DNA of 64,000 nucleotides, from NCBI GenBank assembly GCA_964276015.1, contig CAXYDO010000013.1, positions 25,305 to 89,304 of the forward strand, written 5' to 3'. This stretch comes from an uncultured Alphaproteobacteria bacterium (lineage in GTDB: Bacteria; Pseudomonadota; Alphaproteobacteria; UBA6615). Below are positions 1 through 64,000 of this stretch, piece by piece; within the stretch, counting starts at the first letter, position 1; each line of letters starts with the position of its first letter. The notes beneath the pieces were generated by a model. That model was not told the DNA's origin. It saw only the letters and a list, made by a program, of their open reading frames with translations, and ran no database searches. The position numbers and the translations under genes were made by a program.

Positions 1-847
1 CGGAGAACGGGTTGAGACTGCGGTAACCGGAATTTCCCGCCGTCGGCAGGCCGTCGGTCACCAGGTAGATGTCTGTTGGCTTGTGGGCTGCAACGGCCTT
101 CAGGCCTACGGCAAGATTGGTCGGCCCGGTGGGCACGATCTTGTTGAAATCCGCCACAAGCCGTCCCAGACCAGCCGCGTCTCCCCCCGACGTCCCGCCT
201 ACCTTGCCGAGGGTCGTCGCCGTGTCGTTAAACGTCACCACGCTGACCACTGTATCCTGCGGCAGGCGCGCGACGAGCCACTGCATAACGCGGCGGGTTC
301 GCTGCCATTTCGGACCGGCTACTTTTGTTGCTTCTCCCTGATTTTTACGGCGAATGATGTCGATCAGAGCCGTGTCCGTCATGGACGCGCTGCTGTCGAT
401 CAGAATTGCAATCCGCTTGCCTTCGACCCGCAGACCGATCAGGTAGTTTTCCTCACCGGCCTGCTGGCTCTGCACCAGATCTGTGTTGTCCTTAACCTCG
501 ATGGTCTCGATGGTTTTCTTGAGACTCTCCTCCTCGCTACGCCGGGCGGTGATTTCCTTCTGTTTCTTGTTGATCTCGTCCTGGACGCGGGAAATCTCGC
601 TTTCCAACGCCTCGACCTGGCCCGTGGTCGACGCTTTGGCTCGCAAGGCCGATACAACTTTTGCACTAAGGTCGTCTTCGGCTTTCTGCAAACGTTCGAG
701 ATCAGACGTCAGGCGTTCACGCTCGTCAGAAACATGGGCAACATCATGTTTGACCAGCATCAGGACAAGAATGATCGCGCCCAGCCCGCAGGACATGACG
801 TCCAGAAAGGCGAGGTTAAAACCCTCGGTTTTACGGCGCGCTCTCAG
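1..847 (-). CDS. VWA-domain membrane protein with N-terminal ExbD/MotB-like TM helix and coiled coil (3' end runs off window)
   Basis: Not in ORF track; hand translation of minus strand gives LRARRKTEGFNLAFLDVMSCGLGAIILVLMLVK, a coiled coil, then IAILIDSSASM (MIDAS DxSxS), GPTN and IYLVTDGLP. Frame is open to the window edge. Likely start is CTG overlapping the upstream TGA. Confidence 0.85.
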   Translation of the reverse strand, partial: MRARRKTEGFNLAFLDVMSCGLGAIILVLMLVKHDVAHVSDERERLTSDLERLQKAEDDLSAKVVSALRAKASTTGQVEALESEISRVQDEINKKQKEITARRSEEESLKKTIETIEVKDNTDLVQSQQAGEENYLIGLRVEGKRIAILIDSSASMTDTALIDIIRRKNQGEATKVAGPKWQRTRRVMQWLVARLPQDTVVSVVTFNDTATTLGKVGGTSGGDAAGLGRLVADFNKIVPTGPTNLAVGLKAVAAHKPTDIYLVTDGLPTAGNSGYRSLNPFS

Positions 848-1611
848 CTTCGACCCAATGTGCTGATGCGGTTCAGCAGGAAGGATTCACAGTACTCATG
901 GGTGTCTGTGACCATGGAATCCTGCAGGCGCTGAAGCTGGTGCAGCAAAAACATCAGAACGATGCTAATCAGCAGGGCTACGAATGTGGAATTGAACGCC
1001 ACTCCGAGGCTTTCCGTCATCCCGGCAATATCCCCGGCTAACGCCTGATCAGCCTGAGACAGGGCCTGGCCGATACCGCGCACCGTGCCGATGAACCCGA
1101 TCGCCGGAATTGCCCAGATCAGGTAACGGACCATGGAATTCTCGGCTTCCTGCTTCAGGGCCAGCGCCTCGACATTGGCGTCAATCGTCTCCGAGGTGTT
1201 CTGCACGTTGTCGGTGATCAGGAACCGCCGCAAGCTTGCCGACAAAGTCCGCACCAGCGGTGTGGTGCGGATACGGTCGGGCAGCTTCTCCAGTGTTTCC
1301 AGCATCGAGGCGAGGTCATCGTCGCCCTCCGCGCCACCCTCCAGCAGATCCACATTGAAAAGGTAGCGGTCCTTTAGAATAGCAAAACATTTGTCGAGGA
1401 TGAGGAACGTCCCCCACAGCATCATCATGATGCAGATTTCCTGTTCCCAGTCTTTAAGGATCACCGCCAGTTCGCGCGGCGCGCTTTGCCCGGCAGCCCG
1501 GGCCGCCGCGATAGCGTCAGCTGATTCGGGCCAGACATATCCGACGTAAAACAGATGGACGACTATGATCGAGACGACCAGAGCCAGGGTGTTCTTGATT
1601 GCGAATGCCAT
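844..1611 (-). CDS. MotA/TolQ/ExbB proton channel family protein
   Basis: AIPAIGFIGTVRGIG and LGVAFNSTFVALL motifs; several TM helices. Confidence 0.9.
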   Translation of the reverse strand: MAFAIKNTLALVVSIIVVHLFYVGYVWPESADAIAAARAAGQSAPRELAVILKDWEQEICIMMMLWGTFLILDKCFAILKDRYLFNVDLLEGGAEGDDDLASMLETLEKLPDRIRTTPLVRTLSASLRRFLITDNVQNTSETIDANVEALALKQEAENSMVRYLIWAIPAIGFIGTVRGIGQALSQADQALAGDIAGMTESLGVAFNSTFVALLISIVLMFLLHQLQRLQDSMVTDTHEYCESFLLNRISTLGRS

Positions 1612-1635
1612 ATCAGTAGCCGCTTTCCAGTCGCA

Positions 1636-1791
1636 TTAGATATCCACCGGGAACGACACCGGTGAGTTCAGGCTGATGCCCGATTGAGCGTAGGCGAAAC
1701 CGATCAGGCCACTGCCAAGGGCGAGGACCATGATCGCAATTCTCGCCTTTCGAAATCGCGCCTTAGCGCGCGTTGCTGCCTTGTGCTGCAT
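1636..1791 (-). CDS. small (51 aa) signal-peptide protein ending SPVSFPVDI
   Basis: C-terminal part of ORF 1636..2004 from the ATG at 1791; basic N-terminus, hydrophobic core and AYA|Q cleavage site; fills the operon gap. Confidence 0.6.
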   Translation of the reverse strand: MQHKAATRAKARFRKARIAIMVLALGSGLIGFAYAQSGISLNSPVSFPVDI

Positions 1792-3781
1792 GCAGATATC
1801 TCCCGATTCTGAATCCGATATCTTCTTTACCGTGGGTCGACCCTTCACGATAGGACGCCCGCAATTTCGTTCGCGTTCCTGATTTCCAACTCGAGCCTTT
1901 GACCACATGAGTGCCGCCAGAACGCGGCCCAAGGGGATCGGTTTCGACCTGGTCACGGCTGGGTGGCTGAAGCGAATAAAAATCATGAACCCATTCGCTG
2001 ACATTTCCGGTCAGATCGAACAGACCGGAACTCTCGGCCGGAAAGCTGCCGACCGGGGCGAGACCTGCGAAACCATCATTGTATTTCGGCACATAGAATT
2101 TGGTGATCCCATTGGCAGATTCATCGGCAATGTTGCCTGCTTTTTTCGGCACGGTCCCCGTATCACCCCAAGTAAAAATCGTCTGCTTCGGGCGACCGGC
2201 CAGACGCGCGAGCCATTCCCACTCGGCCTCGCTCAACAGGCGATAGCCATCGCTGGTGGTGCTCACGCCGACGAGCCTGCCATTGGAAATTCGGTAAAAC
2301 GGCGTCAACCGCTCCTGAACGCTCAGCCAATTGGTAAATTCCGCAGCCGCTACCCATGAAATCCCGGTAACCGGCGCTTTCGATGCACCCCGACGACCAC
2401 TTTTGAACTGCGCAAACTGACCATTGGTGACCTCGTGGCGGGCCGCATAAAACGGTTTTCGTAGGTTCACGCGCTTCTCGAACTCATTGGCCCGCTGCCC
2501 TTTCTGGCTGCGCGGCGCGCCCATGACGAAAGGCGTCGGTTTGAACAGGGACAGCCTGATACCGACAGAATTTGTGTAGGACCGCGGGGATTCCGCCAAA
2601 CGCGCGGCCGTTTCACCAATGAGTTCTTCTCGAATCACAAGAGTGCGCTGATCCGACGGCGTGATGATCTTGCGGATCGTGCGATAGGCCTTCTTGCGCA
2701 GTTCGATCTTGTGCGGCACGGCCAGCAATTGTAGCTCGGCGCTGCCGGTTCCAACCTTTTCGCCATCGACAAAAATCTCGGCCCCCGGGGTGGTGCGAAT
2801 ATCGACGAGGCCCAACTCCGGCTGCAGCTCTAACGCCAGGGACTTCTGTTCCAGGGCTTTCAGCCGAACGGTCTGGCTCTTGGATTTGTAGCCCTCCAGC
2901 ACATAAGTCACCGTGTGGTCTTGGTTGGCTGCCAGCTCCACGTCCCCGGAATTGGCCACTTTTCCGCCGTTCAGCAGAAGCTCCCCGCCCGCCGGGCTGA
3001 CCGACAGCTTCAGGGTCGCGGAGACCGGCTTGAGTATATAACGACGTTCGATCTGCGGCGCGATATTTGTAACTTTCACCTCATCGTCGATCGCTACCCG
3101 GTCCGGTGCGGTCACCTGGATCCGGTACACGCCACCTTCGACGGTCATCTCCAACAGTGTCGCTCCCACGCTGAGGTCGTTGAGAAACACTTCGGCCCCG
3201 CTGGGCGCCGAGGCAATTGTGAGCCGCCCGGCGACCGGTACGAGATCGAGACGAACTTCTGCGGTTTTGCCTCGCTCCAGTTCCAGTTCAAGCTCAACCG
3301 GCTGAAAATGGAGATGGTTCGCGGCCAGCTTGTAATTGCCCGCCGGGCGTTCCAGATCAATGCTCGTGGCGATGGCTACAGGTTGCCCGTCGAGGCTCCA
3401 GCGCGTTCCCGGCAAATTGCGTCCGGTGGCCGCGTCCAGGCGCCCTGGCAGGGGTTGCAGGCGGATCTCGACCGTACGACCGAGCTCCGCGGCCACAACC
3501 TCATGTACGACGTCGCGGAATCCTTCCGAGCGCACCGCCACAATCGGCGCTCCGCCGAGGCTGTAAACCGTCATGCCCACGGCGAGCCCCAAACCCTCGA
3601 CCAATTCAACTCGGCCGCCGTCCACCGCTTCGTCCGGGGTGACTTTCACCACCGTCCCGCTGGTTGAGAGGAGCACACCGATCACCGCCAACCCGATCAG
3701 GACGAGCCCGACAAGTCCCCCGACGTAAAATCGTGCCTGACGTCTGCGGGCTTCCCGCAGTCCTTCCTCAAACTGGCTCAT
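1763..3781 (-). CDS. membrane-anchored PEGA-repeat protein with C-terminal FGE-sulfatase (SUMF1/GldK-like) domain
   Basis: N-terminal TM; PEGA repeats (LTIASAPSGAEVFLND, IRTTPGAEIFVDG); FGE motifs FVMG, HEVTNGQF, YRLLSEAEWEW, GLFDLTGNVSEW, IGFRI. Confidence 0.9.
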   Translation of the reverse strand: MSQFEEGLREARRRQARFYVGGLVGLVLIGLAVIGVLLSTSGTVVKVTPDEAVDGGRVELVEGLGLAVGMTVYSLGGAPIVAVRSEGFRDVVHEVVAAELGRTVEIRLQPLPGRLDAATGRNLPGTRWSLDGQPVAIATSIDLERPAGNYKLAANHLHFQPVELELELERGKTAEVRLDLVPVAGRLTIASAPSGAEVFLNDLSVGATLLEMTVEGGVYRIQVTAPDRVAIDDEVKVTNIAPQIERRYILKPVSATLKLSVSPAGGELLLNGGKVANSGDVELAANQDHTVTYVLEGYKSKSQTVRLKALEQKSLALELQPELGLVDIRTTPGAEIFVDGEKVGTGSAELQLLAVPHKIELRKKAYRTIRKIITPSDQRTLVIREELIGETAARLAESPRSYTNSVGIRLSLFKPTPFVMGAPRSQKGQRANEFEKRVNLRKPFYAARHEVTNGQFAQFKSGRRGASKAPVTGISWVAAAEFTNWLSVQERLTPFYRISNGRLVGVSTTSDGYRLLSEAEWEWLARLAGRPKQTIFTWGDTGTVPKKAGNIADESANGITKFYVPKYNDGFAGLAPVGSFPAESSGLFDLTGNVSEWVHDFYSLQPPSRDQVETDPLGPRSGGTHVVKGSSWKSGTRTKLRASYREGSTHGKEDIGFRIGRYLHAAQGSNAR

Positions 3782-5258
3782 CAGGATAAATTTCCAATGT
3801 CAGAACTTCCGTACCCGGCGGGACATCCACGGTAATAAGCTTTGAGCGGAACCCCGCACGCGTGCCTTCAAAAATATAGCTGCCCGGCCGCAATTCGATA
3901 GTTCGATCGGTTGTCACTCCCACCTGTCCCACACCACGCACGGATATCCGGGTTACCCCGTCGGAAAGGATACGGATCGACACTTTCTGCGCATAAGACT
4001 CGACCAGATGCGTCACATCCTGCGCCATGCGAGCCAGCGATGGGCTTAAATCTGCAATACCCTGCGCCTTGGTGGCCTGTTCGGCGGCATCATTGGCAAC
4101 CGTCTCCGACGCCATCCGGTCCGGGTTGTCCAGTATATCAGTCAGCTGACGTTGCAGCCGGTTGATCTCGGTGGCGAGCTGATACCCCCCCGTCACGTTG
4201 GGGTCATCGGGAACAATGGCGCCCGCCCGGGCGTAAAAATCCTTTGCAGCAGACCAGTCATCTTCCTGCTCGGCTGCTTTGGCGCCGGCCACCATCTGCT
4301 CAAACTTCAGTGCCGTGGCCAGGGTCTCGATTTTTTCGGCCAGCAATCTGGTTTCGCGTCGGTCCGGGTAAACCGATCGGGCGGCATTCAAATCGGCCCG
4401 CGCCGCGCCCAGCTTACGGCCCAGCACATTTTCAAGCCCCGCATCGATCCGGGCCGTGAATTGCCGCTCGCGCAACTCGGTGCGCACCGCCGCCAGGCGT
4501 TCACCCTGGGCAGCGCGCGCCGGATCGAGGGCCAGCACCGCGGTGAGCTCGGCCGCTTCCGCTGCGAGATTGTTTTCGACCCGGGCGACGGCGGCTTTCT
4601 CCAGGGCGGTGAGAATGTCGGGTAACTTTGCGATCCCAGCGCCCAAATCCTGGGCGTCTTTGGAATCCGGCTGCAGCTGGAGAGCGCGCGCGCCGTGCAG
4701 GGAAGCCTGTTCGTAGTTATCATCCGCGAAGGCGGCGCGCGCCGCGCCAAGCGCCTCACCAAAAGCGGTATCCCGTGCAGCGAGTTCCTCGGAGGCAGAT
4801 TTAGACACCGCGGCCAGCTTGGCAGCCGCATCTGCATATTGGCCTTGGGCGAAGGCGTCGAGTGCGGCCTCTTTTTCCACCAGAAGCGCGCGCTGCGCCG
4901 GCTCGTTCCAGGCTGCAAATTCCGGCTTCGTGACATCCGGTTCAATATCGTTCTGAAACAACGTCAAATCGGCTTTGAACTGCTCCCGAATTTCATTCTC
5001 GGCGCGCCCCTGCGCGACGGCTGACACCGGCGTTTCCGAGACAACGTCCGGTGTATTCTCGAGGAGCGGCTGGACCGGGGTTCCATCCTCTCGCGCCGGC
5101 TCGGCCTGAATCGTTGAAGCCTCCGGGGTTGGCCAGAACACAAACACCGCAAGCAGAAACGCCACCACAAACCCCGTGACTCCGAAGAAGCCCAGGGCGA
5201 GCAGTAGGTTCCGGCGCCCGGACGCCCGGCTTTCCTGTTCGAGTTTCTCAAGCAGCAC
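3768..5258 (-). CDS. membrane-anchored TPR-like helical protein with C-terminal PEGA-like beta domain
   Basis: N-terminal TM; Ala-rich helical repeats (ARALQLQPDS, AVLALDPARA, AARSVYPDR, AGAIVPDD); C-terminal IELRPGSYIFEGTRAGFR. Confidence 0.75.
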   Translation of the reverse strand: MLLEKLEQESRASGRRNLLLALGFFGVTGFVVAFLLAVFVFWPTPEASTIQAEPAREDGTPVQPLLENTPDVVSETPVSAVAQGRAENEIREQFKADLTLFQNDIEPDVTKPEFAAWNEPAQRALLVEKEAALDAFAQGQYADAAAKLAAVSKSASEELAARDTAFGEALGAARAAFADDNYEQASLHGARALQLQPDSKDAQDLGAGIAKLPDILTALEKAAVARVENNLAAEAAELTAVLALDPARAAQGERLAAVRTELRERQFTARIDAGLENVLGRKLGAARADLNAARSVYPDRRETRLLAEKIETLATALKFEQMVAGAKAAEQEDDWSAAKDFYARAGAIVPDDPNVTGGYQLATEINRLQRQLTDILDNPDRMASETVANDAAEQATKAQGIADLSPSLARMAQDVTHLVESYAQKVSIRILSDGVTRISVRGVGQVGVTTDRTIELRPGSYIFEGTRAGFRSKLITVDVPPGTEVLTLEIYPDEPV

Positions 5259-5273
5259 GAACGACCGCCATAG

Positions 5274-6542
5274 CTAGAGTTTTACCTGCGGGGTTTTTTC
5301 CTGCTCGAATATTTTCTGCAGGAAGTCACGCCACTGGGCGAATTGTTCCTTGGCCGTTCCGGTCAGCTTGATCGTCTCTTTCTCGAACGCCACAACCCGG
5401 GGGGCGAGATCGATATCGATTGACTGACCGAGCTCCTCGAGCGCCTCACGATGGACCTTCGCCTCGGCGCTGGTCTGGAAACTATCCGTCAGCAATTTGG
5501 CGCCGACGATCCCGCCGGCAATGGCACCGGTGGTGGCAATGGTGCTACCCGCCGAGGAACTTGAATTCGCACCGGCTACGATCGCCAGAACGCTAAGCCC
5601 GATCGCCAGCACCCCCAACGCAGCCTGCCCGACTGCTTTTTCATTGACCTCGCCCCGTGCTTCCCGTTCAAGCAGGCTTTGTTCCTGCCAGATCAGGTAG
5701 CTGTCCTGCATATCTGCGCTGAACGCGGCATAGTGCTTCTGCATGCCATCAACGAAAAGCTGGTCGCGCACCCGAACCGCACGGGTTCGGCGCAGCATCG
5801 GGTCTTCCTCACTGGGGAAACTCACGAGTCCGATAGTCCGACCATTGGCGTCGAGATGTTCGGCAAATGCTTCCTGGATAAAACTCGATCCGAACCGCAG
5901 CTCGGTCACCTTCTGAAAGGTTGCCAGTTGCGCGGCGTCGTAGTCCTCGAGCTCCAGCGCGATACGATTGGCGGCCTCCTTGAAGACCGGGTCGTAGGGA
6001 TCCAGACCGTCGTTGCGGGCACTCTTGTGAAAACCCGGGTCGACCGTGTGCTCAAACGAGCGGGTGAACCAGTTATCACCGGTAATATCGGTCACGGTGA
6101 CCTGTATCTCGACATCCTCACCGTTAGATTCGATGATTTTTCCGCTCACGTAAAGATCACCGGTCGCGCTCTGATCCGGGGTCACGCGGACCGCCCCGAA
6201 GGCACCCGTGTCTTCCAGGGCCGCTTTCAGCTTGACCGCAAAACGGTTGGCCTCGGCGCGGCGCAACTCGGGCCAGACACCGTCTTCCTTGTAATCCTCG
6301 CCAGCCTTGGTCAGGCCCGGATCAAACACCGGAACGATCAGGTCGAGCTTCGGCCTGTCGGGGTCAACAACCGCCTCACCGGATTTATCGAACAGGGACG
6401 ACAATTGCGGTCCCACGCTCGAGCTACCCACCTGCGCGTTGCCGGCGCCGGTTCCCGCACCGCCCTGATTGGTCACACACCCTGTCAGGATGAAACAAAA
6501 ACAAACGGCGTAGACGCCCATCTTCTTCATTATCAGTCGCAT
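5274..6542 (-). CDS. uncharacterised lipoprotein with Gly/Ala-rich hydrophobic hairpin
   Basis: GGAGG SD; lipobox LTG|C; hydrophobic segment AALGVLAIGLSVLAIVAGA...ATTGAIAGGIVGAKLL. Confidence 0.8.
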   Translation of the reverse strand: MRLIMKKMGVYAVCFCFILTGCVTNQGGAGTGAGNAQVGSSSVGPQLSSLFDKSGEAVVDPDRPKLDLIVPVFDPGLTKAGEDYKEDGVWPELRRAEANRFAVKLKAALEDTGAFGAVRVTPDQSATGDLYVSGKIIESNGEDVEIQVTVTDITGDNWFTRSFEHTVDPGFHKSARNDGLDPYDPVFKEAANRIALELEDYDAAQLATFQKVTELRFGSSFIQEAFAEHLDANGRTIGLVSFPSEEDPMLRRTRAVRVRDQLFVDGMQKHYAAFSADMQDSYLIWQEQSLLEREARGEVNEKAVGQAALGVLAIGLSVLAIVAGANSSSSAGSTIATTGAIAGGIVGAKLLTDSFQTSAEAKVHREALEELGQSIDIDLAPRVVAFEKETIKLTGTAKEQFAQWRDFLQKIFEQEKTPQVKL

Positions 6543-6562
6543 TTTAGCTTCCTCCGCGTCGG

Positions 6563-7426
6563 CTACTTGACCTGCGGCAGGCCCTTATATTTGCGGTACT
6601 CGTTCCACAGTTTCTTCTTCAGTTCCGGGTCTTTCTCGTCGACGGCAGCCTGTCTGATCTGCGCTTCCAGAATACTATCATTGTCTGATGCCGGAATGTC
6701 TTCCGGGAGCTTGCCATTGCGCATAACCGGCGGTGTCGACCGTGTGGCTACCCGTTCGTCACCTTGAGCAGCCGCGCCCGCTTGTTGGGCGGGAGGCAGT
6801 TCCGGCTCATCTCCAGCGATATCACTCGAGGCCTGAGACCTGGAACCCGGGCGGGCTTCAAAGCTATCGCCGTCACCCTCCATGCCAGACGCCGAGGCCG
6901 ATCCGCTATCGGGGCCTTCGGGGCCCTCGCGACCGGCAGATGACGGCGAAACGCTCGGCAACCCGGCCAAGGGCGGCGTTATCGGTGGTTGTTCAGCCCC
7001 CGGGTCATCGCCGGAAATATCCCCGACAGCGGCCGTTGTTGATGCAGAACTGCCTTCGCCTTCACCCGCAGCATTTGAGTTGGCATCTGTCGCAGCGGAG
7101 CCTTCCGCGTCTGAGGCCGCATCTGTCTCAGCGCCGCCTTCCGTGCTCCCTACCTGACCTGCGTCCGGGTTCGCGTTCGCATCCTCCTCAGATTTTTCTT
7201 CCTCGACCTCCGGCTCGTCCCGGCATTCGTCGTAGCGATTGAGCGAACGCGTCAGCGCCTGATCCATGCGGGCAATCTTCTCTTCCAGGGTCAGACCGGC
7301 TTCATCTGCATAATCGATCTGTGACTCGCCGCATCTCTCAGACGTCGACTGCGCACCAGCCGGCGCGGCCAGCACCAAAGCAAAACCAATCGCGATCAAC
7401 GAACTTCGAGACAGCCAATCTGACAC
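6563..7426 (-). CDS. secreted acidic low-complexity protein with helical C-terminal motif
   Basis: GTG at 7426 after GGAG; signal peptide ending APAGA|Q; long D/E/G/A/S/P linker; C-terminal PEDIP...ILEAQIRQAA..EKDPELKKKLWNEYRKYKG. Confidence 0.75.
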   Translation of the reverse strand: MSDWLSRSSLIAIGFALVLAAPAGAQSTSERCGESQIDYADEAGLTLEEKIARMDQALTRSLNRYDECRDEPEVEEEKSEEDANANPDAGQVGSTEGGAETDAASDAEGSAATDANSNAAGEGEGSSASTTAAVGDISGDDPGAEQPPITPPLAGLPSVSPSSAGREGPEGPDSGSASASGMEGDGDSFEARPGSRSQASSDIAGDEPELPPAQQAGAAAQGDERVATRSTPPVMRNGKLPEDIPASDNDSILEAQIRQAAVDEKDPELKKKLWNEYRKYKGLPQVK

Positions 7427-7719
7427 CTGAATACTCCACAATTCCCACGCGCTGCAGATGCTAACGCGAACCAATATTTAGCTCCAATAATAGCGCAGAT
7501 CAGACTACGATATTTGGTGAAATTGTGGCTTTTTTCCGTCGCATAAAGCGGAACAACCCGCAGAAATCCGGCAAACCTGCCCTGGTTTGGGATGTAACAG
7601 GACCAGTTCTCGCCGCTTGGCATTCTGACCGGGGGCGTGTAAGAAGGCGCCTCCTCGCAAGGGGCTGCCCAGAACTGGTGTGTTTTCCCGGTGTTCGGTG
7701 CAAATTTATGCGGAAGGGG

Positions 7720-7935
7720 GTGATTCCCATCGTCCAAGTTGTTGTACGCGACAACAATGTCGATCAGGCGCTGAAAGCGCTGAAGAAGAAGATGCAACGC
7801 GAAGGCGTGTTTCGTGAGATGAAGCTACGGCGCTCATACGAGAAACCGTCGGAGAAGCGTGCGCGCGAAAAGGCTGAAGCCGTTCGCCGTCAGCGCAAAC
7901 TTGCCCGCAAACGCCAAGAGCGTGAGGGCTTCTAG
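7720..7935 (+). CDS. rpsU: 30S ribosomal protein S21 (start uncertain)
   Basis: [41 protein letters not shown]. Confidence 0.97.
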
Positions 7936-7968
7936 TTCGCCTCTTTCCTTCCAGGAAAACACATGAAT

Positions 7969-8001
7969 AAAAAACGGCCCCAGATAATTCCGGGGCCGTT
8001 T
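7969..8001. terminator. likely bidirectional intrinsic terminator between rpsU and pntB
   Basis: AAACGGCCCC-loop-GGGGCCGTTT stem flanked by A/T tracts between convergent genes. Confidence 0.75.
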
Positions 8002-8026
8002 GTCTTTGGTCTGTAGTCACGATTTT

Positions 8027-9430
8027 CTAGTGACCGCCTGCCTTGAGCGATTTGACGATATTCTCACACATCTTCTTGGCGTCATCGAACAGCATCATCG
8101 TATTGTCCTTGTAGAAGAGCGGGTTATCGATGCCCGCATAGCCGGATGCCAATGAGCGCTTGATGAACAACACTGTGCCCGAATCATCCAGGTTGAACAC
8201 CGGCATCCCGTAGATCGGACTGGATTTATCAGTCTTGGCCGAAGGGTTGGTGACATCGTTCGCACCAATCACGAAAGCAACGTCGGTCGATGCGAAATCT
8301 GAATTGATCTCGTCGAGTTCAAGCACATCGTCATAGGGCACATTGGCTTCGGCCAACAACACGTTCATGTGCCCCGGCATCCGGCCGGCGACCGGATGGA
8401 TCGCGTAACGAACCTTGACGCCCTTCTCTTCGAGCACGTTGACCATTTCGGCCAGCGCATGCTGGGCCTGCGCCACCGCCATGCCGTAACCCGGAATGAT
8501 GATGACCGAATTGGCCTGCTCCATGATGAAAGCGGCATCTTCGGCCGAACCCTGACGAACAGTACGATCACCAAGGTCTTCCATGCCGGGAGCAGCGGTT
8601 TCGCCACCGAACCCGCCCAGAATTACACTAAAGAACGAACGGTTCATCGCCCGACACATGATGTAGCTGAGGATCGCGCCCGAAGACCCGACCAGCGCGC
8701 CGACAATGATGAGCGCCGGGTTGGAAAGCGTGAAACCGATACCGGCCGCTGCCCAACCCGAATAGGAGTTCAGCATCGACACCACGACGGGCATGTCAGC
8801 ACCCCCGATCGGCAGGATCAGGGTCACGCCGATGATCAGGGACAAAATGACGATGGCCCAGAATGCGTTCGGCGATTCCGAGGCAGCCAGCCAGATAACG
8901 GCCAGAACCAGGCCAATACCCATAGCCAGGTTGAGCATGTGCTGGCCCTTGAAGACCAGCGGCTTGCCGGTCACCAAGCCTTGCAACTTACCGAAGGCGA
9001 TAATGGAACCGGTAAAGGTAATGGCACCGATCGCGGTTCCAATCGACAACTCGATCAGGCTGCCAGTGTGGATGTGACCCACGGTGCCAATACCATAGGC
9101 CTCAGGCGAGAAAAATGCGGCACCAGCCACCAGAACAGCGGCGAGGCCAACCAGCGAATGGAAGGCGGCCACAAGCTGTGGCAACGCGGTCATCGCGATC
9201 TTTAATGCGATGATGGCACCAATGGCACCGCCAATCGCAATGCCAAGAACAATCGCACTGAACGAGGTCACCCCCGGCAACGCAACCGTCGTCAGGATGG
9301 CGATCACCATGCCGGAGATACCGTAGATATTTCCCATCCGGGCGGTCTTGGGCGAACTCAGCCCCCGCAACGCCATGATGAAACAGACGCCGGAGACCAG
9401 ATAGGCAAATGCAGTCAATGAAGCAGACAT
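8027..9430 (-). CDS. pntB: NAD(P) transhydrogenase subunit beta
   Basis: LPQLVAAFHSLVGLAA, GGADMPVVVSMLNSYSG, IHPVAGRMPGHMNVLLAEA. Confidence 0.97.
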   Translation of the reverse strand: MSASLTAFAYLVSGVCFIMALRGLSSPKTARMGNIYGISGMVIAILTTVALPGVTSFSAIVLGIAIGGAIGAIIALKIAMTALPQLVAAFHSLVGLAAVLVAGAAFFSPEAYGIGTVGHIHTGSLIELSIGTAIGAITFTGSIIAFGKLQGLVTGKPLVFKGQHMLNLAMGIGLVLAVIWLAASESPNAFWAIVILSLIIGVTLILPIGGADMPVVVSMLNSYSGWAAAGIGFTLSNPALIIVGALVGSSGAILSYIMCRAMNRSFFSVILGGFGGETAAPGMEDLGDRTVRQGSAEDAAFIMEQANSVIIIPGYGMAVAQAQHALAEMVNVLEEKGVKVRYAIHPVAGRMPGHMNVLLAEANVPYDDVLELDEINSDFASTDVAFVIGANDVTNPSAKTDKSSPIYGMPVFNLDDSGTVLFIKRSLASGYAGIDNPLFYKDNTMMLFDDAKKMCENIVKSLKAGGH

Positions 9431-9440
9431 ATCGAGCGCC

Positions 9441-9848
9441 CTATTTCTTCGCGCGGTACATGGCGAGCATGCGCTGCGTCACGATAAATCCGCCAAAAAT
9501 GTTCACCGACGCCAGGATGACGGCAATAAATCCGAAAATCTTCGAGATGTTCCAGTCATCCGGGCCCGCCGCGATCAGCGCCCCAACGATGATCACCGAG
9601 GAAATCGCGTTGGTCACCGCCATCAGGGGTGAATGCAGCGCCGGCGTGACGCTCCACACGACGTAGTAACCGATGAAACAGGCCAGCACGAAAACCGTGA
9701 ACAGGAAAATGAAGGGATCGCCCGCACCGGAAGTTTGCGCGAGTGCCAGCTGGGTTGCCTCCTGGGCCAGGCCCGCGGCACGTTCGGCAACCGCACTGAC
9801 GTCATTCGCCAGGCTCGCCGCATTGTCTGCAAGGGTCGATGGATCCAT
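9441..9848 (-). CDS. pntAb: NAD(P) transhydrogenase subunit alpha part 2
   Basis: [31 protein letters not shown]. Confidence 0.95.
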
Positions 9849-9851
9849 CAG

Positions 9852-11088
9852 TTAGGCCCCCTTCTCGGTTGAATCGGTTTCGGATGCGTCTTCGTCGTCA
9901 TCCGCTTGGGCAACCGGCTCGGGCGCCTTCGCCTCTTCGGGCAACAATGCCGGGTGAACGATCTTGCTGTCCCGTGTCAGGCAGGTGCCAATGATGATCT
10001 CGTCATCCCAGTCGATGCTAATTTTCTTTTCATCAACGTCGACGAGAAGTTCGACGAAGTTCATCAGGTTGCGCGAATAAAGCGCGGACGCATCGGTCGC
10101 CAGCCGCGAAGGCAGGTTGAATTCACCAATGATTTTTACGCCGTTTTCGGTTGTGGCAATCTCGCCAGGCTTGGTCTGGGTGACATTGCCACCCTGCTCA
10201 GCGGCGATATCGACGATCACCGAGCCTGATTTCATCGACGCGATCATGTCGTCATTCACCAGGGTTGGCGCGGCCCGTCCCGGGATTAGCGCTGTGGTGA
10301 TGACGATGTCCTGATCCTTGATGTGGTCCGCGATGAGTTCGGCCTGACGACGCTTGTAGTCGTCGGACATCTCCTTGGCGTATCCACCGGCGGTCTGGCC
10401 GGTATCCCCTTCATCGGGCTCGACCATGACGAACGTGGCCCCCAGGCTTTCGACTTCCTGTTTCGAGGCCATGCGTACATCGGTCGCCGACACGATGGCA
10501 CCCAGGCGACGCGCGGTGGCGATCGCCTGCAATCCGGCAACCCCCCGCGCCCATGACGAACACTTTGGCCGGATTGATCCGACCCGCTGCGGTCATCAGC
10601 ATCGGCATCGCCTTGGTGTAGTTGGCTGCACCGTCGATCACTGCCTTATACCCGGACAGGTTCGACTGCGAGCTCAACACATCCATAGACTGCGCCCGGC
10701 TGATCCGCGGCACCATCTCCATCGCAAAAGCAACGACATTGTGCGCCGCATAAGCTTCCACGCCGACCGGGTCGCCGTAGGGGTTGTGCAGGGCGATCAA
10801 AAAAGCGCTGGCCGGAATATCCGACAGGCCATCCTCGCCACCGTCATCCATAGTGCGCGGACGCTGGACCTTGAGAACAATATCGGCATCGGCAAACGTC
10901 TCAGCGCGGGTCGCCGCAACTGTTGCGCCGGCAGCCTGATAGGCCGCGTCGGAGAGCGAGGCAGCTTCGCCCGCTCCGCTTTCCACGGTCACATCAAAAC
11001 CCCATTGCAGATAGCGTTTGATCGTATCTGGTGTCGCCGCGACGCGCCGCTCGTGCGGGCGCCGTTCTTTGGCAATCGCGATCTTCAT
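9852..11088 (-). CDS. pntAa: NAD(P) transhydrogenase subunit alpha part 1, split by a +1 frameshift at a G6 run (10541-10546)
   Basis: MKIAIAKE...ERRVAATP, RISRAQSMDVLSSQ; removing one G restores VMGAGVAGLQAIATARRLGA. Confidence 0.92.
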
Positions 11089-11358
11089 AACGTTAAGGAA
11101 CCTCGGTTCGGTCGAACTCGGTGGGACCCGGTCTGGAACACGAAAACGACCGGTCGCGCTGACGCGCGCGCTGGGGAATATGCCGTGACGGTCCCGACAG
11201 GGCAACCCTGCACGACGTCACATCCACATGGACATTTAAGAGCGTTGATGTGAATGCGACAAGCGCATGAACCCAGCGTCCGCCGACGACGGAATTCGGG
11301 TATACCAAGGCTTATATAACGCGCTACGAACGTAGCCAACCCAAACCGCCAGGTACGC

Positions 11359-12549
11359 ATCATAGTTCGCAAACCTCCGAGAATCCCGCTCCTAACAGCC
11401 CTGATTTCGGGCAGCGCGATCGCATACAATTTATTCTTGCCGTCGATCCCGGATATCGGGGTGGCGTTTGGCGTGCCGATTTTCACCGTGCAGACCACTC
11501 TGATCGCGTTCCTGGTTGCTTACGCCCTCGCGCAGTTCCTCTATGGCAGCGTGTCCGACCGGTTCGGACGTCGCCCGACCCTGCTCTGGGGGCTCGCAAT
11601 CTACATCGTCGCAAGCCTGGCCTGCGCCTTTGCGCCTTCCATGACGATGCTGCTGCTCGCCCGCATTCTGCAGGGTATTGGCGCGGCAGGTTCCATCGTT
11701 ATGGTGCGCGCCATCGTGCGCGATCTCTATGATCGCAAGGATGCCGCGCGGGCCCTGGCGATCATCTCAACAGTCATGGTTTTTGCCCCGGCCACCGCCC
11801 CCGCGATTGGCGGCTATCTGCACACCCATTTCGGCTGGCAGGCCTCCTTCGTGTTTCTCGCCATTCTCGGCACGGTGTTGTTCGCCTATTGCGCAGTACG
11901 AATGGCCGAAACCAACGAAGTACAGGGCGGTGATCTGATCACCAGCATCCGCACCATGGCGCTAGGCTATCGGGTGCTGCTCCGCGAACGCGCTTTCGTC
12001 GCCTACAATCTGAACATCGGATTTATCGGTGGCGGCGCCTTCGCCTTTTTCGCCGGCGTGCCCGTGGTCGTGATCGACAGCTATGGCATCGCCCCGGATA
12101 AATTCGGCTACATGATGTTTCTTGCCACCACAGGAGCGTTCTGCGGCTATGGCAGCGCGATCTGGCTGACCGGCCGACTGGGCGTTAATCGCATGATCGT
12201 GCTGGGCACAACGGTCGGGCTGCTGGGCTCCAGCGTCTATCTTCTATTGCCCTTGCTCGGGATCTTTACTCCGGTCGCCGCCATTGCCCCGATCTTCATA
12301 TTCAATGTCGGGCTCGCCATAGCCTTTCCCAGCGTCATGGCCGCCGCGGTCAGCGTGCGTCCGGACTATGCCGGCACGGCGGCCGCCCTGAACGGGCTTG
12401 TGCAATACGGGCTCGCCGCGATTGCGACAATCGTCGTCGCGTTTCTGCCACACACCACCCATTTACCGCTGGCCGGTGTGATGGCCACAACCCAGGCTTT
12501 AGCGTTTGTCGTCTGCATCGTCGGCTGGCGCGCACGACCCGCGGAGTAA
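11359..12549 (+). CDS. Bcr/CflA (DHA1) family MFS efflux transporter; start uncertain
   Basis: GSVSDRFGRRP motif A, ARILQGIG, APAIGG; frame open upstream of the TTG at 11437 through TM1 (LLTALISGSAIAYNLFLPSIP). Confidence 0.85.
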   Translation: MIVRKPPRIPLLTALISGSAIAYNLFLPSIPDIGVAFGVPIFTVQTTLIAFLVAYALAQFLYGSVSDRFGRRPTLLWGLAIYIVASLACAFAPSMTMLLLARILQGIGAAGSIVMVRAIVRDLYDRKDAARALAIISTVMVFAPATAPAIGGYLHTHFGWQASFVFLAILGTVLFAYCAVRMAETNEVQGGDLITSIRTMALGYRVLLRERAFVAYNLNIGFIGGGAFAFFAGVPVVVIDSYGIAPDKFGYMMFLATTGAFCGYGSAIWLTGRLGVNRMIVLGTTVGLLGSSVYLLLPLLGIFTPVAAIAPIFIFNVGLAIAFPSVMAAAVSVRPDYAGTAAALNGLVQYGLAAIATIVVAFLPHTTHLPLAGVMATTQALAFVVCIVGWRARPAE

Positions 12550-12657
12550 TAGAGACTGGCGATGCACCATCAACCGGGTGTCTGATTTGATGAGTCTCAG
12601 ATTATGGCCTCGGAGTTCCTCGAAAAGGTCAAAGCCGCCTGACCTCGGGAAAAAGCG

Positions 12658-13197
12658 CTAGGACGACAGCCCGCGAATAATACCCGTCAAACGGCGTTGG
12701 GTGATGTAATGCCGTCCGATTTCGCCATGCCCACCACCAAGCTTGAAGACTTCCTGTCCAGCACTGTCAAAGATCACCACGGCGGGCACGGCGTGAATCC
12801 CGTTCAATGCTCTGCCCAGTGCAGTATTGCCGACAACCACCGGGATATCCGGATGGATCACGTCGACAAAACGTTTGAGCCGTGACCGGCTCACGGGACC
12901 GGCAAAATCCTCCATCCAGTTCACGGCAATCATGCTGACGCCATTGCCGTTCTGGGCAATGTAGTTTGCCAACTCACTCATCTCGGCCCGACAGGGCGGA
13001 TATCAGCTGGCGAAAAATGTGACCAGAAGGGGTCGCCCGTCAAATGCGGTGTCGTCCACGGATCCGCGCAGCGCCTGCAGTGATTTCAGGCTCGCCTTCA
13101 TCGCCGGATCTAGGGTCGCCGCGGTTGCCGATCCGCCCGTCAGGGAAAAAGCGGGCAAGCCTGCGGCAGCAGCGATGAATGTACGTCGATCAAGCAT
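12658..13197 (-). pseudogene. Tat-exported TlpA/thioredoxin-like protein with an in-frame TGA in the active-site region
   Basis: MLDRRTFIAAA Tat signal after GGAG; LLVTFFAS-TGA-YPPCRAEM (family WCxxC); ORFs 13003..13275 and 12658..12981 share a frame; cis-Pro motif AVP. Confidence 0.75.
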
Positions 13198-13275
13198 TCG
13201 GCGTCTCCTGTAAGTGCCACCCTGAAAGACAACAGAGACCCCCGCACAGGCAAACAACATTGTTGTGCAGGTCAC

Positions 13276-14625
13276 TCAGTCCGGGGCGTGAAGCCCATGG
13301 GACGTCAGCACTTCCGTTTGGCGTGCCGCCAAACCCTCGAGTTCGAATTCCTCGATCAGATCATGAAAAATCCGATGCCAGTTGAGCTCGGCCCGCAGCC
13401 GCAAAAACACCGACCCAAGTCCAATGGCGGCGCGATCCATGAGCACGAATTCCCGCGGCGGCGTGACCCCGCCAATCGCGCGTAATTGCTCGTGCACCTT
13501 GCCCGCGACGGTCGCGCCATAGGTTCCGGATTCGGATTCCTGAATCCGCTGCACCTTGTCTTCCATCAGCGGCTTGTAAAGAAACCCGGCCCAGATATTC
13601 AGCGTATCCAGCAGCTCGTTGGAGATATTCTCAAAACCCCAGCGCTGATAAGCATGGGCGGCGCGGTCCCGGTCGTCGGTCCGCAAGGCGTGGTAGAGCT
13701 CGACCACACCTTCGACAAACCGCGGCGGAAACACCCGGATACAGCCGAAATCATAGAGATTAATCGACGCGCCAGCATTGACCGAGTAATTGCCCAGATG
13801 CGGATCACCGTGGATCACCCCATAGCCGTAAAACGGTACATACCATGCGCGAAACATGTTCAGCGCCGCGGCTTCCCGTGCAGCCTGATCGGCCTCTTCA
13901 GCAAACCGTGCCATCGGCTGACCCTCGAGCCAGGTGGTCGAGAGCAGGCGTGCGGTTGAGAGATCATCAACAACCTCGGGCACATGCACACCCGGCTCTC
14001 CAGCCAACATCGCACCGTAAAGCCCCGTGTTGCGGGCTTCGTGTTCGTAGTCGAGCTCTTCAGTCAGACGCTCGGACAGCTCGGCGTGAATCTGGCTGGG
14101 GTCGATGGCCGGGTCATAGCGGCGGTAGACAGCAAAAGCGAGTTTGAGCTGATTGAGATCGGCCGCCACAATCGAGGCCATGTCCGGGTATTGCAGTTTG
14201 CTCGCGAGCTTGCGCCCCGTCAGATCGACGGACTCATGCACTTGTCCGAGGGACGCCGCCCGGGAGGCCCCGCGAGGGAAGTCCTGAAACTTTGACTGCC
14301 AGTCCGGTCCCAGTTCCGCGGCCATCCGCCGACGGACAAACGCCCAGCCCATGGACGGCGCGTTGGACTGGAGCTCCGCCAGCTCGCGGGCGTAATCCGA
14401 TGGCAGGGCATCGGGGATTGTGGCCAGGATCTGGGCCGCTTTCATCAACGGCCCCTTCAGGCCGCCAAGCGCGGCTTTCAGATCGGCGGCGTTGCGTTCA
14501 GGGTCCGGGGTCCGTCCCAGATAGCGGGTGCCCGCCATCCGCATTGCCGCGCCACCGACAGCCACGCCAACCCGGCCATAGCGGCCGACCCGACCGCGCA
14601 TTGTGGAGCGGTCATCATCAGCCAT
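13276..14625 (-). CDS. AarF/ABC1/UbiB kinase family protein
   Basis: LKGPLMKAAQ, AASLGQVH, KLQYP, HGDPHLGN, YDFG. Confidence 0.93.
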   Translation of the reverse strand: MADDDRSTMRGRVGRYGRVGVAVGGAAMRMAGTRYLGRTPDPERNAADLKAALGGLKGPLMKAAQILATIPDALPSDYARELAELQSNAPSMGWAFVRRRMAAELGPDWQSKFQDFPRGASRAASLGQVHESVDLTGRKLASKLQYPDMASIVAADLNQLKLAFAVYRRYDPAIDPSQIHAELSERLTEELDYEHEARNTGLYGAMLAGEPGVHVPEVVDDLSTARLLSTTWLEGQPMARFAEEADQAAREAAALNMFRAWYVPFYGYGVIHGDPHLGNYSVNAGASINLYDFGCIRVFPPRFVEGVVELYHALRTDDRDRAAHAYQRWGFENISNELLDTLNIWAGFLYKPLMEDKVQRIQESESGTYGATVAGKVHEQLRAIGGVTPPREFVLMDRAAIGLGSVFLRLRAELNWHRIFHDLIEEFELEGLAARQTEVLTSHGLHAPD

Positions 14626-16458
14626 TTAGTCTTCCAGCGCTTCGAGTTCGTCGATCAGACCAGAGATGATGTTGAGGCCCTTCTGCCAGAACGCCGGATC
14701 AGACGCATCCAGCCCAAAGGGCGCCAGCAGCTCCTTGTGGCGCAGGGTTCCCCCTGCCCGCAGCATCTCGAGATAACGTTCGGCAAAGCCCTCTGACGCG
14801 TCCTCATAGACCGCGTAGAGCGAGTTCACCAGACAATCACCAAAAGCGTAGGCGTAGACATAAAACGGCGAATGAATGAAATGCGGGATGTAGGTCCAGA
14901 AATATCTGTACTCGTCCTCAAACCGGATCGCTGGCCCCAGGCATCGGGTCTGAACGTCCATCCAGATGTCGCAGATCTCCTCGGTCAGGAGCTCACCTTC
15001 GCGTCGCTTGTCATGAACCTGGCGCTCGAATTCAAAGAACGCGATCTGACGCACCACCGTGTTCAGCATGTCCTCGACCTTCGAGGCGAGCATGATTTTA
15101 CGCAGCTCGGGGTTGTCAGCTTCGGCCAGCAACTTACGGAAAGTCAGCATCTCGCCGAACACCGATGCTGTTTCCGCCAGTGTCAGCGGCGTGTCCGACA
15201 TCAAATGCCCCTGATCACCGGCCAACACCTGATGCACACCATGGCCAAGTTCGTGGGCCAGGGTCATCACGTCCCGGGTCTTGCCCTGATAGTTCAGCAG
15301 CAAATACGGGTGGGCGCTTGGCACGGTCGGATGGGCAAACGCTCCGGGAGACTTACCCGGACGCACCGGTGTGTCGATCCAGTTATTGTCAAAGAAGCTC
15401 TGCGCCACCTCAGCCAGGCCCGGCGAGAATTGACCATAGGCGTCGAGCACTTTCGCAACAGCGTCGTCCCAGCGAATGGTCTGGTTGTCATCATCGGGCA
15501 GTGGGGCATTGCGGTCCCAATAGTCGAGCGTGTCGACGCCGAACCATTTGGCCTTCAGGCGATAATAGCGATGGGAAAGATCAGGAAAGGCATTTTGTAC
15601 CGTCTGCGACAGCGCATCGACGACCTCGTCCTCGACAAAGTTGGACAGGTTACGGCTGGAGACCGGACGGTCGAAACAACGCCACTTGTCCTCGATTTCC
15701 TTGTCCTTCGCCAGGGTATTGGTGATCAGTGAGAAAACACGGGAATTCTCCCCGAGCCCCTTTCCCAATCCTTTGGCCGCAGCTTTGCGGACGTCCCCGT
15801 CCCGGTCCGAAAGCAGGTTCAGCACTTCGGCACTGCTCATGGTCTGCACGCCCTTGGGCAGGTCGACCACGAAAGTAAGCTCCGCCATGGTCTCATCAAA
15901 CAGGCGGTTCCAGGATGATCGCCCCGTAACACGCTTTTCGTGCAGAAGCTTCTCCAGCGCGTCGTCGAGCTGGAACGGCCGAAAGGCTCGCGTGTCGCGT
16001 AGCCAGGGCGCATAGCGTTGAAGTTTCGTCGAGGCTTTTGTTTTTGCCTCGAGCTCCCGATCGGGAACCCGGTTCAGTTCGAGAGCGAAAAACAGCAGAT
16101 GGGATGAGATCTCGGTCACCACCTCCTGCATCGACTGGTAAAACCTCCCGTTTTCGGGATCGGTCATATCGCCAGCATAAAGCAGCGAGGCATAGCTCAT
16201 GATCCGCGAAAGGATCTCGTCGATATCTTCATAATCCGTGATCGCCGCAGCCAGCTTGTCCCCGGTCAGCCCGGCAAGCTTGCCCGCATGGCGGGTCTCG
16301 AATTTCTTCGCCTGAACCCGCGACATCGCGATATCGGATTCGATCTTTACGCTGTCAGTGGCGGGATAAAGATCGGACAAATCCCATTCGGGAAGAGCGC
16401 CCAGCTTGTCCCGGGCGGGGCTTCCTTTGGGGGGACGGGGGACGGCGGCTTTCGACAT
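14626..16458 (-). CDS. pepF: M3B family oligoendopeptidase F
   Basis: PEWDLSDLY, HELGH zinc motif, AETAS, HSPFYVYAYAFG. Confidence 0.92.
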   Translation of the reverse strand: MSKAAVPRPPKGSPARDKLGALPEWDLSDLYPATDSVKIESDIAMSRVQAKKFETRHAGKLAGLTGDKLAAAITDYEDIDEILSRIMSYASLLYAGDMTDPENGRFYQSMQEVVTEISSHLLFFALELNRVPDRELEAKTKASTKLQRYAPWLRDTRAFRPFQLDDALEKLLHEKRVTGRSSWNRLFDETMAELTFVVDLPKGVQTMSSAEVLNLLSDRDGDVRKAAAKGLGKGLGENSRVFSLITNTLAKDKEIEDKWRCFDRPVSSRNLSNFVEDEVVDALSQTVQNAFPDLSHRYYRLKAKWFGVDTLDYWDRNAPLPDDDNQTIRWDDAVAKVLDAYGQFSPGLAEVAQSFFDNNWIDTPVRPGKSPGAFAHPTVPSAHPYLLLNYQGKTRDVMTLAHELGHGVHQVLAGDQGHLMSDTPLTLAETASVFGEMLTFRKLLAEADNPELRKIMLASKVEDMLNTVVRQIAFFEFERQVHDKRREGELLTEEICDIWMDVQTRCLGPAIRFEDEYRYFWTYIPHFIHSPFYVYAYAFGDCLVNSLYAVYEDASEGFAERYLEMLRAGGTLRHKELLAPFGLDASDPAFWQKGLNIISGLIDELEALED

Positions 16459-16580
16459 AACAACGGCTCCTTGAATCAAGCCTTCAGATAGGGTCCATAT
16501 AGCCCGACAACAAGCATTGGCCCAGTTGCTCACGTGGAATTGCACGTGGGCAAACAATGACCGGGATTGTGAGGACAGGA

Positions 16581-18401
16581 ATGGATAACGTCGCACGCTA
16601 CGAAAATTGGCAAAGCCTGCCCCAGCTATTCTTCGAAAAGGCTGCCGAACTCGGGGCAGCCCCCCTGTTTTGGGCGAAACGCAATGACACCTGGCAGCCG
16701 ACAAGCTGGGCCCAGGCTAGCGATGATGTCCGGGCGCTGGCACGTGGCCTGCTCAGCCTTGGCGTCACCCCGGGTGATCGGGTTTTGCTGGTTTGCGAGA
16801 ACCGCCCGGAATGGGGCATCGCTGATCTGGCGATCATGGCGGCGGGGGCGATCACCGTCCCGGCCTACACCACCAACACTGTCGATGATCACACCCACCT
16901 GATTACCGACTGCGACCCGAAAGTCACGATCGTGTCCTCCGACCAGCTAGCCGAACGTCTGCTCCCTGCTGTGCGTAACACTGGCACGGCAAGTACCGTC
17001 GTCACCCTCGAAGGCACGGGCGGACAGAGCGACGGGATCGAAATCATCAATTGGCGCGACCTGATGGGCGACAGCGCGGTGGGCGCAGATGACATCGACG
17101 GTCAAATCGCCACGATCGCGCGCACCGACACCGCTTGCCTGATCTACACATCCGGAACCGGCGGCGCCCCCAAGGGGGTGATGCTCAGCCACGGTGCAAT
17201 CCTGTGCAATTGCACCGGCGCCTATCACCTGTTCAACGATGCGGGCATGCTCGACATCGACAGTGAGACCTTCCTGTCCTTCCTGCCGCTCAGCCATTCC
17301 TACGAGCACACGGCGGGGCTGCACTTTCCGATCAGCATCGGCGCGGAAATCTACTACGCCGAAGGGGTCGACAAGCTGTCGGCCAATATGGCCGAAACCC
17401 GCCCGACCATCATGACCGCGGTGCCACGGCTTTATGAATCCATGCACCAGCGGATCGTGTCGGGCATCGAGCGCAAGGGCGGCCTGTCGGAGAAACTGTT
17501 CAAGAAAACTGTCGCCCTCGGGATCAAACAATACGAGAACGGCACCGCGGGCATGTCTTTGCTCGAGCGGCTGCAAAACAAACTGCTCGAGCGGCTGGTC
17601 CGCAAAAAGGTCGGCGAGCGTTTCGGCGGGCGGCTCAAGGCCTTCGTGTCCGGCGGTGCCCCGTTAAACTACGACATCGGGGTCTTCTTCCTCGCCCTCG
17701 GGGTACGGCTGCTACAGGGCTACGGTCAGACCGAAACCGCCCCGGTGGTGAGCGCCAACCCGCCCGGGAAAATAAAAATCGACACCGTCGGCCCCGCCTT
17801 CCCGGGGGTCGATGTGAAAATTGCTGCGGATGGCGAAATCCTGATCCACGGCGAGCTCACCATGCAGGGCTACTGGAACGCGCCCGAACTCACCGCCGAG
17901 GCGCTCATCGATGGTTGGGTCCATACCGGCGACATCGGCGAACTCGACGAAGACGGCTACATCAAAATCACTGATCGCAAGAAGGACATCATCATCAATT
18001 CCGGCGGTGACAACGTCTCACCCCAGCGGGTCGAGGGGGTGCTCGTATTCGAGCCCGAATTCGGCCAGGCGATGGTCCATGGGGACAAGCGCGCGCATCT
18101 GGTCGCGGTGGTGGTTCCCGATGAAGGTTTCACCGCCGAATGGGCAAAAGCGAATAACCTCGAGAACGACCTCGCGGCCCTGGCGGATTCCGAAGCCTTC
18201 CACGAACGCCTACGCGAGGGCCTGGAACGGGCGAAGGCACGCCTGTCACCCATCGAAGAAGTGCGTCGCTTCATCATCGCTGCGGAAGGCTTCACCACGG
18301 AAAACGGCATGATGACCCCGTCGCTGAAAATCCGACGTCACGAAATCCGGAAGCTTTACGGTGAACGTCTGGAAGCACTTTACGGGCGCAAACGGAGTTA
18401 G
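16581..18401 (+). CDS. long-chain acyl-CoA synthetase (AMP-forming)
   Basis: IYTSGTGGAPKG, QGYGQTE, HTGDIG, PSLKIRR. Confidence 0.93.
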   Translation: MDNVARYENWQSLPQLFFEKAAELGAAPLFWAKRNDTWQPTSWAQASDDVRALARGLLSLGVTPGDRVLLVCENRPEWGIADLAIMAAGAITVPAYTTNTVDDHTHLITDCDPKVTIVSSDQLAERLLPAVRNTGTASTVVTLEGTGGQSDGIEIINWRDLMGDSAVGADDIDGQIATIARTDTACLIYTSGTGGAPKGVMLSHGAILCNCTGAYHLFNDAGMLDIDSETFLSFLPLSHSYEHTAGLHFPISIGAEIYYAEGVDKLSANMAETRPTIMTAVPRLYESMHQRIVSGIERKGGLSEKLFKKTVALGIKQYENGTAGMSLLERLQNKLLERLVRKKVGERFGGRLKAFVSGGAPLNYDIGVFFLALGVRLLQGYGQTETAPVVSANPPGKIKIDTVGPAFPGVDVKIAADGEILIHGELTMQGYWNAPELTAEALIDGWVHTGDIGELDEDGYIKITDRKKDIIINSGGDNVSPQRVEGVLVFEPEFGQAMVHGDKRAHLVAVVVPDEGFTAEWAKANNLENDLAALADSEAFHERLREGLERAKARLSPIEEVRRFIIAAEGFTTENGMMTPSLKIRRHEIRKLYGERLEALYGRKRS

Positions 18402-18430
18402 CCCTCTCACCCAGCATCAACCTCGACCGC

Positions 18431-18494
18431 CCTCACCCTGAGCCTGACGAAGGGTGCGGGCGCACCCTCATACTTCGACAAGCTCCGCATGGGG
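18431..18494. repeat. REP-like intergenic palindromic repeat, copy 1
   Basis: CCTCACCCTGAGCCTGACGAAGG...CTTCGACAAGCTCCGCATGGGG; near reverse complement of 63836-63895. Confidence 0.75.
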
Positions 18495-18519
18495 GTTCCA
18501 CGATCAATGGGCGAACCGG

Positions 18520-19491
18520 CTAGGCGTCGAATTCCCGGTACCAATCGACAAATTTCGGGATGCCCTCATCGATGGGAATCCGAGGTTCGAACCCCAGATC
18601 ACGCCGGCTGGCGTCAATATCCGCATACGTGGCCTGCACATCGCCCGGCTGCATCGGCTGGAAGTCGATTTCGGCCTTTATGCCCAGCGCCGCCTCAATG
18701 AGCCCGATGAACCGCATCAACGGTTCTGAACGGTGGTTGCCCAGATTGTAGATCCGGTGCGGTGCACCCTCGCCATCGCGCGGCGGCGGATTGTCCAGGG
18801 CGGCCAGAACCCCCGCCACAATGTCATCGATAAACGTGAAATCGCGCTGCATATCACCGTGGTTGAACACCGGAATTGAATCTCCGGCGAGGATTTTCCG
18901 GGTGAAGATATAAAGCGACATATCCGGTCGTCCCCACGGCCCGTAGACCGTGAAAAAACGCAAACCCGTCTGCGGCAACCCAAAGGTTGACGCATAGGAA
19001 TGACTCATCAGTTCGTCGGCTTTCTTCGTCGCCGCATAAAGCGAGACCGGATTGTCGACCTGGTCATCCACCGAGAAGGGCAGCTTGGTGTTGCCGCCAT
19101 AAACCGATGACGAGCTCGCATAGACCAGGTGTTTCAGATCATCGCCAATCGCGCGGGCCAGTTCGATCACGTTCATATGTCCGACGATATTTGCCTGGAT
19201 ATAGGCGCCCGGATTTTCGAGGCTGTAGCGAACCCCGGCCTGGGCTGCGAGATGCACAATCCGGTCGACCCCTGCCCCGGCACGCGCCAACGCCTCGGGG
19301 TCACCAATATCGCCGCGCACAAAGCTGAAGTTCGGATTCACTGTCAGCCGCGCCAGCCGCGCTTCCTTGAGGGTCACATCGTAATAGTCGTTGAGATTGT
19401 CGATGCCGATCACGGTTTCGCCGCGCGCCATCAGGGCCTGGCTGACATGCATGCCAATAAAGCCGGCAGCGCCGGTCACGAGTACAGTCAT
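18520..19491 (-). CDS. NAD-dependent epimerase, UDP-glucuronate 4-epimerase-like
   Basis: TGAAGFIG, HLAAQAGVRYS, YAATKK, LRFFTVYGPWGRPDM. Confidence 0.93.
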   Translation of the reverse strand: MTVLVTGAAGFIGMHVSQALMARGETVIGIDNLNDYYDVTLKEARLARLTVNPNFSFVRGDIGDPEALARAGAGVDRIVHLAAQAGVRYSLENPGAYIQANIVGHMNVIELARAIGDDLKHLVYASSSSVYGGNTKLPFSVDDQVDNPVSLYAATKKADELMSHSYASTFGLPQTGLRFFTVYGPWGRPDMSLYIFTRKILAGDSIPVFNHGDMQRDFTFIDDIVAGVLAALDNPPPRDGEGAPHRIYNLGNHRSEPLMRFIGLIEAALGIKAEIDFQPMQPGDVQATYADIDASRRDLGFEPRIPIDEGIPKFVDWYREFDA

Positions 19492-19750
19492 GGAGTGGGC
19501 TCACTAAGCATCGTTGACGGTGCTGTTGATATAATCGAGCGCGCCGGAAAATGCACGCGAACATACCTCCCGCCACAATCCAAAACCAATTCTGCGCATC
19601 GCCAACAAAAAGCATCGGAAGGCTCGGAAGGTTTTGGTTTTGTTTCATCTGCTGAACCATTCCCGGGCGCAGATGGACAGCCAAGTCAGCGATGCTTACA
19701 TTTCTTCCCATGGAACCCGATCAAACCGGTTCCAACGGGAGAAATTCGAC

Positions 19751-22700
19751 ATGGCACAGCCTGCCAACCAGCTCAGTTCGGTCACACTCGACGACAAATA
19801 CGCCCTCGAATCCGGCCGGGTATTCCTGAACGGAACCCAGGCTTTGGTCCGCCTGCCGATGATGCAGCGTCAGCGTGACGCCGCAGCCGGTCTGGACACA
19901 GCGGCCTATGTCACCGGGTATCGCGGTTCGCCTCTGGGCGCTCTCGACCAGCAGATGGAGCGCGCCAAACGGTTTCTCGAACGTAACAACATCATCTTCC
20001 GTGCCGGCGTGAACGAAGATCTGGCCGCAACAGCCGTCTGGGGCACCCAGCAAATCAACCTCTCACCCGGTGCCAAGCATCAGGGCGTGTTTTCCATGTG
20101 GTACGCCAAAGGCCCGGGGGTCGACCGCTCGGGCGATGTGCTCAAACATGGCAATCTGGCAGGCTCGTCCCCCCATGGAGGCGTGCTACTGCTCGCGGGC
20201 GACGACCACACCTGCAAATCCTCCACCACCGCTCACCAGTCCGAATACGGTTTCGTCGACGCCATGATTCCGGTGCTCAATCCGGCCGGGGTGCAGGAGT
20301 TTCTTGATCTCGGCCTATACGGTTGGGCGATGTCACGTTTTTCGGGTTGCTGGATCTCGTTCAAGACCGTAGCCGAAACCGTCGACAGCTCCGCCTCGGT
20401 CCATGTGGACCCGCACCGCGTAAAAATCATCACGCCGACCGATTTCGACATGCCCGAAGGCGGCCTTAATATTCGCTGGCCCGACGAGTTTCTGGCCCAG
20501 GAAGAACGTCACCACAAATACAAGCTCGACGCCGCGCTGGCCTTCGCGCGCGCCAACAAGCTCGACAAGGTGATGATCGACAGTCCGAAGCGTCGTCTGG
20601 GCATCGTGACCACCGGCAAAAGCTATCTCGATACACGTCAGGCGCTAGACGATCTTGGCATTTCTGACGCCCAGGCCGCCGATATGGGTATCAACCTTTA
20701 CAAGGTCGCGATGACCTGGCCACTGGAACGCGAGGGCATGCTTGCCTTTGCCGAAGGCCTCGATGAAATTCTCGTGGTCGAGGAAAAGCGCCCGCTGATC
20801 GAGAATCAGCTGAAAGAACAGCTTTACGATCTGCGCGACAATGTCCGCCCCAACGTGCTGGGCAAGTTCGACGAAAGCGGCGACTGGATTTTGCCCTCTT
20901 CGGGCGAGCTGACCCCGGCGCAGATTGCACGCGCCATCGCCAAACGCTTGTCGCGCTGGCAGACTTCGGAGCCGATTTCCGAGCGCATGGCTTTTCTAGA
21001 GCGCAAGGAAGCCTCCCTGGCCCAGCAACCGCCTTCAGCCAAGCGCATCCCCTATTTCTGCTCCGGCTGCCCCCACAACACCTCCACCAAAGTGCCCGAA
21101 GGAAGCCGCGCCCTCGCGGGTATTGGCTGTCACTTCATGTCTTTGTGGATGGACCGTAACACCGAAACCTTCACCCATATGGGTGGCGAAGGTGTCTCTT
21201 GGTTAGGCCAGGCCCCCTTTGTCGAGGACGACCATGTATTCGTCAATCTCGGTGATGGCACCTATTACCATTCCGGCTATATGGCGATCAGGCAGGCCGT
21301 CGCCTCGGGCGAGAATATGACTTACAAGATTCTGTTCAATGACGCCGTGGCCATGACCGGTGGCCAGTCCCATGACGGTCCGTTGACGGTTCCTGCGATC
21401 ACCCGGCAGGTCGAGGCCGAGGGCGTCCAGAAAATCGTCGTGGTCACCGACGAGCCGAACAAATACTCGACCGCCGCACCTTTCGCCCACGGGGTGACAA
21501 TCCATCACCGGGACGAACTCGACACCGTCCAGAAGGATCTGCGGGAATTCCCCGGCGTGTCCGTCCTCGTCTACGATCAGACCTGCGCCGCGGAAAAACG
21601 CCGCCGCCGCAAGCGCGGCACCTTCCCGGATCCCGCCAAGCGCGTGATGATCAACGAGCAGGTCTGCGAGGGCTGCGGCGATTGTTCGATTAAATCGAAT
21701 TGCCTATCGGTCATCCCTGTGGAAACCGAGTTCGGCCGCAAGCGTTCGATCGACCAATCGAGCTGCAACAAGGATTTCTCTTGCGTCAACGGTTTCTGCC
21801 CGAGCTTTGTGACCGTCGAGGGCGGCGGCCTACGCAAGCCCGATACCCAGATTCTTGTCGGCGCCGACACCGCCTTTGATGACATAGATTTGCCCGAGCC
21901 CAGGCTCCCGCCCCTCGACCAGCCCTATGGCATTCTGGTCACCGGCGTTGGTGGCACCGGCGTGGTGACCATCGGGGCCCTGCTCGGCATGGCCGCCCAT
22001 ATCGAGAATAAGGGCGTCTCCGTTCTCGATATGGCCGGTCTGGCCCAAAAGGGTGGCGCGGTGATCAGCCACATTCGGATCGGCAACACCCCCGAAGACC
22101 TGCACGCGGTCCGCATCGCATCGGGCAGCGCCAATCTGGTGCTCGGCTGTGACCTGGTCGTCGCGGCCGGCGCGGATGCGGTGGCCAAAATGCAGGCCGG
22201 TGAGACCAAGGCGATCATCAACAGCCACGAGACAATGACCGGTGATTTCACCCGCAATCCGGACTTTTCCCTGAACGCCACCGAATTGAGTCAGGCCATC
22301 CAGATCGCGGTCGGGGATGACAATGCCGACTTCGTAGAGGCCACCCGCTACGCCACGGCATTGCTGGGTGATTCCATCGCCACCAATCTGTTCATGCTCG
22401 GCTATGCCTGGCAGAAGGGCCTGGTGCCGATCTCCGGTGAAGCGCTGCAGCAGGCCATTGAGCTCAACGCGGTGGCCGTGGACTTCAACACCGAAGCATT
22501 TCTGTGGGGCCGCCGCGCTGCGGTCGATACGGCACGGGTGGCCCGTGCGGCCAACCCGGTGACGCCGATGCGCCTCAAGGCGCCCGACATCGCTACGTCG
22601 CTTAAAGACATTGTGGCGCGCCGCATACGCTTCCTCACGGATTACGAGAACGAGGCCTATGCGCGTCGTTACAAGGATTTGGTGGTCAAGGTCCAGAAAG

Positions 22701-23260
22701 CCGAGGGCGACCGGGCTAAGGGCAAGAGTGAGCTCAGCGAAGCTGTAGCCCGTTACTACTTCAAGCTTCTCGCCATCAAGGACGAGTACGAGGTCGCGCG
22801 GCTTTACACCGATGGTACTTTCCTGCGTCGGGTCCGCGACCAGTTCGAAGGCAACTACAAGCTTAAGTTCCACATGGCCCCGCCGCTGTTCGCCAAGCGC
22901 AATCCGGAAAGCGGCGAGCTCGCGAAGCAGGAATTTGGTCCCTGGGTGATGACGGCATTCCGCGTGCTGGCGGGCCTGAAATTCCTGCGCGGCACCCCGC
23001 TCGACATCTTCGGGTATGCCGCCGAACGCAAGATGGAACGCCAGCTGATCGCCGAATATGAAATCGTGATCGACGAGCTCGTCACGGGCCTCACCACCCA
23101 GAACCATGAAGTCGCTGTGGCGATCGCCTCAATCCCGGAACATATCCGTGGGTATGGCCATGTGAAGGAGCAGCACCTGGAGAAGGCGAAGACGGAGGAA
23201 GACGCGCTGTTGCGGGTCTTCCGGGATCCCAACGCCCCGCAGGCAAAAGCCGCAGAATAA
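19751..23260 (+). CDS. indolepyruvate ferredoxin oxidoreductase family, fused alpha/beta
   Basis: GYRGSPLG, FCSGCPHN, GDGTYYHSG (TPP), CEGCGDC..SNC (Fe-S), GVGGTGVVT, GLAQKGG. Confidence 0.93.
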   Translation: MAQPANQLSSVTLDDKYALESGRVFLNGTQALVRLPMMQRQRDAAAGLDTAAYVTGYRGSPLGALDQQMERAKRFLERNNIIFRAGVNEDLAATAVWGTQQINLSPGAKHQGVFSMWYAKGPGVDRSGDVLKHGNLAGSSPHGGVLLLAGDDHTCKSSTTAHQSEYGFVDAMIPVLNPAGVQEFLDLGLYGWAMSRFSGCWISFKTVAETVDSSASVHVDPHRVKIITPTDFDMPEGGLNIRWPDEFLAQEERHHKYKLDAALAFARANKLDKVMIDSPKRRLGIVTTGKSYLDTRQALDDLGISDAQAADMGINLYKVAMTWPLEREGMLAFAEGLDEILVVEEKRPLIENQLKEQLYDLRDNVRPNVLGKFDESGDWILPSSGELTPAQIARAIAKRLSRWQTSEPISERMAFLERKEASLAQQPPSAKRIPYFCSGCPHNTSTKVPEGSRALAGIGCHFMSLWMDRNTETFTHMGGEGVSWLGQAPFVEDDHVFVNLGDGTYYHSGYMAIRQAVASGENMTYKILFNDAVAMTGGQSHDGPLTVPAITRQVEAEGVQKIVVVTDEPNKYSTAAPFAHGVTIHHRDELDTVQKDLREFPGVSVLVYDQTCAAEKRRRRKRGTFPDPAKRVMINEQVCEGCGDCSIKSNCLSVIPVETEFGRKRSIDQSSCNKDFSCVNGFCPSFVTVEGGGLRKPDTQILVGADTAFDDIDLPEPRLPPLDQPYGILVTGVGGTGVVTIGALLGMAAHIENKGVSVLDMAGLAQKGGAVISHIRIGNTPEDLHAVRIASGSANLVLGCDLVVAAGADAVAKMQAGETKAIINSHETMTGDFTRNPDFSLNATELSQAIQIAVGDDNADFVEATRYATALLGDSIATNLFMLGYAWQKGLVPISGEALQQAIELNAVAVDFNTEAFLWGRRAAVDTARVARAANPVTPMRLKAPDIATSLKDIVARRIRFLTDYENEAYARRYKDLVVKVQKAEGDRAKGKSELSEAVARYYFKLLAIKDEYEVARLYTDGTFLRRVRDQFEGNYKLKFHMAPPLFAKRNPESGELAKQEFGPWVMTAFRVLAGLKFLRGTPLDIFGYAAERKMERQLIAEYEIVIDELVTGLTTQNHEVAVAIASIPEHIRGYGHVKEQHLEKAKTEEDALLRVFRDPNAPQAKAAE

Positions 23261-23267
23261 GAGACAT

Positions 23268-23301
23268 AAAAAAAAAGGCCCGGCGAGAAGCCGGGCCTTT
23301 T
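23268..23301. terminator. bidirectional intrinsic terminator
   Basis: A10-GGCCCGGC-gagaa-GCCGGGCC-TTTT between convergent genes. Confidence 0.85.
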
Positions 23302-23304
23302 CAT

Positions 23305-24846
23305 TTTATCGTTCCCTTGAACGTCAGCGCCCAGAGCCGAATTGCTTTTTGCGGCCCCCGGGAATTTGAGTTCATGGCTAAGCCCCAGATAGAGGCTGAC
23401 ACACATCACGATCAGGACAAGCGTAAACGGTAGTTCCACCGTGATAGCCGCCGCCTGCAGGCCCCCCAGTGCATCGGCACCCCGGCCGAACAACAGCGCG
23501 GCAGCGATCACACCTTCCATGATGGCCCAGAAGATCGGCTGGGATGTCGGCGCATCGATCTTGTCGCCAGCGGTAATGCTGTCGATCACAAGCGATCCGG
23601 AATCCGACGAGGTGATGAAGAACACCAGCACCAGAACCATCGCCAGCGGGACCTGATCGATCCCCTTGGCCAAGGCTCCAATCCCCGTGGTTGCCTGCTC
23701 CAGTGCAGTGCCCCCAAAGACGGACATCCAAATCAGAGTCACAAAGGTAGGTACCAGCAGTACCGCGATGAGGAACTGACGCACCGTGCGGCCCTTGGAG
23801 ATGCGGGCGATGAACATGCCCACAAACGGTGACCAGGAGATCCACCAGGCCCAGTAGAACACCGTCCAGCCGTGATAGAATGTTTCATCTTCCCGGCCCA
23901 TCCAGTTGCTCAGCGGAATGATGTCACCAACATACGGGGTGAAGGTTGTTCCCACTGTGGTCAGGATTTCCAGCGTCGGCCCCAGGATCAACACGAACAG
24001 CAGCAATATTGCGGCAAGCCCCATATTGATGTTGCTCAGGACTTTCACGCCGCCGTCCAAGCCACGCAGAACTTAAATTAACGCGACCCCGGTAGCGCCC
24101 ACAATGATAGCGATCTGGGTGTTAATTCCCGCGTCGATGCCGAACAGGAAACTTAATTAGCTCGCCGCCTGTTGCGTACCAAAACCAAGCGATGTCGCCA
24201 AACCGAAGATGGTCGCAAGCACAGCCAGCGTATCGATGAAGCGGCCAAACCAGCCCCAGGTCCGTTCCTTGAGAAGCGGGTAGAACGCAGAGCGGATCGT
24301 CAGCGGCAAGCCTTTATTGTAGACAAAGAATGCCAGGGACAGACCGACAACCACGTAAATCGCCCATGGGTGAAGTTCCCAATGGAACATGGTCGCGCCC
24401 ATCGCGGCCTTGGCCCCTTCGGGTGTGTTCGGCGGTTTGCCAAACCAGTCGGTGTAATAACCAACGGGTTCTGCGACGGCCCAGAACATCAGCCCAATGC
24501 TCATGCCCGCAGCAAACAGCATCGCGAACCACGACATCAGCGAAAATTCGGGTTTCGCGTCGTTCCCACCGATCCGGATTTTCCCGACCGGAAGAACAAT
24601 CAGAGCGAGGCAGAACACCACGAAAATGTTGGCCCCGACCATGAACAACCAGTCAAAATGCTCAATCGACCAGCCTTTGGCACCATCAAACGCCATCTTT
24701 GCGTCTTCCGGCGCGGCGACGGTGCCAACAACAAACAGAATAATCAGAATCGATGTGATCCAGAAGACCGGGTGATGTACGTCGACACCCTACTTCTGAA
24801 CATTGTGCTCACCGACCTGATGATCGGATGAATATCTTTTAGGCAT
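23305..24846 (-). pseudogene. BCCT (betaine/carnitine/choline) transporter pseudogene; 3' end approximate
   Basis: SWFAMLFAAGM, HPWAIY, WTVFYWAWWISWSPFVGMFIARIS, TSSDSG; in-frame TAG at 24790, stop/frameshift near 24157, TAA near 24073, apparent internal deletion, lost stop. Confidence 0.9.
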
Positions 24847-25000
24847 GAAAGTCCCCCAGGACGTCTTCACGCACATGCTCAATGACCCTTGCAGCATGCG
24901 AGCCCACGCATGATGCCCCATCGAGATATCTCGATGTTCGTAGGCACAGGTTAATAGATTCAGGCCGAAAACTCTAATTTCCTGGAGTTTGGACGCCGGG

Positions 25001-25243
25001 TCAGATGCCCACCGCGTTGCGATAGACCTCAAGCAGGTGTTCCTGCTCCTGGCGCTCATTGGGTTCGAGCTTCCGCAGGCGGACGATCTGGCGCATCGTT
25101 TTGGCGTCAAATCCGGCGGACTTGGCCTCGGAATAGACCTCGCGAATATCCGCGTTGATGTTCGTGCGATCCTCTTCCAGGCGCTCGACACGCTCGATGA
25201 AGCTGCGCAGGCGGTCGCCCGCAATTCCAGCGGTATCAGACAT
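25001..25243 (-). CDS. gapR: GapR/DUF2312 nucleoid-associated protein
   Basis: AGDRLRSFIERVERLEED...ADIREVYSEAKSAGFD. Confidence 0.9.
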   Translation of the reverse strand: MSDTAGIAGDRLRSFIERVERLEEDRTNINADIREVYSEAKSAGFDAKTMRQIVRLRKLEPNERQEQEHLLEVYRNAVGI

Positions 25244-25343
25244 GAAACTCTCTCCAAAAACGATTGGCGCCGCGAGGAACCGCAACTCCAATGGCTTTAA
25301 CCCAATCGCCTGTGGAAACGCAAAGGCGATATCAAAAAACGTC

Positions 25344-25643
25344 TCAGCCGTGTTTTTCCTGCATCTTGGCGAGCTGTTCTGGCGTCGCTTCGGTCTGATG
25401 CTTGGCCTTCCACTCGCTGTAGGGCATGCCGTAGACGATCTCGCGGGCATCCTCGTAATCGAGCTCGATGCCCTTTTCGTCGGCTGCGCCCCGGTACCAT
25501 TTGGACAGGCAGTTCCGGCAGAAATCAGCCAGATTCATGAGGTCAATATTCTGAACATCCGGGTTATCGCGCAGATGCTGCACCAGGGTGCGGAAGGCAG
25601 CGGCTTCCAGTTCGGTCTGGGTCGCTTTGTCGAGATCGGCCAT
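25344..25643 (-). CDS. DUF1244 family protein
   Basis: ELEAAAFR, QNIDLMNLADFCRNCLSKWY, VYGMPYSEWK. Confidence 0.88.
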   Translation of the reverse strand: MADLDKATQTELEAAAFRTLVQHLRDNPDVQNIDLMNLADFCRNCLSKWYRGAADEKGIELDYEDAREIVYGMPYSEWKAKHQTEATPEQLAKMQEKHG

Positions 25644-25722
25644 GTCACTCTCCTCGGGTCATTCTTTTTTCTTCCAGCAATATAGGCGCCGGATCGCGAG
25701 GTGCAACGTTGGCGCCACGCAC

Positions 25723-25753
25723 AAAAAAGCCGGACCGCGTGAGCGGCCCGGCT
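25723..25753 (-). terminator. intrinsic terminator downstream of dps
   Basis: GC stem-loop followed by T6 on the minus strand. Confidence 0.65.
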
Positions 25754-25775
25754 GTCTGTTTCGTTGCCCGTGGGG

Positions 25776-26237
25776 TCAGGCCGCCATGCTGCGCAGCATC
25801 CAGGCGTTCTTTTCGTGCAACTGCATGCGCTGGGTCAGCAGATCGGCTGTCGCTTCGTCATTGCCAGCCTCGGCCAATGGGAAAACTTCCCGGGCGGTCC
25901 GCACCAAAGTCTCCTGCCCTTCGGCGAGCTGACGGATCATATCCTCGGCCGAGGGCACATCCGTAGCTTCCGGGATCGAAGAGAGTGCCGCATAGGCGGC
26001 GTAGCTTCCCGGAGCGGCAAAGCCCAGGGCGCGAATGCGCTCAGCGATCATATCCACCACCAACGCCAGTTCAGTGTACTTCCCCTCGAAAATCACATGC
26101 AGGGTGTTGAACATCGGGCCGGTGACGTTCCAATAATAATTATGTGTCTTCAGATGGAGCGTGTAGGTGTCGGCCAACAGTCGTGACAGCCCGTCGGCAA
26201 TCGCCTGACGCTGGTCTTCGGGAATACCGATATTCAC
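25776..26237 (-). CDS. dps: Dps family ferritin-like protein (ferroxidase His replaced by Tyr; possibly decaying)
   Basis: LADTYTLHLKTHNYYWNVTGP, DMIAERIRALG, HEKNAWML. Confidence 0.9.
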   Translation of the reverse strand: MNIGIPEDQRQAIADGLSRLLADTYTLHLKTHNYYWNVTGPMFNTLHVIFEGKYTELALVVDMIAERIRALGFAAPGSYAAYAALSSIPEATDVPSAEDMIRQLAEGQETLVRTAREVFPLAEAGNDEATADLLTQRMQLHEKNAWMLRSMAA

Positions 26238-26283
26238 CGGAATACCGACGGATTGAGCGGGATGGCCATCGTAGAAGCTCTTG

Positions 26284-26300
26284 TTTAGAACTATTCTAAA
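26284..26300. promoter_or_regulatory. Irr box / iron control element upstream of dps
   Basis: TTTAGAA-CTA-TTCTAAA matches the ICE consensus TTTAGAA-N3-TTCTAAA exactly. Confidence 0.85.
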
Positions 26301-26361
26301 TACAGATCAGCCCACACCATTTACAAGCCTTATGGCGCAAAACTCTCGATCCGTGAGGCTT

Positions 26362-27491
<1,130 letters not shown>

Positions 27492-27580
27492 CTCTTGCGA
27501 AAAGATCGCCTGAGCTACCCCGATCCAGATTCAGGGGCAAATGACGATTGTGTTTCCGGTCGCGTGTCAGGCGAAAGCGC

Positions 27581-28804
<1,224 letters not shown>

Positions 28805-29162
28805 TTATGTTGCGAGTGCGAACGTAATCCCGGACCTCCTGCGGCGCAACAGTTCTGGGGCCGGATTGACCCACAGGGGGTTACGCCTGCGGCGTCTTCC
28901 CCGCGATGCTTTTCTGATACGCATCACTGTCCAGGCTCGCCCAAATGCAAACGACCAAAAAGCCGAGCATGCTGGCGCTGACAATTCCAAGAATAACGAT
29001 GTTTTCGAGGGGAATGTGTGGTCTCCAATGAGTTCCATGAAAACCTACCCAACCGGAAAATCCGGGCATTGACCCAGATCAAATCAGGGACTTATCCGCG
29101 TCACCTAATTACATGAATTCCCAGACTCGCTTTTCCACAGGTGCCCGCCCTATATAGATGCG

Positions 29163-31402
<2,240 letters not shown>

Positions 31403-31406
<4 letters not shown>

Positions 31407-31629
31407 GCTTTCACGCCAATCTGTTCGAGCAGAGATTGCCGGTCGCCGAGCGCCCAGACTTTGGTGATCCGGTTGTCGACCATGGTAAACATGGCGACCC
31501 CGGCATATTCGATCCGCCGTCCCGTCGCCTCATGATCGAACAATGTTCCGTCATGACTGCACCGTCTCAACGGTTCCACATCTCATTGAAAAAACGCTCG
31601 ACCAGCGCCCGGTTGGCCGCCTCACTCAT
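31403..31629 (-). pseudogene. SnoaL-like ester cyclase remnant
   Basis: MSEAANRALVERFFNEMWNR-TGA, then out-of-frame C-terminus ATGRRIEYAGVAMFTMVDNRITKVWALGDRQSLLEQ; middle missing. Confidence 0.7.
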
Positions 31630-31649
31630 GATGATTTTCGTCGGGCCAG

Positions 31650-32144
31650 TCAGTCGGACAGTTTTTCAGACAACAAGGCAAACACGCTGGGTCGGTCCAG
31701 TCGCGCGAAGTACTTCTGATGATAGTCTTCGGCCACCCAGAATTTCTGCGCCGGCAGGATTGTCGAGGTGATCGGCCCATCATGGCGACCCGATGCGGCC
31801 TCATCTTCTTTCGAGGTCCGCGCAGCGGCGGCCTGACTGTCTTCATGCACGAAGATCACGGACCGACACTGGCTGCCCGCATCGTCCCCCTGCCCGTCAA
31901 TCTGAGCTGGATCGTGTATCCTCCAGAACAGTTCGAGAAGCTCGTCATAGGACACAAGCGTCGGGTCGTAATCGACCTGAATAACTTCCGCATGGCCGAT
32001 GGGAGTATGACAGACCTCCTCATAAGTGGGTTGGGGCTTCGTGCCGCTCACATAGCCGACTTGGGTCTCCGTAAACCCGGGGATCTGATCGTAGAAATGC
32101 TGTGGATAACAGAAACAGCCGGCGCCAAAAGTTGCACGTGCCAT
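31650..32144 (-). CDS. msrA: peptide methionine sulfoxide reductase A, divergent (GCFC in place of GCFW)
   Basis: ATFGAGCF, PTYEEVC, GHAEVIQVDYDP, AEDYHQKY. Confidence 0.85.
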   Translation of the reverse strand: MARATFGAGCFCYPQHFYDQIPGFTETQVGYVSGTKPQPTYEEVCHTPIGHAEVIQVDYDPTLVSYDELLELFWRIHDPAQIDGQGDDAGSQCRSVIFVHEDSQAAAARTSKEDEAASGRHDGPITSTILPAQKFWVAEDYHQKYFARLDRPSVFALLSEKLSD

Positions 32145-32163
32145 CGTTCACCTCATACGGGAA

Positions 32164-32994
32164 TCAGGTCGACGCGGGGGTCGCGAGAATGGCGGTGCCG
32201 CCGGCGCTGAGCAATTTCATACCCGCATCCTTAAGCGCAGCGTGAGCCGCCTGATTTACGGCGTAGCGGGTCTGGTAGTAGCGCGAACTGGGCAACCAGT
32301 AGCGTAACCCGAGAATAATTCCGCCAAAGCTGAAATCGTGGATACCGACCTGGGGGAAGCCCTCTTCCGTGAGCTCCGCATCATTTTCGAGCGCCGCCAC
32401 GATGGCCGCGATCGCCTGGTCCGGATCACTGTCCGCAGCGATCACGATTTGGGATTCGACGATCCGGTGCGCATCGGAATCGATCAAAATCTCGCCGACA
32501 ACCTTACGGTTCGGGATCGTGATCTTCTCGAGGTCTTTACCAATCAGCACGGTATGGGCAAGCGTGACTTCGTCGACCACGCCCAAGACGCCCTGCACAA
32601 GCACCGTGTCCCCCACCAAAAAGGGCCAGGTTAGGATGATGACAAGACCCGCGCCGTAATTGGCGATCAACCCCTGGACAGCAAAGGAAATACCGAAAGC
32701 AGCCGCACCACCCAGCGCGACCAGCGGGGCAATATCGATACCGAAATTGCTCAAGATGATGATTACAACGATCACCACAAGCAGGATCTTCACCATATTG
32801 CCGGCAAACCCGGCCAGGGTGATGTCGAGCTTTCGAATTTAGCAGAGGCGGGTGACCCGACGCCCTAGAAACCCGGCGACCCTGAGCCCGATCAACAGGA
32901 TGACCAGCGCACCAATCATCTGCAATCCGTAGGAAATCGCGAATTCTGACACGACGTCGATGACGGTATTCACCATCTGAAGTTGTGGTTCCAT
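32164..32994 (-). pseudogene. mscS: small-conductance mechanosensitive channel with a single in-frame TAA (32839-32841)
   Basis: ATG 32994, TM1, TAA at codon 52, same frame continues to ALGGAAAFGISFAVQGLIANYGAG and ITIPN. Confidence 0.85.
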
Positions 32995-33229
32995 GTGATC
33001 TTCTTCGCGTCTTCAGTCCCTGTCAGAAGCGCAACTTATCGCCAATAGTTCGATTGAACCATCAGGGACAAAGCGAATGGCGCTTGGGATGGTGAAAATA
33101 TTGCGATTCACCGACAGGAAATGCCCAGTTTTCTCTTGAAAAACCCTCTCTGGATCGCGATGTATGTTTAGCAGTGCTTCACTGCCGTTGCGTGCGACCC
33201 AACGGGGCGCAGATCCCGGGAGAACGGAA

Positions 33230-34201
33230 ATCAGTTACACCGGCTTTCTCATGGCGGCCATCGGATTGACCCTGCTTCTGTTCTCTGCAGACTACATGGT
33301 GCGCGGCGCGGTCGGGATCGCACGGCGGATTGGTTTATCCCCCCTTGTCATCGGCCTCACCGTCGTCGCCATCGGCACCTCGGCGCCGGAACTTGTCACC
33401 ACTCTGACGGCGACCCTTGAGGGTTCGCCTGATCTTGCACTCGGCAACGTGATCGGCAGCAATCTGGCGAATATGCTTCTGATCCTCGGTATCGCGGCGC
33501 TGGTGCGGCCGGTACTTTGCGCCCCCCGGGTCATCGCCCGTGACGGCACCATGGTGCTGGCGGCCACGATTCTGTTCGTCGCGATTGCGATGACCGGCGC
33601 TTTCCTGCTGTGGCACGGCGTCGCCTTACTGGGCGGTCTCGTTTTGTATCTGGGCCTGACCTATCGCGCCGAATGCAAGACCGTGGAAGATAGCCTGCAC
33701 GCCCGTGAGAGCGAGGATGTTTCCGGGGTCCCTGACCGGGCGATGATCGCGACATTGCTGCTGGTCGGCGGCCTCATCGGTACCGTGATCGGCGCGAAGC
33801 TGCTGGTCGATGGTGGCGTCTCGGTCGCCGAATCACTGGGGGTTTCCCAAACCGTCATCGGGCTGACCCTGGTGGCGATCGGCACCAGCCTGCCCGAACT
33901 CGCTATCGTCGTGGTCGCCAGCATGCGTGGACATGGCGACGTGGCACTCGGCAACGTACTCGGCAGCAACATCTTCAACCTGCTCGGTGTCACCGGCGCG
34001 GTCGCCATCGTGGCGCCGCTTAACGTTCCGGCCTCATTGCTCGAATTTGATATCTGGCTGCTGCTCGGGGTGACCTTGCTGCTGATCCCGATGATGCTCA
34101 CCGGCGGCTGCCTGAGCCGGCGCAAGGGCATCGTACTAGTCCTGCTTTATGTCGGCTTTCTGGCTCTCCAGGTCGAAAGTGTACGCAGTCTGGTTCTGTA
34201 G
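33230..34201 (+). CDS. CaCA (YrbG-like) Na+/Ca2+ antiporter; start uncertain
   Basis: GTSAPE and GTSLPE alpha repeats, GNVIGSN twice; ATC after GGAG, or ATG at 33164/33251. Confidence 0.92.
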   Translation: MSYTGFLMAAIGLTLLLFSADYMVRGAVGIARRIGLSPLVIGLTVVAIGTSAPELVTTLTATLEGSPDLALGNVIGSNLANMLLILGIAALVRPVLCAPRVIARDGTMVLAATILFVAIAMTGAFLLWHGVALLGGLVLYLGLTYRAECKTVEDSLHARESEDVSGVPDRAMIATLLLVGGLIGTVIGAKLLVDGGVSVAESLGVSQTVIGLTLVAIGTSLPELAIVVVASMRGHGDVALGNVLGSNIFNLLGVTGAVAIVAPLNVPASLLEFDIWLLLGVTLLLIPMMLTGGCLSRRKGIVLVLLYVGFLALQVESVRSLVL

Positions 34202-34411
34202 TCGGGTACCACTCATTCGGTTTGATGCCACTTCAAACCCATGACATCCTGCCTATAAATTAGGCAAACACAAAAACCTGTAATGTTTTCCGCGAGGAGC
34301 CACATATCGGGCCGGAAAACTACACAGACTTATCCACGAGAACCGGGGATAAGGTGGTGAACCATTCACCGGTTGTGAACCGACCCATCCGACAGGTATT
34401 TAGCGTGATCT

Positions 34412-36436
34412 ATGACTGATAGCGCAACCACCGACGACACACCTGAGTTGCCCGATCCCCTATCAGGGAACGGGGTAGAGGCTATCCGCGCCCGTTTGCG
34501 GACCCTGCCTGAGGGTCCTGGCGTCTATCGCATGCTGAACGAAAAGGGCGATGCGCTCTATGTCGGCAAGGCGCGCAACCTCAAACGACGGGTGACCAAT
34601 TACACCCAGCTCAGCCGGCTGCCGTACCGCCTACAACGCATGGTCGCCGAGACCGTCGAGCTCGAAATCGTCACCACCCATACCGAAGCCGAAGCGCTGC
34701 TGCTCGAATCCAACCTGATCAAGCGCCTGGCCCCCCGCTACAACGTGCTGCTCCGCGACGACAAAAGCTTTCCCTACATTCTGGTGACCAAGCATCTCGA
34801 TCGGCAAACCAGCAAGACAGGTGCCCGTCCCACCACCCGCGCGGCAAGGGAAGAACAGAAGACGCGCCGTCAAAGCCACACCGGTCCTGATCCCGCCGAC
34901 TGGCCCGGCGTGGTCAAATATCGTGGCGCGCGCACTCTGCCCGGAGAGTATTTCGGCCCGTTCGCCTCCGCCGGGGCGGTCAACCGGACCCTCAACGCGC
35001 TGGAGCGCGCCTTCCTCCTGCGCAGCTGTTCGGACTCGATCTTCTCGGGCCGCTCCCGTCCCTGCCTCAAATACCAGCTGAAGCGCTGTGCAGCGCCCTG
35101 CGTCGGCTACGTGTCCAAAGACGAATACGGCGTCCTGATCGAACAGGCCCGAAGCTTTCTGACCGGCAAGTCCCGGGAGATCCAGGAAGAGCTGGCAAGC
35201 GAGATGCAGAAGGCCTCCGATCAGACTGAATTCGAGGCTGCGGCCCGATTCCGAGACCGCATCCGCGCGATGACCCAGATTCAGTCGCATCAGGACATCA
35301 ATATCGAGAACCTGGATATCCGTGACGCCGATATCGTCGCCGCCGACGAAGACGGCGGCCGCATCTGCATCCAGGTGTTCTTCTTCCGGGCTGGGCGTAA
35401 TAACGGCAACCGGGCCTATTTTCCGCGCCACGACAAGACGGTAGCGATAGAGGAGGTGCTCGCGGCGTTTCTCGGCCAGTTCTACGAGAACAAACCGGCC
35501 CCGCCGGTGGTTCTGCTAAGCCACAAGCCCGCCGAGATCGAGCTGATCGCCGAAGCGCTGGGGGTGCGCGCCGAGCGCAAGGTGAACATGGCCGTGCCCC
35601 AACGAGGCGCGAAGCGAAAGCTGGTCGAACACGCCCGCACTAATGCCCGCGACGCCCTGCAGCGCCGCCAAGCCGAAAGCGCCACCACCCGCGACCTGAT
35701 CGCCCAGGTCGGCGAGCTCTTCGGGCTCGATGGCCCGCCCCAGCGGATTGAGGTCTACGACAATTCTCATGTCCAGGGTGCCCACGCGACCGGGGCCATG
35801 ATCGTGGCCGGGCCCGACGGTTTCATCAAACCAGCCTATCGCCGCTTCAACATGCGCGGGGCCGCAACCGCCACCCAGGAGGGCTACAATCCGGGCGACG
35901 ATTTCGCGATGATGAACGAGGTTCTTACCCGTCGGTTCTCCCGAGCCCTCAAGGAAGACCCGGACCGCAGCAAGGGCCAGTGGCCGGACTTAATCCTGAT
36001 CGATGGCGGCAAAGGCCAGCTCACCTCGGTACTCAACGCGCTGGAAGAACTCAGCATCGATGACGTGGCAATGGTCGGGATTGCCAAAGGGCCGGACCGG
36101 GACGCCGGTCGGGAAAGATTCTTCCTGGTCGATGGGGATCCGGATGGTTTTCAGCTGCCGCCCCGCGATCCCGTGCTCTACTACCTGCAACGCCTGCGTG
36201 ATGAAGCCCATCGTTTCGTGATCGGCGGCCACCGTCAGAAACGTTCGCGGGCGATCACCCAAAACCCTCTCGACGAGATTTTGGGCATCGGCGCCCGCCG
36301 CAAACGCGCCCTGTTGACCCATTTCGGATCGGCCCGTGCCGTTTCCGAGGCAGGGCTGCAGGATCTCGAAAAGGTGGACGGAATCAACAATACCGTGGCA
36401 CGTCGTATCTACGACTTCTTCCACACCGCCAGCTGA
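34412..36436 (+). CDS. uvrC: excinuclease ABC subunit C
   Basis: PGVYRM..LYVGKA GIY-YIG, IEVYDNSH, LIDGGKGQ, RDEAHRF, HhH. Confidence 0.98.
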   Translation: MTDSATTDDTPELPDPLSGNGVEAIRARLRTLPEGPGVYRMLNEKGDALYVGKARNLKRRVTNYTQLSRLPYRLQRMVAETVELEIVTTHTEAEALLLESNLIKRLAPRYNVLLRDDKSFPYILVTKHLDRQTSKTGARPTTRAAREEQKTRRQSHTGPDPADWPGVVKYRGARTLPGEYFGPFASAGAVNRTLNALERAFLLRSCSDSIFSGRSRPCLKYQLKRCAAPCVGYVSKDEYGVLIEQARSFLTGKSREIQEELASEMQKASDQTEFEAAARFRDRIRAMTQIQSHQDINIENLDIRDADIVAADEDGGRICIQVFFFRAGRNNGNRAYFPRHDKTVAIEEVLAAFLGQFYENKPAPPVVLLSHKPAEIELIAEALGVRAERKVNMAVPQRGAKRKLVEHARTNARDALQRRQAESATTRDLIAQVGELFGLDGPPQRIEVYDNSHVQGAHATGAMIVAGPDGFIKPAYRRFNMRGAATATQEGYNPGDDFAMMNEVLTRRFSRALKEDPDRSKGQWPDLILIDGGKGQLTSVLNALEELSIDDVAMVGIAKGPDRDAGRERFFLVDGDPDGFQLPPRDPVLYYLQRLRDEAHRFVIGGHRQKRSRAITQNPLDEILGIGARRKRALLTHFGSARAVSEAGLQDLEKVDGINNTVARRIYDFFHTAS

Positions 36437-36461
36437 AATTCCGGCGAACGGACCCAATGCG

Positions 36462-37019
36462 ATGACCATTCCTAATACCCTGACCTTTGCGAGAGTCGCC
36501 CTGATCCCGCTCCTGCTGGTTTTGTTGTTTCTCGACGGCGACACCATGCGCTGGTGGGCGCTGGCCCTGTATCTGACACTCGCGGTGACCGATTATCTCG
36601 ACGGCTATCTCGCGCGGGTGTTGAACCAGCAGAGCGAACTCGGGGCGCTGATCGACCCGATCGCCGACAAGATCCTTGTCGCCGCACTGATCGTGGCGCT
36701 GGTGGGCAGTGGCGACATCGCGCGCTGGGACATTGCTGCCGCGATCCTGGTGCTCAGCCGTGAATTCCTGGTCTCGGGCCTACGTGAATTTCTAGCCCAG
36801 CGTGACCTCCCGCTGCTGGTCACGAAACTCGCGAAATGGAAAACCACGATCCAGCTTATCGCGATCGCCTTCTTTATCCTGCCTCCTCTGGACATCGCCA
36901 ACCAGGCCCTGTTCGCCTCTTCCGTGTGGTGGATCGCAACCCTGCTCACCCTGGTTACAGGCTACGGCTACGTCACGTCGGCCACACACCGATTGAACCA
37001 CCGTAACGCGGATCAATAA
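36462..37019 (+). CDS. pgsA: CDP-diacylglycerol--glycerol-3-phosphate 3-phosphatidyltransferase
   Basis: PNTLTFAR, TDYLDGYLAR, GALIDPIADK; follows uvrC. Confidence 0.93.
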   Translation: MTIPNTLTFARVALIPLLLVLLFLDGDTMRWWALALYLTLAVTDYLDGYLARVLNQQSELGALIDPIADKILVAALIVALVGSGDIARWDIAAAILVLSREFLVSGLREFLAQRDLPLLVTKLAKWKTTIQLIAIAFFILPPLDIANQALFASSVWWIATLLTLVTGYGYVTSATHRLNHRNADQ

Positions 37020-37020
37020 G

Positions 37021-37542
37021 ATGAAGGTCGCAGGCATCGTCGGCTGGCACGACAGCGGCAAGACCACGTTGCTGATCGCCGTGGTCCAGGAACTGGTTGC
37101 GCGCGGCCACACGGTCTCCACCATCAAACACGCCCATCATGGATTCGACGTGGACCGGCCAGGCAAGGATTCATGGCAGCACCGCGAAGCAGGCGCTTCC
37201 GAGGTCATGGTCGGGTCGGCCAAGCGCTGGGCCCTGATGCACGAACTTCGCGGGGCCACGGAACCCGGCCTCGATGAGCTTCTGGCCCAGATGAATCCGG
37301 TCGACATTGTCCTGGTCGAAGGGTTTAAATACACGGGTCACGACAAGATCGAGGTCTACCGCGCCGGTCTTGAAGAGCCCCCCATGGTGCACAATCTTTC
37401 GGGAATTGTTGCCTTCGCCAGCGATAACTCCATCGACGATATCGACCCCACGGTCACCAAACTGGATAGCGCGAACGCTCCAGGCGTGGCGGATTTCATT
37501 GAGCATCACTGGGCGCTTACCCGTCCCGCCCGGAGCGCCTGA
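37021..37542 (+). CDS. mobB: molybdopterin-guanine dinucleotide biosynthesis protein B
   Basis: GWHDSGKTT, IKHAHH, PGKDS, VEGFK. Confidence 0.93.
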   Translation: MKVAGIVGWHDSGKTTLLIAVVQELVARGHTVSTIKHAHHGFDVDRPGKDSWQHREAGASEVMVGSAKRWALMHELRGATEPGLDELLAQMNPVDIVLVEGFKYTGHDKIEVYRAGLEEPPMVHNLSGIVAFASDNSIDDIDPTVTKLDSANAPGVADFIEHHWALTRPARSA

Positions 37543-37544
37543 TC

Positions 37545-38822
37545 GTGGCCCAACTCTCTGATGACTGCTTTGTACCCGGGGAAGGCCTGATTGCCGCCGA
37601 TGTCGCTCTGAAACAACTCGATGACCGCCTGACCTGTGTTGTCGGAACCGAGACCGTATCCCTGCGCGATGCCACGGGACGGTTTCTGGCCCGGGATGTG
37701 ATCGCGGAACGGGATGTCCCGCCTCACGACAATTCCGCCGTCGACGGATACGCGGTGTATTTCAACGATTTGGCGACTGATGGCGACACGAAATTGCCGC
37801 TGGTCGGACGTGTCGCCGCGGGACAAAGTTTGGGACACGCGGTCGAACGCGGCACCGCATTGCGCATCTTCACCGGGGCCCCAATACCAGGTGGACCCGA
37901 CGGCCCCGACACGGTGCTAATGCAGGAAGACTGCGAAACCCTTGAGGCCGATGGCACAACAACAGTCAGCATTCCAACCGGAATCGCAAAGGGTGCGAAC
38001 CGCCGAGCCCGCGGCGAAGATATAACCTGCGGCCAGACAGTGCTCCGCGCCGGCACCCGATTGCGCCCGCAGGATATCGGCCTGGCCGCCTCGCTCGGTC
38101 TGTCAGAACTGGACGTTTACGCCCGGCTGGTGGTCGGTGTGATGTCGACCGGTGACGAAGTCGTCGATCCGGGACAACCAGTACAAGACGGTCATATCTA
38201 TGACGCCAACCGGCACGCCCTGATGGCCGTGCTCTCAGACCTCGGCTGCACCATTCGCGATTTCGGAATTGTGCCCGATGATGCCGACCAAATCGCCGAG
38301 ACCCTGAAGCAGGCGGCAGAAAATTGCGATGCCATCCTCTCGACCGCGGGCATGTCCGTCGGCGAAGAAGACCATCTCGCCAACACTATTCGCGCCCATG
38401 GGACCCTGCATTTCTGGAAAGTCGCGATCAAACCCGGGCGGCCGATCGCCTTTGGGCAAATCGGACACACGCCGTTCATTGGCCTGCCTGGAAACCCCGC
38501 CGCGATGATGGTCACCTTCCTGCGCATGGCGCGACCTGCCCTGCTCAAGCTGGCGGGCGCAACAACCCTGAAGCCGCGGCTCTATCCGGTACGCGCCGGA
38601 TTCACTCATCAGAAGAAGGCGCGTCGCGTTGAATATGTGCGGGTGCATCTGGAAGACGGCGAAGACGGCATTCCGGTGGCCCGCAAATTCCCCCGAAGTG
38701 GTGCGGGAATCCTGTCATCCCTTGTCGGATCAGACGGGCTGGTTGAATTGCCCGAGGAGATGACCCAACTTTCGGAGGGAACAATGGTATCCTACTTGCC
38801 CTTTACGGAAGTCGCTCGATGA
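37545..38822 (+). CDS. moeA: molybdopterin molybdotransferase
   Basis: NSAVDGYAV, RIFTGA, STGDE, IKPGRP, GLPGNP. Confidence 0.95.
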   Translation: MAQLSDDCFVPGEGLIAADVALKQLDDRLTCVVGTETVSLRDATGRFLARDVIAERDVPPHDNSAVDGYAVYFNDLATDGDTKLPLVGRVAAGQSLGHAVERGTALRIFTGAPIPGGPDGPDTVLMQEDCETLEADGTTTVSIPTGIAKGANRRARGEDITCGQTVLRAGTRLRPQDIGLAASLGLSELDVYARLVVGVMSTGDEVVDPGQPVQDGHIYDANRHALMAVLSDLGCTIRDFGIVPDDADQIAETLKQAAENCDAILSTAGMSVGEEDHLANTIRAHGTLHFWKVAIKPGRPIAFGQIGHTPFIGLPGNPAAMMVTFLRMARPALLKLAGATTLKPRLYPVRAGFTHQKKARRVEYVRVHLEDGEDGIPVARKFPRSGAGILSSLVGSDGLVELPEEMTQLSEGTMVSYLPFTEVAR

Positions 38823-39070
38823 AGATCCTTTACTTTGCCTGGATGCGCCAACGCATCGGCACCTCGAGCGAGGAAATCGACCTCCCCGCGAATGTTGCCA
38901 CGGTGGACGAACTTATCGATTGGCTAATAGCCAAAGGCGACGGCTACCGGGGCGCGTTTGTGAAACGCGAGGTCATTCGGGCCGCGGTCAACCAGGACTA
39001 CGTCAAATTCGACCATCCAGTCGCCGACAATGACGAGATCGCGTTTTTCCCACCCGTGACCGGCGGCTAA
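38819..39070 (+). CDS. moaD: molybdopterin synthase sulfur carrier subunit
   Basis: YFAW at N-terminus; FFPPVTGG at C-terminus. Confidence 0.95.
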   Translation: MKILYFAWMRQRIGTSSEEIDLPANVATVDELIDWLIAKGDGYRGAFVKREVIRAAVNQDYVKFDHPVADNDEIAFFPPVTGG

Positions 39071-39083
39071 AGGGCACGTTTCG

Positions 39084-39563
39084 ATGATCCGGGTCCAACA
39101 GGAAGATTTTGATATCGGCGCCGAACTGGCCGCCCTGAGCGCGGGCGACACCACGATCGGCGGCGTGGCGAGTTTCACGGGGCTGGTTCGCGACATGACA
39201 CCGATTGAGGGCGCGGACCGCAGTATTTCGACCATGACCCTGGAACACTATCCGGGCATGACCGAGAAAAAGCTCTCCGAGATCGAAGCCGAAGCCAATC
39301 AGCGCTGGCCGCTTGCGGCAAGCCTGATCATCCACCGCTACGGCACGCTGGCGCCCGGGGATCAGATCGTACTCGTCGCCTGTGCTTCAGCACACCGACA
39401 GGCCGCGTTCGATGCCTGCCAGTTCCTGATGGACTGGCTGAAGACGGATGCCCCGTTCTGGAAACTGGAAGACACCGACACTGGCGGTGTCTGGGTTGAA
39501 GCGCGCGATTCCGATGACGCGGCGGCGGCGCACTGGAGCAAAGACCCCAGCGACGCGGCTTAA
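39084..39563 (+). CDS. moaE: molybdopterin synthase catalytic subunit
   Basis: LEHYPGM, IHRYG, SAHR, LKTDAPFWKLE. Confidence 0.95.
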   Translation: MIRVQQEDFDIGAELAALSAGDTTIGGVASFTGLVRDMTPIEGADRSISTMTLEHYPGMTEKKLSEIEAEANQRWPLAASLIIHRYGTLAPGDQIVLVACASAHRQAAFDACQFLMDWLKTDAPFWKLEDTDTGGVWVEARDSDDAAAAHWSKDPSDAA

Positions 39564-39573
39564 TCCGTTTGAG

Positions 39574-40473
39574 CTATTCGGCCGCCACAGCCTCGGCGCG
39601 GCCGGTCACCAGATTGTCGTAATCCTGCATCAGATTGCGGGTGATTTCGCCAACCACGAAAGTGTGGTCTTCGGCGATCTGCGCGATCGGTGTAACTTCT
39701 GCCGCGGTGCCGGTCACAAACATCTCGCTCGCATCGCTCAGCTCTTCGGGCATGATCGCGCGCTCAATTACCTCGTAGCCCCGCGCCTTGGCGAGCTTGA
39801 TCACGGTCTGTCGGGTGATCCCGTTGAGGAAACAATCCGCCTTCGGCGTGTGAATTTTGTCGTCCATCACCAGGAACATATTCGCGCCCGTGGTCTCGGC
39901 CAGCTGGCCGCGCCAATCGAGCATCAGCGCGTCTGCGTAGCCGTTTGCTTCTGCTGCGTGCTTGGACAAAGTGCAGATCATGTAAAGACCGGCTGCTTTG
40001 GCATGGACCGGCTGGGTCTTGGGATCGGGGCGGTTGTAGATCGCCCAGTCGAGATTGATACCCTTCATCCGCGCTTCCGGGCTGAAATAGGACGGCCACT
40101 GCCAAACGGCGAGGCCCACATGGATTTTGCAGTTCTGAGCTGAAACTCCCATCTGTTCCGGCCCGCGCCAGGCGGCCGGACGAAGATAGGCATCCTCATA
40201 GCCCGCTTTCCCCAGCGCGTCGCGGCTCACCGCATCCAGTTCGGCAACCGTGTAAGGAATCTCGAAACCGAGCATCCCGGCGGACGCATGCAGCCGCTCA
40301 TTATGGGCCGTCAGCTCGAAGATCTCGCCGTTATAAGCGCGCATGCCCTCGAAGACACAGGAGGCGTAATGCAAGGCGTGGCTCAAATAATGCACCTTGG
40401 CATCGCGCCACGGCACAAATGCGCCATCCATCCAGATTACGCCATCACGATCGTCATAAGGGGCTTCTTGCAT
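39574..40473 (-). CDS. ilvE: branched-chain amino acid aminotransferase
   Basis: HALHYASCVFEG, AKAAGLY, LNGITR, TGTAAEVTP; start MQEAPYDDRDG. Confidence 0.95.
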   Translation of the reverse strand: MQEAPYDDRDGVIWMDGAFVPWRDAKVHYLSHALHYASCVFEGMRAYNGEIFELTAHNERLHASAGMLGFEIPYTVAELDAVSRDALGKAGYEDAYLRPAAWRGPEQMGVSAQNCKIHVGLAVWQWPSYFSPEARMKGINLDWAIYNRPDPKTQPVHAKAAGLYMICTLSKHAAEANGYADALMLDWRGQLAETTGANMFLVMDDKIHTPKADCFLNGITRQTVIKLAKARGYEVIERAIMPEELSDASEMFVTGTAAEVTPIAQIAEDHTFVVGEITRNLMQDYDNLVTGRAEAVAAE

Positions 40474-40563
40474 CTCTCGGTTCCTTGAAACATTCGGACT
40501 TACGTAGCCTGCCCGGAGACAAATAATTCCGCAACAAGCTTGCGTTACGTAACATTGAGCTAT

Positions 40564-40591
40564 AATTAAGTCAACATGGTTGACCTTAATT
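40564..40591. promoter_or_regulatory. inverted repeat over the petP start codon, probable operator
   Basis: AATTAA-GTCAAC-ATG-GTTGAC-C-TTAATT; TATAAT at 40561. Confidence 0.6.
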
Positions 40592-41082
40592 CGAGTGCCG
40601 TTTCTGCTCCCCTTCGCGAGGAGGATCTGCGCCAGGGCATCGAGCTTCTGTTCTATGGATACCGGGACTTCACCGGAGAGCCCGACGCCATTCTGGACAA
40701 ATACGACCTCGGACGGGCACATCACCGCGTGATCTATTTTGTCGGTCGCAACCCGGGCATCACCATCACCGAGCTGTTGGAAATCCTCCGCATTACCAAG
40801 CAAAGCCTTTCACGCGTGCTGGGCCATCTTCTCGAAACCGACTTCATCCACCAGCGCGCCGACCCTGCTGATCGACGGCGTAAGCAACTCACCCTGTCAG
40901 ACAAAGGGAAAGCTCTCGAGCACGAGCTGACTTCCGTTCAGATGGAACGGTTTGCCCACGCTTATCGCGACGCGGGGGCGGAAGCAGTTGAAGGATTTCG
41001 TCGCGTGCTGATCGGCATCATCAACCCGGAAGACCGCGCCCGGGTTCGTCCCACCACCGTGCGCACGACGAACCGCCGTTGA
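40576..41082 (+). CDS. petP: MarR family regulator (PetP-like)
   Basis: IELLFYGYRDFT, GRAHHR, ITKQSLSRVL, DRRRKQL. Confidence 0.85.
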   Translation: MVDLNSSAVSAPLREEDLRQGIELLFYGYRDFTGEPDAILDKYDLGRAHHRVIYFVGRNPGITITELLEILRITKQSLSRVLGHLLETDFIHQRADPADRRRKQLTLSDKGKALEHELTSVQMERFAHAYRDAGAEAVEGFRRVLIGIINPEDRARVRPTTVRTTNRR

Positions 41083-41158
41083 CCCGCGAAGCATCAGCTC
41101 AAAAAGGCTCTGCCGAGACAGGCGATGTCTGTACAATTGCGGGGTATAGTTGGCCCTG

Positions 41159-41839
41159 ATGGAAGAAAGCTCCCACATTCTCGTCGTCGATGACGACCGC
41201 CGGTTGCGCGAACTACTACAGAAATTTCTGACAGATAGCGGATTCCGGGTCACCACGGCCGAAAGCGCCGCCGACGCGCGCGAGAAGCTCCTGAGCATCC
41301 AGTTCGATCTGCTCGTCCTCGATCTGATGATGCCGGGAGAAAGTGGATTGTCTTTGACCAGCGGTTTGCGGGAGACCAATTCCGTCCCGATCCTCCTGCT
41401 GACCGCCATGGGCGAACCGGAAGACCGAATCGACGGCCTCGAACGTGGCGCCGACGACTATCTGACCAAACCGTTCGAACCCCGGGAGCTGGTTGCCCGG
41501 ATTCGCTCGATCCTGCGCCGGGCGGGTGTGGTCCAGAGCGCGGTCTCAGAATTCCACTTTGGCTCGTTCACCTATGATTCCCAACGGCAGATCCTGACAG
41601 GTCCCGACGGCATGGTCCCCCTGACCGGCGCCGAGGCGCGGCTTCTCGATGTCCTGGCCAAATCACCTGGGATACCGGTCAGCCGAACAGACCTGCAGCA
41701 GGAAAGTGGAATCACCGGCAGTGCCCGTGCTGTGGATGTTCAGGTGACCCGACTTCGGCGTAAGATCGAACCCAACCCTCCGACCCCGCGCTATTTGCAG
41801 ACTATGCGGGGGCAAGGCTACGTTTTATGGCCGGACTAG
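41159..41839 (+). CDS. OmpR family response regulator (PetR-like)
   Basis: ILVVDDD, LDLMMPG, DDYLTKPF, winged helix VDVQVTRLRRKIE. Confidence 0.93.
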   Translation: MEESSHILVVDDDRRLRELLQKFLTDSGFRVTTAESAADAREKLLSIQFDLLVLDLMMPGESGLSLTSGLRETNSVPILLLTAMGEPEDRIDGLERGADDYLTKPFEPRELVARIRSILRRAGVVQSAVSEFHFGSFTYDSQRQILTGPDGMVPLTGAEARLLDVLAKSPGIPVSRTDLQQESGITGSARAVDVQVTRLRRKIEPNPPTPRYLQTMRGQGYVLWPD

Positions 41840-41860
41840 CCCCATGCCACAGGGACGCCC

Positions 41861-43213
41861 ATGTCGCTGCTAAATGACATTCTGCGAGTGCCCTGCATTC
41901 TGCGCCTGTCGCTGAAACGCCTTTTGCCGCGCGGCCTGCTCGCGCGCTCACTCCTGATCATTGTCGTGCCCCTGGTTTTGTTGCAGGTCGTAAGTGGTAT
42001 TATTTTCTACGACCGGCACTGGTCAAATGTCAGCCGCCACCGGGCCAACGCCCTGGCGGGAGACATCGCCATGGTTCTCGAACTGGTCGACAAGGGCGGG
42101 ATCAATAGTAACCAGCGCGCGGTCTTCAACCTCGCGCGGCGAACCCTCGATCTGATCATCAAATTCGAGCCCGATGCAATTTTGTCCAATGTCGAGTTCG
42201 TGCCGTCGGGCAATCTCGAAACCACTCTGGCACGCTCGATCAACGAAATAGTCCAGCGTCCCGTAATCATCGACAGCACCAGCACTCATGATCGCGTTGT
42301 CATCGACGTCCAGCTCCCCTCGGGCGTGCTTCAGGTTTCAGCAAACGAAGAACGGCTGATCAGTTCGACCACCAAAATATTCATCCTCTGGATGATTGGC
42401 ACCTCGCTGATCCTGTTCGCGGTGGCCACATTGTTTATGCGCAATCAGGTCAGCCCGATCCGCCGTCTCGCCACGGCTGCCGACAATTTCGGTAAAGGCC
42501 GTGACACCCCTAATTTCAAGCCCTCCGGGGCTTCAGAGGTTCGTCAGGCCGCGAGCGCTTTCATGGCGATGCGCAGTCGTTTGGAAAGGCAGATCCAGCA
42601 GAGAACCGAAATGCTCGCCGGCGTCAGCCATGACCTGCGAACGCCGTTGACGCGCATGAAGCTGCAAATCGCCATGCTGAACTCCAACACCGAGATCGAC
42701 GAACTCAGCTCGGACGTCGCGGCAATGGAAAGCATGATTGAGGGATATCTCAACTTTGCCCGCGGCGAAGGCACCGAGGAACGCCAGTCGGTGAACGCCA
42801 CCGACCTGCTCGAAGAGGTTACCCGCGACGCAGCCCGCAACGGATCACCCGTGACCCTTAACCTGCATGACGAAGTCGAGCTTCCTTTGGCGCGCAACGC
42901 GATGCGCCGCTGCCTGACCAACCTGTTGGAAAATGCCGGTCGCCATGGCGATCAGATCGCAATGTCCGCGACACGCAATGGGCGGGTCCTCGAAATCTTC
43001 ATTGACGACAACGGGCCGGGCATCCCCGAAGAAATGCGTGAAGACGTCTTCCGTCCATTTTTCCGGCTCGATCAATCACGCAACACCGAAACCGGCGGCA
43101 CGGGGCTGGGCCTCTCCATCGCCCAGGACATCGTGCACGGCCATGGTGGTGAAATCAGCCTCGAAACCTCGCCCCTCGATGGACTTCGGGTCGTGATCCG
43201 AATACCAATCTAG
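41861..43213 (+). CDS. EnvZ-like sensor histidine kinase
   Basis: two TM helices, HAMP, SHDLRTPL H-box, N/G1/F/G2 boxes. Confidence 0.93.
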   Translation: MSLLNDILRVPCILRLSLKRLLPRGLLARSLLIIVVPLVLLQVVSGIIFYDRHWSNVSRHRANALAGDIAMVLELVDKGGINSNQRAVFNLARRTLDLIIKFEPDAILSNVEFVPSGNLETTLARSINEIVQRPVIIDSTSTHDRVVIDVQLPSGVLQVSANEERLISSTTKIFILWMIGTSLILFAVATLFMRNQVSPIRRLATAADNFGKGRDTPNFKPSGASEVRQAASAFMAMRSRLERQIQQRTEMLAGVSHDLRTPLTRMKLQIAMLNSNTEIDELSSDVAAMESMIEGYLNFARGEGTEERQSVNATDLLEEVTRDAARNGSPVTLNLHDEVELPLARNAMRRCLTNLLENAGRHGDQIAMSATRNGRVLEIFIDDNGPGIPEEMREDVFRPFFRLDQSRNTETGGTGLGLSIAQDIVHGHGGEISLETSPLDGLRVVIRIPI

Positions 43214-43237
43214 AGTTATTTCCCCACGCTACGGGGG

Positions 43238-43573
43238 TCAGAACAACCGGCCGCCATTGGGCACCGGCTTGTCGATGCCAAGCAACACCACAGCGCCATC
43301 AGGGTCGGGAAATCCAAGCACCAGAAGTTCGGACATGAACTTGCCGACCTGCTTGGGCGGAAAATTCACCACGGCGGCGACCTGACGCCCGATCAGAACG
43401 TCGGGCGTATAGTGAACGGTCAGCTGCGCCGATGTCTTACGCACGCCTATCTCCGCACCCAAATCGACCCAGAGCTTTATCGCGGGACATCGGGCTTCGG
43501 GAAAGGACTGCGCGTCGACAACCGTTCCCACCCGCACATCCACTTTCAGAAAATCATCGAACGAAATTTCCAT
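43238..43573 (-). CDS. csaA: tRNA-binding protein / export chaperone CsaA
   Basis: ISFDDFLKVDVRVG, SAQLT, VVNFPPKQVG, PNGGRLF. Confidence 0.92.
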   Translation of the reverse strand: MEISFDDFLKVDVRVGTVVDAQSFPEARCPAIKLWVDLGAEIGVRKTSAQLTVHYTPDVLIGRQVAAVVNFPPKQVGKFMSELLVLGFPDPDGAVVLLGIDKPVPNGGRLF

Positions 43574-43577
43574 CGGT

Positions 43578-44192
43578 TTAGCTCCCGGGTGGATCGGAGA
43601 TTTGCAGGCCAGCGCAGGCGGGCAACGCTGCCAGCCCTGCCATTGCGCGCCGCAAATTGCGGTCCAGCGCGGCCATCGTTTCGCCCCGATCAGCGCCTGT
43701 ATCCTGCAGCCAGACCCGCTGGGTCGCGAGCCAGACAAGAGCCAGCGCTTTGGCAAAGAGCAAACCGCCCAGCCCGGAATCGGGATAGCCCGCGGCGCCG
43801 GCCAAACCCGCAAACGAACGCCGGCTCTGGGGCAGGATACGCAACAGCGTGTCGGGTTCGCAGGCAATATCCCGCGTCAGTCGGGATACGGCAACTTTAT
43901 CGGGCTCCAAAACCTCAAAACGCTGCATCATGATATCGAGCAGTTGATCGTAACGCGCATCCGGATCATCAGGCACGGGGCCCACGTCAACGATACTCGT
44001 CGCATCGACCCGACACGCAAACATATCGAGTAGATCCGTGCGACTCGGACACAGCGCTTCTGCCGTTTCCAAAGGTATATCTGCACGCGCCGCCACATCC
44101 GCAACCGTAAGCCCACGCCAGCCCTGTTCAGCAACATGAGACAACATCGCGTCAATAAGACGATTGTCGGGATGAAGAGAATTATCGGCCAT
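43578..44192 (-). CDS. TetR-like transcriptional regulator
   Basis: N-terminal HTH GWRGLTVADVAARA; C-terminal TMAALDRNL. Confidence 0.8.
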   Translation of the reverse strand: MADNSLHPDNRLIDAMLSHVAEQGWRGLTVADVAARADIPLETAEALCPSRTDLLDMFACRVDATSIVDVGPVPDDPDARYDQLLDIMMQRFEVLEPDKVAVSRLTRDIACEPDTLLRILPQSRRSFAGLAGAAGYPDSGLGGLLFAKALALVWLATQRVWLQDTGADRGETMAALDRNLRRAMAGLAALPACAGLQISDPPGS

Positions 44193-44237
44193 AACCGTAA
44201 ATGTAGCGCAAATGGCGCAGGGCCGCAGCCCGGGGAG

Positions 44238-45044
44238 TTATCCTGCCAGTTCGCGCGACCGGGCGGTGGCCTGTCCGATGGCCTTTGTCATCAGGCGGGT
44301 CAAACCATCATCATCCATCAGAACGTCCAGCGCAGCGGCCGTGGTCCCGCCGGGGCTGGTGACATTCTCACGCAGGGTCGCCGCAGCATCCGTACTTTGT
44401 GCCAACAGCTCGCCGCTGCCTGCGACGGTTTCCCGAGCGAGCAACATCGCAAGGTCGGCCGGGAGTCCGGCATCTATCCCAGCCTGGGCCATCGCTTCGA
44501 CGAGATGAAACACATAAGCCGGTCCGCTGCCCGATACGCCGGTCACCGGATCCATCAGTCCTTCGTCATCAATCCACGCAACTTTGCCAACAGCCGCCAT
44601 CAACGCTTCGCAGGTTTGTCGCTGCGACTCACTGACAGGGGCGTTCGCGCAGAGAACCGTAATGCCACGCCCAACGGCGGCCGGAGTGTTGGGCATAGCG
44701 CGGACGATGGCAGCATCCACGCTCAGCAATGCCTCGAACGAGGCGATGTTCCGGCCAGCGGCAATCGAGAGAAATACAGTGTTCGGCGCGACCAACGCAC
44801 GATAGGGCGCCGCCACCAAATCCATCACTTGCGGTTTGACCGCAAGCACCACAACAGCCGGAGAAAACCCATCGGGGATATCATTGATGCCCGCGCCGCC
44901 GCCGGCAGCCGTGGGCAATTCCGGCTCTGCTGGGTCGACCACAAAAATACTTTCGGCGGCTGTGCCGCGTGCAATCCAGCCCGCCATCAGGGCGCTACCC
45001 ATTTTTCCGCAACCAACGAGAAGGATCGAAGCTGGACTGGTCAT
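44238..45044 (-). CDS. proC: pyrroline-5-carboxylate reductase
   Basis: GCGKMG, LAVKPQ, RAMPNTP, SGSGPAY, VTSPGGTT. Confidence 0.96.
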   Translation of the reverse strand: MTSPASILLVGCGKMGSALMAGWIARGTAAESIFVVDPAEPELPTAAGGGAGINDIPDGFSPAVVVLAVKPQVMDLVAAPYRALVAPNTVFLSIAAGRNIASFEALLSVDAAIVRAMPNTPAAVGRGITVLCANAPVSESQRQTCEALMAAVGKVAWIDDEGLMDPVTGVSGSGPAYVFHLVEAMAQAGIDAGLPADLAMLLARETVAGSGELLAQSTDAAATLRENVTSPGGTTAAALDVLMDDDGLTRLMTKAIGQATARSRELAG

Positions 45045-45066
45045 GGGATGCATTCCCGGGTGCGGG

Positions 45067-45567
45067 TTAGGCTTCGCCGACGGTTTCAAAAACGATCGAG
45101 CTGACGGCAGCATGGGCGGTCTGATTACCCCAGACCACATATTGGAAGGCCGGATAAAACCGATCGAGCTCGTGCAGCGCAATATCGATCATGTCTTCGA
45201 CCTGTTCGGCCGACAGGGATCCACCACGCAACAACATCGCATGGCGATACGCCGGCAACCCGTCTTCGGTGCCGATATCAAAATGCCCAATCCCGAGGCG
45301 TTCGTTCAGGACGGCGAGCAATTCATGGACGGCCGCACGTCGTTCGGGTGGCGTACGCACGTCAAACGCACACGTAATCTGTAACGCGCCAATTTCGTCG
45401 ATCCAGTTGAATACAGCGTGATAGTCACACCAACGCCCTGTCGCCTCGCCCAGCAACTCGTCCCGCGCAATCCGCTCCAACCCCCAATCGCGCAGGGCGA
45501 TCGTCTCCTCGACAAGGTCGAGCGGGTGCATCGTTTGGTCGATTACGGATTGGGACAAATTGCCCAT
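45067..45567 (-). CDS. YbjN domain protein
   Basis: HPLDLVE, GRWCDY, INERLGIGHFD-like, FYPAFQYV; typical neighbour of proC. Confidence 0.8.
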   Translation of the reverse strand: MGNLSQSVIDQTMHPLDLVEETIALRDWGLERIARDELLGEATGRWCDYHAVFNWIDEIGALQITCAFDVRTPPERRAAVHELLAVLNERLGIGHFDIGTEDGLPAYRHAMLLRGGSLSAEQVEDMIDIALHELDRFYPAFQYVVWGNQTAHAAVSSIVFETVGEA

Positions 45568-45611
45568 ATGGACAAGCCTCCTGAACGCCGTTCGGCGCAA
45601 AATCGCAAAAC

Positions 45612-45627
45612 ACACAATATATTGTAA
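45612..45627. promoter_or_regulatory. NrdR-box-like palindrome
   Basis: ACACAATATATTGTAA vs consensus acaCwAtATaTwGtgt; perfect 12-bp core palindrome. Confidence 0.55.
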
Positions 45628-45777
45628 TAACTACGAAATATTGTGGGGGTGGCCAGTATCAACCACTACAGGAAGTAGATTGTCATGAAGCCGCGTTGCG
45701 TCGCAACCATCCGGGCTGTGGACAGTCGGGAACGCATATTTCCCGGCTAACGGCGGGAAAACCCTGCCGTCAGCCGC

Positions 45778-46089
45778 TCAGGCTGTGTCAGTTTTCGGTT
45801 TGGCACGAGGTTTCGCGGCCGGCTTTTTCGCCGCGGCGTCGAGCTTCTTTTCCAGCGCAACAACCCGCTTTTCGAGGGCTTCCTGTACTTCACGCGCGCG
45901 GATGGCCACGGCCTCCACGGCTTCAAACTCTTCGCGTCGCACCAGATCGAGATTCTCCAGAACCCGCTCCAGGCGTTGCTGCACAAGCGTTTCGATTTCG
46001 TCACGCATTCCGCTCGCCACCCCTGCTGCACCATTGGTGAGCCGGGCAATATCGTCGAGTATTCGGCTTCGTGTCTGCACGTCGTTCAC
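45778..46089 (-). CDS. ubiK: accessory factor UbiK / BMFP family
   Basis: ILDDIARL, LDLVRREEFEAV, coiled coil. Confidence 0.85.
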   Translation of the reverse strand: MNDVQTRSRILDDIARLTNGAAGVASGMRDEIETLVQQRLERVLENLDLVRREEFEAVEAVAIRAREVQEALEKRVVALEKKLDAAAKKPAAKPRAKPKTDTA

Positions 46090-46199
46090 TCCTTGTCAGA
46101 TCTCAAGACTACGCCCCCCGGCCGGGCACGAACAAGGCCGATAGATTGCGGCGCGCCGTCGCACACGCCTATAAATTCCCTGAACTATGGGAGTGACAA

Positions 46200-47171
46200 A
46201 TGTATCTGATTACCGGCGGCGCAGGCTTTATCGGCTCCAACCTGGTGGCACGCCTGACCCAGGCTGACCACAAGGTGGTTGTGTGCGACGCCGTGGATGA
46301 GACCAACCGCGCTAATCTTGAGAAACGCGGCCCGCTTGGGATCGTCGCACCCGAGGACCTGCTCGACTGGCTTGGATCCAATACGCCCGCCGCAATCTTC
46401 CATATGGGCGCTATCTCCTCAACGGTGGAGCGCAATGTCGATCTGGTGATGCGCACCAACTACCTCTTGAGCCTACGTCTGTGGAACTGGGCAACCACCA
46501 ATCAGGTGCCGTTCATCTACGCCTCCTCGGCCGCCACCTATGGTGCCGGCACAGCTGGATTTGACGACGACAATTCCCTCGCCGCGTTGCATCGTCTGCG
46601 CCCGCTCAATCCCTATGGCTGGTCGAAACTGATGTTCGACCGAGATGCCGCGCAGATGGCCTCGAACGGCAACGCGCCCCCCCAATGGGCCGGGCTGCGG
46701 TTCTTCAATGTTTATGGCCCGAACGAGTATCACAAGGGCGGGCAGCGCAGCGTGGTACCGCAATTCTGGCAACAGATTCGCGAAACCGGCCAGGCCAGCC
46801 TTTTCAAGTCAAACGACCCCGACTACACGGATGGCGGCCAACTTCGGGACTTCGTGCATGTCTCCGACACGGTGGCGGTTATGCTCTGGCTCCTCGAAAA
46901 CCCCTCGGTCAGCGGCATTTATAATCTGGGCACCGGTCAGGCCCGTTCCTTCGACGATCTGGCCAAAGCGATCTTCGACACGATGGGGTCCGCAGCCAAG
47001 ATCGAATACGTCGCCATGCCCGGCAATATCCGCAACCAGTACCAATACTTCACGGAAGCGCGAATGGACCGGCTGCGCGCGGCTGGCTACGATCAGCCCT
47101 TCACCTCACTTGAGGACGGCGTGCGTTCCTATGTGGGCGAGTATCTTGAGAGCAATGATCTCTACGTCTAG
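46200..47171 (+). CDS. rfaD: ADP-L-glycero-D-manno-heptose 6-epimerase
   Basis: TGGAGFIGSN, HMGAISST, YASSAATYG, PLNPYGWSK, FNVYGPNEYHKG, QYQYFTEA. Confidence 0.93.
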   Translation: MYLITGGAGFIGSNLVARLTQADHKVVVCDAVDETNRANLEKRGPLGIVAPEDLLDWLGSNTPAAIFHMGAISSTVERNVDLVMRTNYLLSLRLWNWATTNQVPFIYASSAATYGAGTAGFDDDNSLAALHRLRPLNPYGWSKLMFDRDAAQMASNGNAPPQWAGLRFFNVYGPNEYHKGGQRSVVPQFWQQIRETGQASLFKSNDPDYTDGGQLRDFVHVSDTVAVMLWLLENPSVSGIYNLGTGQARSFDDLAKAIFDTMGSAAKIEYVAMPGNIRNQYQYFTEARMDRLRAAGYDQPFTSLEDGVRSYVGEYLESNDLYV

Positions 47172-47189
47172 CAACGGGCACAAAACCCT

Positions 47190-48032
47190 ATGAGCGGCCC
47201 TCTTCCCTTTCCTGATTTTGACCCGGTTGCACTGGCCATCGGGCCTATCGTGATCCGCTGGTACGCGCTGGCCTTCATCACCGGATTGCTGCTGGGGTGG
47301 GGATATATTCTCTGGCTACTGCGCCGCGCGCCATCGACCCTGACGTCACAACAGGTCGGCGACTTCTTCAGCTGGGCCATCGTCGGCGTCATCGTCGGCG
47401 GACGCCTGGGCTTTGTTGGCTTTTATCAGCCCGGCCATTTCCTTGAGAACCCACAGCAAATTTTGGTGGTCTGGAATGGCGGAATGTCGTTTCACGGCGG
47501 CCTGATTGGCGTCGGTGTTGCGACTTTCCTCTACGCCCGAAAACACCAAATCAATGTTCTCTCTCTTGCAGATCTGGTCGCCGCCGCTGCGCCGATCGGT
47601 CTGTTCCTGGGACGGCTGGCCAATTTCATAAATGGCGAACTCTACGGTCGGGCGAGCGATGTCCCCTGGGCCTTCGTATTCCCCACGGGCGGAGATGTCG
47701 CCCGGCACCCGAGCCAGCTATACGAGGCCGGGCTCGAAGGCATCGTGTTGTTCATTATCCTCATTACCATGGCCCGCCTCACATCGGCGCGGCTACGACC
47801 GGGTTTGATCGCTGGCGCGTTCCTCATCGGGTACGGCGCGGCACGTACATTCGTGGAATTCTTCCGGCAACCCGACACCTATGTTGGCGATGGTGGCTTC
47901 TTGGTCGGCGGGATGACCATGGGACAACTGCTCTCGACACCCATCGCCGTTGCAGGTGTGGTCTTCATCGTTTATGCCCTAACCCATGTCCGGCTCGACC
48001 CAAAACCAGGCTCAGCCAAGCCAGAGTCCTAG
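47190..48032 (+). CDS. lgt: prolipoprotein diacylglyceryl transferase
   Basis: IRWYAL, GGMSFHGG, GRLANFINGEL, RHPSQLYEA, EFFRQPD. Confidence 0.97.
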   Translation: MSGPLPFPDFDPVALAIGPIVIRWYALAFITGLLLGWGYILWLLRRAPSTLTSQQVGDFFSWAIVGVIVGGRLGFVGFYQPGHFLENPQQILVVWNGGMSFHGGLIGVGVATFLYARKHQINVLSLADLVAAAAPIGLFLGRLANFINGELYGRASDVPWAFVFPTGGDVARHPSQLYEAGLEGIVLFIILITMARLTSARLRPGLIAGAFLIGYGAARTFVEFFRQPDTYVGDGGFLVGGMTMGQLLSTPIAVAGVVFIVYALTHVRLDPKPGSAKPES

Positions 48033-49146
48033 CGCGATCGTCCGCACGGACGATGAAAGCTCGGTTGTTGCACGGCTGAAGCAAAAGATTCGCACCGACG
48101 GCCCGATCACAGTCGCCAGCTTCATGGATATCGCTCTCAGCGATCCGGACGGCGGTTACTACGCCACCCGGGACCCTTTGGGAGTCGCCGGTGACTTCAC
48201 CACCGCCCCGGAAATCTCCCAAATATTTGGCGAACTTGTCGGTTTATGGTGCGTCGACACGTGGCAATCCATGGGCGCGCCAAACGCTTTCGCGGTGGTC
48301 GAACTCGGACCCGGGCGCGGCACATTGATGGCTGATGCCCTGCGTGCAATGCGTCAGGTCTCAACCTGCCACGCGGCGGCAAGCGTGCATCTCGTCGAAA
48401 CTAGCCCGGTGCTTCGAGAATCTCAGCAACGGATGCTGGCCGGCGAGAATATCACCTGGCACACGAGCCTGCCTGACCTCGGGCGCATGCCTGCGATCTA
48501 CATCGCAAATGAATTTTTCGATGCGCTTCCCGTCCATCAGTACGTTAAGCTCGACGGCGATTGGTGCGAACGCGTGGTCGCACTCGACCCCACCCATGAG
48601 CATTTCAGCTTCACGCTGGATCAAAACCGCACGTTCCCGTTGCGCGACGTCACCAAATTGCTGGCCGATGCCGAAGAGGGGACCATATTCGAATACTCAC
48701 CCACGGTGCGCAGCTCGATCGACGACATCGCCCGTCTCCTCTTTCTGCATGGTGGGGCCGGCCTCATCATCGACTACGGCTACACCAGACATGCGACAGG
48801 ACAAACCCTGCAGGCTGTCCGAAAACACCGCCCCGTCGACCCTCTGGACGATCCGGGTAACTGCGATCTGACAGCGCATGTGAATTTTCAGCTCCTGTCT
48901 GAAACTGCCACCAGCGCCGGAATCAAAGTGTGGGGGCCGATTGATCAGGGCAATTTCCTCCAGAAACTTGGTATTCAGACCCGAGCCGCAACCTTGCTCA
49001 AAACCGCCACTGTGTCCCAGGCCCATGATATCCGGACCGCGGTGACACGCCTGATCGCGCCGGCCGAAATGGGCGCTCTCTTTAAGGTTATGGCCCTCTC
49101 GGATTCAGGTGTGTCTCACCTCGCCGGGTTCGAGCCGGACGCATAG
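47986..49146 (+). CDS. SAM-dependent methyltransferase, MidA/NDUFAF7 family; start uncertain
   Basis: GDFTTAPEISQIFGE, VELGPGRG, ANEFFDALP, IDYG, DLTAHV. Confidence 0.92.
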   Translation: MSGSTQNQAQPSQSPSAIVRTDDESSVVARLKQKIRTDGPITVASFMDIALSDPDGGYYATRDPLGVAGDFTTAPEISQIFGELVGLWCVDTWQSMGAPNAFAVVELGPGRGTLMADALRAMRQVSTCHAAASVHLVETSPVLRESQQRMLAGENITWHTSLPDLGRMPAIYIANEFFDALPVHQYVKLDGDWCERVVALDPTHEHFSFTLDQNRTFPLRDVTKLLADAEEGTIFEYSPTVRSSIDDIARLLFLHGGAGLIIDYGYTRHATGQTLQAVRKHRPVDPLDDPGNCDLTAHVNFQLLSETATSAGIKVWGPIDQGNFLQKLGIQTRAATLLKTATVSQAHDIRTAVTRLIAPAEMGALFKVMALSDSGVSHLAGFEPDA

Positions 49147-49149
49147 GCG

Positions 49150-49929
49150 ATGACCTCCCGGCATGTCAGCGCAGAACCCATGCGCGAAATTCCCGGTATT
49201 GAGCACGGGTTCCTGTCCCGTTCCGACGGCGTAAGCGAGGGAATTTACGCCGGTCTGAATTGCGGCCTCGGGTCCGATGACGACCCCGGGCATGTCCGTG
49301 AAAATCGCGCCCGCGCCGCCCAGGTCGTCGGATGCGCAGCTGACCGGTTGCGAACCCTCTATCAGGTCCATTCCGCGACGGTCATTGACGCCGACATCGA
49401 CTGGGCAGACAGCCCGCCGAAAGCCGACGCCTTGGTATGTACGACCCCCGGCGTAGCGATTGGCGTCCTCGCCGCGGATTGTGCCCCCGTCCTGATGGTG
49501 GATTCCCAGGCGGGCGTCATCGGTGCCGCCCATGCCGGATGGCGCGGCGCGCTCGATGGCGTTGTCGGCGCAACGATTGACGCGATGGTCGAACGGGGCG
49601 CAAAGCCCGCATACATTGCCGCCGCGGTAGGACCGTGCATCGGCCCGGCCTCCTACGAAGTCGGCCCGGAATTTCCGATCCCGTTCCTGAACCAGGATCC
49701 GGCGAACGACCAATTCTTCGCGAACAAGCCCAAATCCGACCGGCTGCTCTTCAATCTGCCCGCCTTTGTCCTGAACCGGCTGAAACAGGCCAGCGTGACC
49801 CATTGCATTTCCACCGGTCATGACACTTATAGCAATGCTAACTTTTTCAGTTATCGACGCAGCTGCCACCGCAACGAGCCTGACTATGGGCGCAATCTTT
49901 CACTGATCACGCTCAAGGGTGACCACTAG
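49150..49929 (+). CDS. pgeF: PgeF/YfiH purine nucleoside phosphorylase-like protein
   Basis: QVHS, ADCAPVL, AAHAGWRG, GPCIG, FFSYRR. Confidence 0.93.
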   Translation: MTSRHVSAEPMREIPGIEHGFLSRSDGVSEGIYAGLNCGLGSDDDPGHVRENRARAAQVVGCAADRLRTLYQVHSATVIDADIDWADSPPKADALVCTTPGVAIGVLAADCAPVLMVDSQAGVIGAAHAGWRGALDGVVGATIDAMVERGAKPAYIAAAVGPCIGPASYEVGPEFPIPFLNQDPANDQFFANKPKSDRLLFNLPAFVLNRLKQASVTHCISTGHDTYSNANFFSYRRSCHRNEPDYGRNLSLITLKGDH

Positions 49930-49987
49930 CCAATGCCCTATCTGATCATGCTGATCTTCATGACCCTTGCCGCGACGATGGTGAGCT

Positions 49988-50854
49988 GTGCGCTTTAGCG
50001 TTTTGATTCTCCTGGTCATTGCCTTGGCGGGCTGCCAACCGGTTCCGCGCCCGTTCGACGATGTACGCAAAAGCCCCAATGACCTCCTGAAACTCTCTGA
50101 TACCCGCGGCATCATGGTGCTGCCCGTGACCGACGCGCCTCCAAATACGGCGCGCGAACTCGCCGCACAGATGGCCGCCGCCCTTATCAAACAAAACCTG
50201 CCCGCTTTCGTCAGCGGCGCCAGCCGCTCGAGTATGGTTCTGTCCAGCGCGGTAATTGATCCCGGGCGCGATGCGGTCATCGGATGGACGCTTGTTGATC
50301 CGGATGGGAAAGAAATCGGCCGTCACGAGCAAATACTCGAAGGTACACCGGTGGAGCTCTGGGCCCGGGCTGACCCGGAACTGATGACCACACTGGCTAA
50401 CATTGCCGCTCTATCCATCGCGGTGATGGTGCAGGACGAACAGGTTCATGAGGTATTTGCCCCACCGGTTTTCGTAGGTGACGTTCGAGGCACCAACCCG
50501 CGTGACACAATTCGGCTCCAGTCAGCTCTGCGTCACGCCTTGCGCGGACTCGGGACCCGGGTCGCAACTGCACGCTCAGACAAAACACTGGTGGCCACGG
50601 CTGATGTCGCGATCACACCTCTGCCAAAGGATCAACGTGAAGTCGCTATCGCCTGGGCCGTTTCCGACCCGTTCGGCACCGAGGTCGGGAAAATCGAACA
50701 GGCGAGTCCCTTTTCGCGCACTGCGGTGGAACAAAAATGGGGGCAGCTTGCTCGTGAGGCCGGGGTTGCGGCAGCGGCAGGTATAAAGCAACTAATCGCC
50801 CAGATTGACTGGAGTAAGGGGTTCCTGCCACCACCCTCCAAACGGGAGAATTAA
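49988..50854 (+). CDS. hypothetical lipoprotein with two repeated alpha/beta domains
   Basis: lipobox LAG|CQPVPRPF; IGWTLVDPDGKEIG and IAWAVSDPFGTEVG internal repeat. Confidence 0.75.
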   Translation: MRFSVLILLVIALAGCQPVPRPFDDVRKSPNDLLKLSDTRGIMVLPVTDAPPNTARELAAQMAAALIKQNLPAFVSGASRSSMVLSSAVIDPGRDAVIGWTLVDPDGKEIGRHEQILEGTPVELWARADPELMTTLANIAALSIAVMVQDEQVHEVFAPPVFVGDVRGTNPRDTIRLQSALRHALRGLGTRVATARSDKTLVATADVAITPLPKDQREVAIAWAVSDPFGTEVGKIEQASPFSRTAVEQKWGQLAREAGVAAAAGIKQLIAQIDWSKGFLPPPSKREN

Positions 50855-51032
50855 CCCGGCGTAAAGGGCTAAAAGTTTATCCCCAGAGGGTGAATGTTTA
50901 CACGACCATGACGGGTTGATAATTTCCCGCCGCCGACATGTTCGATTGTGTTCAATCGTACATTTTCTGAAGATTTCAAACACGTTCCACCGGAACGCAA
51001 TTCGCTGCAGAGGCAGCGTGGGGGCAAGTACG

Positions 51033-51965
51033 ATGAAGGTGCTGGCATGCAACAGCAACCGTCCGCTTGCCGAAGCAATTTCGGCATATCTCAACATTGA
51101 ACTCACAAGGGCTTCGATCCGGCGGTTTTCGGACATGGAAGTGTTTGTCGAGATTCTAGAGAATGTGCGCGGTGAGGATGTGTTTGTGGTCCAGTCGACC
51201 TCCTATCCGGCCAACGATAATCTGATGGAATTACTGGTGACTCTGGACGCCCTGCGACGCGGCTCAGCCCGGCGTATTACCGCGGTTATTCCCTATTTCG
51301 GATATGCCCGCCAGGACCGGAAAACGGGGCCAAGAACCCCGATTTCCGCCAAGTTGGTGGCCAATCTGATCACCCGTGCCGGCGCCGACCGGGTGCTTAC
51401 ACTCGACCTTCATGCCGGACAGATTCAGGGCTTCTTCGACATCCCGGTCGACAACCTTTTTGGCGGCCCACTGTTCTCCGAAGACATCGGCACCAACGAC
51501 AATGCGGGCGAACGGGTGGTTGTTTCGCCCGATGTTGGCGGTGTGGTGCGTGCACGCAGCCTCGCCAAACGGCTTGACGCCGATCTCGCTATCATTGATA
51601 AGCGCCGCGAACGAGCAGGCATTTCCGAAGTGATGAACATCATCGGTGACGTCGCCGGGCGGCAATGCATACTGATCGACGATATCTGTGATAGCGCCGG
51701 TACGTTGTGTAATGCCGCTGCAGCGTTGAAGGAGCAGGGCGCCGAATCGGTTTTCGCCTATGTGACACATGGTGTCCTGTCAGGTGGTGCGGTTGGGCGT
51801 GTTGCGGCTTCCCCGCTGGAGTCTCTGGTGATGACGGACTCGATACAAGCAACCGAAGCGGTGCGTGTGGCGAGTAATATCCGTCAGCTGACGGTCGCGC
51901 CCCTTCTCGGAGAGGCCATCGACCGCATCAGCAAAGAGGCTTCGGTTTCCAGCTTGTTCATTTGA
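51033..51965 (+). CDS. prs: ribose-phosphate pyrophosphokinase
   Basis: [34 protein letters not shown]. Confidence 0.97.
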
Positions 51966-52055
51966 GCGTCGGCGCATTCCGCGCCGAAATGAACCGCACC
52001 GGTGGTGGCACCCTTGGAGGCATCACCGGGCTTGAGGAGTAGAAAGGAGTAGAAA

Positions 52056-52721
52056 ATGGCCGATACCGTTACATTTAATGCGGAATCGCGCGCGCTGGTA
52101 GGCAAGGGGGCCGCCCGCGCAACTCGTAGAAACGGTCGAGTACCGGCAGTTGTTTACGGCGCGAATAAGGATCCCGAATCCATTTCAATCGACCCGGCGC
52201 AGTTGCGTACCGCACGGATGCAGCCCGGCTTTTTTGCCACGCTGTTCGATGTCGATCTGGATGGCAAAAACCAACAAGTCCTATGTCGAGATCTGCAGCT
52301 TCATCCGATCACGGATGTTCCAATGCATGCTGATTTCCTGCGCGTCACCGAATCCACACGGATCAATGTCGAAATTCCCGTGAACTTCGAGAACGCAACA
52401 GAGTCTCCGGGCCTGAAGAGTGGCGGCGTTCTTAACGTTGTCCGCCACGTGGTCGAGGTGATGTGTCGCGCGGGTTCCATCCCGAACGACATCCTTGTCG
52501 ACCTGACCGGACGTGAAGTGGGTGACAGTATCCACATCTCGGAAATCAATTTGCCCGACGGCGTCACGCCAACCATCGATGATCGCGACTTCACAATCGC
52601 GACCATCGCAGCCCCGACTGTTGCTATCGTCGAAGACGAAGTGGTCACAGAAGGCGAAGATGGTGAAGGCACTGAGGACGGCGAAGAGGGCGGCGAAGAG
52701 GGCGGCGAAGACAACAGCTAA
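52056..52721 (+). CDS. rplY: 50S ribosomal protein L25/Ctc
   Basis: GKGAARATRR, VPAVVYG, HADF, acidic tail. Confidence 0.96.
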   Translation: MADTVTFNAESRALVGKGAARATRRNGRVPAVVYGANKDPESISIDPAQLRTARMQPGFFATLFDVDLDGKNQQVLCRDLQLHPITDVPMHADFLRVTESTRINVEIPVNFENATESPGLKSGGVLNVVRHVVEVMCRAGSIPNDILVDLTGREVGDSIHISEINLPDGVTPTIDDRDFTIATIAAPTVAIVEDEVVTEGEDGEGTEDGEEGGEEGGEDNS

Positions 52722-52747
52722 GCCTCCCGCAAGCGGACAAAAACGCT

Positions 52748-53455
52748 ATGCGCATGGTTGTGGGCCTCGGAAATCCGGGGCCGAAATACAGAAACAACCG
52801 ACACAATATCGGCTTCATGGCGGCGGACGAGATCGTTCGCCGCCATAGGCTTTCTGCACCCCGATCCAAGTTTCAGGGCGACATCAGCGAAGGCGATATC
52901 GGCGGCGAACGGGTGTTGGTGCTCAAACCGGCAACGTTCATGAACGAATCTGGTCGATCTGTTGGTGATGCGGTCCGCTTCTACAAACTCGCACCCGAAG
53001 ACATCATCGTCATCTATGACGAGATCGAACTGGCAGCTGAGAAAATTCGCGTCAAACAAGGGGGGGGCCATGCGGGTCACAACGGGCTGCGCAGTATCGA
53101 CGCCCATCTGGGGGACAAGAATTACTGGCGGGTCCGTCTCGGGGTCGGACATCCCGGCGACAAAAGCCAGGTAAGCAATCATGTACTCGGCGATTTTTCC
53201 AAGCAGGACCGTGTTTGGGTTGAGCGCGAACTCGCAGCTGTGGCCGATGAACTCCCGCTTCTCCTGAGCGGACAGACAAACGACTTCATGAGCCGCGTGG
53301 CCATGGGGGCACTAAAGAAACAGACAGCCGAGCCCGTATCGGCTGCGCCAAAAAACAAACCAACCAACCCCGGCAAATCCCGCAATTCCGCGGAAGAAAC
53401 CGCCATGGGGAGCGCCCTTTCCCGGGCCATGAATCGATTACGGGGACGCGAATAA
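52748..53455 (+). CDS. pth: peptidyl-tRNA hydrolase
   Basis: VGLGNPG, RHNIGF, FMNESG, GHNGLRS. Confidence 0.97.
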   Translation: MRMVVGLGNPGPKYRNNRHNIGFMAADEIVRRHRLSAPRSKFQGDISEGDIGGERVLVLKPATFMNESGRSVGDAVRFYKLAPEDIIVIYDEIELAAEKIRVKQGGGHAGHNGLRSIDAHLGDKNYWRVRLGVGHPGDKSQVSNHVLGDFSKQDRVWVERELAAVADELPLLLSGQTNDFMSRVAMGALKKQTAEPVSAAPKNKPTNPGKSRNSAEETAMGSALSRAMNRLRGRE

Positions 53456-53456
53456 C

Positions 53457-54557
53457 ATGGGTTTCAATTGTGGTATTGTCGGACTACCGAATGTCGGTAA
53501 GTCCACTCTTTTCAATGCGTTAACTGCCACTGCCCAAGCAGAAGCAGCGAATTATCCATTCTGCACGATCGAGCCAAATGCCGGCCGGGTCGCAGTTCCC
53601 GATCCCCGTCTGGGGGCGCTCGCCAGCCTGGCCAAGTCGGTCAGTGTGGTTCCCACCTATCTCGAATTCGTCGATATCGCTGGCCTCGTGCGCGGCGCTA
53701 GTAAGGGCGAGGGCCTGGGCAACAAGTTCCTGTCTCACATTCGTGAGGTCGACGCGATTTGTCATGTGCTGCGATGTTTCGAAGGTGGCGAGGTGACCCA
53801 TGTCGAGGGCAGTGTCGACCCGGTGCGCGATGCGGAGATCGTCGAAACCGAATTGCTCCTGGCCGATCTCGAAGCCATGGAGCGACGGCTCGACACCACC
53901 GAGAAGCGCGCCAAGGGCGGCGATAAGGAAGCCCGCGCGCAGATGTCCGTGCTCGAACCTGTGGTGGCGGTTCTGCGGGAAGGCCAACCAGCCCGCACCG
54001 CCGAGATCAACCCGGACCTGCTTCCCGCCTTCCGGCAATTGCAGCTGATCACGTCCAAACCGGTTCTCTACATCTGCAATGTCGACGAAGACGCTGCTGC
54101 GACGGGCAATGCTCACACCGCAGCGGTCGAAAAAATGGCCGCCGAGATGGGCGCTGCTGCCGTGATCGTCTCTGCCGAGATCGAGGCCGAAGTGGCCCAG
54201 CTCGACGACCCCGATGAGCGACTGGAATTTCTCGAAGGACTTGGCCTCGAGGAGACTGGCCTGTCTCGGGTCATCCGAGTGGGACACGAACTACTTGATC
54301 TCATTACATTTTTCACCGTCGGCCCCAAAGAGACCCGAGCCTGGACTGTAGCCAGCGGCGCCACCGCACCGGAAGCTGCCGGGCGAATCCATAGCGATTT
54401 CCAAAAGGGCTTCATCCGGGCCGAGACCATCGGATATGATGACTTTCTCTCCTTTGAGGGCGAGCAAGGCTCAAAGGATGCTGGCCGCATGCGCCAGGAA
54501 GGCCGCGACTATATCGCCCGGGACGGCGATGTGATGCTATTCCGCTTCAACGTCTAA
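53457..54557 (+). CDS. ychF: redox-regulated ATPase YchF
   Basis: [31 protein letters not shown] domain. Confidence 0.97.
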
Positions 54558-54611
54558 GGCTAGGATGCTCGCCGCAAAAACCAACAACACGACCACGCGG
54601 GAGAAAAACTC

Positions 54612-55280
54612 ATGGGAACGGGCTTAAAACTGACGGCCTCGGACGGGCACACACTCGATGCTTATCGCGTCGAACCAGCTGGCACGCCGCGCGGCGGCGT
54701 TGTCATCATCCAGGAAATTTTTGGCGTGAATGACGACATCCGCGAGACCGTCGACAACTTCGCCAAGGAAGGCTATGTCGCGATAGCACCTGCGCTGTTC
54801 GACCGCCACGAACGCGACGCCATTCTCGAATTCAATGAATACGGCATGTCAAAGGGCCGCGCGCTGAAGGGCGCGCTGGACTGGGATGAAGTGGTCAAGG
54901 ACGTCAACGCCGCAATCGCGGAAATCGATGGATCGGGCAAAATCGGCGTGGTCGGATTCTGCATGGGCGGTTCGGTGGCGTGGTTCGCGGCGGCCCATTC
55001 ACCCGTCGCCGCAGCGGTTTGCTATTACGGGGGTGATATCCTGGCGCATGAAACCATGGCCCCGAAATGCCCGGTGATGTTCCACTGGGGCGCCGAGGAT
55101 CACGGCATCCCACTCGACGGAGTCGCCAAGGTAGAAGCCGCCAATCCAGGTATTCCCAGTTTCATCTATGAGGGTGCCGGCCACGGCTTCAGTTGCTCGC
55201 GCCGCGGCTCATACCACAAGGAAGCTGCTGGCATCGCGATGGGCCGGACGCTGGAATTCCTGTCGGAGAATGTCGGCTAG
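54612..55280 (+). CDS. dienelactone hydrolase family protein
   Basis: QEIFGVN, GFCMGG, D and HGF catalytic residues. Confidence 0.92.
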   Translation: MGTGLKLTASDGHTLDAYRVEPAGTPRGGVVIIQEIFGVNDDIRETVDNFAKEGYVAIAPALFDRHERDAILEFNEYGMSKGRALKGALDWDEVVKDVNAAIAEIDGSGKIGVVGFCMGGSVAWFAAAHSPVAAAVCYYGGDILAHETMAPKCPVMFHWGAEDHGIPLDGVAKVEAANPGIPSFIYEGAGHGFSCSRRGSYHKEAAGIAMGRTLEFLSENVG

Positions 55281-55309
55281 CTTACCGCTAACAACTCAAA
55301 ATACATGAC

Positions 55310-55340
55310 AAAGGCGGGCGGTGCCAATCTGCCCGCCTTT
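55310..55340. terminator. stem-loop between convergent genes
   Basis: AAAGGCGGGCGG...CTGCCCGCCTTT. Confidence 0.65.
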
Positions 55341-56227
55341 AGTCGTTCTGGTCGGCGAACACCAGAAACGTCCCGCACGCCTCTTCCGAAGACACGATCA
55401 CGGCGCCGCTGCTGTCCCGCTCAAAGGCGACCTGCTGGCCCGTCAGATACATCGCCGTCACTTGCGGGTCAGCCACAGACAGGGTCAATGCCGCCAGACG
55501 TGGCAACGGCAAATTCTCATCAATCTTCTTGTCGTAATGCCGTTCGGGGAATGTTTTGGGCGTGACGAACCAGAGCTCGTCCTGTCCCGTATCGACGGTG
55601 ATGTTGCCCTTGCGCTCATCGCCGGAGACGGCATCCTCGCCGAACAGACGGGTATAAGCATCGCGAACCCCATCGAGAGATTCCATCACGATGGTCACTT
55701 CGGTGATGCCATTCGCCCCATTCGGGTGCGACAACCAGTTCGGGCGCCGGATTTTTTCCGGGGTCAGATGCTGGCAGGCAAACGTGTTAAGTCCCGGCGT
55801 CAGATCAGCCGGAATGTGGACATTGCGAAACTGCAGAGTCTCATCCCCTTCATCGACTTCCAGCAACCGTTGCAGGTTTTCCGGCGCAGCCGCATCGACC
55901 CCCCTCACCCAGCAACCAGCGATGGGCGGCGTCGACGTCACCGGTCGCGAGCGCAACATTGAGAAGCCCCTCACCGGTTTCGAGAAACTCGTCGAGGCGA
56001 TGGATGTACTGGGACGGGTCGATCACCCCGAGCAGTTCGACATAGTCGTTCTCGAACATGATCGTGTAATTGCCGGTGCCCCACCCGATATGCCGCCCGC
56101 GCGGCGACAACGTGAAACCAAGCCGGGCGAAACTCTCCCGTGCCCGCTCCAGATCGGCCACCCCGATCAGGGCGTGATCGATCCCCGCGATCGGGCGATC
56201 GGTCATCGTTACATTATCGTCAGACAT
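55339..56227 (-). CDS. VOC/glyoxalase_3 family protein split by a +1 frameshift at a G6 run (55899-55904)
   Basis: IDHALIGVADLE, GRHIGWGTGN, YVELL in one frame; HPNGANGI in the next; removing one G joins them. Confidence 0.85.
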
Positions 56228-56341
56228 GACACTCAACTCCCCAAGGGACCGCGTACGTCGCAAAATCTGCGCCGGCAGTCCCTGTCCATTCTATAACGTT
56301 GGTGGTCTACCCGAAAAAGCAAGCAAACGTCGATCTTGACG

Positions 56342-57238
56342 TCAGATTCCGCCCAATACCCGGCCTGCAACGGCCTCAAGCCGCTGCGAAACCCCGGGAT
56401 CCCGGGCTTCCGGCGCGGTAATCAGCGCATGATCAAGACTGGTGTGGCACCCCTGGCCACAGACCGTATCACGCCCGGCCAATTTCGGGGCCAGCGCCCG
56501 GATCAGCGATCGACCCCGATCTGCATTCTCCAGCAGCACCTTTATCACCTGATCCACAGTGACCGCATCGTGGTCGTCGTGCCAGCAATCAAAATCAGTG
56601 ACCATCGCCACGGTGGCGTAGCAAAGCTCTGCCTCGCGCGCGAGTTTGGCCTCGGGCATGTTGGTCATGCCAATCACCGAGCAGCCCCAGGAACGGTACA
56701 ATTCGGATTCGGCCCGGCTTGAAAACTGAGGACCTTCCATCACCATATAGATTCCACCGCGGACCGTTTCGATCCCCACCTCAGAGGCCGCCGCCGCGAT
56801 AATGTCACCCAACCGCCCGCAAACCGGATTGGCCATCGACACATGGGCAACTAGGCCGGTCTCGAAGAACGACTTCACCCGCGCAAAGGTTCGATCAATA
56901 AACTGATCGACGATCACAAAAGTTCCCGGCGGCAAATCTTCACGCAGAGACCCGACGGCTGACAGGGACAGAATTTCGGTCACCCCCGAGCGCTTCAGGG
57001 CATCAATATTAGCGCGAAAATTCAACTCCGACGGCGGCACCCGATGGCCCCGACCGTGCCGGGGCAGAAACACGATTTCTTGCCCGTCCAGTTTCCCGAA
57101 CATCAACTCGTCGGACGGCGCACCAAAGGAGGTGTTCACCGCCTCCCAGCGCACATCACTCAGTCCCTCGATGTCATAGATGCCGCTGCCGCCGATGATT
57201 CCCAGTACCGGCGGCGTCGAAGCAAAATTCGCGGTCAT
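56342..57238 (-). CDS. mtnP: S-methyl-5'-thioadenosine phosphorylase
   Basis: GIIGGSG, LPRHG, EGPQFS, GMTNMPEAKLAREA, TDFDCW. Confidence 0.95.
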   Translation of the reverse strand: MTANFASTPPVLGIIGGSGIYDIEGLSDVRWEAVNTSFGAPSDELMFGKLDGQEIVFLPRHGRGHRVPPSELNFRANIDALKRSGVTEILSLSAVGSLREDLPPGTFVIVDQFIDRTFARVKSFFETGLVAHVSMANPVCGRLGDIIAAAASEVGIETVRGGIYMVMEGPQFSSRAESELYRSWGCSVIGMTNMPEAKLAREAELCYATVAMVTDFDCWHDDHDAVTVDQVIKVLLENADRGRSLIRALAPKLAGRDTVCGQGCHTSLDHALITAPEARDPGVSQRLEAVAGRVLGGI

Positions 57239-57249
57239 ACAGCCTCGCC

Positions 57250-58131
57250 CTATTGCGCGCGCGGCAGCAGATCGAGCATTTCGGCGGCGCGGCCGGGCTC
57301 CACCGGTTCGGCGTCGAGTTCGCGCATGATCCGCACGGCCTTTTCGACCAGCTGGGCGTTGCTCGCGAACACACCCTTCTCGAGATAGAGGTTATCCTCC
57401 AGCCCAACGCGAACATGGCCACCATTGTTGACCGCTTCAGCCACGATCTTGAATTCGGACCGGCTGATCCCGAACGCGGCCCAGTTGGCATTACGCGGCA
57501 GCATGCTTTCCATCACCTGCAGCATCTGCGGTGTGGCCGGCGATCCCCAGGGAATACCCAGGCAAAGCTGGAACAGGGGCGGGCTTTCGATCAGGCCCTT
57601 TTCGATCAGGTCGATCGCCAAACGGATATGACCGGGCTCGAACACTTCGATCTCCGGCTTCACGCCGGCGTCCTTGATCATGCTGGACATGCGGCGCAGA
57701 TGGTCTGGCGTGTTCATGAACACGGCTTCACCGAAATTCATCGTGCCGCAATCCAGCGTGCAGATGTCTGGACGCAGCTCGAGCACGTGGCGCAAGCGGA
57801 TTTCCGGGGTGGTCAGGGTCGAACCCTCACCGCCGACCATCGGGTCATCGTCGCTGGGAATAAAGCGTGCGCCTTCGCCTGTGGTCAGGTTGATCAGGAT
57901 GTCGCAATCAGCATCGCGAATCCGCTCCACCACTTCACGAAAATACGCCGGATTGCCTGAACGCGATCCATCGGGCTCGCGCACATGGATATGGGCGATC
58001 GCCGCCCCAGCCTGGCGCGCTTCGATGGCCTCGCGGGCAATCTGCTCCGGCGTGATCGGAAAGTTGGGATGATTCTGAAAGTTCATATGCCCGCCTGTCA
58101 GCGCGGCAGTTACGATTGTTTCGCTGGCCAT
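57250..58131 (-). CDS. beta-keto acid cleavage enzyme (BKACE/DUF849)
   Basis: TAALTGG, AIAHIHVR, GTMNFG, RVGLEDN. Confidence 0.92.
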   Translation of the reverse strand: MASETIVTAALTGGHMNFQNHPNFPITPEQIAREAIEARQAGAAIAHIHVREPDGSRSGNPAYFREVVERIRDADCDILINLTTGEGARFIPSDDDPMVGGEGSTLTTPEIRLRHVLELRPDICTLDCGTMNFGEAVFMNTPDHLRRMSSMIKDAGVKPEIEVFEPGHIRLAIDLIEKGLIESPPLFQLCLGIPWGSPATPQMLQVMESMLPRNANWAAFGISRSEFKIVAEAVNNGGHVRVGLEDNLYLEKGVFASNAQLVEKAVRIMRELDAEPVEPGRAAEMLDLLPRAQ

Positions 58132-58201
58132 GTTTCCCCCGGTCGAAGTTCAGCAATGTTAGGCAAGATCGTCAGTGTAACGATTCGCCCAGATTGCGCT
58201 T

Positions 58202-58236
58202 AAGAAAAAGGCCGCATGCGTTTCAGCAGCGGCCTT
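58202..58236 (-). terminator. intrinsic terminator of petABC
   Basis: AAGGCCGC...GCGGCCTT stem with T tract on the minus strand. Confidence 0.65.
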
Positions 58237-58255
58237 CCTCACGAATTCAGATTAC

Positions 58256-59041
58256 TCAGTGATCGATGGTCGACCATAATTTGCGTTTCGCTGCATAGAG
58301 AATTGCGCTGAAGATGATAAGGAAGAGCACAACCTTGAAGCCCATCTTCTTGCGTTGCTCCATCTCAGGCTCTGCGGCCCATTGCAGGAAGTTGACCACG
58401 TCCCACGACATCTGCGCGACAGTTGCCTTGGTACCATCCGTGTATTCGACACCATCCTCGGCGAGCGGCGCCGGCATTGCGATAAAGCTGCCTCTGAAGA
58501 ACGGGTTGTAGTTTGATCCGTCGGGGACTTCCGTGCCCGCCGGGGCATCGGCGTACCCGGTCAGCAGGGCGTTGATATAATCCGCGCCGCCTGCATGGGC
58601 CTTGGTCTGCAACGAAAGGTCCGGAGGGTTCGCGCCGTTATTCGACGCCTTGGCCGCTTCCTCATTAGGGAAAGGCGACACGAACTTGTCCGAAGCGCGG
58701 GCGGAACGCTCGAACATCTCACCTTCATCATTGGGACCGTCGGTGACGTCAAAATCGGCCGCGATCGCTTTGATCTCATCCTCATTAAAGCCGAGGTCAG
58801 CGAGGTTTCGATAGGCCACCTGCTTGAGGCTGTGACAGCCCGCGCAGACTTCCAGGTAAACCTGCAGGCCACGCTGGGCCGACGCCTTGTCGACGGTTCC
58901 GAAGATGCCGTTGAAGTGCCATTTTTGGCTTTCAACATGTGCCGCGTCACCCGCCGCAAGGGCCGCGCCTGAAGTCAGCGAAACAGCCGCGATAAGGCCG
59001 GTAGCTGCCGCCATACGGCGAAGATTGCAAACGATACCCAT
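58256..59041 (-). CDS. petC: cytochrome c1
   Basis: QRGLQVYLEVCAGCHS, PPDLS, AMPAPL, C-terminal TM; TAATG overlap with petB. Confidence 0.96.
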   Translation of the reverse strand: MGIVCNLRRMAAATGLIAAVSLTSGAALAAGDAAHVESQKWHFNGIFGTVDKASAQRGLQVYLEVCAGCHSLKQVAYRNLADLGFNEDEIKAIAADFDVTDGPNDEGEMFERSARASDKFVSPFPNEEAAKASNNGANPPDLSLQTKAHAGGADYINALLTGYADAPAGTEVPDGSNYNPFFRGSFIAMPAPLAEDGVEYTDGTKATVAQMSWDVVNFLQWAAEPEMEQRKKMGFKVVLFLIIFSAILYAAKRKLWSTIDH

Positions 59042-60360
59042 TATGCCTTCTCCATCGGCTTGGCAGTTTCAGCCGCACCCGAAGTACCGCCGCCGAGAAC
59101 AGCTTCGGAAATACTCTTCGGCACCGGCTTAGGGCGCTCGAAAATACCGAGCAAAGGCAACACGATCAGGAAGTGGAAGAAATACCAGAAGGTCGTGATG
59201 TATCCGAGATGGATGATCTGGAACCCTTCAACACCGCTGAAGACCGGCGCGTCTGTGGGCTTACCACCGACATATCCCAGCAGGACACAGTCAAGCAGCA
59301 GGATCCAGAGGAACCATTTGAAAATCGGCCGGAACTTCGCGCTGCGCACCGGCGACTTATCGAGCCAGGGCAGCAGGAACAACACAAAGATCGCCCCGAA
59401 CATCGCAAGCACGCCTGCGAGCTTGGCTTCGATGAACCAGATGTTGAAATCAATTGACCGCAGGATCGCGAAGAATGGCAGGAAGTACCATTCCGGCACG
59501 ATATGCGCCGGCGTGACCAATGGCGCCGCTTCGAGATAGTTTTCCGGCTCGCCGAAGAAGTTCGGCGCGAAGAATACAAAGGCCGCCATGATGGTGACAA
59601 ACACCGCCAGCCCGACGCTGTCTTTCATCGTGTAATACGGATGGAACGGCACCGTGTCCTGCGGACCCTTCGGATCCACACCCAGCGGATTGTTCGAACC
59701 GGTCACATGCAGCGCGATCACATGCAGGATCACTACCCCGAAAATCAGGAACGGGAAGAGATAGTGCAACGCGAAGAAGCGATTCAGGGTCGGGTTGTCG
59801 ACGGAGAACCCACCCCAGAGCAAGGTCACGATGCTATCGCCCACAATCGGGATCGCCGAGAACAGGTTGGTGATCACTGTGGCGCCCCAGAAGCTCATCT
59901 GGCCCCAGACCAGCACATAGCCCATGAAGGCGGTCGCCATCATCAGAAGCAGGATGACCACGCCGAGCATCCAAAGAAGCTCACGCGGGCCCTTATAGGA
60001 GCCATAATACATTGAGCGAGACATATGAATGAAGACCGCGATGAAGAAGAATGACGCGCCATTGGCATGCAGGTAACGCAGCAGCCAGCCGAAATTCACA
60101 TCCCGCATGATCCGTTCGACAGAATCGAAGGCCAGCGCGGTATGGGGCGTATACTGCATGGCGAGGAATATCCCTGACATGATCATCATGACAAGCATGA
60201 AGGTCAGGATCGCGCCGAAGTTCCAGAACCAGTTGAAGTTCTTGGGCGCCTCGAACTCGGCATATTCTTTTTGCATATAGGTGAAGACCGGCAGACGGCT
60301 GTCGATCCATTTGACGAGGCCGCTTCCCATGCCCCCGGTCTGATTCGTTCCCGCGCTCAT
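59041..60360 (-). CDS. petB: cytochrome b
   Basis: [33 protein letters not shown]. Confidence 0.98.
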
Positions 60361-60368
60361 ATCTGGCC

Positions 60369-60914
60369 TCAACCGATCTTAATATTGGTGTCGTTCAGGA
60401 ATTCATACGGCGGAACCGGCAGGTTCAGCGGTGCCGGACCTTGGCGAATGCGTCCCGACGTATCGTAATGCGAGCTGTGACAAGGGCAGAACCAACCACC
60501 CCATTTGCCGCGGTTTTCTGACGGCTTCTGCCCCTTCGGCACACAGCCGAGATGGGTACAGACCCCCACGACCACGAGCCATTCAGGCTTTACGACCCGG
60601 GCTTCGTCGGTCTGTGGGTCGCGCAAATCACCCAAATCAGTAGATTCAGCTTCGGCGATGGCCTTTGGCGTGCGGCGGTCGATAAAGACCGGCTTGCCCT
60701 GCCATTTGACCGTCACGCGCTGACCATTATCGATTTGCGAGATATCAACCTCGGTTGTCGACAGGGCGAGCACGTCGGCGGAGGGGTTCATCGAGTTGAT
60801 GAACGGCCACAACGCCGCGCCAAGGCTGACAGCCCCGAATGCGCCGGCCGAAAGAAAGAGAAAATCACGGCGGTTTTCTGAGTGACCGTCGTGATCCTGA
60901 GTTTCATCGCTCAT
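60369..60914 (-). CDS. petA: Rieske iron-sulfur subunit of the bc1 complex
   Basis: Tat RRDFL, CTHLGC, CPCHSS. Confidence 0.97.
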
Positions 60915-61207
60915 GAGCAATTATCCTTGGTTCGGCGCAGGGGCGCCGCAGGAGTAAAAAACATACGCAGATTGTTGTGAGAGGTATGAAATTTCCCTGA
61001 ATCCAGCAATGTGACACCGTGCCGCAATGGCCGCACGGATGCCGTCTCGCCTGCTCGGAGTGAAATCGCCAGAATGCCCCCTCTGGAACCCGTGTACGCC
61101 CTAAACTTCGACCGGATATAATCGAAGTACAAAGTGTTTGCCAAGCCCAGCTTTCATGCCAATTTCGCCGATATCCCGGCAGCCACCCCCGCCAGAAAGA
61201 CCAGCTA

Positions 61208-61660
61208 TTGCGTATCGCGCTGTATCAGCCCGACATACCCCAGAATACCGGGGCGGTTTTCCGCCTCGCCGCATGTCTGGCAATTCCGGTCGACATCATC
61301 GAACCCGCTGGGTTTGTACTGAGCAACACCAATCTTCGCCGGGCCGGGATGGACTATCTCGACCAGGTCGAATTCGTGCGTCACATGTCCTGGAGGGCCT
61401 ATCTGGACGCGGCCCCACCCGAACGCCTGGTGCTCCTTTCGACCCAAGCCACAACGCGGCATGTTGACTTCGTCTTCAACCCAAACGATACGCTGCTACT
61501 GGGCCGCGAAAGCAGTGGCGTGCCCGACAACGTCCACGACCGGGCCGATGCCCGGCTCCTTGTGCCGATGCGCGCAGAGACACGCTCGCTCAATGTGGTT
61601 ACCGCCCTCACTTTTGTTTTGGGGGAAGCCTTGCGGCAGACCGATGGTTTTCCACCCTAA
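61208..61660 (+). CDS. trmL: tRNA (cytidine/uridine-2'-O)-methyltransferase
   Basis: [28 protein letters not shown]. Confidence 0.93.
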
Positions 61661-61674
61661 TAGAAAGAACGGAA

Positions 61675-62541
61675 ATGCCCATGTCTGACGATCAACACAA
61701 GAACGCGGCGGCCACGTGGTTCGCCGAATTGCGCGATCAGATCTGTGCCACCTTCGAATCCATCGAGGACGAACTCTCCGGCACGATGCAGGATCGCGAA
61801 CCCGGACGTTTTGAACGTTCCACATGGAGCCGCCCGGATCAGGACGGCGCGCCAGGCGGCGGCGGTGAAATGTCGATCATGCGCGGGCGCGTCTTCGAGA
61901 AAGTCGGCGTAAACATCTCCAAGGTCGAAGGCACGTTCTCCGAGGAATTCCGGGCCCGCATTCCCGGGTCCGAGGCCGACGGCAAGTTCTGGGCCGCCGG
62001 CGTATCCCTGGTCGCCCATCTGCATTCGCCCCTGGTTCCCGCAGTTCACATGAACACCCGCCATATCGTCACCAGCAAATCCTGGTTCGGCGGCGGCTCC
62101 GACCTGACTCCCATGGAACCGAATGACGATGACACGGCAGCATTTCATGCAGCCCTCAAAGCAGCCTGCGACGCCCATGATCCGGCCTATTACAAAAAGT
62201 TCAAGGAATGGTGCGACGAGTATTTCTTCCTGCCCCATCGCAACGAGGCCCGCGGTGTCGGCGGTATCTTCTTTGATTATGTGGACTCCGGCGACTGGGA
62301 CGCAGACTTCGCTTTCACCCGGGATGTTGGCCTCGCCTTTCTCGATATATATCCCCGGCTCGTTCGCCAGCACATGAACAAGAGCTGGACTGCCGAACAG
62401 CGTGCTCATCAATTGCAGCGCCGGGGCCGATATGTGGAGTTCAACCTGCTCCACGACCGGGGCACCCAGTTCGGCCTCAAAACCGGTGGCAATGTCGAGG
62501 CCATCCTGATGTCACTGCCCCCCGAGGTTACCTGGCGGTAG
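61675..62541 (+). CDS. hemF: oxygen-dependent coproporphyrinogen III oxidase
   Basis: [36 protein letters not shown]. Confidence 0.97.
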
Positions 62542-62656
62542 ACGGCACCTGGCCGTAACGGAAACTTGGATTTTGTCACGCCTGCGACTTGCTATTAGTA
62601 TGTGTGCAATCTTCCTGGCGCCCCGCGTCAGGGCACCAAATGAACTGGAAACACCG

Positions 62657-63208
62657 ATGACATTCCTCACCCGCCGGCTGCTTGCGCCGATCTTCGCTTT
62701 GGCCCTGCTACTGGGCGCCTCGTCCGCGCATGCCGAAAACCTCCCGGTAGAGGCCTTCTACGGCCACTTCCAGGGCTCCGGCGTCGCGGAAAACAGCGAC
62801 AGCCTCTATTTCGGCGTCACCGTGCGTGATCTCGACGTCCGGGTCGGAGCCGAGGGAACGGGTCTGTTCGTCGAATGGACCAGCGTGATCCGGGGCGGCG
62901 GTGATCCCAACAACCCGGATGTGCGGCGACGGACACAGCGCATGTCCTTCGTGCCGTCCGGCAACCCCGGCGTGTTCAACGCAATTGGCGCACAGGACCC
63001 GCGCAGCCCTGAAGGGCTGGGCTGGACCAGCATCAACGAGCGCACATTGACGGTGCATGTGATGCGGATCACGCCTCAGGGCGGATATGTGATCCAGACC
63101 TATGACCGGACCCTTGAGGGAACTGGCATGCAGCTCAAATTCGTCAACGTCGCCGACGGCGAGCCCGTGCGTCAGGTCGATGCAAGGCTCGTCAAGGTCG
63201 GCAACTAA
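62657..63208 (+). CDS. secreted hypothetical beta-rich protein, paralog 1
   Basis: signal peptide AHA|E; similar to the next gene. Confidence 0.8.
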   Translation: MTFLTRRLLAPIFALALLLGASSAHAENLPVEAFYGHFQGSGVAENSDSLYFGVTVRDLDVRVGAEGTGLFVEWTSVIRGGGDPNNPDVRRRTQRMSFVPSGNPGVFNAIGAQDPRSPEGLGWTSINERTLTVHVMRITPQGGYVIQTYDRTLEGTGMQLKFVNVADGEPVRQVDARLVKVGN

Positions 63209-63234
63209 CCCAAAGCCCGAAAGGCTGCTCGCTG

Positions 63235-63816
63235 ATGTTCCCGGAATCCCTGATCCGTTCAACGGCGTACGCCGCCGCGGTCGTGCTGGCGGTCGTGCTC
63301 GCACCCCTGCACGGGGCCCACGCAAATGACGCGGTCGAGAAATTCTACGGCTCTTATGTTGGCTCGGGCACAGCCGAGGTGGGGAGTAAAACCCAGATCC
63401 GCGATCTCGATGTCACCATCGAGAGCTACAAGGATGAAGGCTTTACGTTGAAATGGACCACCGTGGTGCGTGGTGCAGATGGCGCGCGCACCGGCGATGA
63501 CGTCAAGCGCCGCGAGGTCTCGGAAAACTTCATCCCGATCGAAGACAAGGAAAACGTCTTCGTGCTGGCCCCCAAGGGTGGCCTGTTCCAGAAATCCGAT
63601 CTGCCCAATCCGCTGCTCGGTGACGCGGTCCGCTGGGCCGCCCTCGAGGGCGACAACATGACTGTCTATTCGCTGGCCATCAGTGACACCGGCGGTTCAG
63701 AGCTCCAGGTCTACCGGCGCTCCCTGACCGCCAAAGGCATGGACATCACCTTCATGCGCCTGCGGGACGAACAAGTGAAAGTCCGCATGTCGGGCACAAT
63801 GGTGCGCACCAAATAG
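63235..63816 (+). CDS. secreted hypothetical beta-rich protein, paralog 2
   Basis: signal peptide AHA|N; shared FYG..GSG.A, RDLDV and Y.R.L...GM motifs. Confidence 0.8.
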   Translation: MFPESLIRSTAYAAAVVLAVVLAPLHGAHANDAVEKFYGSYVGSGTAEVGSKTQIRDLDVTIESYKDEGFTLKWTTVVRGADGARTGDDVKRREVSENFIPIEDKENVFVLAPKGGLFQKSDLPNPLLGDAVRWAALEGDNMTVYSLAISDTGGSELQVYRRSLTAKGMDITFMRLRDEQVKVRMSGTMVRTK

Positions 63817-63835
63817 CGTGGGCATTTTCCAAACA

Positions 63836-63895
63836 CCTCATGCTGAGCTTGTCGAAGCATGAGGTTCGCGCGCCTTCGTCAGGCTCAGGGTGAGG
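63836..63895. repeat. REP-like intergenic palindromic repeat, copy 2
   Basis: CCTCATGCTGAGCTTGTCGAAG...CTTCGTCAGGCTCAGGGTGAGG. Confidence 0.78.
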
Positions 63896-63921
63896 CCGAT
63901 CGGGGATTGGGCGCAAGAAAA

Positions 63922-64000
63922 CTAGCTGTCGATCCGCCGCCGCAATTCGTTCAGGCAGGCTGCGCGATCCGCATCGAACCCACCATCGATCCACCAGGCC
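63922..64000 (-). CDS. C-terminus of a probable CCA tRNA nucleotidyltransferase (partial)
   Basis: AWWIDGGFDADRAACLNELRRRIDS*; cca commonly lies next to hemF in Alphaproteobacteria. Confidence 0.5.
   Translation of the reverse strand, partial: AWWIDGGFDADRAACLNELRRRIDS

Follow-up and report, generated by a model that had tools for sequence, protein, structure and literature searches.

Rotary ion motors of the 5:2 type drive flagella, TonB-dependent uptake, the Tol-Pal system, gliding/T9SS and Zorya defence. As reported (Mol Biol Evol 2025; PMC12204202), "TPH-vWA" partners of TolQ-like pentamers have been predicted computationally, and the AF3 models of that study place an Asp pair inside the Thr ring of the TolQ-like pentamer. 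In its available text, the phenotypes of TPH-vWA motors are described as not known. The same text characterizes the class by a TM-tethered vWA gene beside a tolQ-like gene with no tolR, exbD or motB nearby, by heterologous vWA pairs that carry a helix Asp and lack the SHLS/His motif of TolA/TonB, by a Thr ring in the channel, and by carriers in Proteobacteria.

In this study, we analyzed a window of 64,000 nucleotides from an uncultured alphaproteobacterium. At its edge, a TolQ-like channel gene (A) is followed by two genes for vWA-headed, TM-tethered proteins (B1 and B2). A-B1-B2 matches every feature named in the available text of PMC12204202, whose seed is from Idiomarina loihiensis, and on the strength of these features is a further member of the TPH-vWA class with no difference in kind. 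The motor concept as such is not new.

The locus also resembles other motors in part. As in ExbB-ExbD and TolQ-TolR, A belongs to the same Pfam family, and each B subunit is bitopic: its short, basic tail faces the cytoplasm, and its single helix has an Asp close to the cytoplasmic end. Additionally, the local motif N.xxFxDVM of B1 resembles NVAPFVDVM of the TolR encoded in the same genome. In contrast to ExbD/TolR, B1 and B2 carry a coiled coil and a vWA head instead of an ExbD-type periplasmic domain; two different B subunits are present here, and a TonB/TolA-like third subunit is absent. With MotA-MotB and PomA-PomB, the locus shares a channel ring and an Asp-helix subunit that holds on to something with its periplasmic end, whereas the OmpA-like domain, the large cytoplasmic torque interface and the flagellar context of those stators are missing here. 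For GldL-GldM with GldK/GldJ, the common elements are an inner dimer with a long periplasmic stalk and a co-encoded protein of the FGE-sulfatase fold. However, the FGE-fold protein here, unlike GldK, is TM-anchored and contains PEGA repeats, and the host lineages differ. In GldM, the charged residue in the helix is not known to be an Asp of the ExbD type. In Myxococcus, the AglR-AglQ-AglS motor with the Glt complex likewise has two different TolR-like subunits per motor, and this proton-driven envelope machinery has the vWA adhesin CglB as its end effector. The Myxococcus vWA protein is a separate outer-membrane lipoprotein, whereas the vWA domains here are fused to the axle subunits. CglB is cited in the available text of PMC12204202. 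Furthermore, conflict systems of the vWA-MoxR type, which include FGS and PEGA domains (Kaur et al. 2020; PMC7159879), were considered as a match and set aside as a different system, ExbB/TolQ being unmentioned in the available text of that paper.

Channel subunit A and the vWA-headed subunits B1 and B2

A (844..1611, minus strand; 255 aa) is a channel subunit of the MotA/ExbB/TolQ family (Pfam PF01618, E 4.4e-13). Its Pfam score of 49.5 bits exceeds the cut-off of 22.9, and the genome scan gave 50.9 bits; only two PF01618 (MotA_ExbB) genes occur in the genome, A among them. Aligned with the genome's own TolQ (25% identity, E 1e-5), A presents IGFIGTVRGIG opposite FIGLFGTVWGI and AFNSTF opposite ALFTTA. 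Thr176 lies within the first of these A motifs and Ser208/Thr209 within the second, aligned with GTVWGI and FTT of TolQ, respectively, and both motifs (GTV(R/W)GI and (S/T)T) are at least 97% conserved among 81 orthologues. Their Thr residues, located in the last two TM helices, are presumably the functional, pore-lining ones, a role given to such Thr residues in the available text of PMC12204202. A single PF02472 (ExbD/TolR) gene is present in the genome; it adjoins TolQ on contig 9, a different contig from that of A, and A is thus left without a classical B-type partner. The cytoplasmic part of A is small, with approximately 70 residues between the second and third hydrophobic segments, and no domain able to engage a rotor was found in A.

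B1 (1..847, minus strand) directly follows A with a 4-nt overlap, as the original prediction had stated; the overlap, at the 3' end of A, reads CTGA. The window contains the first 282 of its 353 codons, and the gene runs on 215 nt beyond window base 1 (L002:11786-12847, minus; contig label G000:C13). The minus-strand translation of window positions 2-940 reads ...KLRARRKTEGFNLAFLDVMSCGLGAIILVLMLV..., followed by a long helical stretch and then by ...RIAILIDSSASM...GPTNL...LVTDGLPT. The peptide quoted in the original prediction is thus present. B1 thereby comprises the predicted basic tail and Asp-bearing TM helix, a stalk helix and a vWA domain with a MIDAS site. In the AlphaFold2 model (mean pLDDT 88.5), the TM helix spans residues 14-31, a single helix spans residues 42-115, a linker covers residues 116-144, and the vWA domain covers residues 145-353, mostly with pLDDT >95. 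The stalk helix is present as predicted, with a length of 74 residues rather than the approximately 90 proposed. The vWA (Rossmann-like) fold was confirmed with Foldseek, by which 218 PDB chains matched B1 at E<=1e-3. The best listed matches are vWA domains, including those of CLCA1, BatA/BatB, ITIH and alpha2delta (E down to 5.9e-7). At the sequence level, Pfam VWA_2 scores 26.8 bits on B1, 0.2 under the cut-off of 27, and a PDB sequence search with the B1 profile returned weak vWA matches only (8s05, ITIH4) in addition to coiled-coil noise.

The original prediction named conservation of the Asp and the MIDAS residues as a check. For this purpose, the query (P0001) and its 150 best 50%-identity representatives were combined into a set of 151, from which 13 outside 320-390 aa were dropped to leave 138. 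Asp16 is an Asp in all 130 representatives with a residue at that position, the other 8 being N-terminally cut; Cys20 is kept in 135/138 and Gly23 in 137/138. The intact MIDAS (DSSAS, T, DG) is also conserved, with D151 in 137, S153 in 138, S155 in 137 and D265 in 138 of the 138 representatives, and T243 as Thr in 128 and as Ser in 9 more. In a 133-row alignment, D16, G23, S153, M156, K180 and D265 are invariant. Moreover, a Cys284/Cys298 pair occurs in 79-80 of the 138 representatives, which fits a periplasmic location of the head. A cleaved signal peptide, which the original prediction had raised as a counter-explanation for the N-terminus, is rejected: the Asp helix is the best-conserved part of B1, and no conserved signal-peptidase site was found in it in the representative alignments.

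The likeness of this helix to ExbD/TolR holds at the motif level. No Pfam match to the ExbD family was found on B1 or B2, either at full length or when only the first 45 residues were searched at E<=10, whereas the same PF02472 model detects the genome's TolR at 93 bits. An hhalign comparison of the B1 helix with this TolR aligned the N..FxDVM columns and the Asp, with a probability of 1.8% and E 0.027. Since this likeness is not statistically significant, the helices of B1 and B2 may be said to work like ExbD/TolR rather than to be members of that family, and this point counts against the motor reading. In addition, no Pfam match to the OmpA family was found on B1 or B2, in agreement with the predicted replacement of an ExbD or OmpA-like periplasmic domain by a vWA domain, and neither the B1 nor the B2 helix contains a His or SHLS-type motif.

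B2 (L002:10833-11789, equal to G000:C13:24137-25093, minus strand; 318 aa) lies wholly outside the window; the overlap between its ATG and the B1 stop reads ATGA. It reads MKKKSREFEIFSLSFLDVISCGFGAV..., continues with a coiled coil and ends in a vWA domain with DTSGSM. B1 and B2 are paralogues, as indicated by BLASTP (24% identity, E 6e-12) and by profile-profile comparison (probability 99.8%, E 3.7e-28, 245 columns). For B2, the metal site consists of DTSGS, Ser226 (where B1 has a Thr) and Asp253. All of 59 B2 orthologues keep Asp17, DTSGSM, Ser226 and Asp253 unchanged, and Pfam VWA_2 is far below its cut-off on B2. What had been described as a stator pair is accordingly a trio of A, B1 and the paralogue B2. 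With this and the other amendments given here, the earlier observation as a whole is confirmed.

The probable CTG start site of B1

No ATG, GTG or TTG occurs in the B1 frame between the upstream in-frame stop and Met18. The CTG at 845-847 of the window occupies the position where homologues have their start codon. Across 81 loci, the start site is CTG in 30, GTG in 21, ATG in 11 and TTG in 10, and the start lies one codon upstream in the remaining 9. Among the 30 CTG loci, 24 lack a canonical start in frame ahead of the helix, and 28 share the CTGA overlap with the stop of A; at three loci (L004, L015 and L071), an in-frame stop stands 1-2 codons ahead of the CTG. Based on these sequence comparisons, B1 probably starts at CTG through coupling to the termination of A, which corrects the original prediction. 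An ATT five codons upstream of the CTG in this window was also considered as the start and dropped, as the other CTG loci do not conserve it.

The track of open reading frames lacks B1, as had been pointed out, because the window edge cuts the gene and the start is non-canonical. Annotated homologues appear to be affected as well. Of the best 20 database matches to B1, 19 are 333-337 aa long and cover 95% of the query, and the three short homologues that were inspected (two among those 19) all begin at the internal Met. These observations serve as a warning that gene callers trim the Asp helix from B1 homologues. Furthermore, the occurrence of ATG, GTG, TTG and CTG at one conserved site offers a natural series in which CTG initiation and translational coupling could be studied.

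A conserved eight-gene envelope operon

A, B1 and B2 are the last three genes of a conserved eight-gene envelope operon on the minus strand. The order is an acidic secreted protein, a lipoprotein, a TPR protein, a protein with PEGA repeats and a Cys-less FGE-fold domain, an exported peptide with an FPVDI tail, A, B1 and B2, and envelope-type signals are present on all eight products. A, B1 and B2 were each found in 80/80 related loci, always in the order A-B1-B2, and the A/B1 and B1/B2 junctions are overlaps of the CTGA/ATGA type. These 80 loci span Alpha-, Beta- and Gammaproteobacteria, Desulfobacterota and Binatia. The occurrence is patchy: in a sample of 400 further genomes of the phylum, 18 carry the cassette, as do 8 of 212 genera, the window's own genome being counted in the latter figure. 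Cultured carriers among the related loci include Methylophaga sulfidovorans DSM 11578, Denitrobaculum tricleocarpae R148, Magnetovibrio blakemorei MV-1 and Aestuariispira insulae. No conserved genes outside the eight were found in the flanks, where the clusters reflect synteny of close relatives only. No flagellar context was found in the operon, and MoxR and DUF58 genes are absent from it. Promoter and terminator scans at the operon ends and inside A-B1-B2 gave nothing over the shuffled expectation and so carry no weight for the extent of the transcription unit.

The first operon gene (6563..7474, minus strand) encodes an acidic, low-complexity secreted protein of approximately 300 aa with an uncertain start. 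It has no Pfam match, is present in 62/80 loci, and carries the conserved C-terminal motif ...LPxDIPxxDNDxxxAxQIRxAAxxExDP....LWxEYRxYKG in a profile of 63 sequences. The lipoprotein (5274..6542, minus strand; ~418-422 aa; 64/80 loci) has a Gly/Ala-rich hydrophobic segment near residues 300-345. Its lipobox Cys is found in all 57 kept orthologues, a set selected for the lipobox and hence no independent count, and Cys18 is invariant in 53 sequences. In its AF2 model (mean pLDDT 72.8), the N-terminal domain resembles FlgT, an LPHT ring, DUF330, PelC, CsgG and LptE (Foldseek E 3.8e-5 to 1e-2, with low TM-scores). No named relatives were found in the Atlas, and a relationship to TraT was rejected at an Atlas score of 0.75 as too weak. 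The third gene (3768..5258, minus strand; 69/80 loci) encodes a TM-anchored protein of 496 aa with helical, TPR-like repeats and, at its C-terminus, a conserved beta domain; no Pfam family scores above its cut-off on this protein, and its nearest Atlas clusters (score 0.96-0.98) carry TPR_2/TPR_14/TPR_1 families.

The fourth product (1763..3781, minus strand; 77/80 loci) is a 672-aa TM-anchored protein with PEGA/beta-sandwich repeats and a C-terminal FGE-sulfatase-fold domain. Pfam PF03781 scores 116.2 bits on it, and PEGA scores 80.2 bits in 2 stretches. Among 48 domain sequences, no Cys was found in the invariant or near-invariant columns of the FGE domain. The best NCBIfam matches are GldK (TIGR03525), at 71.5 bits against a cut-off of 350, and GldJ, a likeness at the level of the fold and not orthology. 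The fifth gene, a micro-ORF of 51 codons (1636..1791, minus strand), begins within the 3' end of the PEGA/FGE gene and stops 24 nt ahead of the A start. Its product has a signal-peptide-like N-terminus, an AxA site and the tail ISLNSPVSFPVDI-COOH. The hydrophobic core is variable and the AxA site conserved, opposite to the pattern of the B1 helix. The tail is present in 75/80 related loci, three of the five misses having no sequence upstream of A, and no variation is seen at L20, F26, P27, D29 or I30 across 58 sequences. Complex prediction without controls for its last 30 residues with the FGE-fold domain, the B1 head and the B2 head gave 0.01 against a mark of 0.32, a result that speaks neither for nor against binding. 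The available text of PMC12204202 makes no mention of the CTG start, the FPVDI peptide or the other five genes of the operon.

Proposed mechanism and significance

In our assessment, A, B1 and B2 probably constitute a motor that is driven by protons and built like MotAB/ExbBD/TolQR (5:2), with a vWA-headed axle. This reading draws on the observed domain anatomy, residue conservation, co-occurrence and gene overlaps, and on the absence of another B-type partner for A; the A:B assembly is proposed from the published AF3 models of other members together with genomic inference. We infer a 5:1:1 assembly, in which a ring of A subunits would surround the N-terminal helices of a B1/B2 heterodimer. 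Asp16 of B1 and Asp17 of B2 would face the conserved Thr176 and Ser208/Thr209 of A and serve as the sites of proton uptake and release, and the movement between ring and axle would be transmitted into the periplasm along a coiled-coil stalk of approximately 11 nm. At the tip of the stalk, the two vWA heads might grip a partner near the peptidoglycan or the outer membrane through their metal sites. Because A has only a small cytoplasmic part, the work would be done in the envelope, most likely on other operon products, namely the lipoprotein of outer-membrane type, the PEGA/FGE, TPR and acidic proteins and the FPVDI peptide. The original prediction took the metal-dependent head on its stalk to be the output or anchor of the motor, gripping an acidic residue of a partner, and this interpretation as a whole is partly supported.

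The same parts could also work with reversed mechanics, as in MotAB, the vWA heads forming a static anchor on the wall or outer membrane while the A ring turns and acts on membrane partners, for instance on the TPR and PEGA/FGE proteins through their TM helices. Each of these two proteins does start with a TM segment, vWA/MIDAS domains are holding devices comparable with the peptidoglycan-binding domain of MotB, and static heads are compatible with the "output or anchor" wording. However, the approximately 70 cytoplasmic residues of A include no rotor-engaging domain, and we consider this arrangement unlikely. It is very improbable that B1 and B2 are tethered vWA proteins of the BatA/BatB kind, with the helix as a mere anchor, the Asp structural, and A working alone or with other partners. 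Although a BatA-like (4jdu) and the BatB (3ibs) vWA domain are among the Foldseek matches, and the helix has no significant ExbD match, D16, C20, G21, G23 and A24 are nearly invariant in sequences otherwise 28-54% identical to the query, a degree of conservation not expected of a plain anchor. Furthermore, A co-occurs in 80/80 loci with overlapping reading frames, A has no other B-type partner, and the MoxR and DUF58 genes are missing from the operon.

Least probable of all is a Zorya-like, motor-based anti-phage defence cassette. The patchy distribution (18/400 genomes; 8/212 genera) would suit such a function, and A gives a weak PADLOC match to ZorA (E 6.8e-4, 16.7 bits, 83/505 positions). 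However, the rest of the matches for the six proteins scanned with PADLOC are coiled-coil noise, and no defence system was detected; A lacks the long ZorA tail, and the nuclease, helicase and Zor effectors are absent. Moreover, all eight products carry envelope-type signals, and the flanks contain no conserved defence genes.

Starting from the proton-driven motor with a vWA-headed axle, a broader proposal is that all eight genes form one envelope-spanning proton-driven machine of an undescribed kind, which we regard as doubtful but conceivable. The heterodimeric axle of B1 and B2 would turn or pull within the A ring, and the two MIDAS heads would act on a ring of the lipoprotein in the outer membrane (FlgT/PelC/CsgG-like fold) and on the PEGA/FGE-fold scaffold. 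The Sec-exported peptide of approximately 16 residues, with its invariant FPVDI-COOH tail, might be a built-in ligand or regulator, and coupled re-initiation at CTG might set the ratio of axle to ring.

The present copy alone adds little to the published prediction. The recurrent CTG start, as judged from the aligned loci (30/81), is what our analysis adds to it, and the copy together with its relatives supplies a fixed eight-gene parts list and cultured carriers as handles. If the eight products do form one machine, it would correspond, in proteobacteria, to the GldLM/GldK motor of gliding and secretion and would have a new output. An axle ending in integrin-like metal-binding heads would, if true, widen the known uses of 5:2 motors in the envelope.

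The channel gene and the vWA-headed proteins encoded behind it

The window corresponds to positions 25305-89304 of contig 13. The channel subunit gene A (844-1611) lies on the minus strand, as do all operon genes of interest. Its 255-aa product belongs to the MotA/TolQ/ExbB family, scoring 49.5 bits (E 4.4e-13) with Pfam PF01618, whose cut-off is 22.9. In a genome scan, PF01618 was found in two genes, A and TolQ on contig 9, and PF02472 (ExbD/TolR) in one, directly after TolQ; therefore, A has no classical partner. The A protein is 25% identical to the genome's own TolQ (E 1e-5), with IGFIGTVRGIG aligned over FIGLFGTVWGI and AFNSTF over ALFTTA, and both blocks of A are at least 97% conserved among 81 A orthologues.

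The minus-strand frame after A encodes, in this order, HIGSKLRARRKTEGFNLAFLDVMSCGLGAIILVLMLVKH, an extended heptad-like region and RIAILIDSSASM...VPTGPTNL...YLVTDGLPT, and passes beyond the first base of the window. With the DNA beyond this edge included, the product, B1, is 353 aa long when counted from the start position of its homologues. Directly behind B1, outside the window, lies the gene of a 318-aa paralogue of the same build, B2 (MKKKSREFEIFSLSFLDVISCGFGAV, a coiled coil and VVFIVDTSGSM). The two proteins share 24% identity (BLASTP, E 6e-12), and their family profiles match over 245 columns that take in the helix, the stalk and the vWA domain (probability 99.8%, E 3.7e-28). The original prediction had described an Asp-helix and vWA gene after the channel gene, missed by the ORF track; its peptide and MIDAS motifs are present in this frame, and the observation, once corrected, is confirmed.

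The start of B1 is unusual. Upstream of Met18, the frame holds no ATG, GTG or TTG until it meets an in-frame stop, and Met18 already lies within the membrane helix, beyond the Asp. In other lineages, full-length homologues have 353 aa and begin with MRxRRKxEGFNLAFLDIMSCGLGA; at their start position, the window has CTG (845-847, minus strand), which forms a CTGA overlap with the stop codon of A. Across 81 loci (80 related loci and this genome), this position holds CTG in 30, GTG in 21, ATG in 11 and TTG in 10, and a canonical start lies one codon upstream in the remaining 9. Among the 30 CTG loci, which belong to Alphaproteobacteria, Binatia and two Gammaproteobacteria, 24 lack a canonical in-frame start upstream of the helix and 28 show the CTGA overlap; in three of them (L004, L015 and L071), the CTG is preceded by an in-frame stop at a distance of only 1-2 codons. 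Although no other gene overlaps the 17 codons following the CTG, the amino acids that they encode are conserved. Judged from these sequence comparisons, CTG is the most likely start codon of B1, where translation probably re-initiates in a manner coupled to termination of A; such coupled CTG initiation likely recurs across loci. A CTG start would explain why the ORF track missed B1, as well as the short database forms of its relatives. Indeed, 19 of the 20 best B1 matches (P0003-P0022) are 333-337 aa long and cover 95% of the query. Three short forms were examined (P0004, P0015 and P0027, the first two among the 19), and all start at an internal Met, so that the annotated versions lack the basic tail, half of the helix and the conserved Asp.

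Conservation and predicted structure of B1 and B2

When 1.84 billion representatives were searched with B1, 850 relatives were found at E<=1e-3; of these, 401 reached E<=1e-10 and 182 reached E<=1e-30. The query and its best 150 representatives (29-49% identical to it) were compared; 13 of these 151 fell outside 320-390 aa and were dropped, leaving 138 with the query included. The original prediction had assigned functional roles to the helix Asp and the MIDAS residues, and both are strongly conserved. Asp16 is D in all 130 sequences with a residue there, the other 8 being N-terminally cut. Further helix residues are also kept (Cys20 and Gly21 in 135 of 138, Gly23 in 137), and the MIDAS residues are retained in 128-138 of 138 (D151 and S155 in 137, S153 and D265 in 138, T243 in 128 with Ser in 9 more). 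A 133-row B1 alignment has 11 invariant columns, including D16, G23, S153, M156, K180 and D265. Similarly, 59 B2 orthologues share an invariant D17, the whole ISCGFGA block, DTSGSM, Ser226 (replacing the MIDAS Thr) and D253. A cleaved signal peptide, a reading raised alongside the original prediction, is unlikely because the N-terminal helix is more strongly conserved than any other part of B1 or B2 and has no signal-peptidase site after it. The operon's small exported peptide shows the opposite pattern, with a variable hydrophobic core and a conserved AxA.

The AlphaFold2 model of B1, built from the 133-row alignment, has a mean pLDDT of 88.5. It comprises a helix (residues 14-31) and then a continuous 74-residue helix (42-115), which would span about 11 nm if it were straight. 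A linker modelled with low confidence (116-144) leads to the vWA domain (145-353), most of which has a pLDDT above 95. Foldseek matches the model to vWA domains in the PDB, including CLCA1 (E 5.9e-7), the Bacteroides aerotolerance (Bat-type) protein 4jdu, BatB, ITIH, the calcium-channel alpha2delta subunit, CMG2/TEM8 and others. The B1 helix resembles that of the same genome's TolR at the motif level (EGFNLAFLDVM against EINVAPFVDVM). An hhalign comparison of the two aligned exactly the motif columns and was not significant (probability 1.8%, E 0.027), and the Pfam ExbD model matched neither B1 nor B2, even in the N-terminal 45 residues at E<=10. With likeness limited to the motif, B1 and B2 would be functional equivalents of ExbD, TolR and MotB that stand outside those families.

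The operon, its other products and its distribution

The first operon gene (6563-7474, minus strand) encodes a very acidic, low-complexity secreted protein conserved only in a short Cys-containing N-terminal block and the C-terminal motif DIPxxDND...QIRxAA..E.DP....LWxEYRxYKG; we speculate that it could be a source of acidic ligands for the MIDAS heads. The next product is a lipoprotein (5274-6542, minus strand) whose lipobox Cys is invariant in orthologues. Its model (pLDDT 72.8) has an N-terminal domain resembling FlgT, PelC, CsgG, LptE and DUF330 lipoproteins (Foldseek E 3.8e-5 to 1e-2, with low TM-scores), which are ring-forming or outer-membrane lipoproteins. Beyond this domain come long helices and a hydrophobic segment rich in Gly and Ala, whose modelled structure is uncertain (pLDDT <50 at 302-370). 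The closest relatives of the 496-aa protein bear TPR families. The 672-aa protein combines PEGA repeats with an FGE-sulfatase-fold domain (Pfam); its best NCBIfam matches, far under the cut-offs, are GldK and GldJ, both of the gliding or type 9 secretion apparatus. FGE requires a Cys pair. Since no Cys is conserved in the FGE-fold domain (1766-2569, minus strand) among 48 orthologues, this domain is probably a binding module rather than an enzyme.

Between the PEGA/FGE gene and A lies a micro-ORF of 51 codons (1636-1791, minus strand), and a pattern search for its tail found it in 75 of the 80 related loci. The product has a variable signal-peptide-like segment up to a conserved AxA and then a nearly invariant (I/F)SLNSPxSFP(V/I)DI-COOH, in which the L, F, P, D and I residues do not vary across 58 sequences; processing would leave a mature peptide of about 16-17 residues. 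Its S-F-P-V-D stretch bears a loose resemblance to the C/S-x-P-x-R motif bound by FGE enzymes.

With one genome scanned per species, at least 591 stretches coding for a relative turned up. In the best 80 of these (Alpha-, Beta- and Gammaproteobacteria, Desulfobacterota and Binatia), stop-to-stop frames were searched with the window's proteins. A, B1 and B2 each matched in all 80, the 672-aa protein in 77, the 496-aa protein in 69, the lipoprotein in 64 and the acidic protein in 62. Gene order is constant, the majority of misses fall at contig ends, and the flanks of these loci hold no additional conserved gene. Upstream of the operon, the window has a small basic ORF (7525-7935, plus strand) and minus-strand ORFs at 8027-9430, 9441-9848 and 9852-11205, which by eye resemble a gene for ribosomal protein S21 and those of a split pyridine-nucleotide transhydrogenase.

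The distribution of B1 is patchy: it occurs in 18 of 400 other sampled genomes of the phylum (E<=1e-20) and in 8 of 212 genera, the window's own genome counted. Marine and seawater metagenomes from several studies contain DNA nearly identical to window positions 1-4000, and contigs of four metatranscriptome runs map to parts of the operon at 90-99% identity. One contig (321-1027) runs across the A/B1 junction, and no difference is listed for it at 845-847; others join the micro-ORF to the start of A or to the end of the PEGA/FGE gene. Such contigs are a weak sign of co-transcription, as DNA can occur in these libraries.

A candidate proton motor with periplasmic heads

Collectively, we consider it probable that A, B1 and B2 form a proton motor of the 5:2 type. 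B1 and B2 would pair as a heterodimeric axle, with their Asp residues facing the Thr/Ser ring of A and coupled to proton flow. Because the cytoplasmic part of A is only small, the output must be periplasmic; movement would travel along the 11-nm coiled coil to the two MIDAS heads, which may grip a partner close to the wall or the outer membrane. The original prediction, a MIDAS domain on a stalk as motor output or anchor, is partly supported. The analysis shows the domain anatomy, the residue conservation, the linkage of the genes across genomes and that A lacks another partner, and we infer the assembly, proton coupling, heterodimerisation and ligand.

The main variant of this motor is MotB-like, with the vWA heads as a fixed anchor and the ring of A turning, and we regard it as unlikely. 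That B1 and B2 are a Bat-like passive anchor is poorly supported and improbable, and a Zorya-like defence role of the cassette, likewise poorly supported, appears very improbable.

The proton motor reading appeared earlier, as an in-silico prediction, in Mol Biol Evol (2025;42:msaf138, PMC12204202). According to that paper's section on TPH-vWA proteins, these mostly occur as heterologous pairs, mainly in Proteobacteria and Verrucomicrobia, AF3 models place the Asp pair within a Thr ring, and the function of these motors is given as unknown. A full-text literature search found the term 'transpore helix' in no other of the papers covered. Every feature named in that section is present in A, B1 and B2, and by these features the three proteins are another member of the predicted TPH-vWA motors.
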